A stretch of 58,684 bases of DNA, filler included, from Squatina squatina (taxonomy: Eukaryota): assembly GCA_031763465.1 (NCBI GenBank). It is 3 parts of 3 records of this genome, joined end to end, with 100 filler letters (N's around TTAATTAATTAA, not from the genome) between each part and the next. Parts side by side here need not be neighbours in the genome. Positions count along the whole stretch, not along the records: positions 46,174 to 58,684 come from JARFOE010000057.1; 2 more parts are not named here. The stretch is one strand, 5' to 3'. The notes beneath the pieces are model-generated. The model saw only the letters and a program-made list of their open reading frames with translations, did no database searches and had not been told where the DNA came from. Position numbers and translations under genes: made by a program. Numbering within the stretch: position 1 is the first letter of the stretch; every line of letters begins with the position of its first letter. Below, piece by piece: positions 1-58,684 of the stretch.

Positions 1-362
1 CATACAAAATTCTTACAGGGCTTGACAAGGTAGATGCAGGGAAGATGTTTTCCCTGGCTGGGGAGTCTAGAACCAGGGGTCAAAGTCTCAGAATAAGGGG
101 TCGACCATTTAGGACTCCAATCAGGAGAAATTTCTTCACTCAGGAGGGTGGTGAATCTTTGGAATTCTCTACACCCAGAGGGCTGTGGAAGCTCAGTCGC
201 TGAGTATATTCAAGACAGAGAGAGATCGACAGATTGAGATATTAAGGGAATCAAAGGATATGGGGATAGTGGAGTGGAGGCAGATGATCACCCATGATCT
301 TATTGAATGGCGGAGCAAGTTCGAGGGGCTGAATGGCTTATTCCTGCTACTATTTCTTATGT
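1..362 (+). mobile_element. CR1-type LINE, 3' end fragment
   Basis: Typical decayed CR1 ORF2 end (YKILTGLDKVDAGKMFSLAGESRTRG...) followed by the CR1 3' UTR (gggctgaatggc...ttcctgct...tcttatgtt). Confidence 0.8.
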
Positions 363-628
363 TAACTCTGATCTACGTTGTACCTCACCACCGCTCCACC
401 TCTAACAAGAATTTTCGGCCATCTTGACCCATACTCTGGTACGCTCTCCTTAAATTACTCCTGCTTGCTTCCTTGCTCCCCTCCCTCAAAGTCTACCTCT
501 CTGATCATGCCTTTAGTCATTGACCTTATCCTTTCTCACACTATTGCTCAGTGTCCAGTTACTTTTGTCTGTGGGACATTTTAACCATATTAAAGAGCGA
601 GAACAGTGCAAATTGATAAGATACTTAC

Positions 629-694
629 GAAGCATTTGTCTGTAGGGAATTTAGAAATCGTCCCTGCTCCAAGTTCAATCTGTAGACTTCAGAA
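629..694 (-). CDS. NOL10: Nucleolar protein 10, internal exon
   Basis: ag/gt-bounded 66-bp exon encoding SEVYRLNLEQGRFLNSLQTNAS; phase fits the exon at 1628-1764. Confidence 0.92.
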
Positions 695-1627
695 CTGCAG
701 AGGAACAAAATTAAGTGTAACAGCATTTAAAAGAAAGTGGTCAGTAAAGACTTTTATTTTCATTAATCTTTAGTTTATCACTGACAACAGCATTTTCCCT
801 GCAGTCTGGAAGTGCATATAATGACATCTTGGTGTTGCAGAGATGCTTATTTTTCTATCCTTCTAGCTTATGAATGTCAATTTTTCACTCCCAATTGTAA
901 CCAAAATTTTCAGTTATGATTAATTATAAATGATTCATTCGGTCAAGACAACTGTACAATTTTAGAAAATGTTCACCCATGTAAAGTGAATTGTAACACT
1001 TATAAATGCTACATTTTCTGCAGTCACTGTCACTACTGCTGGAATGCCATAAAGAAACATCCACCAATGGCTCCAGTTAGGCATTCCTCTACTTTGGGTA
1101 AAGTGCATAAAGCAAAACACATTTCTCACTGCTTTCCTTTTGTAAAATAAGGACAGATGAGCATCTCCAAGATTAAGTGGTATTACAAGCATTGCAAACC
1201 ATGGTCTAAGGCCATCAGCAAAGTAATAAATAATTCCCAATGGAAGATAGTCTATCCCCCTTTACAGCAGTATGAAATCTGATGCCTGTACTAATAGGGT
1301 GGTGAGGTAAGAAACAAACAATACAATAGAATTAAATACAAAATCACTTTGTTTGACTATCAATAATAGTACCATGCCATGTATTTAGCAATTCAAAACC
1401 AAGTGTCCCATTAAAACAGAAAGAAACTCAAATTCAGAAATATGGGTCTACTTAGTTTCACAATCTAGTGTTAAGACGACATTTCAAAAGATAATTGTGA
1501 GGGCTTGCTTGATATTGTGCGCATATTTTATGTAAATGTCCCATATTATCCAGTGTTTCTTAACATTAACTATCAGGCTCACAGCTGAAAAGGAAAATAT
1601 ATAGTTTTTGAAATCCTGTTTACATAC

Positions 1628-1764
1628 CTTGCTCCTACAAAATAGAGATCACATGATGGATAATGGTAGGAGAAATCTCTACCAAACTTGGGGATTCGTG
1701 TCCTATAGTAGCGACCATGCTGTGAATGAAACTCCACGTAACGGTCACATTGTAAAAAAACAAT
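1628..1764 (-). CDS. NOL10: Nucleolar protein 10, internal exon
   Basis: 137-bp exon IVFLQCDRYVEFHSQHGRYYRTRIPKFGRDFSYHYPSCDLYFVGA; cag acceptor, gtatgt donor. Confidence 0.95.
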
Positions 1765-1933
1765 CTGTAAAAGCAGAAAAACAAATATTAAAATGAGAAC
1801 AGAAGCATAATTACTTGCAATTTGTTTGTGCTGGGAGAGGTTGCTCAGACACATTAAGGCACCATATAAATGCAAGTCTTCTAATAGTTTCAAATAAGAA
1901 ACTGTAGATTGGTAAAATACAGGAGATACATAC

Positions 1934-1971
1934 CTTTGAATAATCATCTGACAAAATCTCAAATGTTAGAA
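1934..1971 (-). CDS. NOL10: Nucleolar protein 10, internal exon
   Basis: 38-bp exon (V)LTFEILSDDYSK with canonical splice sites, in phase with the next exon. Confidence 0.9.
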
Positions 1972-2622
1972 CTGCAGAAGAAAACCAATTGAAAATTGTG
2001 TTATGTTTACTTTCACTATCAATATTCCACTACAAATTAGAACACAAAATATACACTAAAACAAAATTCAATTTCAACAGAACTGAAATTTATGCTTCTT
2101 AGTATTCAAAAGTTTGCTGCAATTTCACAATTTGCCATGGTGGGNNNNNNNNNNNNNNNNNNNNNNNNNNNNNNNNNNNNNNNNNNNNNNNNNNNNNNNN
2201 NNNNNNNNNNNNNNNNNNNNNNNNNNNNNNNNNNNNNNNNNNNNCTGAACTCAAGGTAGCCTCTATTCCTTCTCAAAACAACCTGTAGAGAAATATTTAA
2301 ACTGAAACTGTCTCTGGGCTTTCTTTCTTGCAGAATGTGTGACGATAATGTAATAGGGATACAATTTATCAAACACTTAAGTATCTTATGGAGCAGGGTT
2401 ATTTCAGCTTGGTTACATTTGCCTTTTCCGTCATGTGCCCATTACATTACTTTATTTCCAGTTTCAAACTTTTTAAATTGTATTTATTATTAAAAAAATG
2501 ACTTGATTACATATTTTTAAATTAGTCCAGTCATGTGATTGTTTTGGATTCTTATTTCACTGCTTCAAATAGTTTAATTGTTATAAGCAACAAACGTCAT
2601 GATGTTCTCCATTTTCTCTTAG

Positions 2623-2690
2623 GTGGGGACATTAGATTCATTGGTTGGACTCTCGGATGAACTAGGAAAACTTGATACGTTTGTTGAAGG
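2623..2690 (+). CDS. ATP6V1C2: V-type H+-ATPase subunit C2, internal exon
   Basis: 68-bp exon VGTLDSLVGLSDELGKLDTFVEG; LDSLVG and LGKLDTF are C2-type; lies between NOL10 and PDIA6 as in human. Confidence 0.9.
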
Positions 2691-5557
2691 GTAAAACATA
2701 CATTATTTACTGTATACAAACGAGTTAAAGCATGTTTGAATCGTACAAGGGTATCCTGCTGTGTAACTGTTTGTTCCTGAGTCCTAAACTGACCTATTGC
2801 AGATTTAACTCGGTTTATGCAGCTTTATCCAAACTGATGTCACCACATAGCAACAGAGATCTGCAAAGCTCTGGTTTCCTCTGACAACCAAGCTCAGAAC
2901 CACTCGCAGCTCAGCAGACAAGGTGACATAAAGTTGAAAAATATAAACAGATAATGATAAAAATTAAAGGGACAGGCAATGTTAAAATCCAGTGGCTTTT
3001 CTTGTGAAAGCAGAATATAGAAGTTTAGCTTAAACGTGTGGTAAATCTGCCTTAAGGACATTTTTGATCTCTAACCGTGACTTTCAATGATATTTAAATA
3101 TAACTAGATGCTTGAAATGTTGTGAATCACAAATATATGTAAAATAAATGAAAAAAAGTGTGTTCCAGGTTGAAATATATTTCCAGATCTGTACAGGTTT
3201 ATTTATTATCCTGTTGACAGATTTGCAGAGGGAAAAGGGTGTAGAAAATTGAGATATTTTGTCAAGTCAAAAATACAATTAGAAAGGAAACAATATAGGT
3301 CTTCTCCAATAACTTAGTGGGTAACTGCACTACTTGATGTATCACTGAGCCATTAATCTCCAAGACTTGATCTCTGATCAATGTTGATTCAGTTGGTAGC
3401 ACTCTTGCCTTGGAATCAAAACGTTATTAAAGTCCTCTGACCACGACTCCAAATGTATGGATCAACTCAGACAACAAATTGACACACAAAGGCTAATCAA
3501 ATTACAGCAGTATGCCACCAAGCCCTCAGTGCATCAGAGAGCTGCATAATTACAGATAGTTGTTGTATCAAATCAAACCATGGTTCCATTCCTGCTCATT
3601 TGCAGGAATGAGCAGATGCAGCATGCTGTACTACAGCAGCAAGCAACAGTCCATATGTAGCACTCCAGGGAGAGATCCACTGTCTTCAGCATTCTGGTTC
3701 ACTGAATGGTAGAGTTAAATTTTGCATGGGAGTGCCTGCAGCAACCACTACTGATTGATAGAATCTGGAATGTTGTTATTTTTTTCCTTATGTTCGATAA
3801 AGTAGAATTAAAANNNNNNNNNNNNNNNNNNNNNNNNNNNNNNNNNNNNNNNNNNNNNNNNNNNNNNNNNNNNNNNNNNNNNNNNNNNNNNNNNNNNNNN
3901 NNNNNNNNNNNNNCTCCAGCCTCGCCGGTCTCTACACTCCTGATGCGCCTCATGCCCACAGTATCCCTGGCGTTTTCTTCCAGTGAGGACAGTACATGGA
4001 GGGACGCTTACCCTCCACCTGTCCTAGCCTGCTCCCACTTATTGTGTACTTCAATTCTTCCTACAGTATAATTATAGCTAAAATATATACAAGAGTAAAA
4101 ATCTTAAATGTATTTATTTATTTATTGAACGATTTTGGCCTTCAACTATAGGTCTATTTCAGTAATCTGGAGCAAGACATAAAAATATATAATGGCTACT
4201 CAAAAAATACAAACAGGTGAGAACCTGAAGCAATGCTGTTTACTTATGTTGCTATTTACTGTCACTGGTATAAAGCTTGGTGGGAGGTCACTAAAAGTCA
4301 TCCAACTATGAATCACTTGTTTGCTTGAGCATGTGCATTTGAATTTGAATTCTTCAGTGTGATAATCTGGACACATGGATACAGTGATCAGGTTATGATG
4401 GATTAGATAAGTAAGAACCACATAGCTTGGTCACGATGTCCATATGATCAGGAAACCTTCAATCTTTGAAGCAAAACAAATTGATTATGAAAATTTATTT
4501 TCATCAGGGATCTTTACAAATTATGTTAGGTAACCAAACTAGCATTTATATGAATGTAAATCAGTTCCATTAAGTTGAGTGGATTGATAGAATTGTGAGG
4601 ATACACTGTTCTCTTTTAGCTGGTGGGTTTTTAGAGTTGTGTGTGCTTGTCTTAGTGCTGCTGAGTCAAAGTACAAATCTTAACAAAAAAACTGAACATG
4701 GAATTTGTATATCATCATTGTGCTATATAGCAATGTGTCAGACATGTAGCTCTACTGGTCAATTTGTTGTGACAGGCAAGGATCGATCCAAGGGCTGACA
4801 TTTCAGAAACAAATTCTTTGAATTTTTTCCTAAAAGTTTGTTGTTTTGTAGTTATTTTCCCAAAAGTATCTAATAATCAAACAATTTAATAGTAATTAAG
4901 AGCATTTTTGAGAGTATTCTCCATATCAATGATAAAAAATACAAATGAAAGAAATGTGTTCTGATAAAGTGACAGTAAAAATGATCAAGATATATTTTGG
5001 AATCATCGCCTTTCACTTTTTAGTTAGAATCCATGTTAGTCAGGTCTGGTTTTATTTTGAGTGAATAGTTCTGATGCAAAGTAATGCTTGTAAACCAGTT
5101 GGAATATGTGGAGGAGCAATAGGACTTTAGTCAGGCAGAAGGCACTGTTTTCCTACTTCGCTTTCACTATGGCTACAATTTGTAGTGGTAGGAAGTAGAG
5201 GCAACAGTTGTGCTCATTATCGCTAGCCTCTGTAAACCCATCAAATGATATCTTCTTTTGCATTTGTAACATTTATAAATGTAAACAGAAATTTCACAGG
5301 GACTATTCACCAATCAGATCTGAGTCAGGAACTGTTCTCCAANNNNNNNNNNNNNNNNNNNNNNNNNNNNNNNNNNNNNNNNNNNNNNNNNNNNNNNNNN
5401 NNNNNNNNNNNNNNNNNNNNNNNNNNNNNNNNNNNNNNNNNNATCTGATTCTTCTAAATACTTAAAAGGCATTATTAAAAAAATCAATTATGAAATATTT
5501 GAAAATAATGGCATAATTTAGAACAAAATAACTGTTCGCTACGTTTCTTATTTTCAG

Positions 5558-5649
5558 CAAATCTCACAGATTGATACTGATTTAAAGTCTCGTGCATTGA
5601 CATACAACAACACCAAGGGAAACCTACAAAATCTGGAAAGAAAAGCAGT
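5558..5649 (+). CDS. ATP6V1C2: V-type H+-ATPase subunit C2, internal exon
   Basis: 92-bp exon [30 protein letters not shown]; ttttcag acceptor, gtatgt donor. Confidence 0.9.
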
Positions 5650-5871
5650 GTATGTAAACTGGCAACATTTCTTAATAAATCTATGTATGGTGGAAAACCG
5701 CAAACCTAGATGTTTGGAAAATACACCAACTACAGATACAAGTCTTGTTATTACAATCTCATGAAATTTGCAATACGTGGTTTACGATGATACCAATATT
5801 CCCCAGTGCAGAAACAAGCAATACTGGCAAGTTTCTTTTCTACCTATCACGATTGATGTACAGGACATTTT

Positions 5872-5997
5872 GGGGGTAACTTTCAGCTTGAGTAGCAGTT
5901 TAAAACTGGAAAGGAAAATTGGGCGGGGTTTATACTGTGCAGCTGATCCAGTACCGGCACGTTTCACACCATCCCGCCAAAGCTGAAAGTTAACCCC
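5872..5997. mobile_element. Short MITE-like element with terminal inverted repeats
   Basis: gggggtaactttcagctt at the left end and aagctgaaagttaacccc at the right end form a ~18-bp near-perfect inverted repeat; no clean TSD. Confidence 0.65.
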
Positions 5998-8074
5998 ATA
6001 TGACTGAAATAGTTTTCCATAGCTTTGCATCAATACTCAATCAGGAGTGCCCCCCTCATGTACGGTTTCCCACCTGTAGGCTATAAAGTGTAACAGATTT
6101 TTTAGTTGTACCCAGTCCAATCACTGTATTTGAATATTCTGCGTAACTTAATTTAACATATTGTATTTTTAAAAAAACAATAAAAAGTCCAATTTCCAAA
6201 ATTGAGCTAAACCCAGAAATTTTATACTACTGAAGTACTTGATTGGATATGAGAATTTTATTAGATATCTGTCTATGATGGAAACTTCTGGTTTTAACGG
6301 AGATGGGATGGGGGGCGGGCAACAAACCCACTCCCAGGAGGCGGGCCATCCATTTAAATACTATATTGAGGCTGGAAGCCTCTGATTTAACCTCCATTTT
6401 GAATTTAAATTTAGCTGGTTGGGTTTTGTAAGCCTCATGAAACCTGCCAGCTAATGCAAGGTGCGGACTGCTGTATTCAGGAGGTATGTGCCTTTACACT
6501 NNNNNNNNNNNNNNNNNNNNNNNNNNNNNNNNNNNNNNNNNNNNNNNNNNNNNNNNNNNNNNNNNNNNNNNNNNNNNNNNNNNNNNNNNNNNNNNNNNNN
6601 CAAGCCTTTATTCAAATCTTAATTACATGTCACAGTGACCTTTTATATAAAGTTGTTTTTTTATGAACAATTATTATTATTTTGCAAGTTATTTCAGTTC
6701 TACAGTCTGACCCACTCTCAAGACAATCACAACACAAATATTATTTGTTTAATTAGCTGACAAAATAATATGAGAGTTAGATATATATTTGAGGTTATTG
6801 AGCAACAATTAAATAAGGTGCCTTACACTTGTCTTATTCTCAAGATTAGTAACTAATAACTCAAAGACTAGTTATTTACATGATCCTGAAGGAGTATTGT
6901 TTTATTGCTTTTACTGACACCCCAGTCCGAAACTATAAAAGAACTGCTGTTAAGAAAGAATTTTCTTCTACTTGGCATGTGACTAAGTGAAGCTAATTGC
7001 TTCCTTTGGAAAGAGTGCAAACTTCCTCCAACCCAAACAAGATCACACGGAGATCTCCAACTTTGCTTAGTTTAGATTAGCTGGTTAATAATAACTTCAT
7101 TAACTCCTCTTAACAAAACTGTCTCACAGTTAAACATTGTCCTGAGGGTCAGAAGGAGATTGGATTCCATTTAAGTTAAATTAACCTATTTGGGAATCCA
7201 ATTACTCTCCAACCCAAGCTAAATTGAGCTATGCCTATAGTTAACTAAAGTGAATGAGTGATCTCCCTCCACTTTAGAAAATGTGTAACTTTGCAAAATA
7301 TTAATAAAATTAAATATAGCCAGCTTGACGGTGTACTTCAATATCAGTAATTGGTGAGAATAAAAATGAAAAATGGGTTATTTATAGGCAGCAAATATTA
7401 AAATGATGTTCTGGGAGATATTTAATTGTTTAAATCATAACCACATAATTAATTTTGTGATTCATTGTCATTGAATTTATACAGCTGGTCAATTGAGAAT
7501 TATATTAAAGTTCTGACTACCTTTAATTTTATATAAAGCAAATACAATTGCCTATAAAAAGTGGTTTTATAATATATTACTTTCTAACAGTGATATAATT
7601 ATTAGAGGCTGCATTAATGGAATTATTTCAAACATCTAAAATAGTTGGGTTGTTATTAATATTTGGTTTGATCTATTTTTGATATATAATTAAAATTAAA
7701 TCCAACAAAAGGGGTAATTTTGCTGTTATTGTGCTTGGGCATATTGGATTACCTGGGTGTAATGCACAGAGGAAAAACAAAGCCCGCTCAATTTTCCATG
7801 CACTAATTTAAATAGATGGGAAATTGGGTACGCTCACTTAACAGCATGTGATCCTCCTGCCAGGTTTTCCTCTCTGTACTACACTCAGGTATATGCCAAC
7901 AGCAGAATAACAGGGAATTTGTGTATGGTGTATCTATACTTACAGAAGAAGAGGTTGACAAATGTGATCCTACACAACAATGGAATATACTAAAATGTTC
8001 AGGTGTCAAAGCACTGTCTTTGTAACTTATACTCACTAAATATGGTCTGATTTTCTCCATTCATGTTTTTCCAG

Positions 8075-8173
8075 GGGTAGCCTTTTGACCCGTACCTTAG
8101 CAGACATTGTAAATAAGGAAGACTTTGTGTTAGATTCAGAATATCTCACAACTCTTCTGGCTTTTGTCCCAAA
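8075..8173 (+). CDS. ATP6V1C2: V-type H+-ATPase subunit C2, internal exon
   Basis: 99-bp exon [33 protein letters not shown]; gtaagt donor. Confidence 0.93.
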
Positions 8174-8266
8174 GTAAGTTCCCTGCTTGGTGTGAATTAG
8201 TGCAATTGAGCTTTGATTGTCCCATTAAATGCTTTTATAACTAGTTATTATTTGTATTACTCTTAG

Positions 8267-8335
8267 GTCGAATTACATTAACTGGCAAAAGACATATGAG
8301 TCCCTGTCTGACATGGTGGTTCCTCGATCAACCAA
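8267..8335 (+). CDS. ATP6V1C2: V-type H+-ATPase subunit C2, internal exon
   Basis: 69-bp exon [23 protein letters not shown] after a 93-bp intron; gtgagt donor. Confidence 0.93.
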
Positions 8336-9802
8336 GTGAGTTTATAAAGAATAATTTGCATAAGCTGAAAGATGTATTGTGTTTAACCAAATTACTTATC
8401 ATTTAATTTTTCTTCAACAAAATGTTATGTTATTATAAGAACCTAGGCCTAACCATGATGATGCAGAGGCATTAACTTATGTCTACATAGAGTTTTGGGA
8501 TGCAGGTTCAATTCTACATTCAGTTCCAGTCTCTGATGTGCTATTGTGTGAAGCCGTGGCCCCAATGTTTATGGGAGGTGTAGCGGCCAGGAATCCTGGA
8601 AATATGGGTTTCCCGGATGTCCTGCAAGGATGTCTTTTAAATTTTCTCGACAGCCAGCTTGATTGGCGATGCAGTGGAGGCGGGTGGGGGGGATGGAGGA
8701 GGTGGGGAGAGGAAGTCAGACATCATGGAGATTAGCTTGTTGGGCCAGGGAGAAACACTCCTGCTCCTCCTGACCCACAAGCAATGCTGTAAAGACGCTT
8801 ACCTGATGGATCTGGCTCTGCTCTCCTTTTACTTGTCAGGTTTCCTGAGGCTCGGGGAACTTGGCCAACATGGGTAAAAAATAGAAACCCTGACAGTCCC
8901 TGTACCACCAGCCTTTGGTCGGTGGAATGTCATCTTTCTGTGCTGTAAACTGCTATGATTTTCCTGTTTATCCTCCTTACACATCTGCCAATGCAGCACT
9001 GGATACTGCATCCATGCTGTCACATGCACAAAAATAATGCTCTATAACTCTGTAGGGACCCTGTTTCTTGCACCAGCTTCTATTGCGTGCTTTACCCAAA
9101 ATATTTTCTGGAATTCCAAGATTGCAGAATTTTGCACAGAGTTCTCTTAATTCATCTTTAACAAGGCACAAACTGGACTTACCCAGGATCTTAAATAATG
9201 GTTATGGATTTAGTAAATGAGAAATTTAGAAGAAACTCGTGAAAATTTAGTTAGTGTAAATTCCACAAATTCCTTCGTTTGTGTCAATTTGTGTGCTCAC
9301 TTTAGCAAAATAACTAGTCAAATTGGAATGATACAAAGAATAGTTTGGCTCTACACAAGGATAATGTGCAAATTTATGGAGCATTTGAAAAAAAGTTCAA
9401 TTTGTGGGATAAATTNNNNNNNNNNNNNNNNNNNNNNNNNNNNNNNNNNNNNNNNNNNNNNNNNNNNNNNNNNNNNNNNNNNNNNNNNNNNNNNNNNNNN
9501 NNNNNNNNNNNNNNNGTAATGTAAGGCAACTGTAGCCTATTGTGTTCCATGAGAATATACCTAACTGCAATGTTAAGCATTCTCAGTGGATGGACTGATG
9601 CTTCGTCCTCACAGCTGGTTTCTCTATTTGCCATGTTGCATCTCCTCTCTCCGATAAATACTCTTGTTGTGGCAGTGAGAAGTTAGATGGCCCTGTGCTG
9701 ATGTGGATATTGATGGTCTAAGCTTTGCTGATCCTTCCTTGGTATACAGAGGCCAATGGTCATGATTGATTTTAGATAGAAGGAACTCAAGGAGAAATAT
9801 TT

Positions 9803-10310
9803 TGGGGCCAAAATTCATTGAGGGGCTTACGGGGCGGGAGCCGGCATTTCAAGCGCCGGTCCCTGCCCTGCCCGCCCCATTGTAGAACTCGCAGTTCTGG
9901 GGCGGGAGCGAGGCGCATTGCTCTTGGCCTTGCTCCCAGCTGGAACTGGGGCGGCTGGCCTGGAACGTCGCCGGCATGGCCTCTGCACTGCGCCAGCAAT
10001 GTCAGATGTGCCGCATCAGCGCGCTGACGTCAGCAGTACTGCCAGGGCTCCCTTAAAGAGGAGGGCCACTGGCCATCCTGACGGTGTGCCCGCGGCTGAT
10101 GCTGGGCCATCAAGGATGCCGGTGACCGGGCCACCTGCGGCTTCGGCAAAACCGTGGATGCGCCGTGGGCCGCAAAGTGTTTGGTGTTTTTCTGGGGCTG
10201 CTTCCCCGCTCTAGCTGCTGTCCGGCTCCGCGCGGCTATTCAGTTAAACTGTGCGGCATCTCGAGGATTAGTGCGCGGGCGTGCAGCCGCACACCTCAGC
10301 GAGAACAGTG
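9803..10310. mobile_element. GC-rich non-autonomous DNA transposon remnant
   Basis: Abrupt GC/CpG-rich island in an AT-rich intron starting ggggccaaaattc, like the other TIR ends in this window; right end is approximate. Confidence 0.45.
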
Positions 10311-10533
10311 ATCAGGACATGTGAGACTTGGAAAGGAAATACTGATTCTGTGGAAAAGATTCATTAAAGGGATTCCCTTGGCAGAGCCCACCCCAGTGTA
10401 TCCGCTCTGCACAGACTGTTTAAGATGGAGGACTCCATGAAGAAGCCCTGTAAGTCAAGACTTCTCAGAAACAAAAACATTGAGGAAATCTATGGTTACG
10501 GAGTTACCTTAGATACCTTCTTTAAAAAGACAA

Positions 10534-10720
10534 GAGAGTAGATTTTTATCTTCACTACCCGGTGATAATTTGATGGAGCGGATTGCCCACCATTTATATA
10601 ACCTTCCTGACTTTCATTCCAGTCAGTTCAATGGAACGATAATCGGCTGGGTTCTATAATGGGTGGACGATCCACTCTGCCAGATTACTGCCCAAGTGGT
10701 AGAGGTGAAAATCTACCCTC
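10534..10720. mobile_element. Palindromic MITE
   Basis: Ends gagagtagatttttatc / gtgaaaatctaccctc; internal arms (ggagcggattgcccaccatttata vs tataatgggtggacgatccactc) also pair imperfectly. Confidence 0.65.
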
Positions 10721-10799
10721 AGTTCCTTTAGCAATTAAATTCTTAAGTGAATTCAAAAAGAAATAGCAGCAGAGTTTTTAAAAAAATGTTCTGTGCTAG

Positions 10800-10893
10800 A
10801 TTTATAGTACGTGAATTTAGCTACAGCGAAGAGGAATTGCATGCCGAGAAGGAAGAAATGACACGACTAAGTGCAGACAAGAAACAACAGTAT
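10800..10893 (+). CDS. ATP6V1C2: V-type H+-ATPase subunit C2, internal exon
   Basis: 94-bp exon [31 protein letters not shown]; KKQQY is C2-type; gtgagt donor. Confidence 0.92.
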
Positions 10894-11518
10894 GTGAGTA
10901 CTGTAGTCCTGTCAGAAAATCAGATTTTCATAACTTGAAAATAGATGAGCAACAATTTCACTTTATTTATAATATGCTTTTAGTTGATTTAGGAAAATAT
11001 TATTAACTTAAATACCACATACTATAGAAAATAATTGATGCAATGGTATGTTACAATTCATGAAATATCATGTGCTAATTTAAAGAATAATTTCACCAAT
11101 AAAATGCAATTTATACACAGGATTACAGAGATCTTGTTGCTTATGAAATACAAAAGCAACAAGACCCCCATAATCCGGTGTATAAACGGTGTCTACTATA
11201 CCCCACAGAGGCAGATTAGCATAGAATACACAGAGGTGGTGTGAAGCTCAAACAGGTCTGAACTGGAATGTGGATCAATTTGGATTCTAATACTTTTAAT
11301 TCTTAAAAATATACTTTTGCTGGTGTGGTCTAGCCACAAATGCCAGCCCAACACTCACCATAATAATAAAGAACTAGTGGAATGACAATGATGTTATAAA
11401 TGACATTTTGTCTATCTANNNNNNNNNNNNNNNNNNNNNNNNNNNNNNNNNNNNNNNNNNNNNNNNNNNNNNNNNNNNNNNNNNNNNNNNNNNNNNNNNN
11501 NNNNNNNNNNNNNNNNNN

Positions 11519-11890
11519 CACAGGACTGAGTTATGAGGAAAGACTAAGGAAACTTGAGCTTTACAGCCTTGAAAGAAGGTGACTGAGAGGTGACTTTATA
11601 AATGTGTATAAAATAGTAAACTGTATGAAAAGGATAGATCTGGGATACAACAAATTAAACTGTCACAATTGGACATGAATCATAATTGTAAATGGCAAAT
11701 GAGGACTGATGTCAATAGGTTCTTCCTCACACACAGTGTCATATATGGAAGTGACTTCTGCATAGGATAATGGAGGTATAAGTCCTGGAATCATTTATGG
11801 ATTTCATTATGAGGGGAACTGTAACATCTTTCTGAATGGATGAACTAAAATAGGCCAAAAGCTGTCCTCATCTGTATCTATCATGTGATC
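11519..11890 (+). mobile_element. CR1-type LINE, 3' fragment
   Basis: TGLSYEERLRKLELYSLERR-LRGD motif of the CR1 ORF2 C-terminus, decayed. Confidence 0.8.
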
Positions 11891-11985
11891 TTGAGACCCT
11901 TAATACTGATATTAACTTAATACTGGTAGCTTTAATAATAACCGTAATACTGATATTAACCCATGGCATTTCATTTCTACTACAG

Positions 11986-12081
11986 GCCAACATGGATATC
12001 CCTGGACTGAATGTTAGCCAACAAGATTACTTTGCTTATGTCTACTTCAAGATTGACATTGACGTAATTAATTTTAAGTAA
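11986..12081 (+). CDS. ATP6V1C2: V-type H+-ATPase subunit C2, last coding exon
   Basis: tacag acceptor, then ANMDIPGLNVSQQDYFAYVYFKIDIDVINFK-stop; AATAAA at 12327-12332. Confidence 0.92.
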   Translation, partial: ANMDIPGLNVSQQDYFAYVYFKIDIDVINFK

Positions 12082-12678
12082 AACATTGGCTAAAATGTGA
12101 AAGAATAGATGCCACTTGATTTTCTGTATAGGATGAGTTTTATACATATATATATATCGCGCACACATGGTAGTGGATCACTTGGTAATTAAAAAAAATG
12201 TTTATCTGGACTTAAGTAAGATTTTAAAATATTATGATGCTGGTTAAGGCTTGTCTTTTACAAAACCTTTTTTTTAATGATAAAATCTGTATGCTGCTAC
12301 CTTTTACAAAATTTTGTCTGATTACAAATAAAATATTTCTTTGTGCGTCCACCCTCTTTAGTCATTTCTGCTATCCATATTAACACCCCATGCTTTTATT
12401 TNNNNNNNNNNNNNNNNNNNNNNNNNNNNNNNNNNNNNNNNNNNNNNNNNNNNNNNNNNNNNNNNNNNNNNNNNNNNNNNNNNNNNNNNNNNNNNNNNNN
12501 NTATAGAATTAAGGACTCCGTTGGTAATGGCTACACTTGACCTTCCACCTGATTAATCAAATTATATATTAAGTATTTTAAACTAAACTACTTTTTAAAA
12601 AATTGAGCCAAAGTTCATGTTCATAGCAAACAAAAGTATTGACACCTCAACCATTATAAAGAGAGGATAATTGTATAC

Positions 12679-12805
12679 CATAGTATTTTTCTGCCTTGTT
12701 CTTATTGGGTCCAAAGAACTTGATAGTAGGAAATTCTTCAATTTCATACTGATGTCCTATCGATGTATATTTGGTCACATCTATTGCACCAACCTTAACA
12801 ATACC
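12679..12805 (-). CDS. PDIA6: Protein disulfide-isomerase A6-like, thioredoxin-domain exon (divergent)
   Basis: 127-bp ag/gt exon GIVKVGAIDVTKYTSIGHQYEIEEFPTIKFFGPNKNKAEKYY; strand and position match PDIA6 between ATP6V1C2 and KCNF1. Confidence 0.8.
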
Positions 12806-13662
12806 CTGTTCACAATGAGAAACATTTTCAAACAAAGACAGCTTTCATCATAAATTGAGTTAATAAGGAAGGAAAATAACTAATTATGGGCGCCCAATTG
12901 GTTATCCAGCGCTAGCGCTAAATGGGTGTAGAATGCACCCCGTTATAAAAATTTAACGCTAAATTTTAAGACGCAAAATTGTTGTCAGTTTAACGCCAGT
13001 GCTAAATNNNNNNNNNNNNNNNNNNNNNNNNNNNNNNNNNNNNNNNNNNNNNNNNNNNNNNNNNNNNNNNNNNNNNNNNNNNNNNNNNNNNNNNNNNNNN
13101 NNNNNNNCAGTTTTTTCACCAGCAGGGAGTGTAGCTTGCTTCTAGCTGGTACGGTTGGTTCATATTATCTAATGTGGATGTGAAGAATTTCAGCACGCGT
13201 CCAACAGACGGATTATGTTACCTTTCTGATCCGAACCGTTGACATTCTCCAGGGCTGTGGATCGCAGTGATAAAATTTGCTTCACTCATTGTGCACCACT
13301 GCATAGACACGGTCGACAGATTATCAGGTTACTACTGCCTGTTTGTCAAGCTGCCTGAAGGAACGACAGCCTTTTTCAAACTCCACGTTTCTGAAGTATA
13401 TTTTTGTTCTGGTTTCACAAGATTAGCAACTTGACAGATCGCTTGATGTCCCGTTAATTTGAATATATTTCATTAATCAATTGCCAGACGATGACGTGCA
13501 ATTGGACTTCGATGGCTCTACTGTGTGAGGTTTATAAGTCCGTGATTCCAACTTTCAGCGCGACAGACTTTGGTGAGTTTTGATCTAAAGCGGTTTCCTC
13601 ACTATATTCCCTACTGAGAAACCCTTTCCCCAATTTGAGGATCAGTGTAATAGTAAATGTTC

Positions 13663-13685
13663 TATATATATATATATATATATAT
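13663..13685. repeat. (TA)n microsatellite upstream of KCNF1
   Basis: About 11 TA units. Confidence 0.95.
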
Positions 13686-13790
13686 CTTACGAAATACCAA
13701 AGACGTCGATGCAAGTTGTTGCGTTTAGACATTTATCAAAGGAGCGAAAAGTGTGTTTGTTGAACTTGATTTAATATAAATACCTAAACA

Positions 13791-15248
13791 ATGGGGACGG
13801 AACTCAGAAGCCCGGGCTCCGATAAATCAGAAGCTTCGGAAGATCAAGAGATGGTGGTGAATATTGGCGGGGTCCGTCACATTTTGTACGGGGATGTGCT
13901 GAACCGTTACCCGGAAAGCAGACTGGCAGAACTGCTAAACTGCAGTGGATACGAAGCGATCTTCTCCCTTTGCGATGACTACGATCCGAACAAAGAAGAG
14001 TTCTACTTCGACCGAGACCCGGACTCTTTCAAATGTGTACTGGACGTCTACTATTTCGGAGAAATCCACATGAAAAAGGGGATTTGCCCCATTTNNNNNN
14101 NNNNNNNNNNNNNNNNNNNNNNNNNNNNNNNNNNNNNNNNNNNNNNNNNNNNNNNNNNNNNNNNNNNNNNNNNNNNNNNNNNNNNNNNNNNNNNNNNNNN
14201 NNNNNNNNNNNNNNNNNNNNNNNNNNNNNNNNNNNNNNNNNNNNNNNNNNNNNNNNNNNNNNNNNNATTCCTCTGGAAACTGATGGAAAAGCCCGATTCG
14301 TCCTGTCCGGCCAGAGTGATTGCAGTTTTATCCTTTCTGTTTATTTTAATTTCATCCGTGGTGATGTGTGTGAGCACCATCCCTGACCTCCAAGTGACTG
14401 ATGAGGAAGGGAGCCCAATAGATCATCCAATCCTCGACTCCATCGAAACAGCGTGCATCGGCTGGTTCACAGCCGAGTATATACTCAGGCTGGTCTCGGC
14501 CCCCAACAAACTCAAATTTGTACTTTCTTTCATGAACATCATAGACGTGCTAGCGATTCTGCCTTTCTATGTGAGCCTGATCTTGACTACAGTCGGGGCA
14601 ACCCTGATGGAGCTGACTAATGTGCAGCAGGCGATTCAGGCTCTTCGGATCATGCGGATAGCGCGAATTTTTAAACTGGCGCGTCACTCCAGTGGTCTCC
14701 AAACACTCACTTACGCACTGAAAAGAAGCTTTAAAGAACTAGGCCTATTGCTTATGTACTTGGCAATTGGCATTTTCGTTTTTTCGGCTTTNNNNTTCAC
14801 CATGGAACAAAGCCACCCCGAAACCCTCTTCAAAAGCATCCCTCAGTCCTTCTGGTGGGCGATCATCACCATGACCACCGTTGGATACGGGGATATTTAC
14901 CCAAAGACAACTTTGGGAAAACTCAACGCAGCTATTAGCTTTCTCTGCGGTATCATAGCAATCGCGTTGCCTATCCATCCTATTATAAATAATTTTGTCA
15001 GATACTATAACAAGCAGAAAGTTTTGGAAACGGCTGCAAAACACGAACTTGAACTAATGGAGTTGAATGCTAAGGAAGGAGAGTTTGGCGATTCCAGAAA
15101 TGAACTGGTAGATATTGTGGTTACTAAAGCCAGAAGCAATAGTAATCTCTCGCACACTAACAGTCTACTAAATTCTTACAGCGGCACTTATTTTCCACTT
15201 TTATCAGAGGAAAAACTGCATCGAAATAGGCTTCAGAGCTGCAAATGA
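13791..15248 (+). CDS. KCNF1: Voltage-gated potassium channel modifier subunit Kv5.1 (single coding exon)
   Basis: 485-aa ORF with two N gaps: T1/BTB domain, S4 LRIMRIARIFKLARH, pore TTVGYGD, C-terminus EEKLHRNRLQSCK. Confidence 0.97.
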   Translation: MGTELRSPGSDKSEASEDQEMVVNIGGVRHILYGDVLNRYPESRLAELLNCSGYEAIFSLCDDYDPNKEEFYFDRDPDSFKCVLDVYYFGEIHMKKGICPIXXXXXXXXXXXXXXXXXXXXXXXXXXXXXXXXXXXXXXXXXXXXXXXXXXXXXXXXXXFLWKLMEKPDSSCPARVIAVLSFLFILISSVVMCVSTIPDLQVTDEEGSPIDHPILDSIETACIGWFTAEYILRLVSAPNKLKFVLSFMNIIDVLAILPFYVSLILTTVGATLMELTNVQQAIQALRIMRIARIFKLARHSSGLQTLTYALKRSFKELGLLLMYLAIGIFVFSAXXFTMEQSHPETLFKSIPQSFWWAIITMTTVGYGDIYPKTTLGKLNAAISFLCGIIAIALPIHPIINNFVRYYNKQKVLETAAKHELELMELNAKEGEFGDSRNELVDIVVTKARSNSNLSHTNSLLNSYSGTYFPLLSEEKLHRNRLQSCK

Positions 15249-15545
15249 ACTGACAGTTTAGCAGTATTACAGAGTGGGATATGTGCAATTTTATTGGGCG
15301 TACCAGAATGCTATCCCGATCGTCTTATTCCTTGTCAAGTACTGATACAGCAGACATGTATAACTATGCACGCTTGATACAAAGATCAACATGAATATCA
15401 GTTACTGTCAAATGATATATATAGTTACAATAAATCGTACATATGTAATGATCATTTGGCACAGATTCCATTTTTAGCATTTTAGAAAATACATTTCATC
15501 AGCACAAAATAGATTTGGAAATGTTCCATTGGGTATTTTAAAAGC

Positions 15546-15623
15546 TAATGTACAGGACCTTGGTGAGGCCACATTTGGAGTACTGTGTGCAGTTCTGGTC
15601 GCCTCATTTTAGGAAAGACGTGG
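15546..15623 (+). mobile_element. CR1-type LINE fragment
   Basis: YRTLVRPHLEYCVQFWSPHFRKDV, a hallmark CR1 ORF2 peptide; runs into a gap. Confidence 0.88.
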
Positions 15624-16797
15624 NNNNNNNNNNNNNNNNNNNNNNNNNNNNNNNNNNNNNNNNNNNNNNNNNNNNNNNNNNNNNNNNNNNNNNNNNNNNN
15701 NNNNNNNNNNNNNNNNNNNNNNNAAAATGTGCTTGCAATACAAATGGCTGTAGAATAATCTGTAACAAATTTGGAGTTATTGAGCGAGGGAAATGTAGGC
15801 CTAGATTTTTTTTTAACAAAACTGATAATCGTTATGTTTATTAGGTTAAAAAAACTAATAATTTATGTACTGTAGAATATTATTTTAATTCATGCAGTCT
15901 TTGATTAAACTGTCTATGCATATAGTAGTTTTTTAAAAAATCTGTTAATTATACATGACAGGGTAATTACCACTGTTGACTTAAAATCAGCAGCTTATAA
16001 TAATTGCAGAGCTGAACCAACTACACCCACCTTGACCTCAGTCACCATTTGTACCTGTGTTTTTTGTCACATACTTTGATATTACTTAGCAGTTGTCATA
16101 TGAAAATACTTTCATGTAATGTATCTGATATTATTCAATGTTCCAATTCCAGTTTCTGTTGAGATACTAGATTTTTAATTGTTAACATATTCCACATTAT
16201 TTGAATCATTCTAACACTTTCTAATCATTTTTGATCACCAATCATCCAGAAAGCTACAGATGAAATAAGCCATACTAATTTTAAACTGAAATGTCATTAA
16301 GGATAATTTTCCAACACCTTTGTCTCAGCTACTTTACACTGTTTTTCAGAAGACACTGTTAATTTAAATTCTTCAGTGCTACATAAAAGGAACATGGAAG
16401 ACATTATGAGGGTGACGAAGCAGCACGATGTTTAAAAGCTTCAAACAATTAAGGCTGTTGTTACTATAGCAACAGCTAAGTAGAATGGACGATGGTGGTT
16501 GGAAATTCAGGTTCACTGTGATTTCTAAAATAAAGATTCTTATATAAAGCATTATATGAATATTTTTCTAAATTACATTCCGTCACCATCTTTGATACTC
16601 TACATTAGTCACTGTGAATCCTGCAAGTAAAAATTTTGGGTTTCCAAACCTTAAATTCTTTCACATTTATGGCCTTTCAAAGCTTGTGATATTAATTTTT
16701 CTACCAGCTTTCAAATATATATATTACTTGCTTTTAGATTAAATTTAGATTAAAATTAAATTAAAAGACTTTCCGAGCCAATTAACTAAAGAAATAA

Positions 16798-17258
16798 TGA
16801 AAGAAAAATCTGCATTTATTAATCTGCCTTTCACAATCTCAGGACTTCCTAAAGTGCTCTACAGTCAATAAGTACTTTTTGAAGTGTAGTCGCTGTTGTA
16901 ACCTAGGAAACGTGGCTGCCAACTTGCGCACAGCAAGGTCCCACAAACAGTAATGTGATAATGACCAGATAATCTATTTAAGTGCTGTTAGTTGAGGGAT
17001 AAATGTTGGCCAGGACATTGGGAGAACTCCCCTGCTCTTCAACATAGTGCCAGGGGATCGTTTACGCCCACATGAGAGTGCAGACGGGGTGACCTCTGCT
17101 TAATGTCTCATGTCTCATCCGGAAGGCAGCGCGGCGCTCCCTCAGTACTGCCCTCCCCCAAGCAGGGCGCTCCCTCAGTACTGCTCCTGGATTATGGGAC
17201 CTGAACCCACAACCATCTGACTCCTCGGCGAGAGTGCTACCCACTGAGCCACACTGAC
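16798..17258 (-). mobile_element. tRNA-headed DeuSINE-like SINE (SacSINE1-like), near full length
   Basis: Reverse complement of the element at 26926-27360: Pol III A/B boxes, central ttgagggataaat..ggccaggac domain, aagtactttt tail. Confidence 0.8.
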
Positions 17259-19792
17259 ATCACTCTACACACAATCTCCATCTAGTTTTGGAGACCGGCT
17301 CCACTCTCCTCCATCCTGGTCTGTGGTGAGTCAAGGGCCAGTCCAGTTTAGAGAGGAGTCGTCACCAGCCAGGGCTCGTGCTCTCCCATTGCTGTGCAGT
17401 GAAATTTGGACAGTCTTCATATCCATACTACATGAGGACATGGCGGGTGGTAGCTGTACGGCTCTGTGCAGTCAAGTAGCCTGGGCTCGCACTTGGAGAG
17501 CACCAGGTTTGGTGAGACACCAGCGGGTGTTGGTACCCCTCCCCAGAATCTGTATCCCAGAAAGAGTTGGTGCTTTCAGGGATAGAGGGGGAGAAAATGG
17601 TTCAGCGCCATTGNNNNNNNNNNNNNNNNNNNNNNNNNNNNNNNNNNNNNNNNNNNNNNNNNNNNNNNNNNNNNNNNNNNNNNNNNNNNNNNNNNNNNNN
17701 NNNNNNNNNNNNNTTCATATATGGTGACTTTGTTGTGGAACACACCATTACCAGATAACTAGCAACATATTTCTGAAGGGAGAAACATCTAGGAAAATAA
17801 TTTCTCTTTAAAGTTGAAAGATCTCTTTGAAGCTGAAATAATTTTGGATTAAAAAGGGAAGTCTATCAGCCTGGCTGCAGTTGGTACCGGAATACCTTTT
17901 CTTTGATGTTCCTTTGCCTTGGATCACTTAATCCTCCCTCATATTTTGTTCTTGTGCAGCCATTTCTCTGATTTAATAAATTGCAGTTTGTTGTGAACCG
18001 AGTTTGCCTGTCATGTAACTGTTATAAACATGGTATACAAAGGTCACTAAACTGAGAAAAATCATTTGTGCTGTAAGCTGAGGTGCTCTTGCAGGGGCCC
18101 ATGCTGTAGCCATTCTATGATAATCCCTGGCAACACGTACTGTGTTAATTAACGGCCACAGCCATCCTTTTGGAATATGTTAGTTACCATAAGAAATCGC
18201 ATCTGAAGTCTCCATATGTAGCAAAGTTTCCTGATTAAATATACTTTAGTGACTGAAAATAAAAAGAGCTGCATCTATTTTCATTCTTGGCAGAAATGTT
18301 CACAGGGATTTTGTAATTTATGTGGTTCCTATCATTTATTATTTCACAATGTGCTAATCCAATGGCAGCAATCCCCACCAGAGTATTTTCTTATTGCCAT
18401 GCTTTATTCTATAAAGATTTTGTATTATTTATTCTTGGTTTCATTTTCAACCCAACTCTGATGGAAATCAGTGTGAATGAAAGGCTAATCAACACTGTGA
18501 GACTGTCTAAACTTTCTGTTACATACCACACATTAATGTGCCAATGCTTTTTGCAACTGGATTGGAGTGAACTTTTGATGTTTTTCACTGGGTCAACCCA
18601 TATGCTTCTGTTTTAAAACAAGTCACATTTGATATTTAAATATATTAAGNNNNNNNNNNNNNNNNNNNNNNNNNNNNNNNNNNNNNNNNNNNNNNNNNNN
18701 NNNNNNNNNNNNNNNNNNNNNNNNNNNNNNNNNNNNNNNNNNNNNNNNNTGACTTGTGTGCAAGGCTGCTTTAAATATGGGCGCTGGAAATGAATCATCG
18801 ATGATGTCATGAAACCAAGCCGGGAAACACGTTGGCTGGCTTAATTGGGGCCATTATGTTAAAGTCGCACTGAGGAGCGGGCTGATCAAGACATTGCGTT
18901 CCCTACCCGCTACGCGGCTGACCTGACTCTGAAGTGAAAATCCCCGCCATAGTTAAAGTGGGGTGGAAATCATCATTTGTATCCTTTTGTAAAACAAAAA
19001 ATACTTGGGACTGGGTAGCAGTTATTTGAACCAAAGTATGTAAAATTTCCTCAATGCTACTAGTCATATTTAGCATGCGCAGTATCTTCTAAGTTGTAAC
19101 ATACAAATATGTGCAATCAAGATTACTTTAAATTACATTGTTTTCTTGTGTATATATAGCCCTTTTCCACTCCAAATGAACTGACTGAAAGACCTATTCA
19201 AATCTCTAATAATCTACTGCTACGATCAGAATGGGAAAAATCCAAAAATGTTGCAAATGTCGTAGAGGCTGTTCATTTTTGATTATGTTGACTCATCCAA
19301 CCCATTAAGCCAGCTGGGTCAATGGCAGGATACTTCAATAGAATTGTCAATAGTACACATCAACTCTAATACACTTCATAAGAGGTGGTAATTAACTTTG
19401 AAGTGTGAGTCTTGAAAGGGGCTTATATTTATCCCAAGGTACTTGAGCCTGGTGTTCACCCATCTGAAAGAGAAGTTGATATGAATATTATTCAGGATTT
19501 CAATTTCTAACTAAGCCACGTGCCAATGACATTGATTATTTTCAACAGATCACGGAAGGAAGGCTTTAAAATTGCTTTAGAAAAAGGAAAACATGCTTTT
19601 GGAAATTACATTTTATGTTGGTTGCTATTGACAACTTCCAGACTGTGCAGGCTGAGCCACACTTGTGCTTCATTCACAAGGCAAAATAGCAGAAACAGGT
19701 TAGTGGTAGCCAATAATACAGATGAGAAAACTGGAGACAACTAGAATTCACTAAGTAGCCCTTCTACTAAACACTATCAAGGGTACTTCAAA

Positions 19793-19950
19793 TTAAATAA
19801 TTAATTAAATTCCATTTACATTAATTTTGAATATGTGATGGTTTTTTTAAATTTATTTGCACTGTTATTGTGTTGAAGGGGGTATTCCCATTGATAATCA
19901 CCATAATTATCAATGGGAATAATGTAAATGGAATTTAATTAATTATTTAA
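19793..19950. repeat. Nested perfect inverted repeats
   Basis: 31-bp arms at 19793-19823 and 19920-19950; 16-bp arms at 19883-19898 and 19906-19921 with a 7-nt loop. Confidence 0.9.
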
Positions 19951-20342
19951 AACAAAAATTTAAATATTTGAAAAATAAATTTATATAAGTTGCGGGGCCC
20001 CTACAGGCATGTGCGCACCTCATACACACCCATAGGTGCCGCAATTTCAGGGCCATGATGAATTTCTTTGAAGTGCGATAACTGTTACACGGAATCCATT
20101 TTTCACACAGGAAGATCCCATAAATAGCAATGAAATATCAGCCAGGACATGCCCAGAACTGTGCCAAGCATACTTGGGGCAACCAATTCATCCTTTTTTT
20201 GGGGAGCTAAAATAGCATTAAATTGGCGTTAACGGCCTAACANNNNNNNNNNNNNNNNNNNNNNNNNNNNNNNNNNNNNNNNNNNNNNNNNNNNNNNNNN
20301 NNNNNNNNNNNNNNNNNNNNNNNNNNNNNNNNNNNNNNNNNN

Positions 20343-20566
20343 GGGACGAAGCCTATACAACCGGCAGCAAATGCATGGAACATTGTGCAGCACTCTGCCG
20401 ATACAGCCCCTCTCACTCCCTTTAGTGCTCTCAGGGAAGTGGTAACACTTGAGTTAGCACTCCACTTCCCTCTCAGAGCGCTAAACCAGAAGTTCCTGGC
20501 AGAATCAAAGGTTTAGCGTCCCGCAAAAGTTATCGCCCAACATGGGGCGCTACGCAATTTCTACCC
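20343..20566. mobile_element. Right end of a GC-rich non-autonomous DNA transposon
   Basis: Ends gcaatttctaccc, the same TIR type as 56653-57326; left part lost in a gap. Confidence 0.5.
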
Positions 20567-21477
20567 TATAATCTACAGATAGAAGGGAACTTCCTTATTT
20601 GGATGGGTTCTTGAATATGAGTTGAAACTTTAAAATATAACCCAAGGTAACACTAACTGCCAACATAAAGGAATATAGTACAGCAATTAGTATAAAGTCT
20701 GCTTTACATTTTACTTAGATAAGTAAGATGGTCATGAGCTGTTACCCAAACTCTATTTATTTTCCCTGCATTAAATAAATCCTGTAACAATCTTCTCATG
20801 TAACTCCTAGTGCTTTTACCAGGAGATATGCACAACACAATGTTTAGCCATTATTTTGGTACTTTGAAGGTCAAGATTGCTTAAAGAAAATGCAAGCTGC
20901 TGTACAACCAAGGACCCGGACACTAGACAAATGAGGGAATTTTGCCACACTCCCTATCATTGTTCCCACTCACTCGTTTTTACATGGAAGAAATTGCGCA
21001 AGTGCAAAGGTTTGAATGGATCACACAGCCAGTTAAAGGGACTGCACACAAAAATAAACTGAAGGGAACATTGCTCCCTATCAATTCCTTCTCCAAGTTT
21101 AAATCCCAAAATAGAGGGTGCGTTAAGACCTTGGGAAAGCACTTTCTATATTGGTGACAGACCCAGTTTGAACTAGACTATTATACGCCAAGAGGCAAGA
21201 CATCGTTGTTTTACATTCCAGTCACAGATGCTGTGTGACATAACTTAGTTCAACAAAAGGAGCATATTTGCTCTGAAATTACATTTAATCTGTTTCCAAT
21301 CAGAAAGATTAGTCACTCAAGGAAGCTTTTGGCTTCTTGCAGGAAGCACACAATAATTCAGGAGAAAAGAGAATGAAGCAAATGTCAAACATTCCTCCAA
21401 AGTGAAAACACAAAGTGATAACAGATATGAGGTGAGAGTTAATATATTTAATTATCCTTCAAACCATTTGTTACCCC

Positions 21478-21720
21478 TAAATTTGACTATTCCAATACAA
21501 CCCTGGTCGGCCTCCCATCTTCCACCCTCCATAAACTCCACAAGTCTGTTGTCCGTATCCTAACCCCGTTCACCCTAAGCCCATGTACTCACTGACCTAC
21601 GTTGGCTCCCGGTTGAGCAATGCCTCGATTTTAAAATTCTTACCCTTGTTTCCAAATCCCTCCATGGCCTCACCCCTCCCTATCTCTGTAATCTCCTCCA
21701 ACCCCACAACCCCATGAGAT
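21478..21720 (+). mobile_element. L2-type LINE ORF2 C-terminal fragment
   Basis: DYSNTTLVGLPSSTLHKL...WLPVEQCLDFKILTLVSKSLHGLTPPYLCNLL, typical of L2. Confidence 0.82.
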
Positions 21721-24700
21721 NNNNNNNNNNNNNNNNNNNNNNNNNNNNNNNNNNNNNNNNNNNNNNNNNNNNNNNNNNNNNNNNNNNNNNNNNNNNNNNN
21801 NNNNNNNNNNNNNNNNNNNNTAACTATTCATCTTTCAAAGATGATTTTATTTCATTGCAGTAATATAATCCTTAATAGCTTTTCTTCTAAATCAGTTCCA
21901 ATATATAGACAGCACTGGCTGTTTGATTCTGAATGCATGAAATTGACCTAAAATGGGCAGATTGTTGAAAGAGCTATTGCAGCATCAAAGAAGCAAATTG
22001 AGAAGAGTCCATTTAAATAATGGATTACCTGAAAACTAGTCTGAAATTAAGTGAGGCATTATAAATAGACAATGACAGCAGTGCCATAGATTAATGGCAG
22101 GCTCAATTACACACAGGAATTGACGATTTCAGCGTTCTATATTATGATCTTTGCTATTTAATGTGTTTTCACTTTGCTGATAGCCTGAGGAGTCCTGCGG
22201 CAAAGAATTGAACATACAGAGGCAATGTGATGGATACAGCCTCCTATTTTGAGACAGATCATTGCCTCCTGTACAGGAATTTCAGAATTTAAATGAATAA
22301 ATTAACCGCTGGCATAAAAACATGTTTAATTTGCGGCTTTAATTTTTGGCTAGTCCTGAAATTCTTTTATTCTATCCAGACTACTTTAAATCCAAGATTG
22401 AAAGTCTAGGTTCTCAGTGCAGTGAAAGTGCTCATGAAACAGCTTATTGCTCAAATCGCGCAGAAGCCTTGAAGTCAAGAAGAAGTCCTTCAGCACCTGG
22501 CATACCACTCCCTGTACACTTTTACAACTTGAAATAACTATAGAAAGCATTAAACACTTGTTTTATTGTACCAACAGCCAGAAGAAATCAACCAGCAACC
22601 AACCTGTAAGAAGTTGATGATCCCTTTTAAAGAGTGCTGGTGGGGAGGTCTTTTATGCTGCTGAACACATGTTCAGCTGTGCAAGCTTGAGAGAGGGCAT
22701 TGGCTGTAGCGGTGAACTACAAAATGGCACCGCTGCCATCACGTCAGCATTGCACGACATTAATCTACTTGAGGTGGACGTTAGCTGCGCGCAGCTAACT
22801 CCCTTAACAACATGGTGTCCAGCACGATTCGCTCCACAAGCATGCATGTGCGCATCAGATACCATTTTGGCACCCATCACGCCCAAACAACGGGCTCTAC
22901 TGATCCCAATTTTGCACCGTAAAAGTTTAGTTGTTTGGTCAGAGAATTTTGCAGATTGGAATGGAATGACCTAACTGGCTTTGGGCTATAGCTCAGAAGC
23001 ACTCCAATATTTTAATATTGTTCCAGATACTAAAAACAGTGTGATGTCTGGGTACAGTCGATGTACTGTTTTAACAATATTAGTAATAGTTGACTACTTT
23101 TGATATTGGATGAGCACTAAACTACTTGTGTAAATTTATGCACAGGTGACTGAGCTTATTGTGTTTGAAAGGCTACAGTTCCTTTGCTTTAGCATGGCAT
23201 TTTTAGTTTAAAATTAGGCCTTTTTTTGAGGAAAATTGTTGTCAAGTTTGCATCTGAGTCTACTCTGGTCTCGTATTTGGTGCGTGATCGATTTTGTGCA
23301 TACCTCTTGATTCTTTCACAGACGACTTTGTCAGATTTGCTTTGAAGTTCAAAATGTTTAGGGCGAATTTAATATACAACTTTTAGATCGTCGTGTTATT
23401 ACTTGCCATTGTGTCATTATGTTGGTAATTTTTCTATCCGGAAGATTGAGATTTCTACTGCGCAAATCAAAGCGATTTATTAAAAAAAGAATGTTTGTAC
23501 TATTTTTGATTGGGAAAGGTTTCTAAAGGTACACTCTCTTGTACCTGGAAACCTGAAGGCGTCAGATGCATTACCTGTGACATATAGCTTTGCTCAGTTG
23601 GACACAAATTAAAGATACTAAAAACATATACTGAATAACTGATACAATAAGGGACCTTTCTGTTTATGCACAATAATGACTATTAAGTGTTATCTTTTTT
23701 AAAAAAAAAAATCATATTAATTCATCCATCCATATTGGGAGAATATGCACTTTCCCGTATTTATAAAAGTTGATGGTTGACAGCTCCTCTCTAAGTATTT
23801 GTGTATTGAAAGACATTGTCAACTTTCATGTGTATCTTTCAATTGCACATTACACATTACATGCATTTCTTATATTAAATGTTAAAGTAGTATGTAGAAA
23901 TAGACCCAAGTGTTATGCTAGTAAATACTTAAATCCTTTTAAGTACTGAATTCTCATGGTATGTTTCAAAAATTAATTATATATTTTATCTATATCGCTC
24001 AGACATATACAGGTGTTACATCATATAAAAAGGTACAAATGCAAGGTGTGCAAATTAATATGTAACAGTACAGAGTTCTGCTCTGCAGCAGCATGGAGTC
24101 CAAAACCGCTGCTTTTCTTTCAACAATAGTTCTTCAGTTGAAGGGTTTATCCTCNNNNNNNNNNNNNNNNNNNNNNNNNNNNNNNNNNNNNNNNNNNNNN
24201 NNNNNNNNNNNNNNNNNNNNNNNNNNNNNNNNNNNNNNNNNNNNNNNNNNNNNNAGTCACACAGCACATATCAGAGCTGAAACATTGCCTGCATTTCACT
24301 AATGTTTATTTCCTACTTTCAGAGTTCTTATTGAATTAATTTTTCTTGCAGTTTATACTACTGATTCATTCCTGTCTCAGTACCTGAGACTTATATGTAT
24401 AATGATTGTGCCTCTGCCACGTTTTAAAAGTATGAGCTGAGATTTCTCTCTCCCTTTCCCATTCATGGGATGGAGAAGAGAATTTCCATCCTATATTTCC
24501 CAGGATATGAATATTTTCCATAATCTGTGACTTTTTTGAAATATAAGTCACAGAAACATGCCTTCATACCAGCTACAGTACAGCATTATATCAACACCAT
24601 TGAAGACCCCTTGTAGGATCATAGCTCGTCTCTTGTCAATGTGGTTAAGTAATGCTTTAACAAACCAGAAATTAATTCAGAATCTGCTGAAGAGGATGTG

Positions 24701-25090
24701 CTTCTTACAGATAATTACCAACAATACCTGCCAGCAATGAGCAATGACATCCAGAATGAGAAGTCAGCATGGGCTTTCACTGATTTATACTTGGTGTCTT
24801 AGAGGATTGGATTCAAGCATTTCTGAATAGAAAATACCCCATCATAGAGATTAATTGATTGTAGACTCTGAGATATTTATTCTTTTCTGATTTGACCTTG
24901 CAGTCCCTGTNNNNNNNNNNNNNNNNNNNNNNNNNNNNNNNNNNNNNNNNNNNNNNNNNNNNNNNNNNNNNNNNNNNNNNNNNNNNNNNNNNNNNNNNNN
25001 NNNNNNNNNNTATCACATTGACACCGTCAGTTTGCCATGTTTTCTAGTTAGTTGCCAATTGTATTAACATTTTGCCCTTTATCTTACCAG

Positions 25091-25130
25091 GGAAAATAAG
25101 TGGAGCTTTCTTAAAGATTATGATGCCAAG
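25091..25130 (+). CDS. C2orf50: C2orf50 homologue, internal exon
   Basis: 40-bp exon ENKWSFLKDYDAK with accag acceptor and gtaagg donor; WSFLKDYD motif and position between KCNF1 and SLC66A3. Confidence 0.82.
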
Positions 25131-25933
25131 GTAAGGATTGTAATTAATATATGATACATGTGTAATATGAAAGGGCCAGATTTTCAAATACTTTTCCATA
25201 AATCTGCCTTTGGCGTATCACAAATTTGCAGCATATTTGCGTTGGCGAGAGATTTTCAGTCTTGAGAATGCATTATTTTCATGCTGCATGATATACTGAG
25301 ATGCCGGAAATGCTAATTATTTCTTGAAGAAAGATATATTTATGACTATTTACTGCGCAGTAATAATGGAATCAAGTTCGTGAAGCACAGTGTAGATGTG
25401 TGGCTTGTATGAGACGATAGCTTCTTATTGTTTATTGTTGCTCAATATTTTGATTTGACTACAATGGGTGTAGTTTAATCAGCATACTCCTTCACGTGTG
25501 CCCTAGCATTGTGATCTTTTATGAAAAACACCACTGAGCACCTATAACTCTCGATTTGTGATGGAACAGTGGCATTGCAGGTTCTTCATCTGTTGTTGAG
25601 GGAGGCATAGCACAGTAGTTTCACAGAATGTCCAGAGTTGTTGCTTCTAAGGTAAACTAGGCAGCCTCAATGCACTCCTTGATTGTTCTCATGAATCTNN
25701 NNNNNNNNNNNNNNNNNNNNNNNNNNNNNNNNNNNNNNNNNNNNNNNNNNNNNNNNNNNNNNNNNNNNNNNNNNNNNNNNNNNNNNNNNNNNNNNNNNGC
25801 CTCTTATTGGTTAGATTCATGGGAACCAAAATTTTAATTCACGATTAGATTAACTTCTGTGGAAAAAAGCCAATTGTGCATCTGTGTCATGTTTGTAGCG
25901 TATATCACTAACGCTACTGTCCTTTTTTTTCAG

Positions 25934-26003
25934 ATGCTGTTCTCTTGATGTGTGTTCTCTTTTACAATGGAAACATTGGAACAGCTTTACCCTACGCAAT
26001 ACT
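25934..26003 (+). CDS. SLC66A3: PQ-loop protein SLC66A3 (PQLC3), internal exon
   Basis: 70-bp exon (D)AVLLMCVLFYNGNIGTALPYAIL, similar to recalled human DVILLLCIFHFNGNVKQATPYIAV; syntenic position. Confidence 0.85.
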
Positions 26004-26011
26004 GTATCCTT
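26004..26011 (+). promoter_or_regulatory. U12-type (minor spliceosome) 5' splice site
   Basis: GTATCCTT immediately after the SLC66A3 exon matches the U12 donor consensus. Confidence 0.8.
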
Positions 26012-26925
26012 GGAATTTAATTCTAATTAAGGCATCCTTTTGCAACTCATCTTTTTAAATTAATTGTAGCATTGGTTTACATCCAGATATCCTTGTGAAT
26101 TATTTGACCCTCTGGTAAATCCACTAATTCTGTTATGTATGATTTAAAAAGAAAACGAGCACGAGTGGGACAGCAAGTGGGTGGACACCCTGCTTTGGGC
26201 TATTGAAATTTAGTGCCGTGATTAGGTGGGATGTGATGCCTGTAATCTCCCATATACCTAATACTGACCTAAAGCGACGTGGCTGTGAGAAGAGGCCAGT
26301 GAAAAGTCAAAGTGACTGTCATCTCTGGACTAGTCTTGTGCACCTCTGCATGGCTAGTTTCAGAGTGGCATTGGGAGGGCTGGGAGTAGATGAGTCTGAA
26401 CACTGTTGGCCGTAATTGAGCAAGAAGACTGAATTGGGGGAAAAGGGAGACAGTAATGTTCGCATCACAAAAAAGTGCAGAGATTATTGCATATCTTGTG
26501 GTTTGGGTGAGTATTCACTCACCCTTTAAAGGTTAGCTCTTGCAGTTTGATCTTTGAAGCCCTGAATATGCTACAGCANNNNNNNNNNNNNNNNNNNNNN
26601 NNNNNNNNNNNNNNNNNNNNNNNNNNNNNNNNNNNNNNNNNNNNNNNNNNNNNNNNNNNNNNNNNNNNNNNNNNNNNNTCTTCTTTTTTCTTACTTGCTG
26701 TATTATTCTGTTCTTCCTGTCTTAACTTTTTCTCTGTGTTTTTGTTTACTATTCTCTGCACACGAAGCCTAGAAAGGTGATGTGGACATTGGAAGATGGG
26801 GGAAGCCCTGAAGTGGAATACACGTGACGATGTCAGGCTTCAACCTTAGCAAGATGGTTTTCAACAATGGGGATACCTAGGGATGTGGAGTGAGATCAAC
26901 TGTAGCTGGTTTTATGGTGTCAGAC

Positions 26926-27360
26926 ATGGCTCAGTGGTAGCACTCCTGCTTCTGAATCAGAAGGTTGTGGGTTCAAGTCCCAGTGCAGAAATTTGAGCAA
27001 ATAATCTAACACTTCAGCGCAGTACTGAACTGTCAGAGATGCTGTCTTTCGGATGAGACGTTAAACCGAGGCCCCGTCCGCCTCTCAGGCGGATGTAAAT
27101 TATCCCATGGCACTTTTCAAAGAAGAGCAGGCGAGTTCTCTCCAGTGTCCTGGCCAATATTTATCCCTCAACCAACATCAATTTAAAAAAAAACGGTTAT
27201 TTAGCCATTACCTCATTACTGTTCGTGGGACCTTGCTGTGCCGCATTGCCTGCATTACAACAGTGACTACACTTCAAAAGTACTTCATTGGCTGTAGAGC
27301 GCTTTGGGACATCCTGAGGTTGTGAAAGGCGTGATATAAATGGAATTCATTCTTTCTTCC
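26926..27360 (+). mobile_element. tRNA-headed DeuSINE-like SINE (SacSINE1-like), full length
   Basis: A box tggctcagtggt, B box gttcaagtcc, central ggatgagacgttaaaccgaggcccc domain, tail cttcaaaagtacttcattggctgt...tataaat. Confidence 0.85.
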
Positions 27361-28001
27361 ATAACCATTCTTTATGTGAGTATCTAAGCAGTAAATATCT
27401 GCAACTATGACGCAAAGGTAGCATCGAGTTCTATGCTCATCTAATGTCCGCAAACGATGACATTCCAGCAGGTATCACGAGGCAGAGCCTGGTTATTTTT
27501 CTCCCTGCGCAAGCCTGGGGCCATTGATGGCAGTTGTAGTATTGCCAAGCCCTAGTTGAGACCAACTGATTTGGCACACACGAGTGATCAATCCTAGCAC
27601 CTCCTTGATCTGTATGAAATGGACTTCAGAAAATTCTGCAAAGTACTGAGGCAATAAATTTCTCCAACTTCATTGTAAAAGATTCAGTGTTAATAATAGG
27701 CATTTTTAAATAGTTATTATTTATATAGCAACCTAAGACATGAGCATATATAATTAAAGAGTGCAAAGGAACGCAGTACTCATAGGATTAAAATAAATTA
27801 CTGGATACTGTCAAACTGGTTTGGAGATTTTACTCTAATGTTTATTTTTTTTAACTTCTGTGCCTCCAGCATATATATTGCAGGTGCTCATGTGAGAAGG
27901 ATTTCTCATGAAACGCACAGAATATCAAATCTATAAACACTCACTGACTGTGGGTTGTGCATTCAATGCAAAAATTCCAAAATCTATGTCCNNNNNNNNN
28001 N

Positions 28002-28282
28002 TCGGGGTCGAGGGTGACTTGCTTCCACTCCAGTATTGTGGGTTCTGAGGTGACTAAATAGACCTATACGGGATCCACAAACTCTGCCACAGCTGGGGTA
28101 GGTGGTGTTTGATGGGGGTCTGGGTGGGATAGTTAGATTGTCGCACGTTCCTTCTGCTGTTTGTGTTTGGCCTCCACGTGCTCCCGTCAAAGAAGATCGA
28201 AGTGATCGGCGCTTTCTCGGATGTTTCTCCTCCAGTTCAGACAGTCTTGAGTCAGGGATTCCCATGAGTCGGTGGGGATGTT
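28002..28282 (-). mobile_element. RTE-type LINE, 3' end
   Basis: C-terminal PSCGRVCGSRIGLFSHLRTH zinc-finger-like peptide typical of RTE-clade ORF ends. Confidence 0.7.
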
Positions 28283-28326
28283 NNNNNNNNNNNNNNNNNN
28301 NNNNNNNNNNNNNNNNNNNNNNNNNN

Positions 28327-28338
28327 TTAATTAATTAA
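28327..28338. other. Artificial scaffold linker TTAATTAATTAA
   Basis: Centred in 44 N + 44 N; stop codons in all six frames; synteny changes across it. Confidence 0.95.
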
Positions 28339-28382
28339 NNNNNNNNNNNNNNNNNNNNNNNNNNNNNNNNNNNNNNNNNNNN

Positions 28383-28444
28383 CCGATGATCTGGTCAGAC
28401 ATTGTCTGGAATTTGTCCTGCATCTGTTGGAGCAATGTGGTAAC
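28383..28444 (-). CDS. HSBP1: Heat shock factor-binding protein 1, partial exon
   Basis: ttttgcag acceptor then VTTLLQQMQDKFQTMSDQIIG, running into the gap. Confidence 0.9.
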
Positions 28445-30193
28445 CTGCAAAATACAAATGAACTAAGCTTTACCAGCTCGTCGCTTATTAAAATCAAGTT
28501 TAAACTTGCTTAATAAAAACTGGTTGCATCAGTCGATGCTGGACCAATTTATAATGCTGCACTTTAACCATTTATTCATAGCATTAATACTTCACTAAAT
28601 ATTTAAAGTGTTAACAAAACACTGCACGTTAATGTCAGCCTCGATTGAGCTTAAGTCTTGGAGTGAGGCTTAAACGCACAACCATCTGACTCACAGGCAA
28701 GAGTGGTCACTGGGCCAAGGCTGGCATACAAATTAAACAGGGCCTGTCAGCATTAATTTCCAAAAGGCACATCATGCTTGACCAAATGTATATAATTTTT
28801 TGAAGAAACAGCAGAGAGGATAGATCTAGGAAGCACAGCAAATGTGGTTTTGATGAATTTTCAAAAAAACACAAGAGATGTGCCAAAGGTAACAGCATAT
28901 GGAAATAAGGGAAATATTACCACATTGATAGAGATGATATTTCAAAGCAAATGCTAAGGGTAAAAGACAGGACAGTTGTAAAGACTGATGTTTCATAGAG
29001 GACTCTGCTGGGGCCGCTCTTATGCTCTGGAAATTGANNNNNNNNNNNNNNNNNNNNNNNNNNNNNNNNNNNNNNNNNNNNNNNNNNNNNNNNNNNNNNN
29101 NNNNNNNNNNNNNNNNNNNNNNNNNNNNNNNNNNNNNAATTAAATGAAAGTAGGGTCACAAAAGGTCAAAGAAGTTCAATGGACGACATGAGCATTTTAA
29201 CTACACACAAATGGAACCTAATTCTAGCAAACTACTATTAAACTACTGCATTATTTCTGAAAAAATACAGAGAATACTTGGGGGAAGAGTGAACCATTAA
29301 ACAACTTGTCCACTTTTCATACATATGCATATAAAACCAGTGATCAGTTTTCAGAGTGTTCACAATATGTTTTTGGAGGAAGCTTTAAGAAAAAAATGTT
29401 TTTGTATTGTTGTGAAAAAGAGGGCAATTATCGGTGTTCTTTGAGATGACCCTTCCTCCTTAATCGCCACTTTTTCTTTGTAATAAAGTTTGTGCATTAT
29501 AAATTTTATGGGATGTCAGTTAATGGATAGCAGTATTGTGTTATTATTTAACTTGCCAGAGAAAGGGATAAATGGGTTTTACCACTCCTGTTGCTGTGAA
29601 TTAAAAATAAAATTGGACATAGTTATTTGATAGGAGCAAATCGCATGTCAGCCTGCTATGTTATCAATGCTTTAAAACAAACATTTTACTTTCCGACAAT
29701 CTTTTCAATCTCCTCTCCTGAAAGTTTTGACTGTTGCTGGAATATGGTTCACGTGGTGCTGAAGAACCTGCAGTATTTGTCCAAGTGACCATTATTATTG
29801 CGCACGCTTTAACAGTAACTGACAGTAAGCTATTCGATCACGGGGAGTATCCTGGCTGAGCCCGATTGTCCTTGGCTGATGTCCAGATGGCATTTTTATA
29901 GGGATTATTGAATAGCAATCAGGAGTCTGAATGGTTTTTCCCATCTTACACCAAGAAATCTTGAGGCCGGTTGTTGCGCCATTGCACTGGCCTGGTTGAG
30001 GTCAGCTAATTCAGCAAAGCATATGGATTTAGCCTGGGCCCTCTGCCCTTTGATGTCTTGGCTATTCACTGGATAAACTCAATTGGCTATTCGGGAGCAT
30101 ATATGTCATACATGTTTTTGTCATTTTTTCGTTTATACTTTCCAAAAAATATTGCATGCAAATTTCTAACGATAGCGCTCATTATTTATGCAG

Positions 30194-30327
30194 GTTTGGA
30201 AGACATTTTGAAGTGACCCTCCTGTTGCAGAGCATTGTCTTGATAATCACCATGCTGGCCTTGCTGCACTTGTGCTGTACTGTACAGAGATCTTCCAGAA
30301 TGAGCACCAGTAGACACTTTTTCACAG
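30194..30327 (+). CDS. SLC66A2/PQLC1-like PQ-loop protein, internal exon
   Basis: 134-bp exon FGRHFEVTLLLQSIVLIITMLALLHLCCTVQRSSRMSTSRHFFT; homologous to but distinct from recalled PQLC1 FGRRFESPLLWQS... Confidence 0.85.
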
Positions 30328-30439
30328 GTTTGCACCTTCATGTGTTGATAAAGATATATTTCATATATATATGGTGTTAAGTAGTTTGTCATTTTAGACA
30401 CCAAAGAAGAGAAGCTGAAATCATTTTTATGGAGTTGAT

Positions 30440-30698
30440 GAAATAAAGAAAGACTTGCATTTATATAGCGCCTTTCACGGCCACCGGACATCCCAAAGCA
30501 TTTTACAACCAATGAAGTACTTTTGAAGTGTAGTCGCTGTTGTAATGTAGTAAACATAGCAGCCAACTTAACACAAAAGCAATGTGATAATGACCAGGTA
30601 ATCTGTTTCAGTGATGTTGATTGAGGGATAAATATTGGCCAGGACACCGGGAATAACTGCCCTGCTCTTCTTCAAAATAGTGCCATGGGATGTTTTAC
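30440..30698 (-). mobile_element. DeuSINE-like SINE, 3' half
   Basis: aaagacttgcatttatatagcgcctttcac...aagtacttttgaagtgtagtc; same family as 26926-27360. Confidence 0.8.
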
Positions 30699-31634
30699 AA
30701 CAACAACTTGTATTTATATAGCGCCTTTAACCTAGTGAAATGTCCCAAGGTGCTTCACAGGAGTATTATGAGATTAAAAAATTGACACTGAGCCGCATAA
30801 GGAGAAATTAGGGCAGGTGACCAAAAGCTTGGTCAAAGAGGTAGGGGCCCGAATTTGGATGCCCCGAAATGGGCTGCTGAATTCGGGGTCCCGTAATCCA
30901 ATGTGCACCATGTCACTGGAAATGCACAGTGACGCGGACTTGGACTCTTTGTTGATGTGTCGGGCCAGCGTAATGTGGCATTACTGAATCAGCATTGCCA
31001 TGGCGCTGACCCGGCAGTGACCCGACCAAATCTGGTTTACGCCAACAGCGTGGCATGCGCAAGCCACAGCCCCGGGGCTTTTTCAAGGGTTCTTGCATGC
31101 CAGGGACCATGCCGGCAAGCGGGGGGAAGGTGGTCGTCGGAGATCGGCCGCCAGCGCAGGCCATGCACCTTTAAGGGCCCCTGACAACAACAGCAGAAGC
31201 CTGTCGTTGCCAGAGCCAGTGGCAGTAGTGTTGGGCAAGCTGCCTCCAATGCCAGAGGTGGGGTTGCAGGTGGAGAGGGGTCGGTGCGCAATGTTATGAC
31301 ATCACACGCCGGCCCCTGCAGCAGGGCCTGTTACGCTGGCGGCAGGGCATCTACGCTACCAACGTGACAGGCCCAGTTCTGTCATTTGAATTTTTAGGCC
31401 TCAAGGCTGATTTCATGCCCAGATATTGCCGCAAATCTGCGCAATCCAGTCATGAGGTCAGACGAATTGGGGCCCTATCGGTTTTAAGGAGCATCTTGAA
31501 GGAGGAAAGAGAGGCGGAGAGGTTTAAGCAGGGAATTCCAAAGCTTAGGGCCAAGGCAACAGAAGGCGCGGCCACCAAATGGTTGAACGATTATAATCAG
31601 GGATGCTCAAGAGGGCAGAATTAGAGGAGCGCAG
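30699..31634 (-). mobile_element. L2-type LINE 3' end, interrupted by a DNA transposon
   Basis: caacaacttgtatttatatagcgcc...ggtcaaagaggta at the left resumes as ggttttaaggagcatcttgaaggagg after 31478. Confidence 0.75.
30845..31475. mobile_element. GC-rich non-autonomous DNA transposon nested in L2
   Basis: Imperfect TIRs gggcccgaattt / gaattggggccc (10 of 12 pair); flanks tag / tat. Confidence 0.6.
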
Positions 31635-32419
31635 NNNNNNNNNNNNNNNNNNNNNNNNNNNNNNNNNNNNNNNNNNNNNNNNNNNNNNNNNNNNNNNNNN
31701 NNNNNNNNNNNNNNNNNNNNNNNNNNNNNNNNNNTGAGTAGTTTCATAATATGTGCACAATATGTCATGCACCAGGAGTGCAGCAAAAGAAAATATACCC
31801 TTGTGTAATTTAGCAGCCTGGTTGTATTAAAAATGCATTGTGCTGGCATGGTTTGACTACTTGTTGTGTTTCTTTTATTTAAAGAACCCTTAGGGATGTG
31901 ATTAGGTGTACTTCTTGTTTTCTTAATGCACCAATGGTGATTTATGTACCCAATCCAGAGCCTCTGTGTTTGAAGCCACTGTCACTGTATTATTGAATTT
32001 TCTAATAGACTCCATTCCTAATCTTATGCAGGCCAATGCAATGTACGACAAAGCAGCACAAAATTAGTTTCTGCCCATGGTTGTTTCCCACATTGCACAG
32101 GAGTTAATTACCTTGAATCTAATTCTTTGCTGTATTTTCCAATACTCTAATGCTTCCTGTCATGTTTTCCTTCTCTATTCTTGAAACTTCTTGCTGTGCT
32201 TTACAGCACTGAGTAATTGCCTCGTCAGTTCCTCAATCTGGATAGAAGTAGTGAAAGTGCACTCTCAAAACAGAAGTGCTCTGTAAATACTTCCTATAAA
32301 GGTGGGAAACTTCTTATTTAGAGAAGCGTAGGTGCCCAGGAGTCATTCTGGGGAGTTAAACCCACTTTAATATTATATTAATCAGTAAAATAATACCAGC
32401 ACAATTATATTTTTTAAAT

Positions 32420-32655
32420 TCTTTTGAGCAGGAGAAATGTCTTCATACAGAGAATTGAGAGGCTGTGGAATTCACTTCCAGGGTTACTGGTTAAGGCAAA
32501 GTCTATGTCAACATTCAAGATTAAATTGGAAAGGTGGATGAAGGAATATAGGGACAGGATAGGTAAATGTGATGAAGACTATTTGCTCACATGGAGGGTA
32601 AACATCACAATGACTGGTTGGGCTGAATGGCCTAGTTTGTGCTTTAACTACTATG
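32420..32655 (+). mobile_element. CR1-type LINE, 3' fragment
   Basis: RRNVFIQRIERLWNSLP...FKIKLERWM plus the gggctgaatggcct tail. Confidence 0.8.
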
Positions 32656-32958
32656 TACAGGTATGTATAAGCTTTTAGAGCCATAATTCCGGTGGCCAGT
32701 GAGGTGGATCACTTGGTGGAGCAGGGCTGGGTAGGGGAGAACATTTTATGTTACACTGTCCTTGAAGGACCTCTCTTGATACTGTGACACTTTTAATGTG
32801 ACTTACAGGACTTATTTCCCTCACATTAAACAGCAAATAACAGCATATATATTATGCCTCGTTTGTGACTATTGTTATCTTGGCAATTGTGATAAATTAA
32901 TACTGAGGTTCAGTAGGTGCATGCATAATCAAAATTGTCTTTTGTTTTCTCTCCATAG

Positions 32959-33024
32959 ATTTTGATCCAGGATATTTTTGGGCCTGGAGCCGCTTTCTTG
33001 ATTACATCCAGTTTTGTTTATTCT
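32959..33024 (+). CDS. SLC66A2/PQLC1-like PQ-loop protein, partial exon
   Basis: ccatag acceptor then (D)FDPGYFWAWSRFLDYIQFCLF; in phase with 30194-30327; truncated by a gap. Confidence 0.85.
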
Positions 33025-33124
33025 NNNNNNNNNNNNNNNNNNNNNNNNNNNNNNNNNNNNNNNNNNNNNNNNNNNNNNNNNNNNNNNNNNNNNNNNNNNN
33101 NNNNNNNNNNNNNNNNNNNNNNNN

Positions 33125-33243
33125 GCACTCCCCGATCCTTGTGCACTCCCTGATCCTCACACACTCGATCCTCGCACACTCCCCGATCCTCGCGCACTCG
33201 ATCCTCGCGAACTACTCGATCCTCGTGCACTCACCGATCCTCA
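33125..33243. repeat. Degenerate minisatellite (13-17 bp unit, gcactc(cc)cgatcctc)
   Basis: About 8 imperfect tandem copies at a contig edge. Confidence 0.85.
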
Positions 33244-33319
33244 GTCACACACCGAATGAAGGTGTATAGGATAAACTATAGGAGGGTTTGTATATACTTC
33301 GCAATTGAGCAGGTGAAAT

Positions 33320-33730
33320 TCAATGTTGATAAATAAAAAGCCAATGCACGCAGAGGAAAAGAAGCAAAAGTCCAAACTCACGAATGCTGCGGCGGACTGT
33401 AAGTCCCAAAGTCTGAAGCCCAAGGGAGTGCCTAGCAAGGCGCATGACATAGAGAATTCTCAAGGCGCGCAATATTCGGAGGACCAGGCCTAATTTTTCC
33501 AAATAAATATTACTTCCTGAAGGTTTGTTGCTGTCCGCAGGTCCTTTGTCAACCAAAAGTGAAACATAATACGGTAGAATTGCTAATATGTCAATAATGT
33601 TCAAAGGGCCTCTCAGAAACTGCCATTTGCTTCGAGCCTGGATAAACCGAAGCACAAACTCCAAGGAGAACCAGGCCACACAGATGGTTTCTATTATAAA
33701 CATGTTATAGCACCTCTGGGAACATTTATC
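33320..33730 (-). CDS. KCNG4: Kv6.4 modifier subunit, S2-S5 exon, apparently truncated
   Basis: ctacag acceptor then DKCSQRCYNMFIIETICVAWFSLEF...LRALRILYVMRLARHSLGLQTLGLTVRR...FLCV; homology stops near 33347 and a stop follows; adjacent to WFDC1 as in human. Confidence 0.85.
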   Translation of the reverse strand, partial: DKCSQRCYNMFIIETICVAWFSLEFVLRFIQARSKWQFLRGPLNIIDILAILPYYVSLLVDKGPADSNKPSGSNIYLEKLGLVLRILRALRILYVMRLARHSLGLQTLGLTVRRSIREFGLLLLFLCVHWLFIYQH

Positions 33731-33879
33731 CTGTAGACAAAATGCAGAAAAAATTGCACAGCATTAATAATAATAAAAANNNNNNNNNNNNNNNNNNNNN
33801 NNNNNNNNNNNNNNNNNNNNNNNNNNNNNNNNNNNNNNNNNNNNNNNNNNNNNNNNNNNNNNNNNNNNNNNNNNNNNNN

Positions 33880-34020
33880 GCTCCATCGAGACTGCTCATA
33901 TGCAGTCAGGGCTCCATCGAGACTGTGCATGCGCAGTCAGGGCTCCATCGAGACTGTGCGTGTGTAGTCAGGGCTCCATCGAGACTGCTCATATGCAGTC
34001 AGGGTTCCATCGAGATTGCA
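33880..34020. repeat. 31-bp minisatellite, about 4.5 copies
   Basis: Unit gctccatcgagactgctcatatgcagtcagg starting at 33880, 33911, 33942, 33973, 34004. Confidence 0.93.
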
Positions 34021-35300
34021 CAAAACCGAGACATTTGAGACATTTTCAAAAAATTGTTGGGACACCGGGCTGTTTGGCGAAAAACCGAGACTCCCAGCAA
34101 AACCAGGACGTCTGGTCAATACTCCAAAATGATGTCTTTAATAGATGTAAGAAGTTTAATCTGCTGAGTCTGTCAGTCTGTGCCTTCTGTTGACAGTGAC
34201 CTTTTCTTTAAGAAGATGGCAATTTTGCATCAAATGAAGGAATATATTGTCCTGTGCAATTTGAAATAGAGGGTATTTTTATGGCCTTCGGCACAGCTGA
34301 CTTGATTGTGAAGTACCGTGCTTATAAAAAGTTTGAGTATGTTTGATAGCTGAATTAATGCATTTTAATTGTCAGCTGGACATGTGAATGATTAAAGCCA
34401 GTCTTCAATGTCTTTCGGCTGCTTAATTCTTGGTTCATTTTTGCTTCTGCTGTGCTAGTTTTCAACCATGTTCATTACTTCTCTTGGTGTTGCATGTTCA
34501 GCAGGTTGCTTGATCAGGTATACCAGTGCACTGAAGCAAACCTGTCTGGCACCTATAACTTTCTTTGATTGTCATCAGTGGCTACCTAATGGCACTCTCT
34601 ATATGTGGCATGTTTCTCTTATGTGTTATGTGCTTCTTAGTGCTCACTGTGATACTTCAAGACCAGCATTTTGTTCCAAATATCCTTCAAAGCCTCTCTT
34701 GGTGCATGTTGATCTCCTGTGTGATAGCTTCACATGCCTCCTGAATACTGGTACCTTTCCTTTTCACTCTACAGAGAGCACTTCACCATGCCATCGTGCT
34801 ACATGCTATTGTCTGCAGATCGCTCTCTGTAGATCGGGCTTGACGTCCTCTGCACTCTCCCTCCATTCCTCACGGAGGCTGCACACTCCACAGCTGGAAA
34901 AAACCACAGGCACTATTTGCAGCAGTTATGCAGTTGTTTAGCTAACCGAGCAGCATTCTTGAATGTGCTTTCCAATTGGCAGCTCAGCTGTGCATTTTTC
35001 AGTGCGTCAAAGCTTCCAGGAAGTTCACAGAACAAAATGTTCCTGCGACTGTAGAAAATGTACAAAATATTAACTCCCATTTAATACACTGCCTGCACGC
35101 TAAGAGTCAGTTTGACGCCAGGACAAATTTGAAAGCTTTCACTGAATATTGTTACCCTGAGGTCCTTCTTTGCATCATTTGATTGCTAGTTTGCAAAAAC
35201 ACTACTTGGATAAACTATGCAGTTGAAACTGCTGAGCGATGCTTTGGCTTATATTTGTTGGTCGAGACATCAGTGTTCATCAGTGATAGCATGGACAACT

Positions 35301-35609
35301 GGGTACGGTAACATAGTGCTAATGTTACAGGACTAGTAAGCCAGAGGCCTGGCTTTAATGATCCAAGGACACAAGTTTAAATCCCACCACAGCAGTTGGG
35401 AATTTAATCTGGAATTAAAAAGCTAGCATCAGTGAAAATATCAGATTGCCGTTAATGTTCTTTCGGGAAGGAAATCTGCCGTCCTTACCCGGTCTGGCCT
35501 ATATGTGACTCCAGACGCACAGCAATGTGGTTAACTCTTAACAGCCCTCTGAAATGGCTGAGGAAGCCACTCAGTTGGACCAAACTGCTACAAAGAAATA
35601 CTCCCACTG
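35301..35609 (+). mobile_element. Second tRNA-derived SINE family (unassigned)
   Basis: tRNA-like head and the core ggcctatatgtgactc...ccctctgaa.tggc, which recurs at 45850-45920. Confidence 0.65.
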
Positions 35610-36920
35610 NNNNNNNNNNNNNNNNNNNNNNNNNNNNNNNNNNNNNNNNNNNNNNNNNNNNNNNNNNNNNNNNNNNNNNNNNNNNNNNNNNNNNNNNNNN
35701 NNNNNNNNNGGGGGGGGGGGGGGGTCGGTGCGGGTGTGCAGGGGGAATGGGGAATGAAAGATGGACCCACCCTTCCAGATCAGAATTCCAGCCCCATTGC
35801 AGAAGAAACAGCTGATTAATGCACTCTTCAACTCAGGAATTTCAGGCTTTTTGAATCAAAATAGTTTTACAAATAAATAGAAACAAACAACAGTATTTGA
35901 TGCACACATGTTGTCTTCGGTATCCTGATATCAGGTTCCTAATCATATCGCTTCCTCAAAATTAAAATGTTTAAATATTAATATCCAATATTAACCTGAA
36001 CAGAATGAATGATAGGTAGCTTCTTCCTCTACATTTAAATCCATCCAACACACGTTAATAAGTTATTACTCCTATCATCATACTTGCATGTAAAACTGAA
36101 CTGCCTTTACCAATATATTCAGTGTCAGAAAAGAAGACTTTCGCAGTTTGCTTTTTTTAGGATTGTTCCTGTGGATTTGCCTGATCTGTAATTGAAAGTG
36201 CTTTGCACTGTTATTATGTAAGTGTTATGAACAAAGTGTTTTAAGCTGGTACAATATTGCCGAGATAGTATTAGGTAATGCATAAATGTTTGCTTGATTA
36301 AACATGAATAACCTTGTAAAATGCTGCATTTTACTTATAAAGGTCAAGGCTTCTGGTTTTTCTTGCTCTCTCTATTGGGATGATGTTCCATTTAAATCAT
36401 AGATTATCTGAGATCAAATTTATCTTGAAAATGACAGCTATATCATGCAGAAAAATGCAGGGAAAACAAAAAGGAAATATATTAAAATGTAATTTAATAA
36501 TGTGCAATCTAAACGTTTAGATAAAATGATTGGATATCTAAGCATAACCAGTTTTCTGAAATGACTTTCAAGAAAATGAATTCCTGTTAGGTTGTTTGGT
36601 GGTGGCACATGTTAAATTTGATATCTTCACTTGGCACGTGTCACGAATCACAATATTACAGTAGAGGATGTTCTTTTTCAGTAGTTTATTATTGGACTTG
36701 AGCCATGAGCGTTCCAAACGGTTTCAAGTTAATAAAATTCAATATGAAAATAAGAAGAAAATAAATTAAAGCAGGGCTAGCTATCAGTTTAAAATTTCAA
36801 ATAAGCATCGCCTCAATAGGCAACTCATAATCCTGTGCCCATTCATCTTTAGAAGCATTGCTATTTTTTATAATTATACTAACATTACAGATTTTACAAG
36901 TTATAAACTTTAGAGTCATA

Positions 36921-37235
36921 GGCCTAGAAATTGGCCTCCTTAGTGCCTCCTGTTATTGCCTCAGGGCGTTAACGACTTACTGACCGGCGCGGCGAGATGA
37001 ACGATTCCCACTAACTTGGCTGAGAGGTTTGCGGCAGCGGTAACACCTTGCGCCACAATCTCCTGCGCCCGGAGATTGTGACTTCATTACCGTGCGCATC
37101 GCCCCAGACCTGAACTTCGGTTCCGTCTCCTGCCGCATCGCCGGGCGACAACACCGACAGCTGTAGGAAGCGTTGTTCGGGAGGCCAGCAGCTTCGGAGA
37201 CGCAAGTAAAAAGGGACGTCGGCGCAGGTAGGAGA
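36921..37235. mobile_element. Left end of a GC-rich non-autonomous DNA transposon
   Basis: Begins ggcctagaaattg after ta; CpG-rich; truncated by a gap. Confidence 0.5.
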
Positions 37236-38902
37236 NNNNNNNNNNNNNNNNNNNNNNNNNNNNNNNNNNNNNNNNNNNNNNNNNNNNNNNNNNNNNNNNN
37301 NNNNNNNNNNNNNNNNNNNNNNNNNNNNNNNNNNNTTTAAAGAGTTGATATTATGTCGTAAATTTTCTTTAGCAGGCCTTTACCAGGATTGCAAACTGCT
37401 GTTGCAACGATATAATTAATACTGTAGTTATATATTTCAAATCGCTTCTATCCAGGCAAATTTAAAACCATTTCAAAAATAACATGCAGAACAAGCATTT
37501 ATGACATCCAATGTAGCCTGAAATTAGCTGTGGTTCTGGAGCGGGATTGGTTGTTGCAGTAACTGGTCTCCCCCTTCCCAAAGCACTACATAGCAGAATG
37601 GAATCCATTAACCCGTAAGTTAACCTTATTTATTTTCTAGATTATTCACTTTGGTACATACAATGCATCAGGAAATGATTGGGGGACTTCACAAGAACAA
37701 AACTCTTGTGTTTTCAAAATACTGATGATGGATCATTGTTTTATTAATGTTGTACTTAACTTATCAAATTTAAAGGCCAAAATAAAAATAATTCAGAGAA
37801 TTCAATAACAGTTTCATTACTGCTTCACCATTTAAAGTGATTTATTTAATTATGTAACTGTATCATGACCATCATCATTTTCTACAAACCTCCAAATCTG
37901 TAATTATACATGGAAACTGTACGGATATTTTGAAAGCTGCAAAGATCTTTCAATGCTCAAAGATTTGAGACTGGGCATATTTAGAACTCCCTTCTAGATG
38001 TGATTTATTGGCTCTGTTACTGAGATTCATGGATAGTCCAGTTTTACACTGACGGGGATGCTTTATTTCCTTCTTTCATCGGCCTGATTCCTATGTAAGA
38101 AGTTAATACTATTACCAATCGATAGGTAATGAAAAAGCAAAGAACACTGACCTTGCTCCGTCAGTGTATTTTTTATCAGCCTCAAAATATTTCAACTGAG
38201 TTTATATCTGGCAAAACCTGTCAATATTCTTCCAAGAGGCACTTCAGACATCTGTGAGAATAATGGGGAGTCAGAGTTGAATTACAGGCACATACATAGC
38301 TTGAAATATTGATAGCGTCATGGCCAAAACATTCATCTTCCTTCCTATTTCCAGTACACAACAATCTGCTGCACATTTTTGTTCTTTTTTTTATTACAGA
38401 TTTTATCCCTTTAAATACACAGTACAATGTTTGTTTGGGCTCAGTATGAGGAGCAGTCATAGAATATATTTTACTTCTTCGTTAAAGTTGCATAAGTACA
38501 GAGTGAACCATGCACATGCTTCTGAATGCATAATATCAGACTTCAAGCAAAGAGCAACCCTCGACATTGAGTACAACCATCGGAGCCAAATCCGAAATGA
38601 GTTGACTTTGGCAAACTTTATTTGTTCAGTTGGATCACTTGATACTCAAGTTGGTTGGCTTCTTTAAACAAAGTAGTGTGCATTTTTTTTTAATAACCAA
38701 AGAACATTTTCCACTGTCATTTTACCATCCTGCCTTTCACTTTCTATGGTCACGGCAGATAGGAATGCCTGACCGAACCAGAAACATAGCAGCAACAGAG
38801 TTNNNNNNNNNNNNNNNNNNNNNNNNNNNNNNNNNNNNNNNNNNNNNNNNNNNNNNNNNNNNNNNNNNNNNNNNNNNNNNNNNNNNNNNNNNNNNNNNNN
38901 NN

Positions 38903-38982
38903 GCCTGACCTGCTGAGTTTTTCCAGCAATTTTTCTTTGTATTCTAGATTCCAGCATCCGCAGTATTTCGCTTTTGTATTCC
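38903..38982 (+). mobile_element. Penelope-like repeat terminal fragment
   Basis: gcctgacctgctgag...ttccagcatccgcagtatt..gctttt resembles a recalled abundant elasmobranch repeat end; family assignment tentative. Confidence 0.5.
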
Positions 38983-39139
38983 CAATTCTTGATGGTCTAA
39001 CACCAGAATATGCACCCTTCTTTCTTACCATTGTTACATTGGAGGAAATTCACATGCTAAAATGCCACTTTGTTGTGCTGAGGAATTGACTACAACTGAG
39101 ATTCAGGCTACTGTTGTGAATTGTTGTGCTATCAATTTC

Positions 39140-39382
39140 GAAACATAGAAACATAGAAGATAGGAGCAGGAGTAGTCCATTTGGCCCTTCGAGCCTGCTC
39201 CACCACTCAATGAAAGCATGGCTGATCATCCAAATTCAGTACCCTGTCCCTGCTTTCTCCCCATATCCGTTGCTCCCTTTAGCCTTAAGAACTATATCTA
39301 ACTCCTTCTTGAATATATTTGATGAATTGTCCTCAACTGCCTTTTGTGGTAGAGAATTCCACAGGTTCACCACGCTCTGGGT
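39140..39382 (-). mobile_element. CR1-type LINE, 3' end
   Basis: gaaacata tandem tail then ggagcaggagtag.ccatt.ggcccttcgagcctgctcc, the reverse complement of a CR1 3' UTR. Confidence 0.82.
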
Positions 39383-40534
39383 GCAAATGCCTATATGAAC
39401 TGTATTCTTGAACTTAATTCAAATGTGAAGAACTGATGTATAATCACAATAAAAAATGTTCCACTCGCAATCTAAAAGCACAACTGACACTCACTAATGA
39501 GTCCAGTGCACTATTAATGCCACTTACAATTTGCCCTGATTATATTAATGATTATATTTAACTACCACCCATCCAACAGTCACACTTTTACAAATCCCTT
39601 TAAATATCATGCTCTTTAATGAGGGTTTCTTGGTGGTGTACTGAAATCGGGACTTCGAACTTTGAAATCCCAGCTCCTGTTTTGGATCAGAATTGTGCAC
39701 AGAGGCCAGCATATTCAAAAGTGGGGGAGAGGGTACAAAATGAAGAGCTTTCGGGAGCAGAAGTGGATCAATATGGAGGCTTCAAAGCTGAATGCTTAGC
39801 TTTGAACTCTAGCAGAACAAATGAAGCCCTAAGGCTTTGAGTCTTTGTTGCATTCGAGCTTTACTCCCGACCTGTCCAATTAGTTCAACCAGATTGGTGT
39901 TTTTCCAAACTTATTCTTTAGGTAATTTTGTTTGTTAAGTTCAAATAAAATGTAAAGAGTAAACCAATATTATGACACAATTATTTTGTTCACAAATAGT
40001 GTTACTTCTAGTTAACACATTGATCAGGATGGACTGGGGTAACACTACATCAAAGATGTCTGCATATAAACTCGGAACAGTTTGTCCACCTTCAATAAGT
40101 ATAACCATATTTCATCACTAATTAAATTTATAGCAAACTTCAGAGGGTGAACAGAACAGATGTCATTCAGTTGTGACATTTAATTTGTCTAAGTTTAAGT
40201 GTAATCTGCAGGCTCTGAATCCCAAATCCTTACAACTAACGCTTTCAAATTACAACAGGAAGCAAAATAATGAGCTGACTTGTATGGGAATGTAATTCCC
40301 TGAATGTCTGTGGGCATAATATGTCAGCTGGATTTCAAAGTCCAGCTGCAGAGTCTTGATTTGCTGTGGGGACTGACCAGCTTTAATGAACCTGATGAAC
40401 TGAACAAAAGGGTTTACGGTTCCATTTGGTGCCTGACGGAGTAGAAATCCTTTTCACTGTGTATTAGATTTCTGAGGATCAGCAGGAGAAGATGCCCCTC
40501 TAGGTAAGTTTATTTCTTTTCTTTGTGGGAACAG

Positions 40535-40617
40535 GAGGAGCATAGCAAGAGGATTTGAGTATAGGAGCAGGGAGGTTCTACTGCAGTTGTACAGGGCCTT
40601 GGTGAGACCACACCTGG
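40535..40617 (+). mobile_element. CR1-type LINE fragment
   Basis: IARGFEYRSREVLLQLYRALVRPHL. Confidence 0.85.
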
Positions 40618-40717
40618 NNNNNNNNNNNNNNNNNNNNNNNNNNNNNNNNNNNNNNNNNNNNNNNNNNNNNNNNNNNNNNNNNNNNNNNNNNNNNNNNNNN
40701 NNNNNNNNNNNNNNNNN

Positions 40718-40968
40718 GCTTTGGTGGTGGTATTTAAAAGATTAAATATTGGCCAGGACACTGGGAGAACTTTCTGTTCTCCTTTAATTAGTGTCATGGG
40801 ATCGTTAACATCCACCTGAAGGAACAGGTAGGACCTCAGTTTAATGCCCCAACTGAAAGTTTCTCAGTACTGCACTCAAATATCAACTTCGATTCAGTGC
40901 TCAAGTCCTTCAAATGCTATTTGAGAACATAACCTTCTGGCTCAAAGGCAACTGAACCAAACTGAGAT
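40718..40968 (-). mobile_element. DeuSINE-like SINE, 5' half, decayed
   Basis: aaatattggccaggacactgggagaact...acatccacctga, as in the other copies. Confidence 0.7.
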
Positions 40969-40984
40969 AGTAAAGAATGAGCGA

Positions 40985-41303
40985 TTGTTTCCATTCATTG
41001 ACAAATCAGTAATAAAAGGACATAGATTGAGCATTATCGTTGGAAGAATGAAGTGGGAGTTTATAAGAAATGTTTTCACACAGACAGTTATTGGAACATG
41101 CAGTGCTTTATCACAAGTGGTATTGAGGCAGAGTCTACTTAAAATGGAATTGAATAAGCATTTGAAAAGATAAAAATAGAAAAGGAGTCAGGAAAAGTGC
41201 ATGGAAATGGGATTACAATGAAAAGCTCCAGTTGAAGAGTGAGTGCGTGCACAGTCACGACGGGCTGAATGTCCTCTTTTTGTGCTGTAATTTCTATTAT
41301 TCT
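40985..41303 (+). mobile_element. CR1-type LINE, 3' fragment
   Basis: LFP...KGHRL...RNVFTQTV plus the gggctgaatg.cct...tgtgctgtaa tail. Confidence 0.72.
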
Positions 41304-42955
41304 AACTACTATAACCTGTAAAGCAGATTACTCTCCTTTGATAGCTTTTTTAAAAATATAGGGCGGNNNNNNNNNNNNNNNNNNNNNNNNNNNNNNNNNN
41401 NNNNNNNNNNNNNNNNNNNNNNNNNNNNNNNNNNNNNNNNNNNNNNNNNNNNNNNNNNNNNNNNNNTCAAAACTTTTGACGAAAGTATTAAACTAAACTA
41501 TACAATACCAGCTAAAATGTAGATCAAAGGTTGAAATTATATTCCTGGAGGGATTCAGGCAGAATGAAGGTCTGCTAATCTTTAGCAAATTACATTAACA
41601 AGGTCTGGAATCAGGCTGCAGGAGTTCTGCTAGCTTCTCAGGAGAATCACGCACAGGCTGAACACTTCAAAGTTATAATGAGGCTGAACACGACAGGATG
41701 CCAGCAACACATTTAATAAGGGGCATTACCACTGCCTCAAAACAATGGGGTCCTCACTTCCACAGAATCATGTCTCACTATTCTGCTCTCTCACTCAGGT
41801 CCAATAATTCTGATAAGTGCTTCTCACTAAAATATCCTCCCTACCTTCTCCATATAACTTCACTAGATATTAGTTTTGTGCACTAATTTCACCAGTGTGC
41901 TTAATTTTCACTTCCAGTTCAGTATGAATGTTGGTAAATACTTGATGGCAACTCAGGTTTTGAAAGCTTGTGTTACTTACCAACTCCAGTAAAAAATGTA
42001 ATAGCTTGCAATGTGCTTAGAAAAATAGGCTCCTCCTGCACTACATCTTGTGCAAAACTCATGCAAGAGCCTAAATATATTTTAAATCCTATGGGATTGT
42101 TTTGAAAACTTAGATGATTAATATCATGTCGGAAGTCTTGGGTTTTGCTGAAGAGATGCAACAATTATTTCAGTAGGCTGGGGGAGGTGCGAAAAGCTGC
42201 TGCTGGCCATATTTCAGAATGAGCCACTACCTTCAGGAGAGAAGGGGTAAAGAAAGAACGTTGAAGNNNNNNNNNNNNNNNNNNNNNNNNNNNNNNNNNN
42301 NNNNNNNNNNNNNNNNNNNNNNNNNNNNNNNNNNNNNNNNNNNNNNNNNNNNNNNNNNNNNNNNNNGGCAATAATTGCTGGCCTCACCAGCGACGCCCAC
42401 ATCACAGGACCGAATTTTTAAAAACTCTGGCTTCTCCAGCATGCCAGTCAGGTCCTGAGGATGCAAAATTATGCGTGGCTTTCCTGCTCATCACTTTCAG
42501 CATGGTTTGTCAGCTGCTGGGTTTGTGCCCAAAGTCTGCCTGTAGGTTCAGGCCTTCTCCAAGTCTGTAAGTTTACATTTAATTTGACTGGAATAGGAAT
42601 CGGAGCCAAATAATTGCTAGTAAAATTCTTACAAGGGAGAAAAGCTGGTTGCAAATGGAGGGCAGGAGCAGCAAAGCAGGGAGGTTGGTAGCTAGTTTTA
42701 ACCCACTGCAAAATTAGTTGTATCAGCATTTGTGACAGGAAAAGCTCCATTGCGTAGAATCAAAGGGATTTGTTTAATTTGGTGCCACTAAATTTGCAAT
42801 GCTTAAGTTGCAAAAAGTGGCAACTTGGTTCTGACCACAAACAAAAAGAGAAATTGCAAAAATTTAGACAGAAATATTTTTGAATTGGTTAATGGGTGTT
42901 TTGCTGCTAAACTAGCTAATGTTTTTAGTGTTTTTTTTAATATCTTTTTACACAG

Positions 42956-43154
42956 GACTATGAGTATCAGCTGATTTCACATTCATCACCACAATACCAG
43001 AAGAACGATCGATGCCCACCTCCTCCACAGGCATTGCCAGACAGGGCCTGTGAAGTTCCCAGCTGTAGGTCGGACTCTGAATGTGAAAGATACAAACGCT
43101 GCTGTTACAATGGTTGTATTTATGCTTGCTTGGAATCTGTACAACCACCACCAG
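42956..43154 (+). CDS. WFDC1: WAP four-disulfide core domain protein 1, WAP-domain exon
   Basis: 199-bp exon DYEYQ...DRCPPPPQALPDRACEVPSCRSDSECERYKRCCYNGCIYACLESVQPPP with 8 Cys; absent from the ORF track on this strand. Confidence 0.95.
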
Positions 43155-44254
43155 GTACACTTAATCCTTGCAAGATTCCATGAACCTTCTTTGCTGTATT
43201 ATTAATGCAACATGGTATATAATTAGGAATAAAGCACAATGAAATTCAAAGCCTCTTAAATCCACTGAGAATTGCTGAGGGCTGGAACTAATTTTCATTT
43301 TTGGATCTTGCCATGTCAAACTCCCTGGCTGAAAAGGCTGGGCAGGGACCATGCTCCCAAACTTCTGCTTCTACCCCTCAACAGCAAGCTGTTAATGGGT
43401 CTGGCAACATGGTGTAAGTTTGATTTGACTGTTCATTTTTCCCTTCCCTTCATTTTAATAGGGAAGCCCTTGCTTGCCTCCTTCCCCTCTATACTCAGCC
43501 GAGATTTGGAACTCACCATGTGAATCTTTGATAAATAAATGCAAATCATAAATTTGTTCACTATTCTTGAATCACAAATACGGAATACAATGTATGATGC
43601 ATTCAACAAAACAAAGGTTTTTGCCTCCAGACATTAATCAAGTAAAATGTAATTTCTGTAAAGTACTTGTTCTGGAGTACATCAGCTGGGATTTCTTCAA
43701 GTTTGTGAAGAGTCCTAAGTATGTGAAGGTGTGAGGAGGCATGAGGTGAAAATAAGAATAAATAATATTTTGCAGCCTTCTCTATTTCAAAGATGGTTGT
43801 TTCAACCAATAAACTTGATTTCCACGTAGTCTCATAAGTGTCTTCTATCTCGGAATCTTTCACAGGAAGTTAATTTATTATTGATGCAGATCACATTGGC
43901 CATTTTCAGCCTCTGAAGGGGAAAACGCCACCAGATTTGGGATGACATGAGAACGTCTTAATGTTTTTACTAGAAAACCAAACAATTACAATAATTTACT
44001 GAAATTTGCTCCCACAAACTGAAAACCAATGCATTGGAACTCCCATCCACACCTCCAATTATGTTACATAAAAATATATTGTCCTTTTTGAATTTACATA
44101 ATTACACTATTACTATGGAGGAGAATACTTTGTGGCATCGATTGCATTTCAGGCATACTAGGGATTTAAAGCTTTTATCCTTCAACCACAGCAAAAAGCT
44201 GTGCAATATGTGCTTGTCATTTTGATGACTTGTTTAACTGATGTTAATTTTCAG

Positions 44255-44338
44255 TTCTAGATTGGTTGGTGCAGCCAAAGCCCAAATGGCTTGGAGGCAA
44301 TGGGTGGCTACTTGATGGACCAGAAGAAGTACTTCAAG
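44255..44338 (+). CDS. WFDC1: WAP four-disulfide core domain protein 1, internal exon
   Basis: 84-bp exon (V)LDWLVQPKPKWLGGNGWLLDGPEEVLQ, in phase with the previous exon. Confidence 0.95.
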
Positions 44339-44429
44339 GTGGTGTTTCTTCCATATTATTGGCTCGACTCATTGTAAATAGTGACTGTGATTGAGGCTAC
44401 ACATGTACCAATTATTATAGGAACAGAAA

Positions 44430-44831
44430 GAAAGGAGAAAAACTTGCATTTATATAGCACCTTTCATGACCACCGGACGTCCCAAAGCACTTTACAGCCA
44501 ATGAAGTACTTTTGAAGTGTAATCACTGTTGTAATGTAGGAAACGCTACAGCCAATTTGTGCACAGCAAGATCCCACAAACAGCAATGTGGTCATGGCCA
44601 GATAATCTGTTTGATGTTCGTTGAGGGACAAATATTGGCCAGGACACCGGGGATAACTCCTCTGCTCATCTTTGACATAGTGCCGTGGGAACTTTTACAT
44701 CCACCTGAGAGGGCAGACCGGAACTTGATTTATTGTCTCATCCGAAAGACGGCACCTCCGACAGTGCAGCGCTCCCTCAGCACTGCACTGGAGAGTCAGC
44801 CTAGATTTTTGTGCTCCAGTCCCTGGAGTGG
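44430..44831 (-). mobile_element. DeuSINE-like SINE
   Basis: Same tail and central domain as the other copies, ending in the tRNA-related region. Confidence 0.82.
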
Positions 44832-45829
44832 TCACAGGAACAAGAGCAGGTCATTTAGCCCCTCGAGCCTGTTCTGCCATTCAATGAAATCAGGATTTTA
44901 GTATTTCTTTTCTCAATACCTCATCAAATCTTAAGTCATTAAGGTCTGGTTTTACTGCTGGATTTTCATTGTTTTAGTCAAATTTGATTATGAGCAACAA
45001 AAATCAGAGAAACAAACTGGATGCCAAAAAACCCGGCTAAATTGGGAGAAAATCAGTAAAAATCCCTATTTTATTTGCAGCATCGGTAAACGCTCAATAC
45101 AATTAAGGGACTTTAAATGACATGTTGTAGATTCTTTGCACAGTTCCGCCACACCCACCTTTTACAGTGATTCAAAGTATCCTCATGACTAAAACATATA
45201 ATGGACCTGAACATTGTTGTCTTGCCTGCATCATCATAAAGGACTTGTATTAACATGAAGAACCCCCTAAAGGGAAATGAGTATTGTTCACTAAACAAAT
45301 CGTATTTAAATTTTTTGTTCATAGTCCCCAACGTGCGCAATACTTTAGGGCAAAGAAGATCTGCATTCCTTTTCTACAGAAAATTCAGGCCTCTGTTTCT
45401 TTTTTACACAACATTGGGTCCAGAGATACGCAGATTGACCTGGATTTTGCAGTCCTGCTGGAGGTAAACTGACAGCATTTGCTCTCATTGAATCTGACTG
45501 CAGCCTCATGATTTAGCATCTGTGCAGCCCAATGTGGAATTCCTGAAGTTGCAGTCTCTCATTACTACTCTGACACAGGATGTGCTGTGGACGACCCATA
45601 CAGTGCTTGCTGATGACACAAATGCCTGAATGGACCTGATTTTAGATTCAGGATTTTTTTGTTTTTGGAAGCAAATGTGGGATCAAAATCATTTTACTGA
45701 TTAACCACCTGAAGGAGGAAAAAAAAAACCAGGAATTGATGGTGTAATTTGTTGAACAACTTATTTTATGATCCTTCCAAATCCTACTCTTGTCGAAGGG
45801 CAAATACAATTTTCTTTAGATAAAGAAGC

Positions 45830-45990
45830 CCGCCAACTGTAACCGGTCGGGCCTATATGTGACTCAAGTCCTACTCCAACATGGCTGATACTTAATTGCC
45901 CTCTGAAGTGGCCGAGCAAACCACCCAGTTGTATCTCGGGATGGACAATAAATGTCAGTGATGCCCACAGCCTGAGAATGAATAAAAAAA
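45830..45990 (+). mobile_element. Second SINE family, 3' fragment
   Basis: Core shared with 35301-35609; tail caataaatg...gatgcccaca...gaatgaataaaaaa, also seen at 42367-42405. Confidence 0.6.
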
Positions 45991-46117
45991 GTAATAGCCT
46001 GTTGGCTTTGTTTTGATTTTTATTTCCCATTCCAACTATTTTTCCACCTTTCTTCCTTCATTGATTATGAACCNNNNNNNNNNNNNNNNNNNNNNNNNNN
46101 NNNNNNNNNNNNNNNNN

Positions 46118-46129
46118 TTAATTAATTAA
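46118..46129. other. Artificial scaffold linker TTAATTAATTAA
   Basis: Second copy, again centred in 44 N + 44 N. Confidence 0.95.
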
Positions 46130-47467
46130 NNNNNNNNNNNNNNNNNNNNNNNNNNNNNNNNNNNNNNNNNNNNATTCTTAGAGAGGATGCCAGACAGGCT
46201 GTTCACCATAGTTGGCAAAAGAGGCAATTGCTCCATAAACACAGACAAGACTGAACAAAGCCAACATCACACCTGTGGGGTCAACAGTGGAGAGAAACAG
46301 ACCTTAGTGCTCACGTGGCTATAAAATAGACATTTTTTGGAAATGAAAAATAACTTGAACTCTTGAATTACCTTCCAAAGGAAGAGGCAGCCGCTCTAGG
46401 GTGAAGAGCAGAAAGCAGGTGATTATCACTTCCATGATGACAGTGGCTATGACTAGCGCTATATTAATATAACTGGCTGTGAGAGAGAGCACACAAAAAA
46501 TTAATTCCTCATGGATGGCAGGTATTGAAGTATACAGACTGAGCAGAATTGCAACTAAAACACTCACCTGAAATAACTAGAAACATGTTGACTATAAGGA
46601 AAGCTATGGCTCCTGCAGTGAATCCACCATCAGAACTGGGATCAATATTTAACAAATGACCTGCATAAAAATATGTATTTATGAGACTCATTACAAATAG
46701 TTATGAGTGTAAGCAAATAATACAATTGACAATACAAAGACTAATTTGAAGCAAGAAATGATGGCTGGGAATTTCCAGTGAAGGTTTGGTGGCAAGGACT
46801 GCTCCATGGAAATTTCCAGCCTGCTGAGAATTGATTGAGTTGGAACTTACTGTGAGAGATGCATTTGTGTGAAGTTTTAATACACCTGTAACAACTGCCT
46901 CTCTTTTCTATTTTAACAGAGGTGTTAACCTATATTAACATGAATTGATGCCACTGTTAAAATAGTGAAGAGAAACTCAAGATGTAAGTTGTTAAGCATT
47001 CATAACATTTCCAGAATAAAGAAAGAAGTGCTCATTAAATAGCTGTGTAGCAGAATGACAGTACAATACCAAAACACCTTCCTTCTTGTACTTGAATCCT
47101 GAATGCATAAAGCTAGACCAGGGATCTAGGGATCAGTACACTGGGAATCTTAAGACTTTGTCCATGCATACTTAATATATGTTATCTTATTATATCAGAA
47201 CTGAAAACAATAAAATCTATTTTCCAAATGATAGGGTTAAGGAATTTCCACAGCTGATTAGAATTCAAAATTTCTAATATCATCTCAGCTAGTTATGAAG
47301 AGTTTTTTATTGATGCATTCAATACTTTTCTTAGCATTGGAGCTACATCACCACCTTGAACTAAAGGTTGTAACTCACATTTAAAAATATTGTGATCTTC
47401 AGCTACTATGGCAATGTTTGGTGATAGTAAAAAAAAATGACATTTTGATTGAATTGTTTTTTAATAG

Positions 47468-47690
47468 ATTAATTTCCTGGACTGGAAGGAAGATTGACCC
47501 AGTGGGTGTGGACTATATTCTTCAAAAGCTGGGCTTCCATCATGCCAGAATCACTATTCCAAAATGGGTGCAGCGTGGTGTCATGGATCCATTAGATAAG
47601 GTTCTCTCGGTTCTTATTAAAAAGCTCGGCGTAGCACTACAGGATGAAAAAGAAAAGAAAGGAAAAGACAAGGAGGAACATCAAAAGTAA
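47468..47690 (+). CDS. BLTP1: Bridge-like lipid transfer protein 1 (KIAA1109), last coding exon
   Basis: aatag acceptor then LISWTGRKIDPVGVDYILQKLGFHHARITIPKWVQRGVMDPLDKVLSVLIKKLG...EHQK-stop; AT-rich 3' UTR with AATAAA at 48267-48272. Confidence 0.95.
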
Positions 47691-49356
47691 CAATTTATTA
47701 CATGAGTACAAGCACTCTTATTTTTGCTATTGCTGTAAATTTCATTTACCGGTTTTAAGTGTTCTGTATATTTGAGTAGCACTTCATTAGAATTCAGTTT
47801 TATGGAACTTTATTAGCAATAATCAACTGGAAAATGCTTCTATGTGGTAACTTAAAGACTGACACTACTGTTTTGTTATGAATGTATGAGTGTAACTGTT
47901 TACTATGGTGCATTGTGCCATTCTAAACTAGTTAACAGAGTATTGCACAATTACTTTGATGTTTGTAAATATAGAAAAAAGTACAGTGAAGTGTCAAAGT
48001 GCTGCTTCGCATTCCCATTTTTATTGTGATTATGTGCAATGCATTTAATGTCTTTGTATTATAATTACCAAAATGAATATTAACTGTGAATCGCATTACA
48101 TTTCATTGTTCATAATTAAATTTCTGCTGTTATGGATTTGTTATTCTTTATGCCATGTGCATTGCATTACTTGGAGAGCAAATGTGCTAAGGTATGGTTA
48201 AAATTATAAATCATTTTAGTGCAAATGCAGAACTAAATAGTCATGAATTCATCTGTGAATTTGTCAAATAAAAATACTGTTGAATTTCAAAAAAGAGCAA
48301 TGTTAATTTAACCCCCCACCCCTGCAATCTACTGCTCAGTGAAATTGAAGTATGTGTGTAGAATTTCTTGAGGGGACAGTTAACAGCTTTGGAGGATTTC
48401 AGTTTTATTTGCAGATTTAACAATAGCCTACCTGGGATAGCTCATAATTCTGGTATTTTCCTGAGCACAGGTAGATAAAAGCTGTTTTAATTAATTTCGA
48501 GTAGGAGTAAAAATAGATTGGTCGCTAGCTGCATTAAGCTGTGTGGTTTTAGAATTGTACCAATTATGCAATTGTATTACTTAAACCCTGCAATTCATTT
48601 CCACCTCCCCATCCTTGAGGAAAAGGAGAAATGAGCAAGGTCTTTTTTGGGGTCAATGTACTGTCGTTCCAATGCCTGGTGATGAACAAGCAAATCAGCC
48701 TTTGTGTGTGACCCTTGGCTCAATGATAGCACTCTCGCCTCCGAGTCAGAAAATGTGGGTCAAGCCCNNNNNNNNNNNNNNNNNNNNNNNNNNNNNNNNN
48801 NNNNNNNNNNNNNNNNNNNNNNNNNNNNNNNNNNNNNNNNNNNNNNNNNNNNNNNNNNNNNNNNNNNATATTTTATAGTTGTATGACATTGCATTGTTTC
48901 TGTTGTGTGAGTTTTTATATAAGTTGGAAGTATGACGTGTAAAAGTAAATAATGGATAAATCTGTTACTTTGGGGTTTGTATAATCACAAGTGTAAATTT
49001 AAGTCCCAAATGAATGGGGAGTGCATACATGCCTATAGTTCATTCCCTTGACTGTCTATTATTTTAGTAATAAAGGAATATGTTTGTAAAAATGGCCAGT
49101 TTTCTATGGGTACATTGAAAACATAACTGGGGACACTCCTGGTAACAAAGAATAATCTGATTTTTTTCATGTAAAAATGTGAAGATTAAAGAAATATAAT
49201 TTTTAGAAAAACAATAAAAAACCTGCATATGTACTGAAATCCCAGTTACAAAGTGAGATACAAAAATGCTTTCATTTGTTGTTCATACATATCTTCTATA
49301 TATAAATCATCTTTAGAAGATTGCTTGTTCATGACAATACTACATTGAAAATATAC

Positions 49357-50820
49357 CTGCAAATCGAAGCCAGGTCCAAGTCGCCCAGACAGCTGCATAG
49401 CAGAAGGGTAATACAGAACCAAAGCGCCTTCCTCCTCGGACTTGAATCCTGGACACGTAGAGTTGGATCAGAGTTCCAGGGATCAGCACCCAGGGAATAG
49501 TGACATGAGCTTGGACCTGCTCCAAGTTTGCACTCTGGATGGCAGACAGGGCTGCCAGTCCATTGCAGATATAGAACCGGGCATCTGGAAGCTGCACAGT
49601 AGTAAAGTCTGGGAGCTCCTCAGTTTTGGTGAACCTTTGTTTAAGGGCAAATAGAACATTCTGAAACATTTTTGAAGAGAGGGGTTGGGGTCCAATAGGA
49701 ATCAGTGCCTTTTCTGTTATGGAGTTGATCAGGCTGGCAAATGTTACATAAAGGGATAGGGCTACATACATACAGCAAACAGCCCCAAAAAATCTGTAAT
49801 ATGATACACTGTTGATCTGAGGAATGGTGGAGATGGTGAGAAGGACAAAGAAGCCATTATGGATTATTTCAAGTTTGTTTCTATTCAGAGACATCAGACA
49901 TAAAATCAAAGCTGTGACCAAGAAAAACCAGTCTCCTGTCAGCCTGGCTCTGCTGCTATCTAAATTATCAACATTTATGAGGACAGTTAAAATGAACTCC
50001 TCCCAGGACTTCACAAGCCAGTACATACTATGGACACCAAATTTAGTGGCAAAGTAGACATCACTGCGCAAGTAACCATAGTAGCTGGCACAAAGCTGTG
50101 AAATAGAATTGATGCTGACCCACACAGCTCCCACATAAAATGATTTCATGTACCCAAAACAGTAAAAAGCAAAGATGAAGGGAGAAATTACACTGCANNN
50201 NNNNNNNNNNNNNNNNNNNNNNNNNNNNNNNNNNNNNNNNNNNNNNNNNNNNNNNNNNNNNNNNNNNNNNNNNNNNNNNNNNNNNNNNNNNNNNNNNNNN
50301 NNNNNNNNNNNNNNNNNNNNNNNNNNNNNNNNNNNNNNNNNNNNNNNNNNNNNNNNNNNNNNNNNNNNAGCTCCATAAAGCCCAAAGACAGCTATCACTA
50401 GTTCAAAGATTCCGGATACTATTAAAGCCCATTGGCTAAAGAGACCTACAGCCTCAAAAATGAGTGTAAGTGTTATGGCCCCAAACACAAAAGGCATGAT
50501 GTAATTAGTTGTAGCTGAACAGAAGGACAAAATAAATGCTACACTGATGTAGGCTACTAACCCTGCAACAGCTGATTCACGAATAGGAGGCAGAGCCATG
50601 CTTAGACTGTTATTTACAGCACTGGTGTTTTTTAGATACAGAGTGATGGAAGTGGCATTAAGAGGAGAGTTTGCTCCCAGAATAATCCGAGTTGCTCCAA
50701 AGCTGCTCCACAAAGCAGAGAATGCTATAAAGGCTGTGCCACCAAGATGGTCATATTTTCTGAAGGACATTAGCCCAGCAACAAGTTGTGCCACTCCACC
50801 AATCAATATAAGGTGAACAC
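49357..50820 (-). CDS. Large internal exon of a multi-pass membrane protein with tandem GPR1/FUN34/YaaH (SatP/Ady2, AceTr) like repeats
   Basis: ttttctag acceptor at 50821-50822 and gtatat donor at 49356; phase 1 at both ends; open frame across a 171-N gap; motifs GGVAQLVAGLMSFRKYDHLGGTAF and LYVTFASLINSITEKALIPIG. Confidence 0.85.
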
Positions 50821-51430
50821 CTAGAAAACAGACAATGGAAATTCTTTAATAACAACGTTTTTAAAAAAAAACTTCTTATGATAGGATGGTCTTCATGAAC
50901 ACCATAAATTTTTAACAAGGTCAAAAGGCATTACTTAAAAATGGGTCTCAGGATCAGGAAAAGACTGAAAAGAATCTCTCATTCAAAATCTCCTCAGTAT
51001 TTGTTAATACTGCAATTTTAGCTTTGTTGAGAAGTGCTTTCTCCGTTGCAACTACCCTACAGTTTCAGTATACTGCTAGAGTCAGACCCTGACTGACTCC
51101 AAAGCGGAACAGTGTGACAACTCCTGGAGGAAGCAATCTCAAAGTGCTTGGAGTATAAATAATTATAGAGAGTGCATGTGGGAGTATTTACNNNNNNNNN
51201 NNNNNNNNNNNNNNNNNNNNNNNNNNNNNNNNNNNNNNNNNNNNNNNNNNNNNNNNNNNNNNNNNNNNNNNNNNNNNNNNNNNNNNNNNNNCCGCTGGGC
51301 TTCCGAAAACAAACAAATAACAGACGGATGTTAATGATTCAACTCTCCTTCTCGTCGCAACGGACTCTTGTGTCCATTTCTTGTTGTTTCCATGGAGTTA
51401 ATCTGAGTGTTGCCCCTTGTTCACCCTCAG

Positions 51431-51636
51431 GTCCACTCGATGGATTTCGATGATACCTGGCACCCCGCCACCCATCCCTCGGGAGCTGTACTGCCCGCTC
51501 TCCTAGCTGCTGTCCAGATGTTGCCTGCAAACTCCAAACCCAGTGGTCTTGACCTCCTGCTGGCCTTTAATGTGGGCGTAGAAATTCAGGGCAGGTTAAT
51601 GCGCTTCTCCCAGGAGGCGAACAACATCCCTAAGAG
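51431..51636 (+). CDS. Cis-aconitate decarboxylase-like (ACOD1/IRG1-like), penultimate coding exon
   Basis: 206-bp exon VHSMDFDDTWHPATHPSGAVLPALLA...GLDLLLAFNVGVEIQGRLMRFS...PKR; cag acceptor, gtaag donor. Confidence 0.95.
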
Positions 51637-52699
51637 GTAAGATTCTGACACTAAACTCAAAACATCGGTTCAGCAACTTCTAGAGTTGTCGCCGATTAGA
51701 TCAAACTATGTGATTTAATGTGTTCAGTGTCTCTTTTCCAATAGAGTTGCGCGAGGAACAACTTTTATTTTCATGGTACGTAGCTCTTGGCTGGTATTTC
51801 CGGATAATTGTGAGCGTTAGTGTTGAGGAAGGAGCAGCCCTTTGGTTCCAGATTAACAGAAAGACTAGACTTGATTTCTGTTCGTTTTGACTCTAGATCC
51901 ACGTTATTGTTTTTTTCCAATATTGTTTGAAGCAGTAAACTACACTTAAACACTGATATCTTTCTGATGTCGGATTTTGGGACCAGAGGCGAACAAACGG
52001 CTGTGCCCGTTCGAAATCCAAAACAGCGCGGTGCCCCCTACAGGGGATCTGGGGCCTGTGAGCAGGGCAAGCAGTGGTGTGTCTCCTTAACCAATCAGAT
52101 TGAAGAATCCTTACTGAGTCACGTGATGTCTAACTAGTTAGTACAGGTTGGAATATTTAATTAATTGTCCAATCACGTACAGAAAGTGAAATAATGTTCA
52201 GGTAACTGTCTCTACTTTTTCAAAAAGTAATGATTTGGGAAGCAACGAATTGATTTTTATTGCTCCATTTATGATGTCTTGGTATAGAACAATATGCTGG
52301 CTGTGTGGTGACAAATTTAAAGTTCAATCCAAAGAGTGTTAAGCTGGAATATTACTTGGATAACTTTGCACTAAGCTGTCTCCAATCATCACATTTTGGG
52401 GTGTGTCTGTGCTTTAGAGTACTGCTTCTTGAGTTACCTGAGCTAAGCAAACAGCCGTCTGCCAGCATAGCCACAGGAATGAGTGACTTATTTGATTGTT
52501 CATTACCTTAGTAAATGTGCCTTTAGTCTAGACACGAGGTAGTGCATGCATCTTGTGACCACCAACCATTGGGAGACAATAATAGTCTCTTAATTTACTC
52601 CTGAAATCAACAGGGTTCTTAAACATTGAATCTCAGGTGTCCCAGATTTACTAAGTATGCAGTACTTAAATACACACTTAAAAAGCACTCTTTGTGATT

Positions 52700-52945
52700 T
52701 GTGGGGAGAGTTTCAGGGGTGGACGCAGAAGGAAGTGGGACGTGATTGAGGGATACAAGGAAATGATTTGAGATGGTCTGGGGNNNNNNNNNNCAAGGTT
52801 GAGGGGAGAGGCGGTGAATCTGGGTCGGAGAGGTTATATGGAGGGAGCGGTTAAAGGAGGGAGTGAACTTGGGAGGGAGGACAAAGGGAGTTGAAATGGA
52901 GGTTGAAATCACCAAGGATGAGAAGAGGCTGAGGAAGCTCCAGGG
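52700..52945 (-). mobile_element. L2-type LINE, endonuclease-region fragment
   Basis: LLILGDFNLH motif on the minus strand, frameshifted downstream. Confidence 0.7.
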
Positions 52946-53590
52946 GATCATTTTCCATGTTAAAGGTGTTATATAAAATTAAGTTCTTGTACACCATCTC
53001 TTCTGCATAAATAGGAACAAAACAATTTGGAAATGCAATATAATGTAAAAAGCAGCATTTTGAANNNNNNNNNNNNNNNNNNNNNNNNNNNNNNNNNNNN
53101 NNNNNNNNNNNNNNNNNNNNNNNNNNNNNNNNNNNNNNNNNNNNNNNNNNNNNNNNNNNNNNNNAAGCAAAATCAGACAGCAACTTCCTAATTTCTGTGT
53201 TTAACTGCGCATGTGTGGATGCTGGAGGTTACTGTCCGATTTACTCCTTAATAACGGAGATCGTTGATAGCCTTACTGTTTTTTCTACCATAGAATTTAG
53301 GCCAAGGAAACAGCATAAAATACCCTCGATAATACATTTTAACCTTTGGGTTGAATCCACAAAAAGTGCCGGGTGTTATTACAATTCATTAAGACGTTTA
53401 TATAAATGACTGATTAGTGGGCAGTAAAGCCACGTGGAAGCTTTAGCAGAGGATCTGACCTGTAAAAGTGCACTTTGTAGAAGTATTAATCATAACAAAA
53501 CTATTAATTCTGTTGGATTAAAGTGTTACTGTGCAATAGCAAAAAATAAGCAAAAAGATCAGATGCTTGAATATTTTTTTTATTTAACAG

Positions 53591-54590
53591 GTTCCACCCT
53601 CCCAGTGTGGTTGGGACAATGGGCAGCGCTGCAGCCATAGCTAAATTGCTATCACTGAACCCCAACCAGTGTATTAATGCCCTGGCTATTGCAGCTTCAC
53701 TCTCAGGGGCACCAATGGCCAATGCAGCCACTCAGGCAAAACCCACCNNNNNNNNNNNNNNNNNNNNNNNNNNNNNNNNNNNNNNNNNNNNNNNNNNNNN
53801 NNNNNNNNNNNNNNNNNNNNNNNNNNNNNNNNNNNNNNNNNNNNNNNATGCAGCCACTCAGGCAAAACCCACCCATATTGGCAATGCCACACGGCTGGGC
53901 TTTGAGGCAGCCCTCCTTGCCTCTAAAGGAATGGAGGGAAATGTTAAAATTCTAGACAAAACCCCTGGCTGCTTTGGATTTTCTGCTTTCTATGGTGATT
54001 ATCAACCTCAGGAGATAGCATCACTTGAGCAGACACGATTTCTGCTAGAGGACCAAGACATTGCATTTAAGCGCTTCCCAGCTCATCTGGGCATGCACTG
54101 GGTGGTGGAAGCCGCTGCCTCAGTTAGGCAGTTGGTGACTGCCAATGATGGTGCCTTTTCACCCTCTATGATTGAAAGAATCATTCTGCGTGTTCCCATT
54201 TCACGCTACATCAACAGGCCGTTCCCAGAGACGGAACATGAGGCTCGCCATTCCTTCCAGTTTAATGCNNNNNNNNNNATTCAATCATTCAGTGAAAGTA
54301 AACTCCAACGAGATGATCTCCGTGAGTTACTCAACAAAGTGGAGCTTCAGCATCCTGAAGATAACTTGGCCAGTTTTGAGAAGATGTACGGAGAAGTTGT
54401 TCTGGTCCTCATGAACAGAGATGTGCTCAGTGGAAAATGTGAAACCTTCTACGGACACTGGAGAAATCCACTCTCTAGAGAATCACTGCTCAACAAATTC
54501 AAAAATAATGCTTCATATGTGTTAGAGCAGGACAAAATAGAAGCTATTATTGAGATCTGGTTAACAGCCAGAAAAGCTGCTGTAGACTAG
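53591..54590 (+). CDS. Cis-aconitate decarboxylase-like (ACOD1/IRG1-like), last coding exon
   Basis: aacag acceptor then [15 protein letters not shown]...AKPTHIGNA...[14 protein letters not shown]...[14 protein letters not shown]...FYGHWRNPL; two gaps; last ~10 codons suspect. Confidence 0.93.
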
Positions 54591-54630
54591 CACGAGACCA
54601 ACTTATTCCATTTCCTTCTCTGTCCTACAG

Positions 54631-54755
54631 TTAGAAGACCTGGAGGTGACTGTTTCTGATCATATACAGAAGGTTCTGAAGCCTAACTTTACGGCTGCTT
54701 GGGATGAAGTAGGAGATGAGTTTCAGAAAGAGGAAACATTTGCGCTCTCTTCTGT
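54631..54755 (+). CDS. Coatomer subunit gamma (COPG2-like), isolated partial exon
   Basis: Polypyrimidine tract + cag then [41 protein letters not shown]; probably misplaced. Confidence 0.8.
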
Positions 54756-55327
54756 NNNNNNNNNNNNNNNNNNNNNNNNNNNNNNNNNNNNNNNNNNNNN
54801 NNNNNNNNNNNNNNNNNNNNNNNNNNNNNNNNNNNNNNNNNNNNNNNNNNNNNNNACAACCTGGCACAGTTAGGTGTCTGCCATTTTCTCAGGAAGGGCG
54901 GGGGGGTTAAATGATGTCCCAAATGGGAGACCATCAGAACCCACAAAAATTTCAGCCCCATTGTATTTAAGCAACCAATATTGATTTTAAACGGATTAAT
55001 GTCTCTGCTAAAATAGCGGCGAGAGGAATTTCAGACAAATGCCAATATTCAACTGTGTAATTTCAGAGCCAAGGTGCCTTTAACTACTATGATGCTTTAT
55101 AGATTTACAAGGGTTGACTGAACTTTTAACTTGTTTTTTAATAATTAAAAGTGATTACATTAGGCTGGTGCTCTGATTTAGTTACGTAAAATCTCAACTT
55201 TGGGTTTGGCATGACTTGGAATTTTACATAACTAAACGTGGAAAAGTGAAAGTTTCCAATTCTATTATGACAATTTAACTCATTTAAGTTTGAATGGAAG
55301 TTGTATGAAATATTAACCAGTTTGTTG

Positions 55328-55480
55328 TTAGTTTGACTTTGTTATATCCAAGAAATACTGGAGAATATCCTCTATACTGAAGTTCATGGTTATGCCAGAG
55401 CCAGGGTAACACCGAGCAATCATTTCTTCAAACTCCTTGTACTGGCGAACAAACTCTCCTTGCATAGTACACCACACTAC
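55328..55480 (-). CDS. Exocyst component 1 (Sec3)-like paralogue, last coding exon
   Basis: ttttacag acceptor then [50 protein letters not shown]-stop. Confidence 0.9.
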
Positions 55481-56304
55481 CTGTAAAATTAATAAGTTAT
55501 GCATTTAGGCATCCTGTCTCTTCTGGGGCCACTGTCACAATCATATGGTGGTTTCATTGAATAAGCAGTGGCCCTTGATAACCACATAGGTGCCTTCTTC
55601 ACTATTCACAAATACAATTTATTCCACTCTAAGAAAAATAAAGTAAAACAGAGAGAACAAAGGAGTTTCCACTCNNNNNNNNNNNNNNNNNNNNNNNNNN
55701 NNNNNNNNNNNNNNNNNNNNNNNNNNNNNNNNNNNNNNNNNNNNNNNNNNNNNNNNNNNNNNNNNNNNNNNNNNTTTCACAGGAGTCATTAGCAGCGTTG
55801 CGCCCGGGCTAGAAGTCGTTTGAACCCTGTTACCGCCGCCCGGGGACGCTAACAGGAGGCGCAAACGCCCTGAATTTCTCCCCCTACTACTAACGATCAC
55901 TGATTTTGGCTTAAGCAGGTAACTTGCTCAAAATACGCATAGAGACCAGTGACTTATCACTTGCCGGCACAGCCTTTCACCAACCATTGAGAAAAGTTCA
56001 GTAGCCAGAAAACAGGCTGCAAATCATACTTTTAAGCAACTGTGCAGGGGCAGTTGACCGTATTTTGCGGCTGATGCTGCAAAATCAGCCTCACAGTGAA
56101 AGTGGGATGCATTCAACAGTATCAGGACCTTAAAGCATTATAATAGGGGTATAAAACACATTTGAAGTGCATCATATACAGGGAGGATGCGGAAAAATGC
56201 CAGTTGCAGCAGAGTACCTTTTTAGTTGCATTAATTACCAGTATTAGATCATTTAAATACATATAAGATACATAAGATTCAAGAACAAAATGTCAATAAC
56301 TTAC

Positions 56305-56548
56305 AATGCATTTGTCGAAGTTGCGTTTGACGTGTACTAGAATGTTTCCAAATGTAGATTTGAGAAAAGAAGAAGGGTCACAATCTTGAACTGTCAGTGC
56401 ACGCTGGCTCACTATTACCAGTAAATGCAAGGAGTTGGAAGGGTTGATCTTGTCACATAGGTTTACAAACGCCTTTAGATCTAGTTCAAGTGTACTGAAT
56501 ATTTCACTCATCATTTTTCGTTTATTGCTTATACCAGGTTCTTCCTGC
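56305..56548 (-). CDS. Exocyst component 1 (Sec3)-like paralogue, internal exon
   Basis: 244-bp exon ...MMSEIFSTLELDL...DPSSFLKSTFGNILVHVKRNFDKCI; gtaagt donor. Confidence 0.88.
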
Positions 56549-56652
56549 CTAGTGGAAAACAAAATAAATAAAACCTGCAGCATAAATATTTTGATCATAA
56601 AGTGCATCTACTTGAAACTGTATATATCTTCACAATGAAACATAAAAATACA

Positions 56653-57326
56653 GGGGGCGAAATTGCCCCGTGCCCCGATTGGGGGTGGTAACCTTCTGGG
56701 GCCGGGACTTTTAGCGCCCAGCGTGGAAGTCCCACCCTCCCCCAACCCAGAGTTGTCCTTACTGCCCCGGAAATGAAGCGGAGCGTGGTCTCCGGCGCTC
56801 CGCTTCATTTGGTGGTGGTGCCGGGCACGTTGTGCAGCGCTACACAGATGCTCCGCGTAGCGCTAACACGTCCCACAATGTCCCTCCCCTGTATTTAAAG
56901 GGAAGGGCCGCTGCGCACTCTGCACCAACCGCCAATGGCTGTCACTGGACCACCAGGGGGCAGTGCAACCAGGCCAGCATGCAAGGGCTGCCATCAGTCG
57001 GCTGACAAAAACAGATGTGGCCAGGGGCGCTGATACCTTTCCCTTAAGGGAGCGCACCGGGAGCCGATGACCGCCAGCTTTGTGACTTCACACCGGCCTC
57101 ATGTCCCGCGGTGCAATTTCCCCCGTGGGCCGTTAAGGTGTCGGCGCAGGGTGCTGTGGGGTGACCGGCTGTGTGCTTGCCTGGGGGGATAACCACAGGG
57201 CGCAGCACTAACTCCCACCCAGGAAATTTTCTGGGAGGTGGTAGCGCCCCCACCTCTACCGGGCGAAAAATTATTTATGTCCTGGGGTTAACAGGGCTAT
57301 AAAAAAAAAGGGGTAATTTCACCCCC
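56653..57326. mobile_element. Non-autonomous PIF/Harbinger-like DNA transposon
   Basis: TIRs gggggcgaaattgcccc / ggggtaatttcaccccc (2 mismatches) flanked by aca on both sides (56650-56652, 57327-57329). Confidence 0.75.
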
Positions 57327-57482
57327 ACAGTATTAATTCAGTAGAAAGATCATCAGGAGTGGAAGAATGATCTGTTAGTTCTTCAGGTTTCAAGAATTAC
57401 ATATTCATAAAACACAGAAACCTATGGGAAAATGAGTTGTCATCTATTTTGAACATGAAAATCTTTATACAGTTCTGAGTAA

Positions 57483-57715
57483 AAAAGAAGAATTTGAATT
57501 TATATAGTGCCTTTTACAACCTCATAATGTCCCAAAGTGCTTCACAGCCAACGAAGTACTTTTGAAATGCAATGCAAGGAAATGCAGCGGCTAAAATGCA
57601 CACAGCAAGGACCAACAAACACAATATTTTTTTCGTGGTGTTGGATGAGGGATAAATATTGGCCAGGACATGGGGAGAACGTTCCCTCAGACCATCTCAT
57701 CCAAAAGACAACATC
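57483..57715 (-). mobile_element. DeuSINE-like SINE, 3' part
   Basis: tttatatagtgcctt...aagtacttttgaa...gagggataaatattggccaggaca. Confidence 0.75.
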
Positions 57716-57851
57716 NNNNNNNNNNNNNNNNNNNNNNNNNNNNNNNNNNNNNNNNNNNNNNNNNNNNNNNNNNNNNNNNNNNNNNNNNNNNNNNNNNNNN
57801 NNNNNNNNNNNNNNNACCCCACCCACCTTTAACATGACAGAGCTTACTTAC

Positions 57852-58079
57852 CACAAGAAAAATGACTTCCTCTAAAAGTTTTTGTTGGTTACAATCAATG
57901 ACTTGTAACTGGTAGTTGCTTTGGTGAATATGATCCATCTGTTCTTTAACACTCTGCAGCAGCTCTTCGTAGGTTTGAAGGGTCTCCTCAATGCTTTTCA
58001 CTTCAACAAGACCCACATCAATCAGCTCCATCATTTCAGTTACTTGCTTCTCAGACACAATGATTGATCGTATGTTTGC
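57852..58079 (-). CDS. Exocyst component 1 (Sec3)-like paralogue, internal exon
   Basis: 228-bp exon ANIRSIIVSEKQV...YEELLQSVKEQMDHI...KLLEEVIFLV; tttag acceptor, gtaagt donor. Confidence 0.9.
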
Positions 58080-58684
58080 CTAAAGGAGAAACACATGCAA
58101 TCACTAGTACCTACAATAACAACTTCTATTTATATAGCGCCTTTAAGGTAGTAAAGTATTTTAAGGAGTATTTTAAGACAAAAAATTTGACCTACATAAT
58201 TTTAATGTGTACTGTGATTGGAAACTATATATTATACACACACACACACACACTTTTACATTAAAAAATGGCGAATTATTCTTTGTTCCATTAATTATCA
58301 TTAAAAAGCATAAAATAAAAGTGTTGCACGTTTTACTGAAAAGCAGTAATGAATTCATATGCCTTCTCTAGTTCACAGCATTNNNNNNNNNNACAGCATT
58401 AAATTCTTTTTCTCTTTTTGAATATCTTCAATGCTCATGGGTCAGATTTTAAAATCAAGGAAAATGTCATTGCTAGAAACTCACAGGAACTATCAAATTA
58501 GGTCATCTGAGTTCACATTCAACGCCTCTCTAGTTTTAATGGAGCTTAAAGTTGGGATAATTTTTTAAATTATCTACATGATATATATTGAGCGAGACAA
58601 GAGATGGATTACATAGAAAACTTTTTTTTTATATAAGAGTTAAATTTATCTACTGTGCAACAGTACATAGCTAATTTTCTAATC

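Follow-up and report, generated by a model that had tools for sequence, protein, structure and literature searches.

Exons of a triple-AceTr gene and an IRG1-like gene

On the minus strand of the third piece of our window lie exons 2 to 5 of a gene that is almost certainly this shark's version of vertebrate ATO, encoding three AceTr six-helix units per chain and a presumably cytosolic Sua5/YrdC domain; on the plus strand lie exons of an IRG1-like gene (irg1l, cis-aconitate decarboxylase-like). The window is the whole stretch of DNA analyzed, 58,684 nt of the Squatina squatina assembly GCA_031763465.1. This assembly is fragmentary: the window contains 45 N runs, most of them 100 bases long. Two spacers, each made of 12 bases with a stop in every frame between two runs of 44 N, divide the window into three pieces, the third running from 46174 to the end. 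The closest named relatives of both genes are from sharks.

Exon 2 spans 49357-50820 on the minus strand. Read from 50820 to 49357, its 1,464 nt run from an acceptor ending in TTCTAG to a GTATAT donor, with no stop in 487 codons. Fifty-seven of these codons are unreadable because of a 171-N run (50198-50368) that hides the end of unit 1, the linker, and the unit-2 signature; the Heterodontus protein P0002 has exactly 57 residues at this place. Exon 2 corresponds to residues 54-540 of P0002, with 387 of 430 readable residues identical. In the homologue search it matched Heterodontus at 80% and was orthologous to zebrafish si:ch211-153b23.3. The first-pass annotation had reported a spliced, open exon, along with several peptides and three N-glycosylation sequons (NAT, NTS, NNS), all of which are present in exon 2.

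The remaining helices of unit 3 are encoded by three short minus-strand exons: exon 3 (46568-46660, 93 nt, AG/GT; TM4), exon 4 (46372-46476, 105 nt, AG/GT; TM5), and exon 5 (46207-46272, 66 nt; TM6). They are identical to P0002 at 28 of 30 (residues 542-571), 28 of 34 (573-606), and 18 of 21 residues (608-628), respectively. Exons 2 to 5, which contain portions of all three AceTr units, have canonical splice ends throughout and share a common phase. The donor of exon 5 is probably GTGAAC, and the following exon is not in the window. We considered exon 5 as decayed and dropped that reading because the GT donor is present in the phase of the other introns. Exon 1 and everything beyond residue 629, including the YrdC exons, fall outside the window. 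The earlier reading lacked the C-terminal Sua5/YrdC domain as well as the IRG1-like neighbor, and unit 3 ends in exons beyond the one it described.

The stretch around exon 3 holds two further features. The 3' end of exon 2 recurs as a decayed, partial copy at 47041-47148 on the minus strand, interrupted by an in-frame stop and matching 49391-49498 at 81 of 108 nt. It sits 380 nt ahead of exon 3; the similarity ends there, and exons 3 to 5 are intact. Between exons 2 and 3, at 47468-47690 on the plus strand, lies what looks like an intact final exon of BLTP1 (Pfam BLTP1_C, E 1e-43), on the same gap-free stretch as exons 3 to 5. The channel gene and BLTP1 may interleave on opposite strands; otherwise a local duplication or a mis-join has occurred.

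Elsewhere in the window, we found voltage-gated potassium channel exons (BTB_2 and Ion_trans) at 13788-15248 (plus strand) and 33320-33763 (minus strand), which we take to be KCNF1-like and KCNG2-like; 30054-30377 (plus strand), without a Pfam match, is presumably SLC66A2/PQLC1-like. Exocyst Sec3/EXOC1 exons lie on the minus strand at 56293-56607 (Pfam Sec3_C-term) and 57687-58079. A dispersed 200- to 350-nt repeat, probably a SINE, occurs in five copies that are 68 to 81% alike (16800-17154, 27025-27362, 30438-30699, 44436-44789, and 57481-57680).

Three AceTr units and a C-terminal YrdC domain

The homologue search gave 220 relatives. Among the 120 listed, several are named si:ch211-153b23.3 and most are 865 to 877 amino acids long (about 875), and they come from sharks, rays, coelacanth, amphibians, turtles, lizards, birds, platypus, and bony fishes. 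Full-length relatives also occur in amphioxus, scallop, oyster, platypus, and echidna. A full-library search returned 21 matches; the 10 looked up included amphioxus, scallop, oyster, other fishes, the paralogue si:ch211-153b23.4, and a single-unit red-algal member. In all 12 full-length relatives scanned, three sharks (P0002, P0003, and P0005) among them, the protein opens with PF01184 and closes with PF01300 (Sua5/YrdC), and 8 of the 12 pass the curated PF01184 cut-off.

In the window, unit 1 is represented by TM2-TM6 (50369-50820, minus strand), and its TM1, with the signature variant FYSEPGVLGL, belongs to exon 1. The unit-1 piece matched PF01184 with 26.6 bits (cut-off 25; E 5.5e-6), and exon 2 in its entirety scored 21.5 bits, below the cut-off. 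Within unit 1, a 31-residue stretch aligned without gaps to E. coli SatP (PDB 5ZUG) at E 0.0024 among 177,635 sequences, with 13 of 31 residues identical as counted from the printed alignment, in agreement with the first-pass annotation. The putative SatP-like C-terminal peptide aligned with the end of the red-algal single-unit member and fell within the structural alignment to SatP chain 5YS3.

Unit 2 (49682-50197) and TM1-TM3 of unit 3 (49357-49600) follow on the minus strand. The unit-2/3 piece alone matched no Pfam family, so repeats 2 and 3 had to be recognized by profiles. In profile-profile comparisons built from 85 relatives, unit 1 matched unit 2 (96.8%, E 2e-10, 175 columns, score 70), unit 2 matched unit 3 (97.2%, E 4e-11, 176 columns, score 73), and unit 1 matched unit 3 (83.4%, E 8e-6, 138 columns, score 42). 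Among the controls, no score exceeded 22.5 when the columns of each pair were shuffled 30 times, and 6 reversed-column comparisons reached 16.2 at the highest. The profiles of units 1 to 3 also matched the algal single-unit protein (E 4e-9, 8e-14, and 1e-12 in a two-sequence database; 0.1 to 2 when reversed), but this is no independent test, because the algal protein was itself found with units 2 and 3.

The structure predicted for the Heterodontus protein (pLDDT 72) has three sets of six long helices, the last of them unit 3, and a lower-confidence alpha/beta domain. Its residues 11-230 (unit 1) superimposed on SatP 5YS8 with Z 20.0 and rmsd 3.1 over 178 aligned residues. We modeled the window's own unit 2 and half of unit 3 (pLDDT 87.9; three helices of unit 3), and the best of 48,161 chains for unit 2 was SatP 5YS3 (Z 15.5, rmsd 3.5, 173 aligned). 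The second structural match for unit 2 was the Helicobacter urea channel UreI (Z 11.0), followed by human TMEM45A at Z 8.0, which falls within the noise expected of helical bundles. Foldseek returned nothing at E <= 0.001 for the unit-2/3 model, yet its six best rows were SatP chains. When units 3 and 1 were predicted together as a probe of ring closure, the score was 0.05 (mark 0.34).

The first-pass annotation had proposed a covalently concatenated AceTr protein in a vertebrate, with a glycosylated unit-1 loop, and the Pfam, profile, structural, and sequon evidence bears this out. It had also implied at least three fused units; the three are borne out by profiles and model, and more than three are ruled out, since YrdC follows unit 3 both in the model and in Pfam. 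Channel activity of the units is what their fold would predict.

The C-terminal domain (residues 656-870 of the Heterodontus model) matched Sua5 at Z 13.1, with a profile match to Sua5/TsaC (PF01300; structures 9D3H and 6F87) at E 3e-20. Its K-x-R/S-x-N ATP-binding tetrad is intact in relatives (K708, R710, S801, and N803 of P0002), with K in 69, R in 67, S in 65, and N in 65 of 72 rows, 3 to 6 rows being gaps. This is the best-conserved region of the protein: 61% of its columns are at least 90% conserved, versus 33 to 47% in the membrane units. An ESM Atlas search with the domain returned generic bacterial threonylcarbamoyladenylate synthases. In the teleost paralogue si:ch211-153b23.4 (P0140 and P0145), K-x-Q replaces K-x-R and pore residues are altered, by an uncertain alignment; this paralogue, co-induced with.3, is possibly a partly inactive partner subunit. 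Among P0004, P0007, P0285, and P0431, the Stegostoma gene model stops just past exon 2, and in two rays, Narcine and Pristis, the YrdC part is annotated as a separate protein. Either these models are faulty annotations or the gene is truly split in some cartilaginous fishes.

An altered gate and a loop with N-glycosylation sequons

AceTr motifs have been described previously (PMC6004061 and PMC8379382). The NPAPLGL signature, hidden in the window by the missing exon 1 and the N run, reads EPGVLGL in unit 1 and EPMALG in unit 2 of relatives and is largely lost in unit 3 (PDALFY). Candida AceTr members are reported to deviate from NPAPLGL in up to 4 of 7 residues (PMC13316224).

By alignment, EPGVLGL and Asn23 of the relatives are the counterparts of the signature and the gate Phe of SatP, and we transferred the gate positions to units 2 and 3 via unit alignments. 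Across 72 relatives, the gate Phe position holds Asn in unit 1 (69/72), Asp, Ser, Asn, or Glu in unit 2 (72/72), and Asn in unit 3 (72/72); the Asn, Asp/Ser, and Asn of units 1 to 3 hold in amphioxus and bivalves too. The gate Leu position is Ile or Leu in unit 1 and Leu, Val, or Met in unit 2, and the gate Tyr position is Phe/Tyr, His, and Tyr/Phe in units 1 to 3, with His in unit 2 of all 72. By alignment, then, the hydrophobic F-L-Y constriction is not retained. This argues for a changed selectivity and makes a canonical acetate channel less likely, while leaving homology unaffected. Itaconate is methylene-succinate. In yeast Ato1, the F98A substitution is reported to confer growth on succinate, and the gate Tyr position to require an aromatic residue. 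With His in place of the gate Tyr in unit 2, not every pore need conduct.

The TM3-TM4 loop of unit 1 (50579-50686, minus strand) carries the three sequons. At least one sequon lies in this loop in 70 of 72 relatives, with a mean of 2.1 of the 5.1 sequons per protein. Both termini of AceTr proteins are described as intracellular (PMC8379382); if that topology holds, the loop lies outside the cell. The retention of sequons there suggests that the family protein traverses the secretory pathway with its YrdC domain in the cytosol.

An IRG1-like gene lies next door

Two exons of irg1l lie on the plus strand: an internal exon at 51431-51636 (residues 120-188; 94% to Heptranchias irg1l P0158) and the last exon at 53591-54590, which has N runs and encodes MmgE/PrpD domains (Pfam PF03972 and PF19305; 84 to 90% to shark irg1l). 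Their best matches are shark proteins named immunoresponsive gene 1, like. The same 26 bases stand on either side of a 100-N gap within an irg1l exon, so at least that join is of truly adjacent sequence. The channel gene and irg1l point apart, and the first exons of both fall in the one gap between them, an arrangement that fits a head-to-head pair.

We looked up gene order in 10 species pairs, judging adjacency from accession numbers or locus tags, and identifiers were adjacent or within 3 in six: Narcine, Rhineura, Conger, Scleropages (25,743-bp contig), Sakesphorus (90,857 bp), and Gallus. For Conger this holds for the GenBank tags; the RefSeq numbers differ by 140, so numbering of this kind can mislead about gene order. 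The tail that extends the Conger gene model was rejected as a cluster gene, as it resembles reverse-transcriptase-related sequence. The tags are also adjacent in Aldrovandia, and Danionella has both genes on one 631-kb contig. The four pairs that were non-adjacent by number were Spea, Xenopus, the monotremes, and Pristis. In Xenopus tropicalis and Hymenochirus the tags are about 85 to 95 loci apart, and in Engystomops they are far apart.

Equal-sized contigs held both genes in 35 of 44 species with both records; the other nine differed, several being clearly different assemblies. This tally was made by hand and omits one ambiguously named species and those lacking a contig size for either gene; two of its rows rely on the.4 paralogue and seven on YrdC-only fragments. 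A common large chromosome is weak evidence of linkage. The channel gene and IRG1L are both kept in platypus and echidna, and neither was seen in a therian among the named matches listed (best 120).

We also looked for a bacterial source of the cluster. The 48 GTDB loci found matched the YrdC part only, at 24 to 35% identity, and none carried an IRG1-like gene. Among 2,327 open frames at these loci, none matched IRG1L, unit 1, unit 2, or the single-unit AceTr protein, and one matched unit 3 marginally (E 0.01). These figures hold for loci carrying the two search patterns, and a prokaryotic source may lie outside them.

Co-induction in zebrafish

Published zebrafish data place the channel genes with irg1l. 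In table rows of PMC8877790 (18 conditions, 16 rows), irg1l correlated with si:ch211-153b23.3,.4, and.5 at r = 0.88, 0.90, and 0.86, and with the remaining ten rows at r -0.47 to 0.50. It was equally close to sult5a1 (0.91) and si:ch211-207n23.2 (0.90), so the co-induction is not specific. Three of the five hub genes reported for one co-expression module are irg1l,.3, and.5 (PMC11140123). In other reports, irg1l,.4, and.5 appear in the same list of genes after Shigella infection (PMC6980646) and are among the top five genes induced by PFOS (PMC9228135), and.3 is listed as down in a mutant, without irg1l (PMC11489432).

A candidate role in the IRG1L/itaconate module

The architecture itself is already published. 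Ghasemi et al. (iScience 2026, PMC13316224; also a 2025 preprint) describe a vertebrate triplicated Gpr1/Fun34/YaaH protein of about 900 amino acids fused to Sua5/YrdC and propose a dimer that closes a six-domain ring, so the novelty implied by the first-pass annotation does not hold. IRG1 and itaconate had no occurrences in the available text of that paper or in one supplement. Separately, Szeligowski et al. (bioRxiv 2022.06.17.496652) report genes for VOC, YrdC, 2Fe(II) oxygenase, and GAT domains beside IRG1L and the paleo-IRG1 of molluscs and amphioxus. They further report that therians have no IRG1L and that zebrafish IRG1L forms itaconate and is located in the mitochondrial matrix. Their YrdC neighbor is very probably this gene or its paralogue; in the parts of the preprint available, it is labeled by its YrdC domain only, with no mention of a transporter and no functional link proposed. 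We found no literature linking AceTr proteins with IRG1L in titles and abstract openings, a search whose coverage excluded most subscription papers. In the literature searched, the IRG1L neighborhood, the co-induction, and the monotreme retention of the triple-AceTr gene were not found in print.

Joining the triple-AceTr-YrdC protein to the YrdC gene beside IRG1L suggests a concrete candidate function: the protein would be a glycosylated channel-enzyme for carboxylates, inducible in immune responses, that serves the IRG1L/itaconate module. We put the probability of this reading at roughly 45%. The protein would be glycosylated and reside at the plasma membrane or in the secretory pathway, and it would be induced together with IRG1L as part of the latter's immune module. 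Each unit may retain its own pore, two chains forming a six-pore ring like the SatP hexamer. The Phe-to-Asn/Asp changes would make the gate wider and more polar, allowing itaconate or a related small dicarboxylate to pass through the membrane, the simplest routes being exit from the cell that makes it or entry into a vacuole. The YrdC domain, with its ATP-binding tetrad intact, might adenylate or carbamoylate a small substrate at the pore mouth. Several points weigh against this reading. IRG1L is in the mitochondrial matrix, so it cannot be physically coupled to the channel. Mammals export itaconate through ABCG2 and import it through SLC13A3 (PMC11773213), so a dedicated channel is not required. 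In addition, itaconate export leaves the YrdC domain, the best-conserved part, unexplained, and adjacency is broken in frogs.

In a close rival reading, IRG1L, the channel-enzyme, and the neighboring VOC, Fe(II) oxygenase, and glutamine amidotransferase genes form a small biosynthetic cluster that makes a modified antimicrobial metabolite, the cargo then not being free itaconate. Here YrdC would form a carbamoyl-adenylate, like the YrdC-like domains of TobZ and HypF, and the channel would export the product or supply the substrate. Such a cluster is favored by the intact tetrad in the domain under strongest constraint, by the service of a TsaC-like domain for carbamoylation in TobZ, by the recurrence of the four domain genes beside both paleo-IRG1 and IRG1L, and by the co-induction of.3,.4, and.5 with irg1l. 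We nevertheless consider it somewhat unlikely, given that the preprint authors saw no obvious functional clustering and that the 48 bacterial YrdC loci offered no IRG1-like gene and one marginal unit-3 match. Another proposal, and in our judgment a distinctly unlikely one, is an ordinary acetate/monocarboxylate (or bicarbonate) channel with a second t6A-type Sua5 enzyme, its linkage to IRG1L inherited and inflammatory enhancers shared. The non-adjacency in several frogs agrees with this, characterized AceTr members carry acetate, lactate, and succinate, and PMC13316224 suggests import coupled to Sua5-like catalysis. Linkage is reported from oyster to birds, however, with a matching loss in therians. 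None of the three units keeps the gate Phe that goes with acetate selectivity. Moreover, this gene is inducible, unlike t6A synthesis, a housekeeping task for which a separate YRDC gene exists.

Alterations of NPAPLGL and the F-L-Y gate in every unit, with the unit-3 signature mostly lost, might instead mark a non-conducting sensor or anchor, whose membrane units bind carboxylate or merely hold YrdC at the membrane. The replacement residues are almost invariant from oyster to bird, though, and the pore-lining Gln and Trp are retained in all units, a pattern that fits selection on a pore, and we regard a non-conducting protein as highly improbable. For this shark alone, the copy could be damaged or truncated within a real family. 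It has Arg in place of Leu467, a residue conserved at 97%, and departs from the family at 5 of 160 conserved columns, against a median of 3 and a maximum of 15 among family members; the decayed exon-2 end and the BLTP1 exon precede exon 3; and exon 1 and the YrdC exons are absent from the window. Damage is very unlikely in our view, because all four exons read through without a stop, are bounded by canonical splice sites in a consistent phase, and are 79 to 97% identical to those of other sharks; in so fragmentary an assembly, missing exons prove nothing.

Returning to the channel-enzyme serving IRG1L, a broader scenario would have non-therian animals keep an ancient immune-inducible itaconate cluster, in which IRG1L stands head-to-head with its own channel-enzyme, a polar-gated triple AceTr pore passing itaconate or a derivative that the fused adenylating YrdC domain, with neighboring tailoring enzymes, makes or activates. 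This larger picture is tentative and rather doubtful as a whole; it would mean that marsupials and placentals lost an animal biosynthetic-and-export cluster, and it would provide the first substrate for any animal AceTr protein. Should the candidate function itself hold, the route by which fish, amphibians, reptiles, birds, and shellfish move or modify itaconate would be one lost in therian mammals, with consequences for how immunometabolism evolved and for immunity in aquaculture and poultry. The IRG1L link and the re-tuned gate, which this analysis adds, make the putative function directly testable.

Comparison with known systems

The shark gene belongs to the same family as the vertebrate ATO proteins of PMC13316224, including zebrafish si:ch211-153b23.3. 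That paper describes the family's distribution as "except mammals", whereas we find the gene in platypus and echidna. With SatP (E. coli 5ZUG; C. koseri 5YS3 and 5YS8) and yeast Ato1/Ady2, the shark protein shares the six-helix fold, and its family shares with SatP/Ato1 the TM1-TM3 sequence pattern, the Gln in TM2, and the Trp in TM3. The family differs from SatP/Ato1 in having three units per chain, a putatively glycosylated loop, and a fused enzyme. The YrdC domain has the fold and K-x-R/S-x-N tetrad of the Sua5/TsaC threonylcarbamoyl-AMP synthases; it is about 25 to 35% identical to the bacterial enzymes, with a putative activity. Unlike Sua5/TsaC, this gene has only the TsaC-like domain, attached to a membrane protein.
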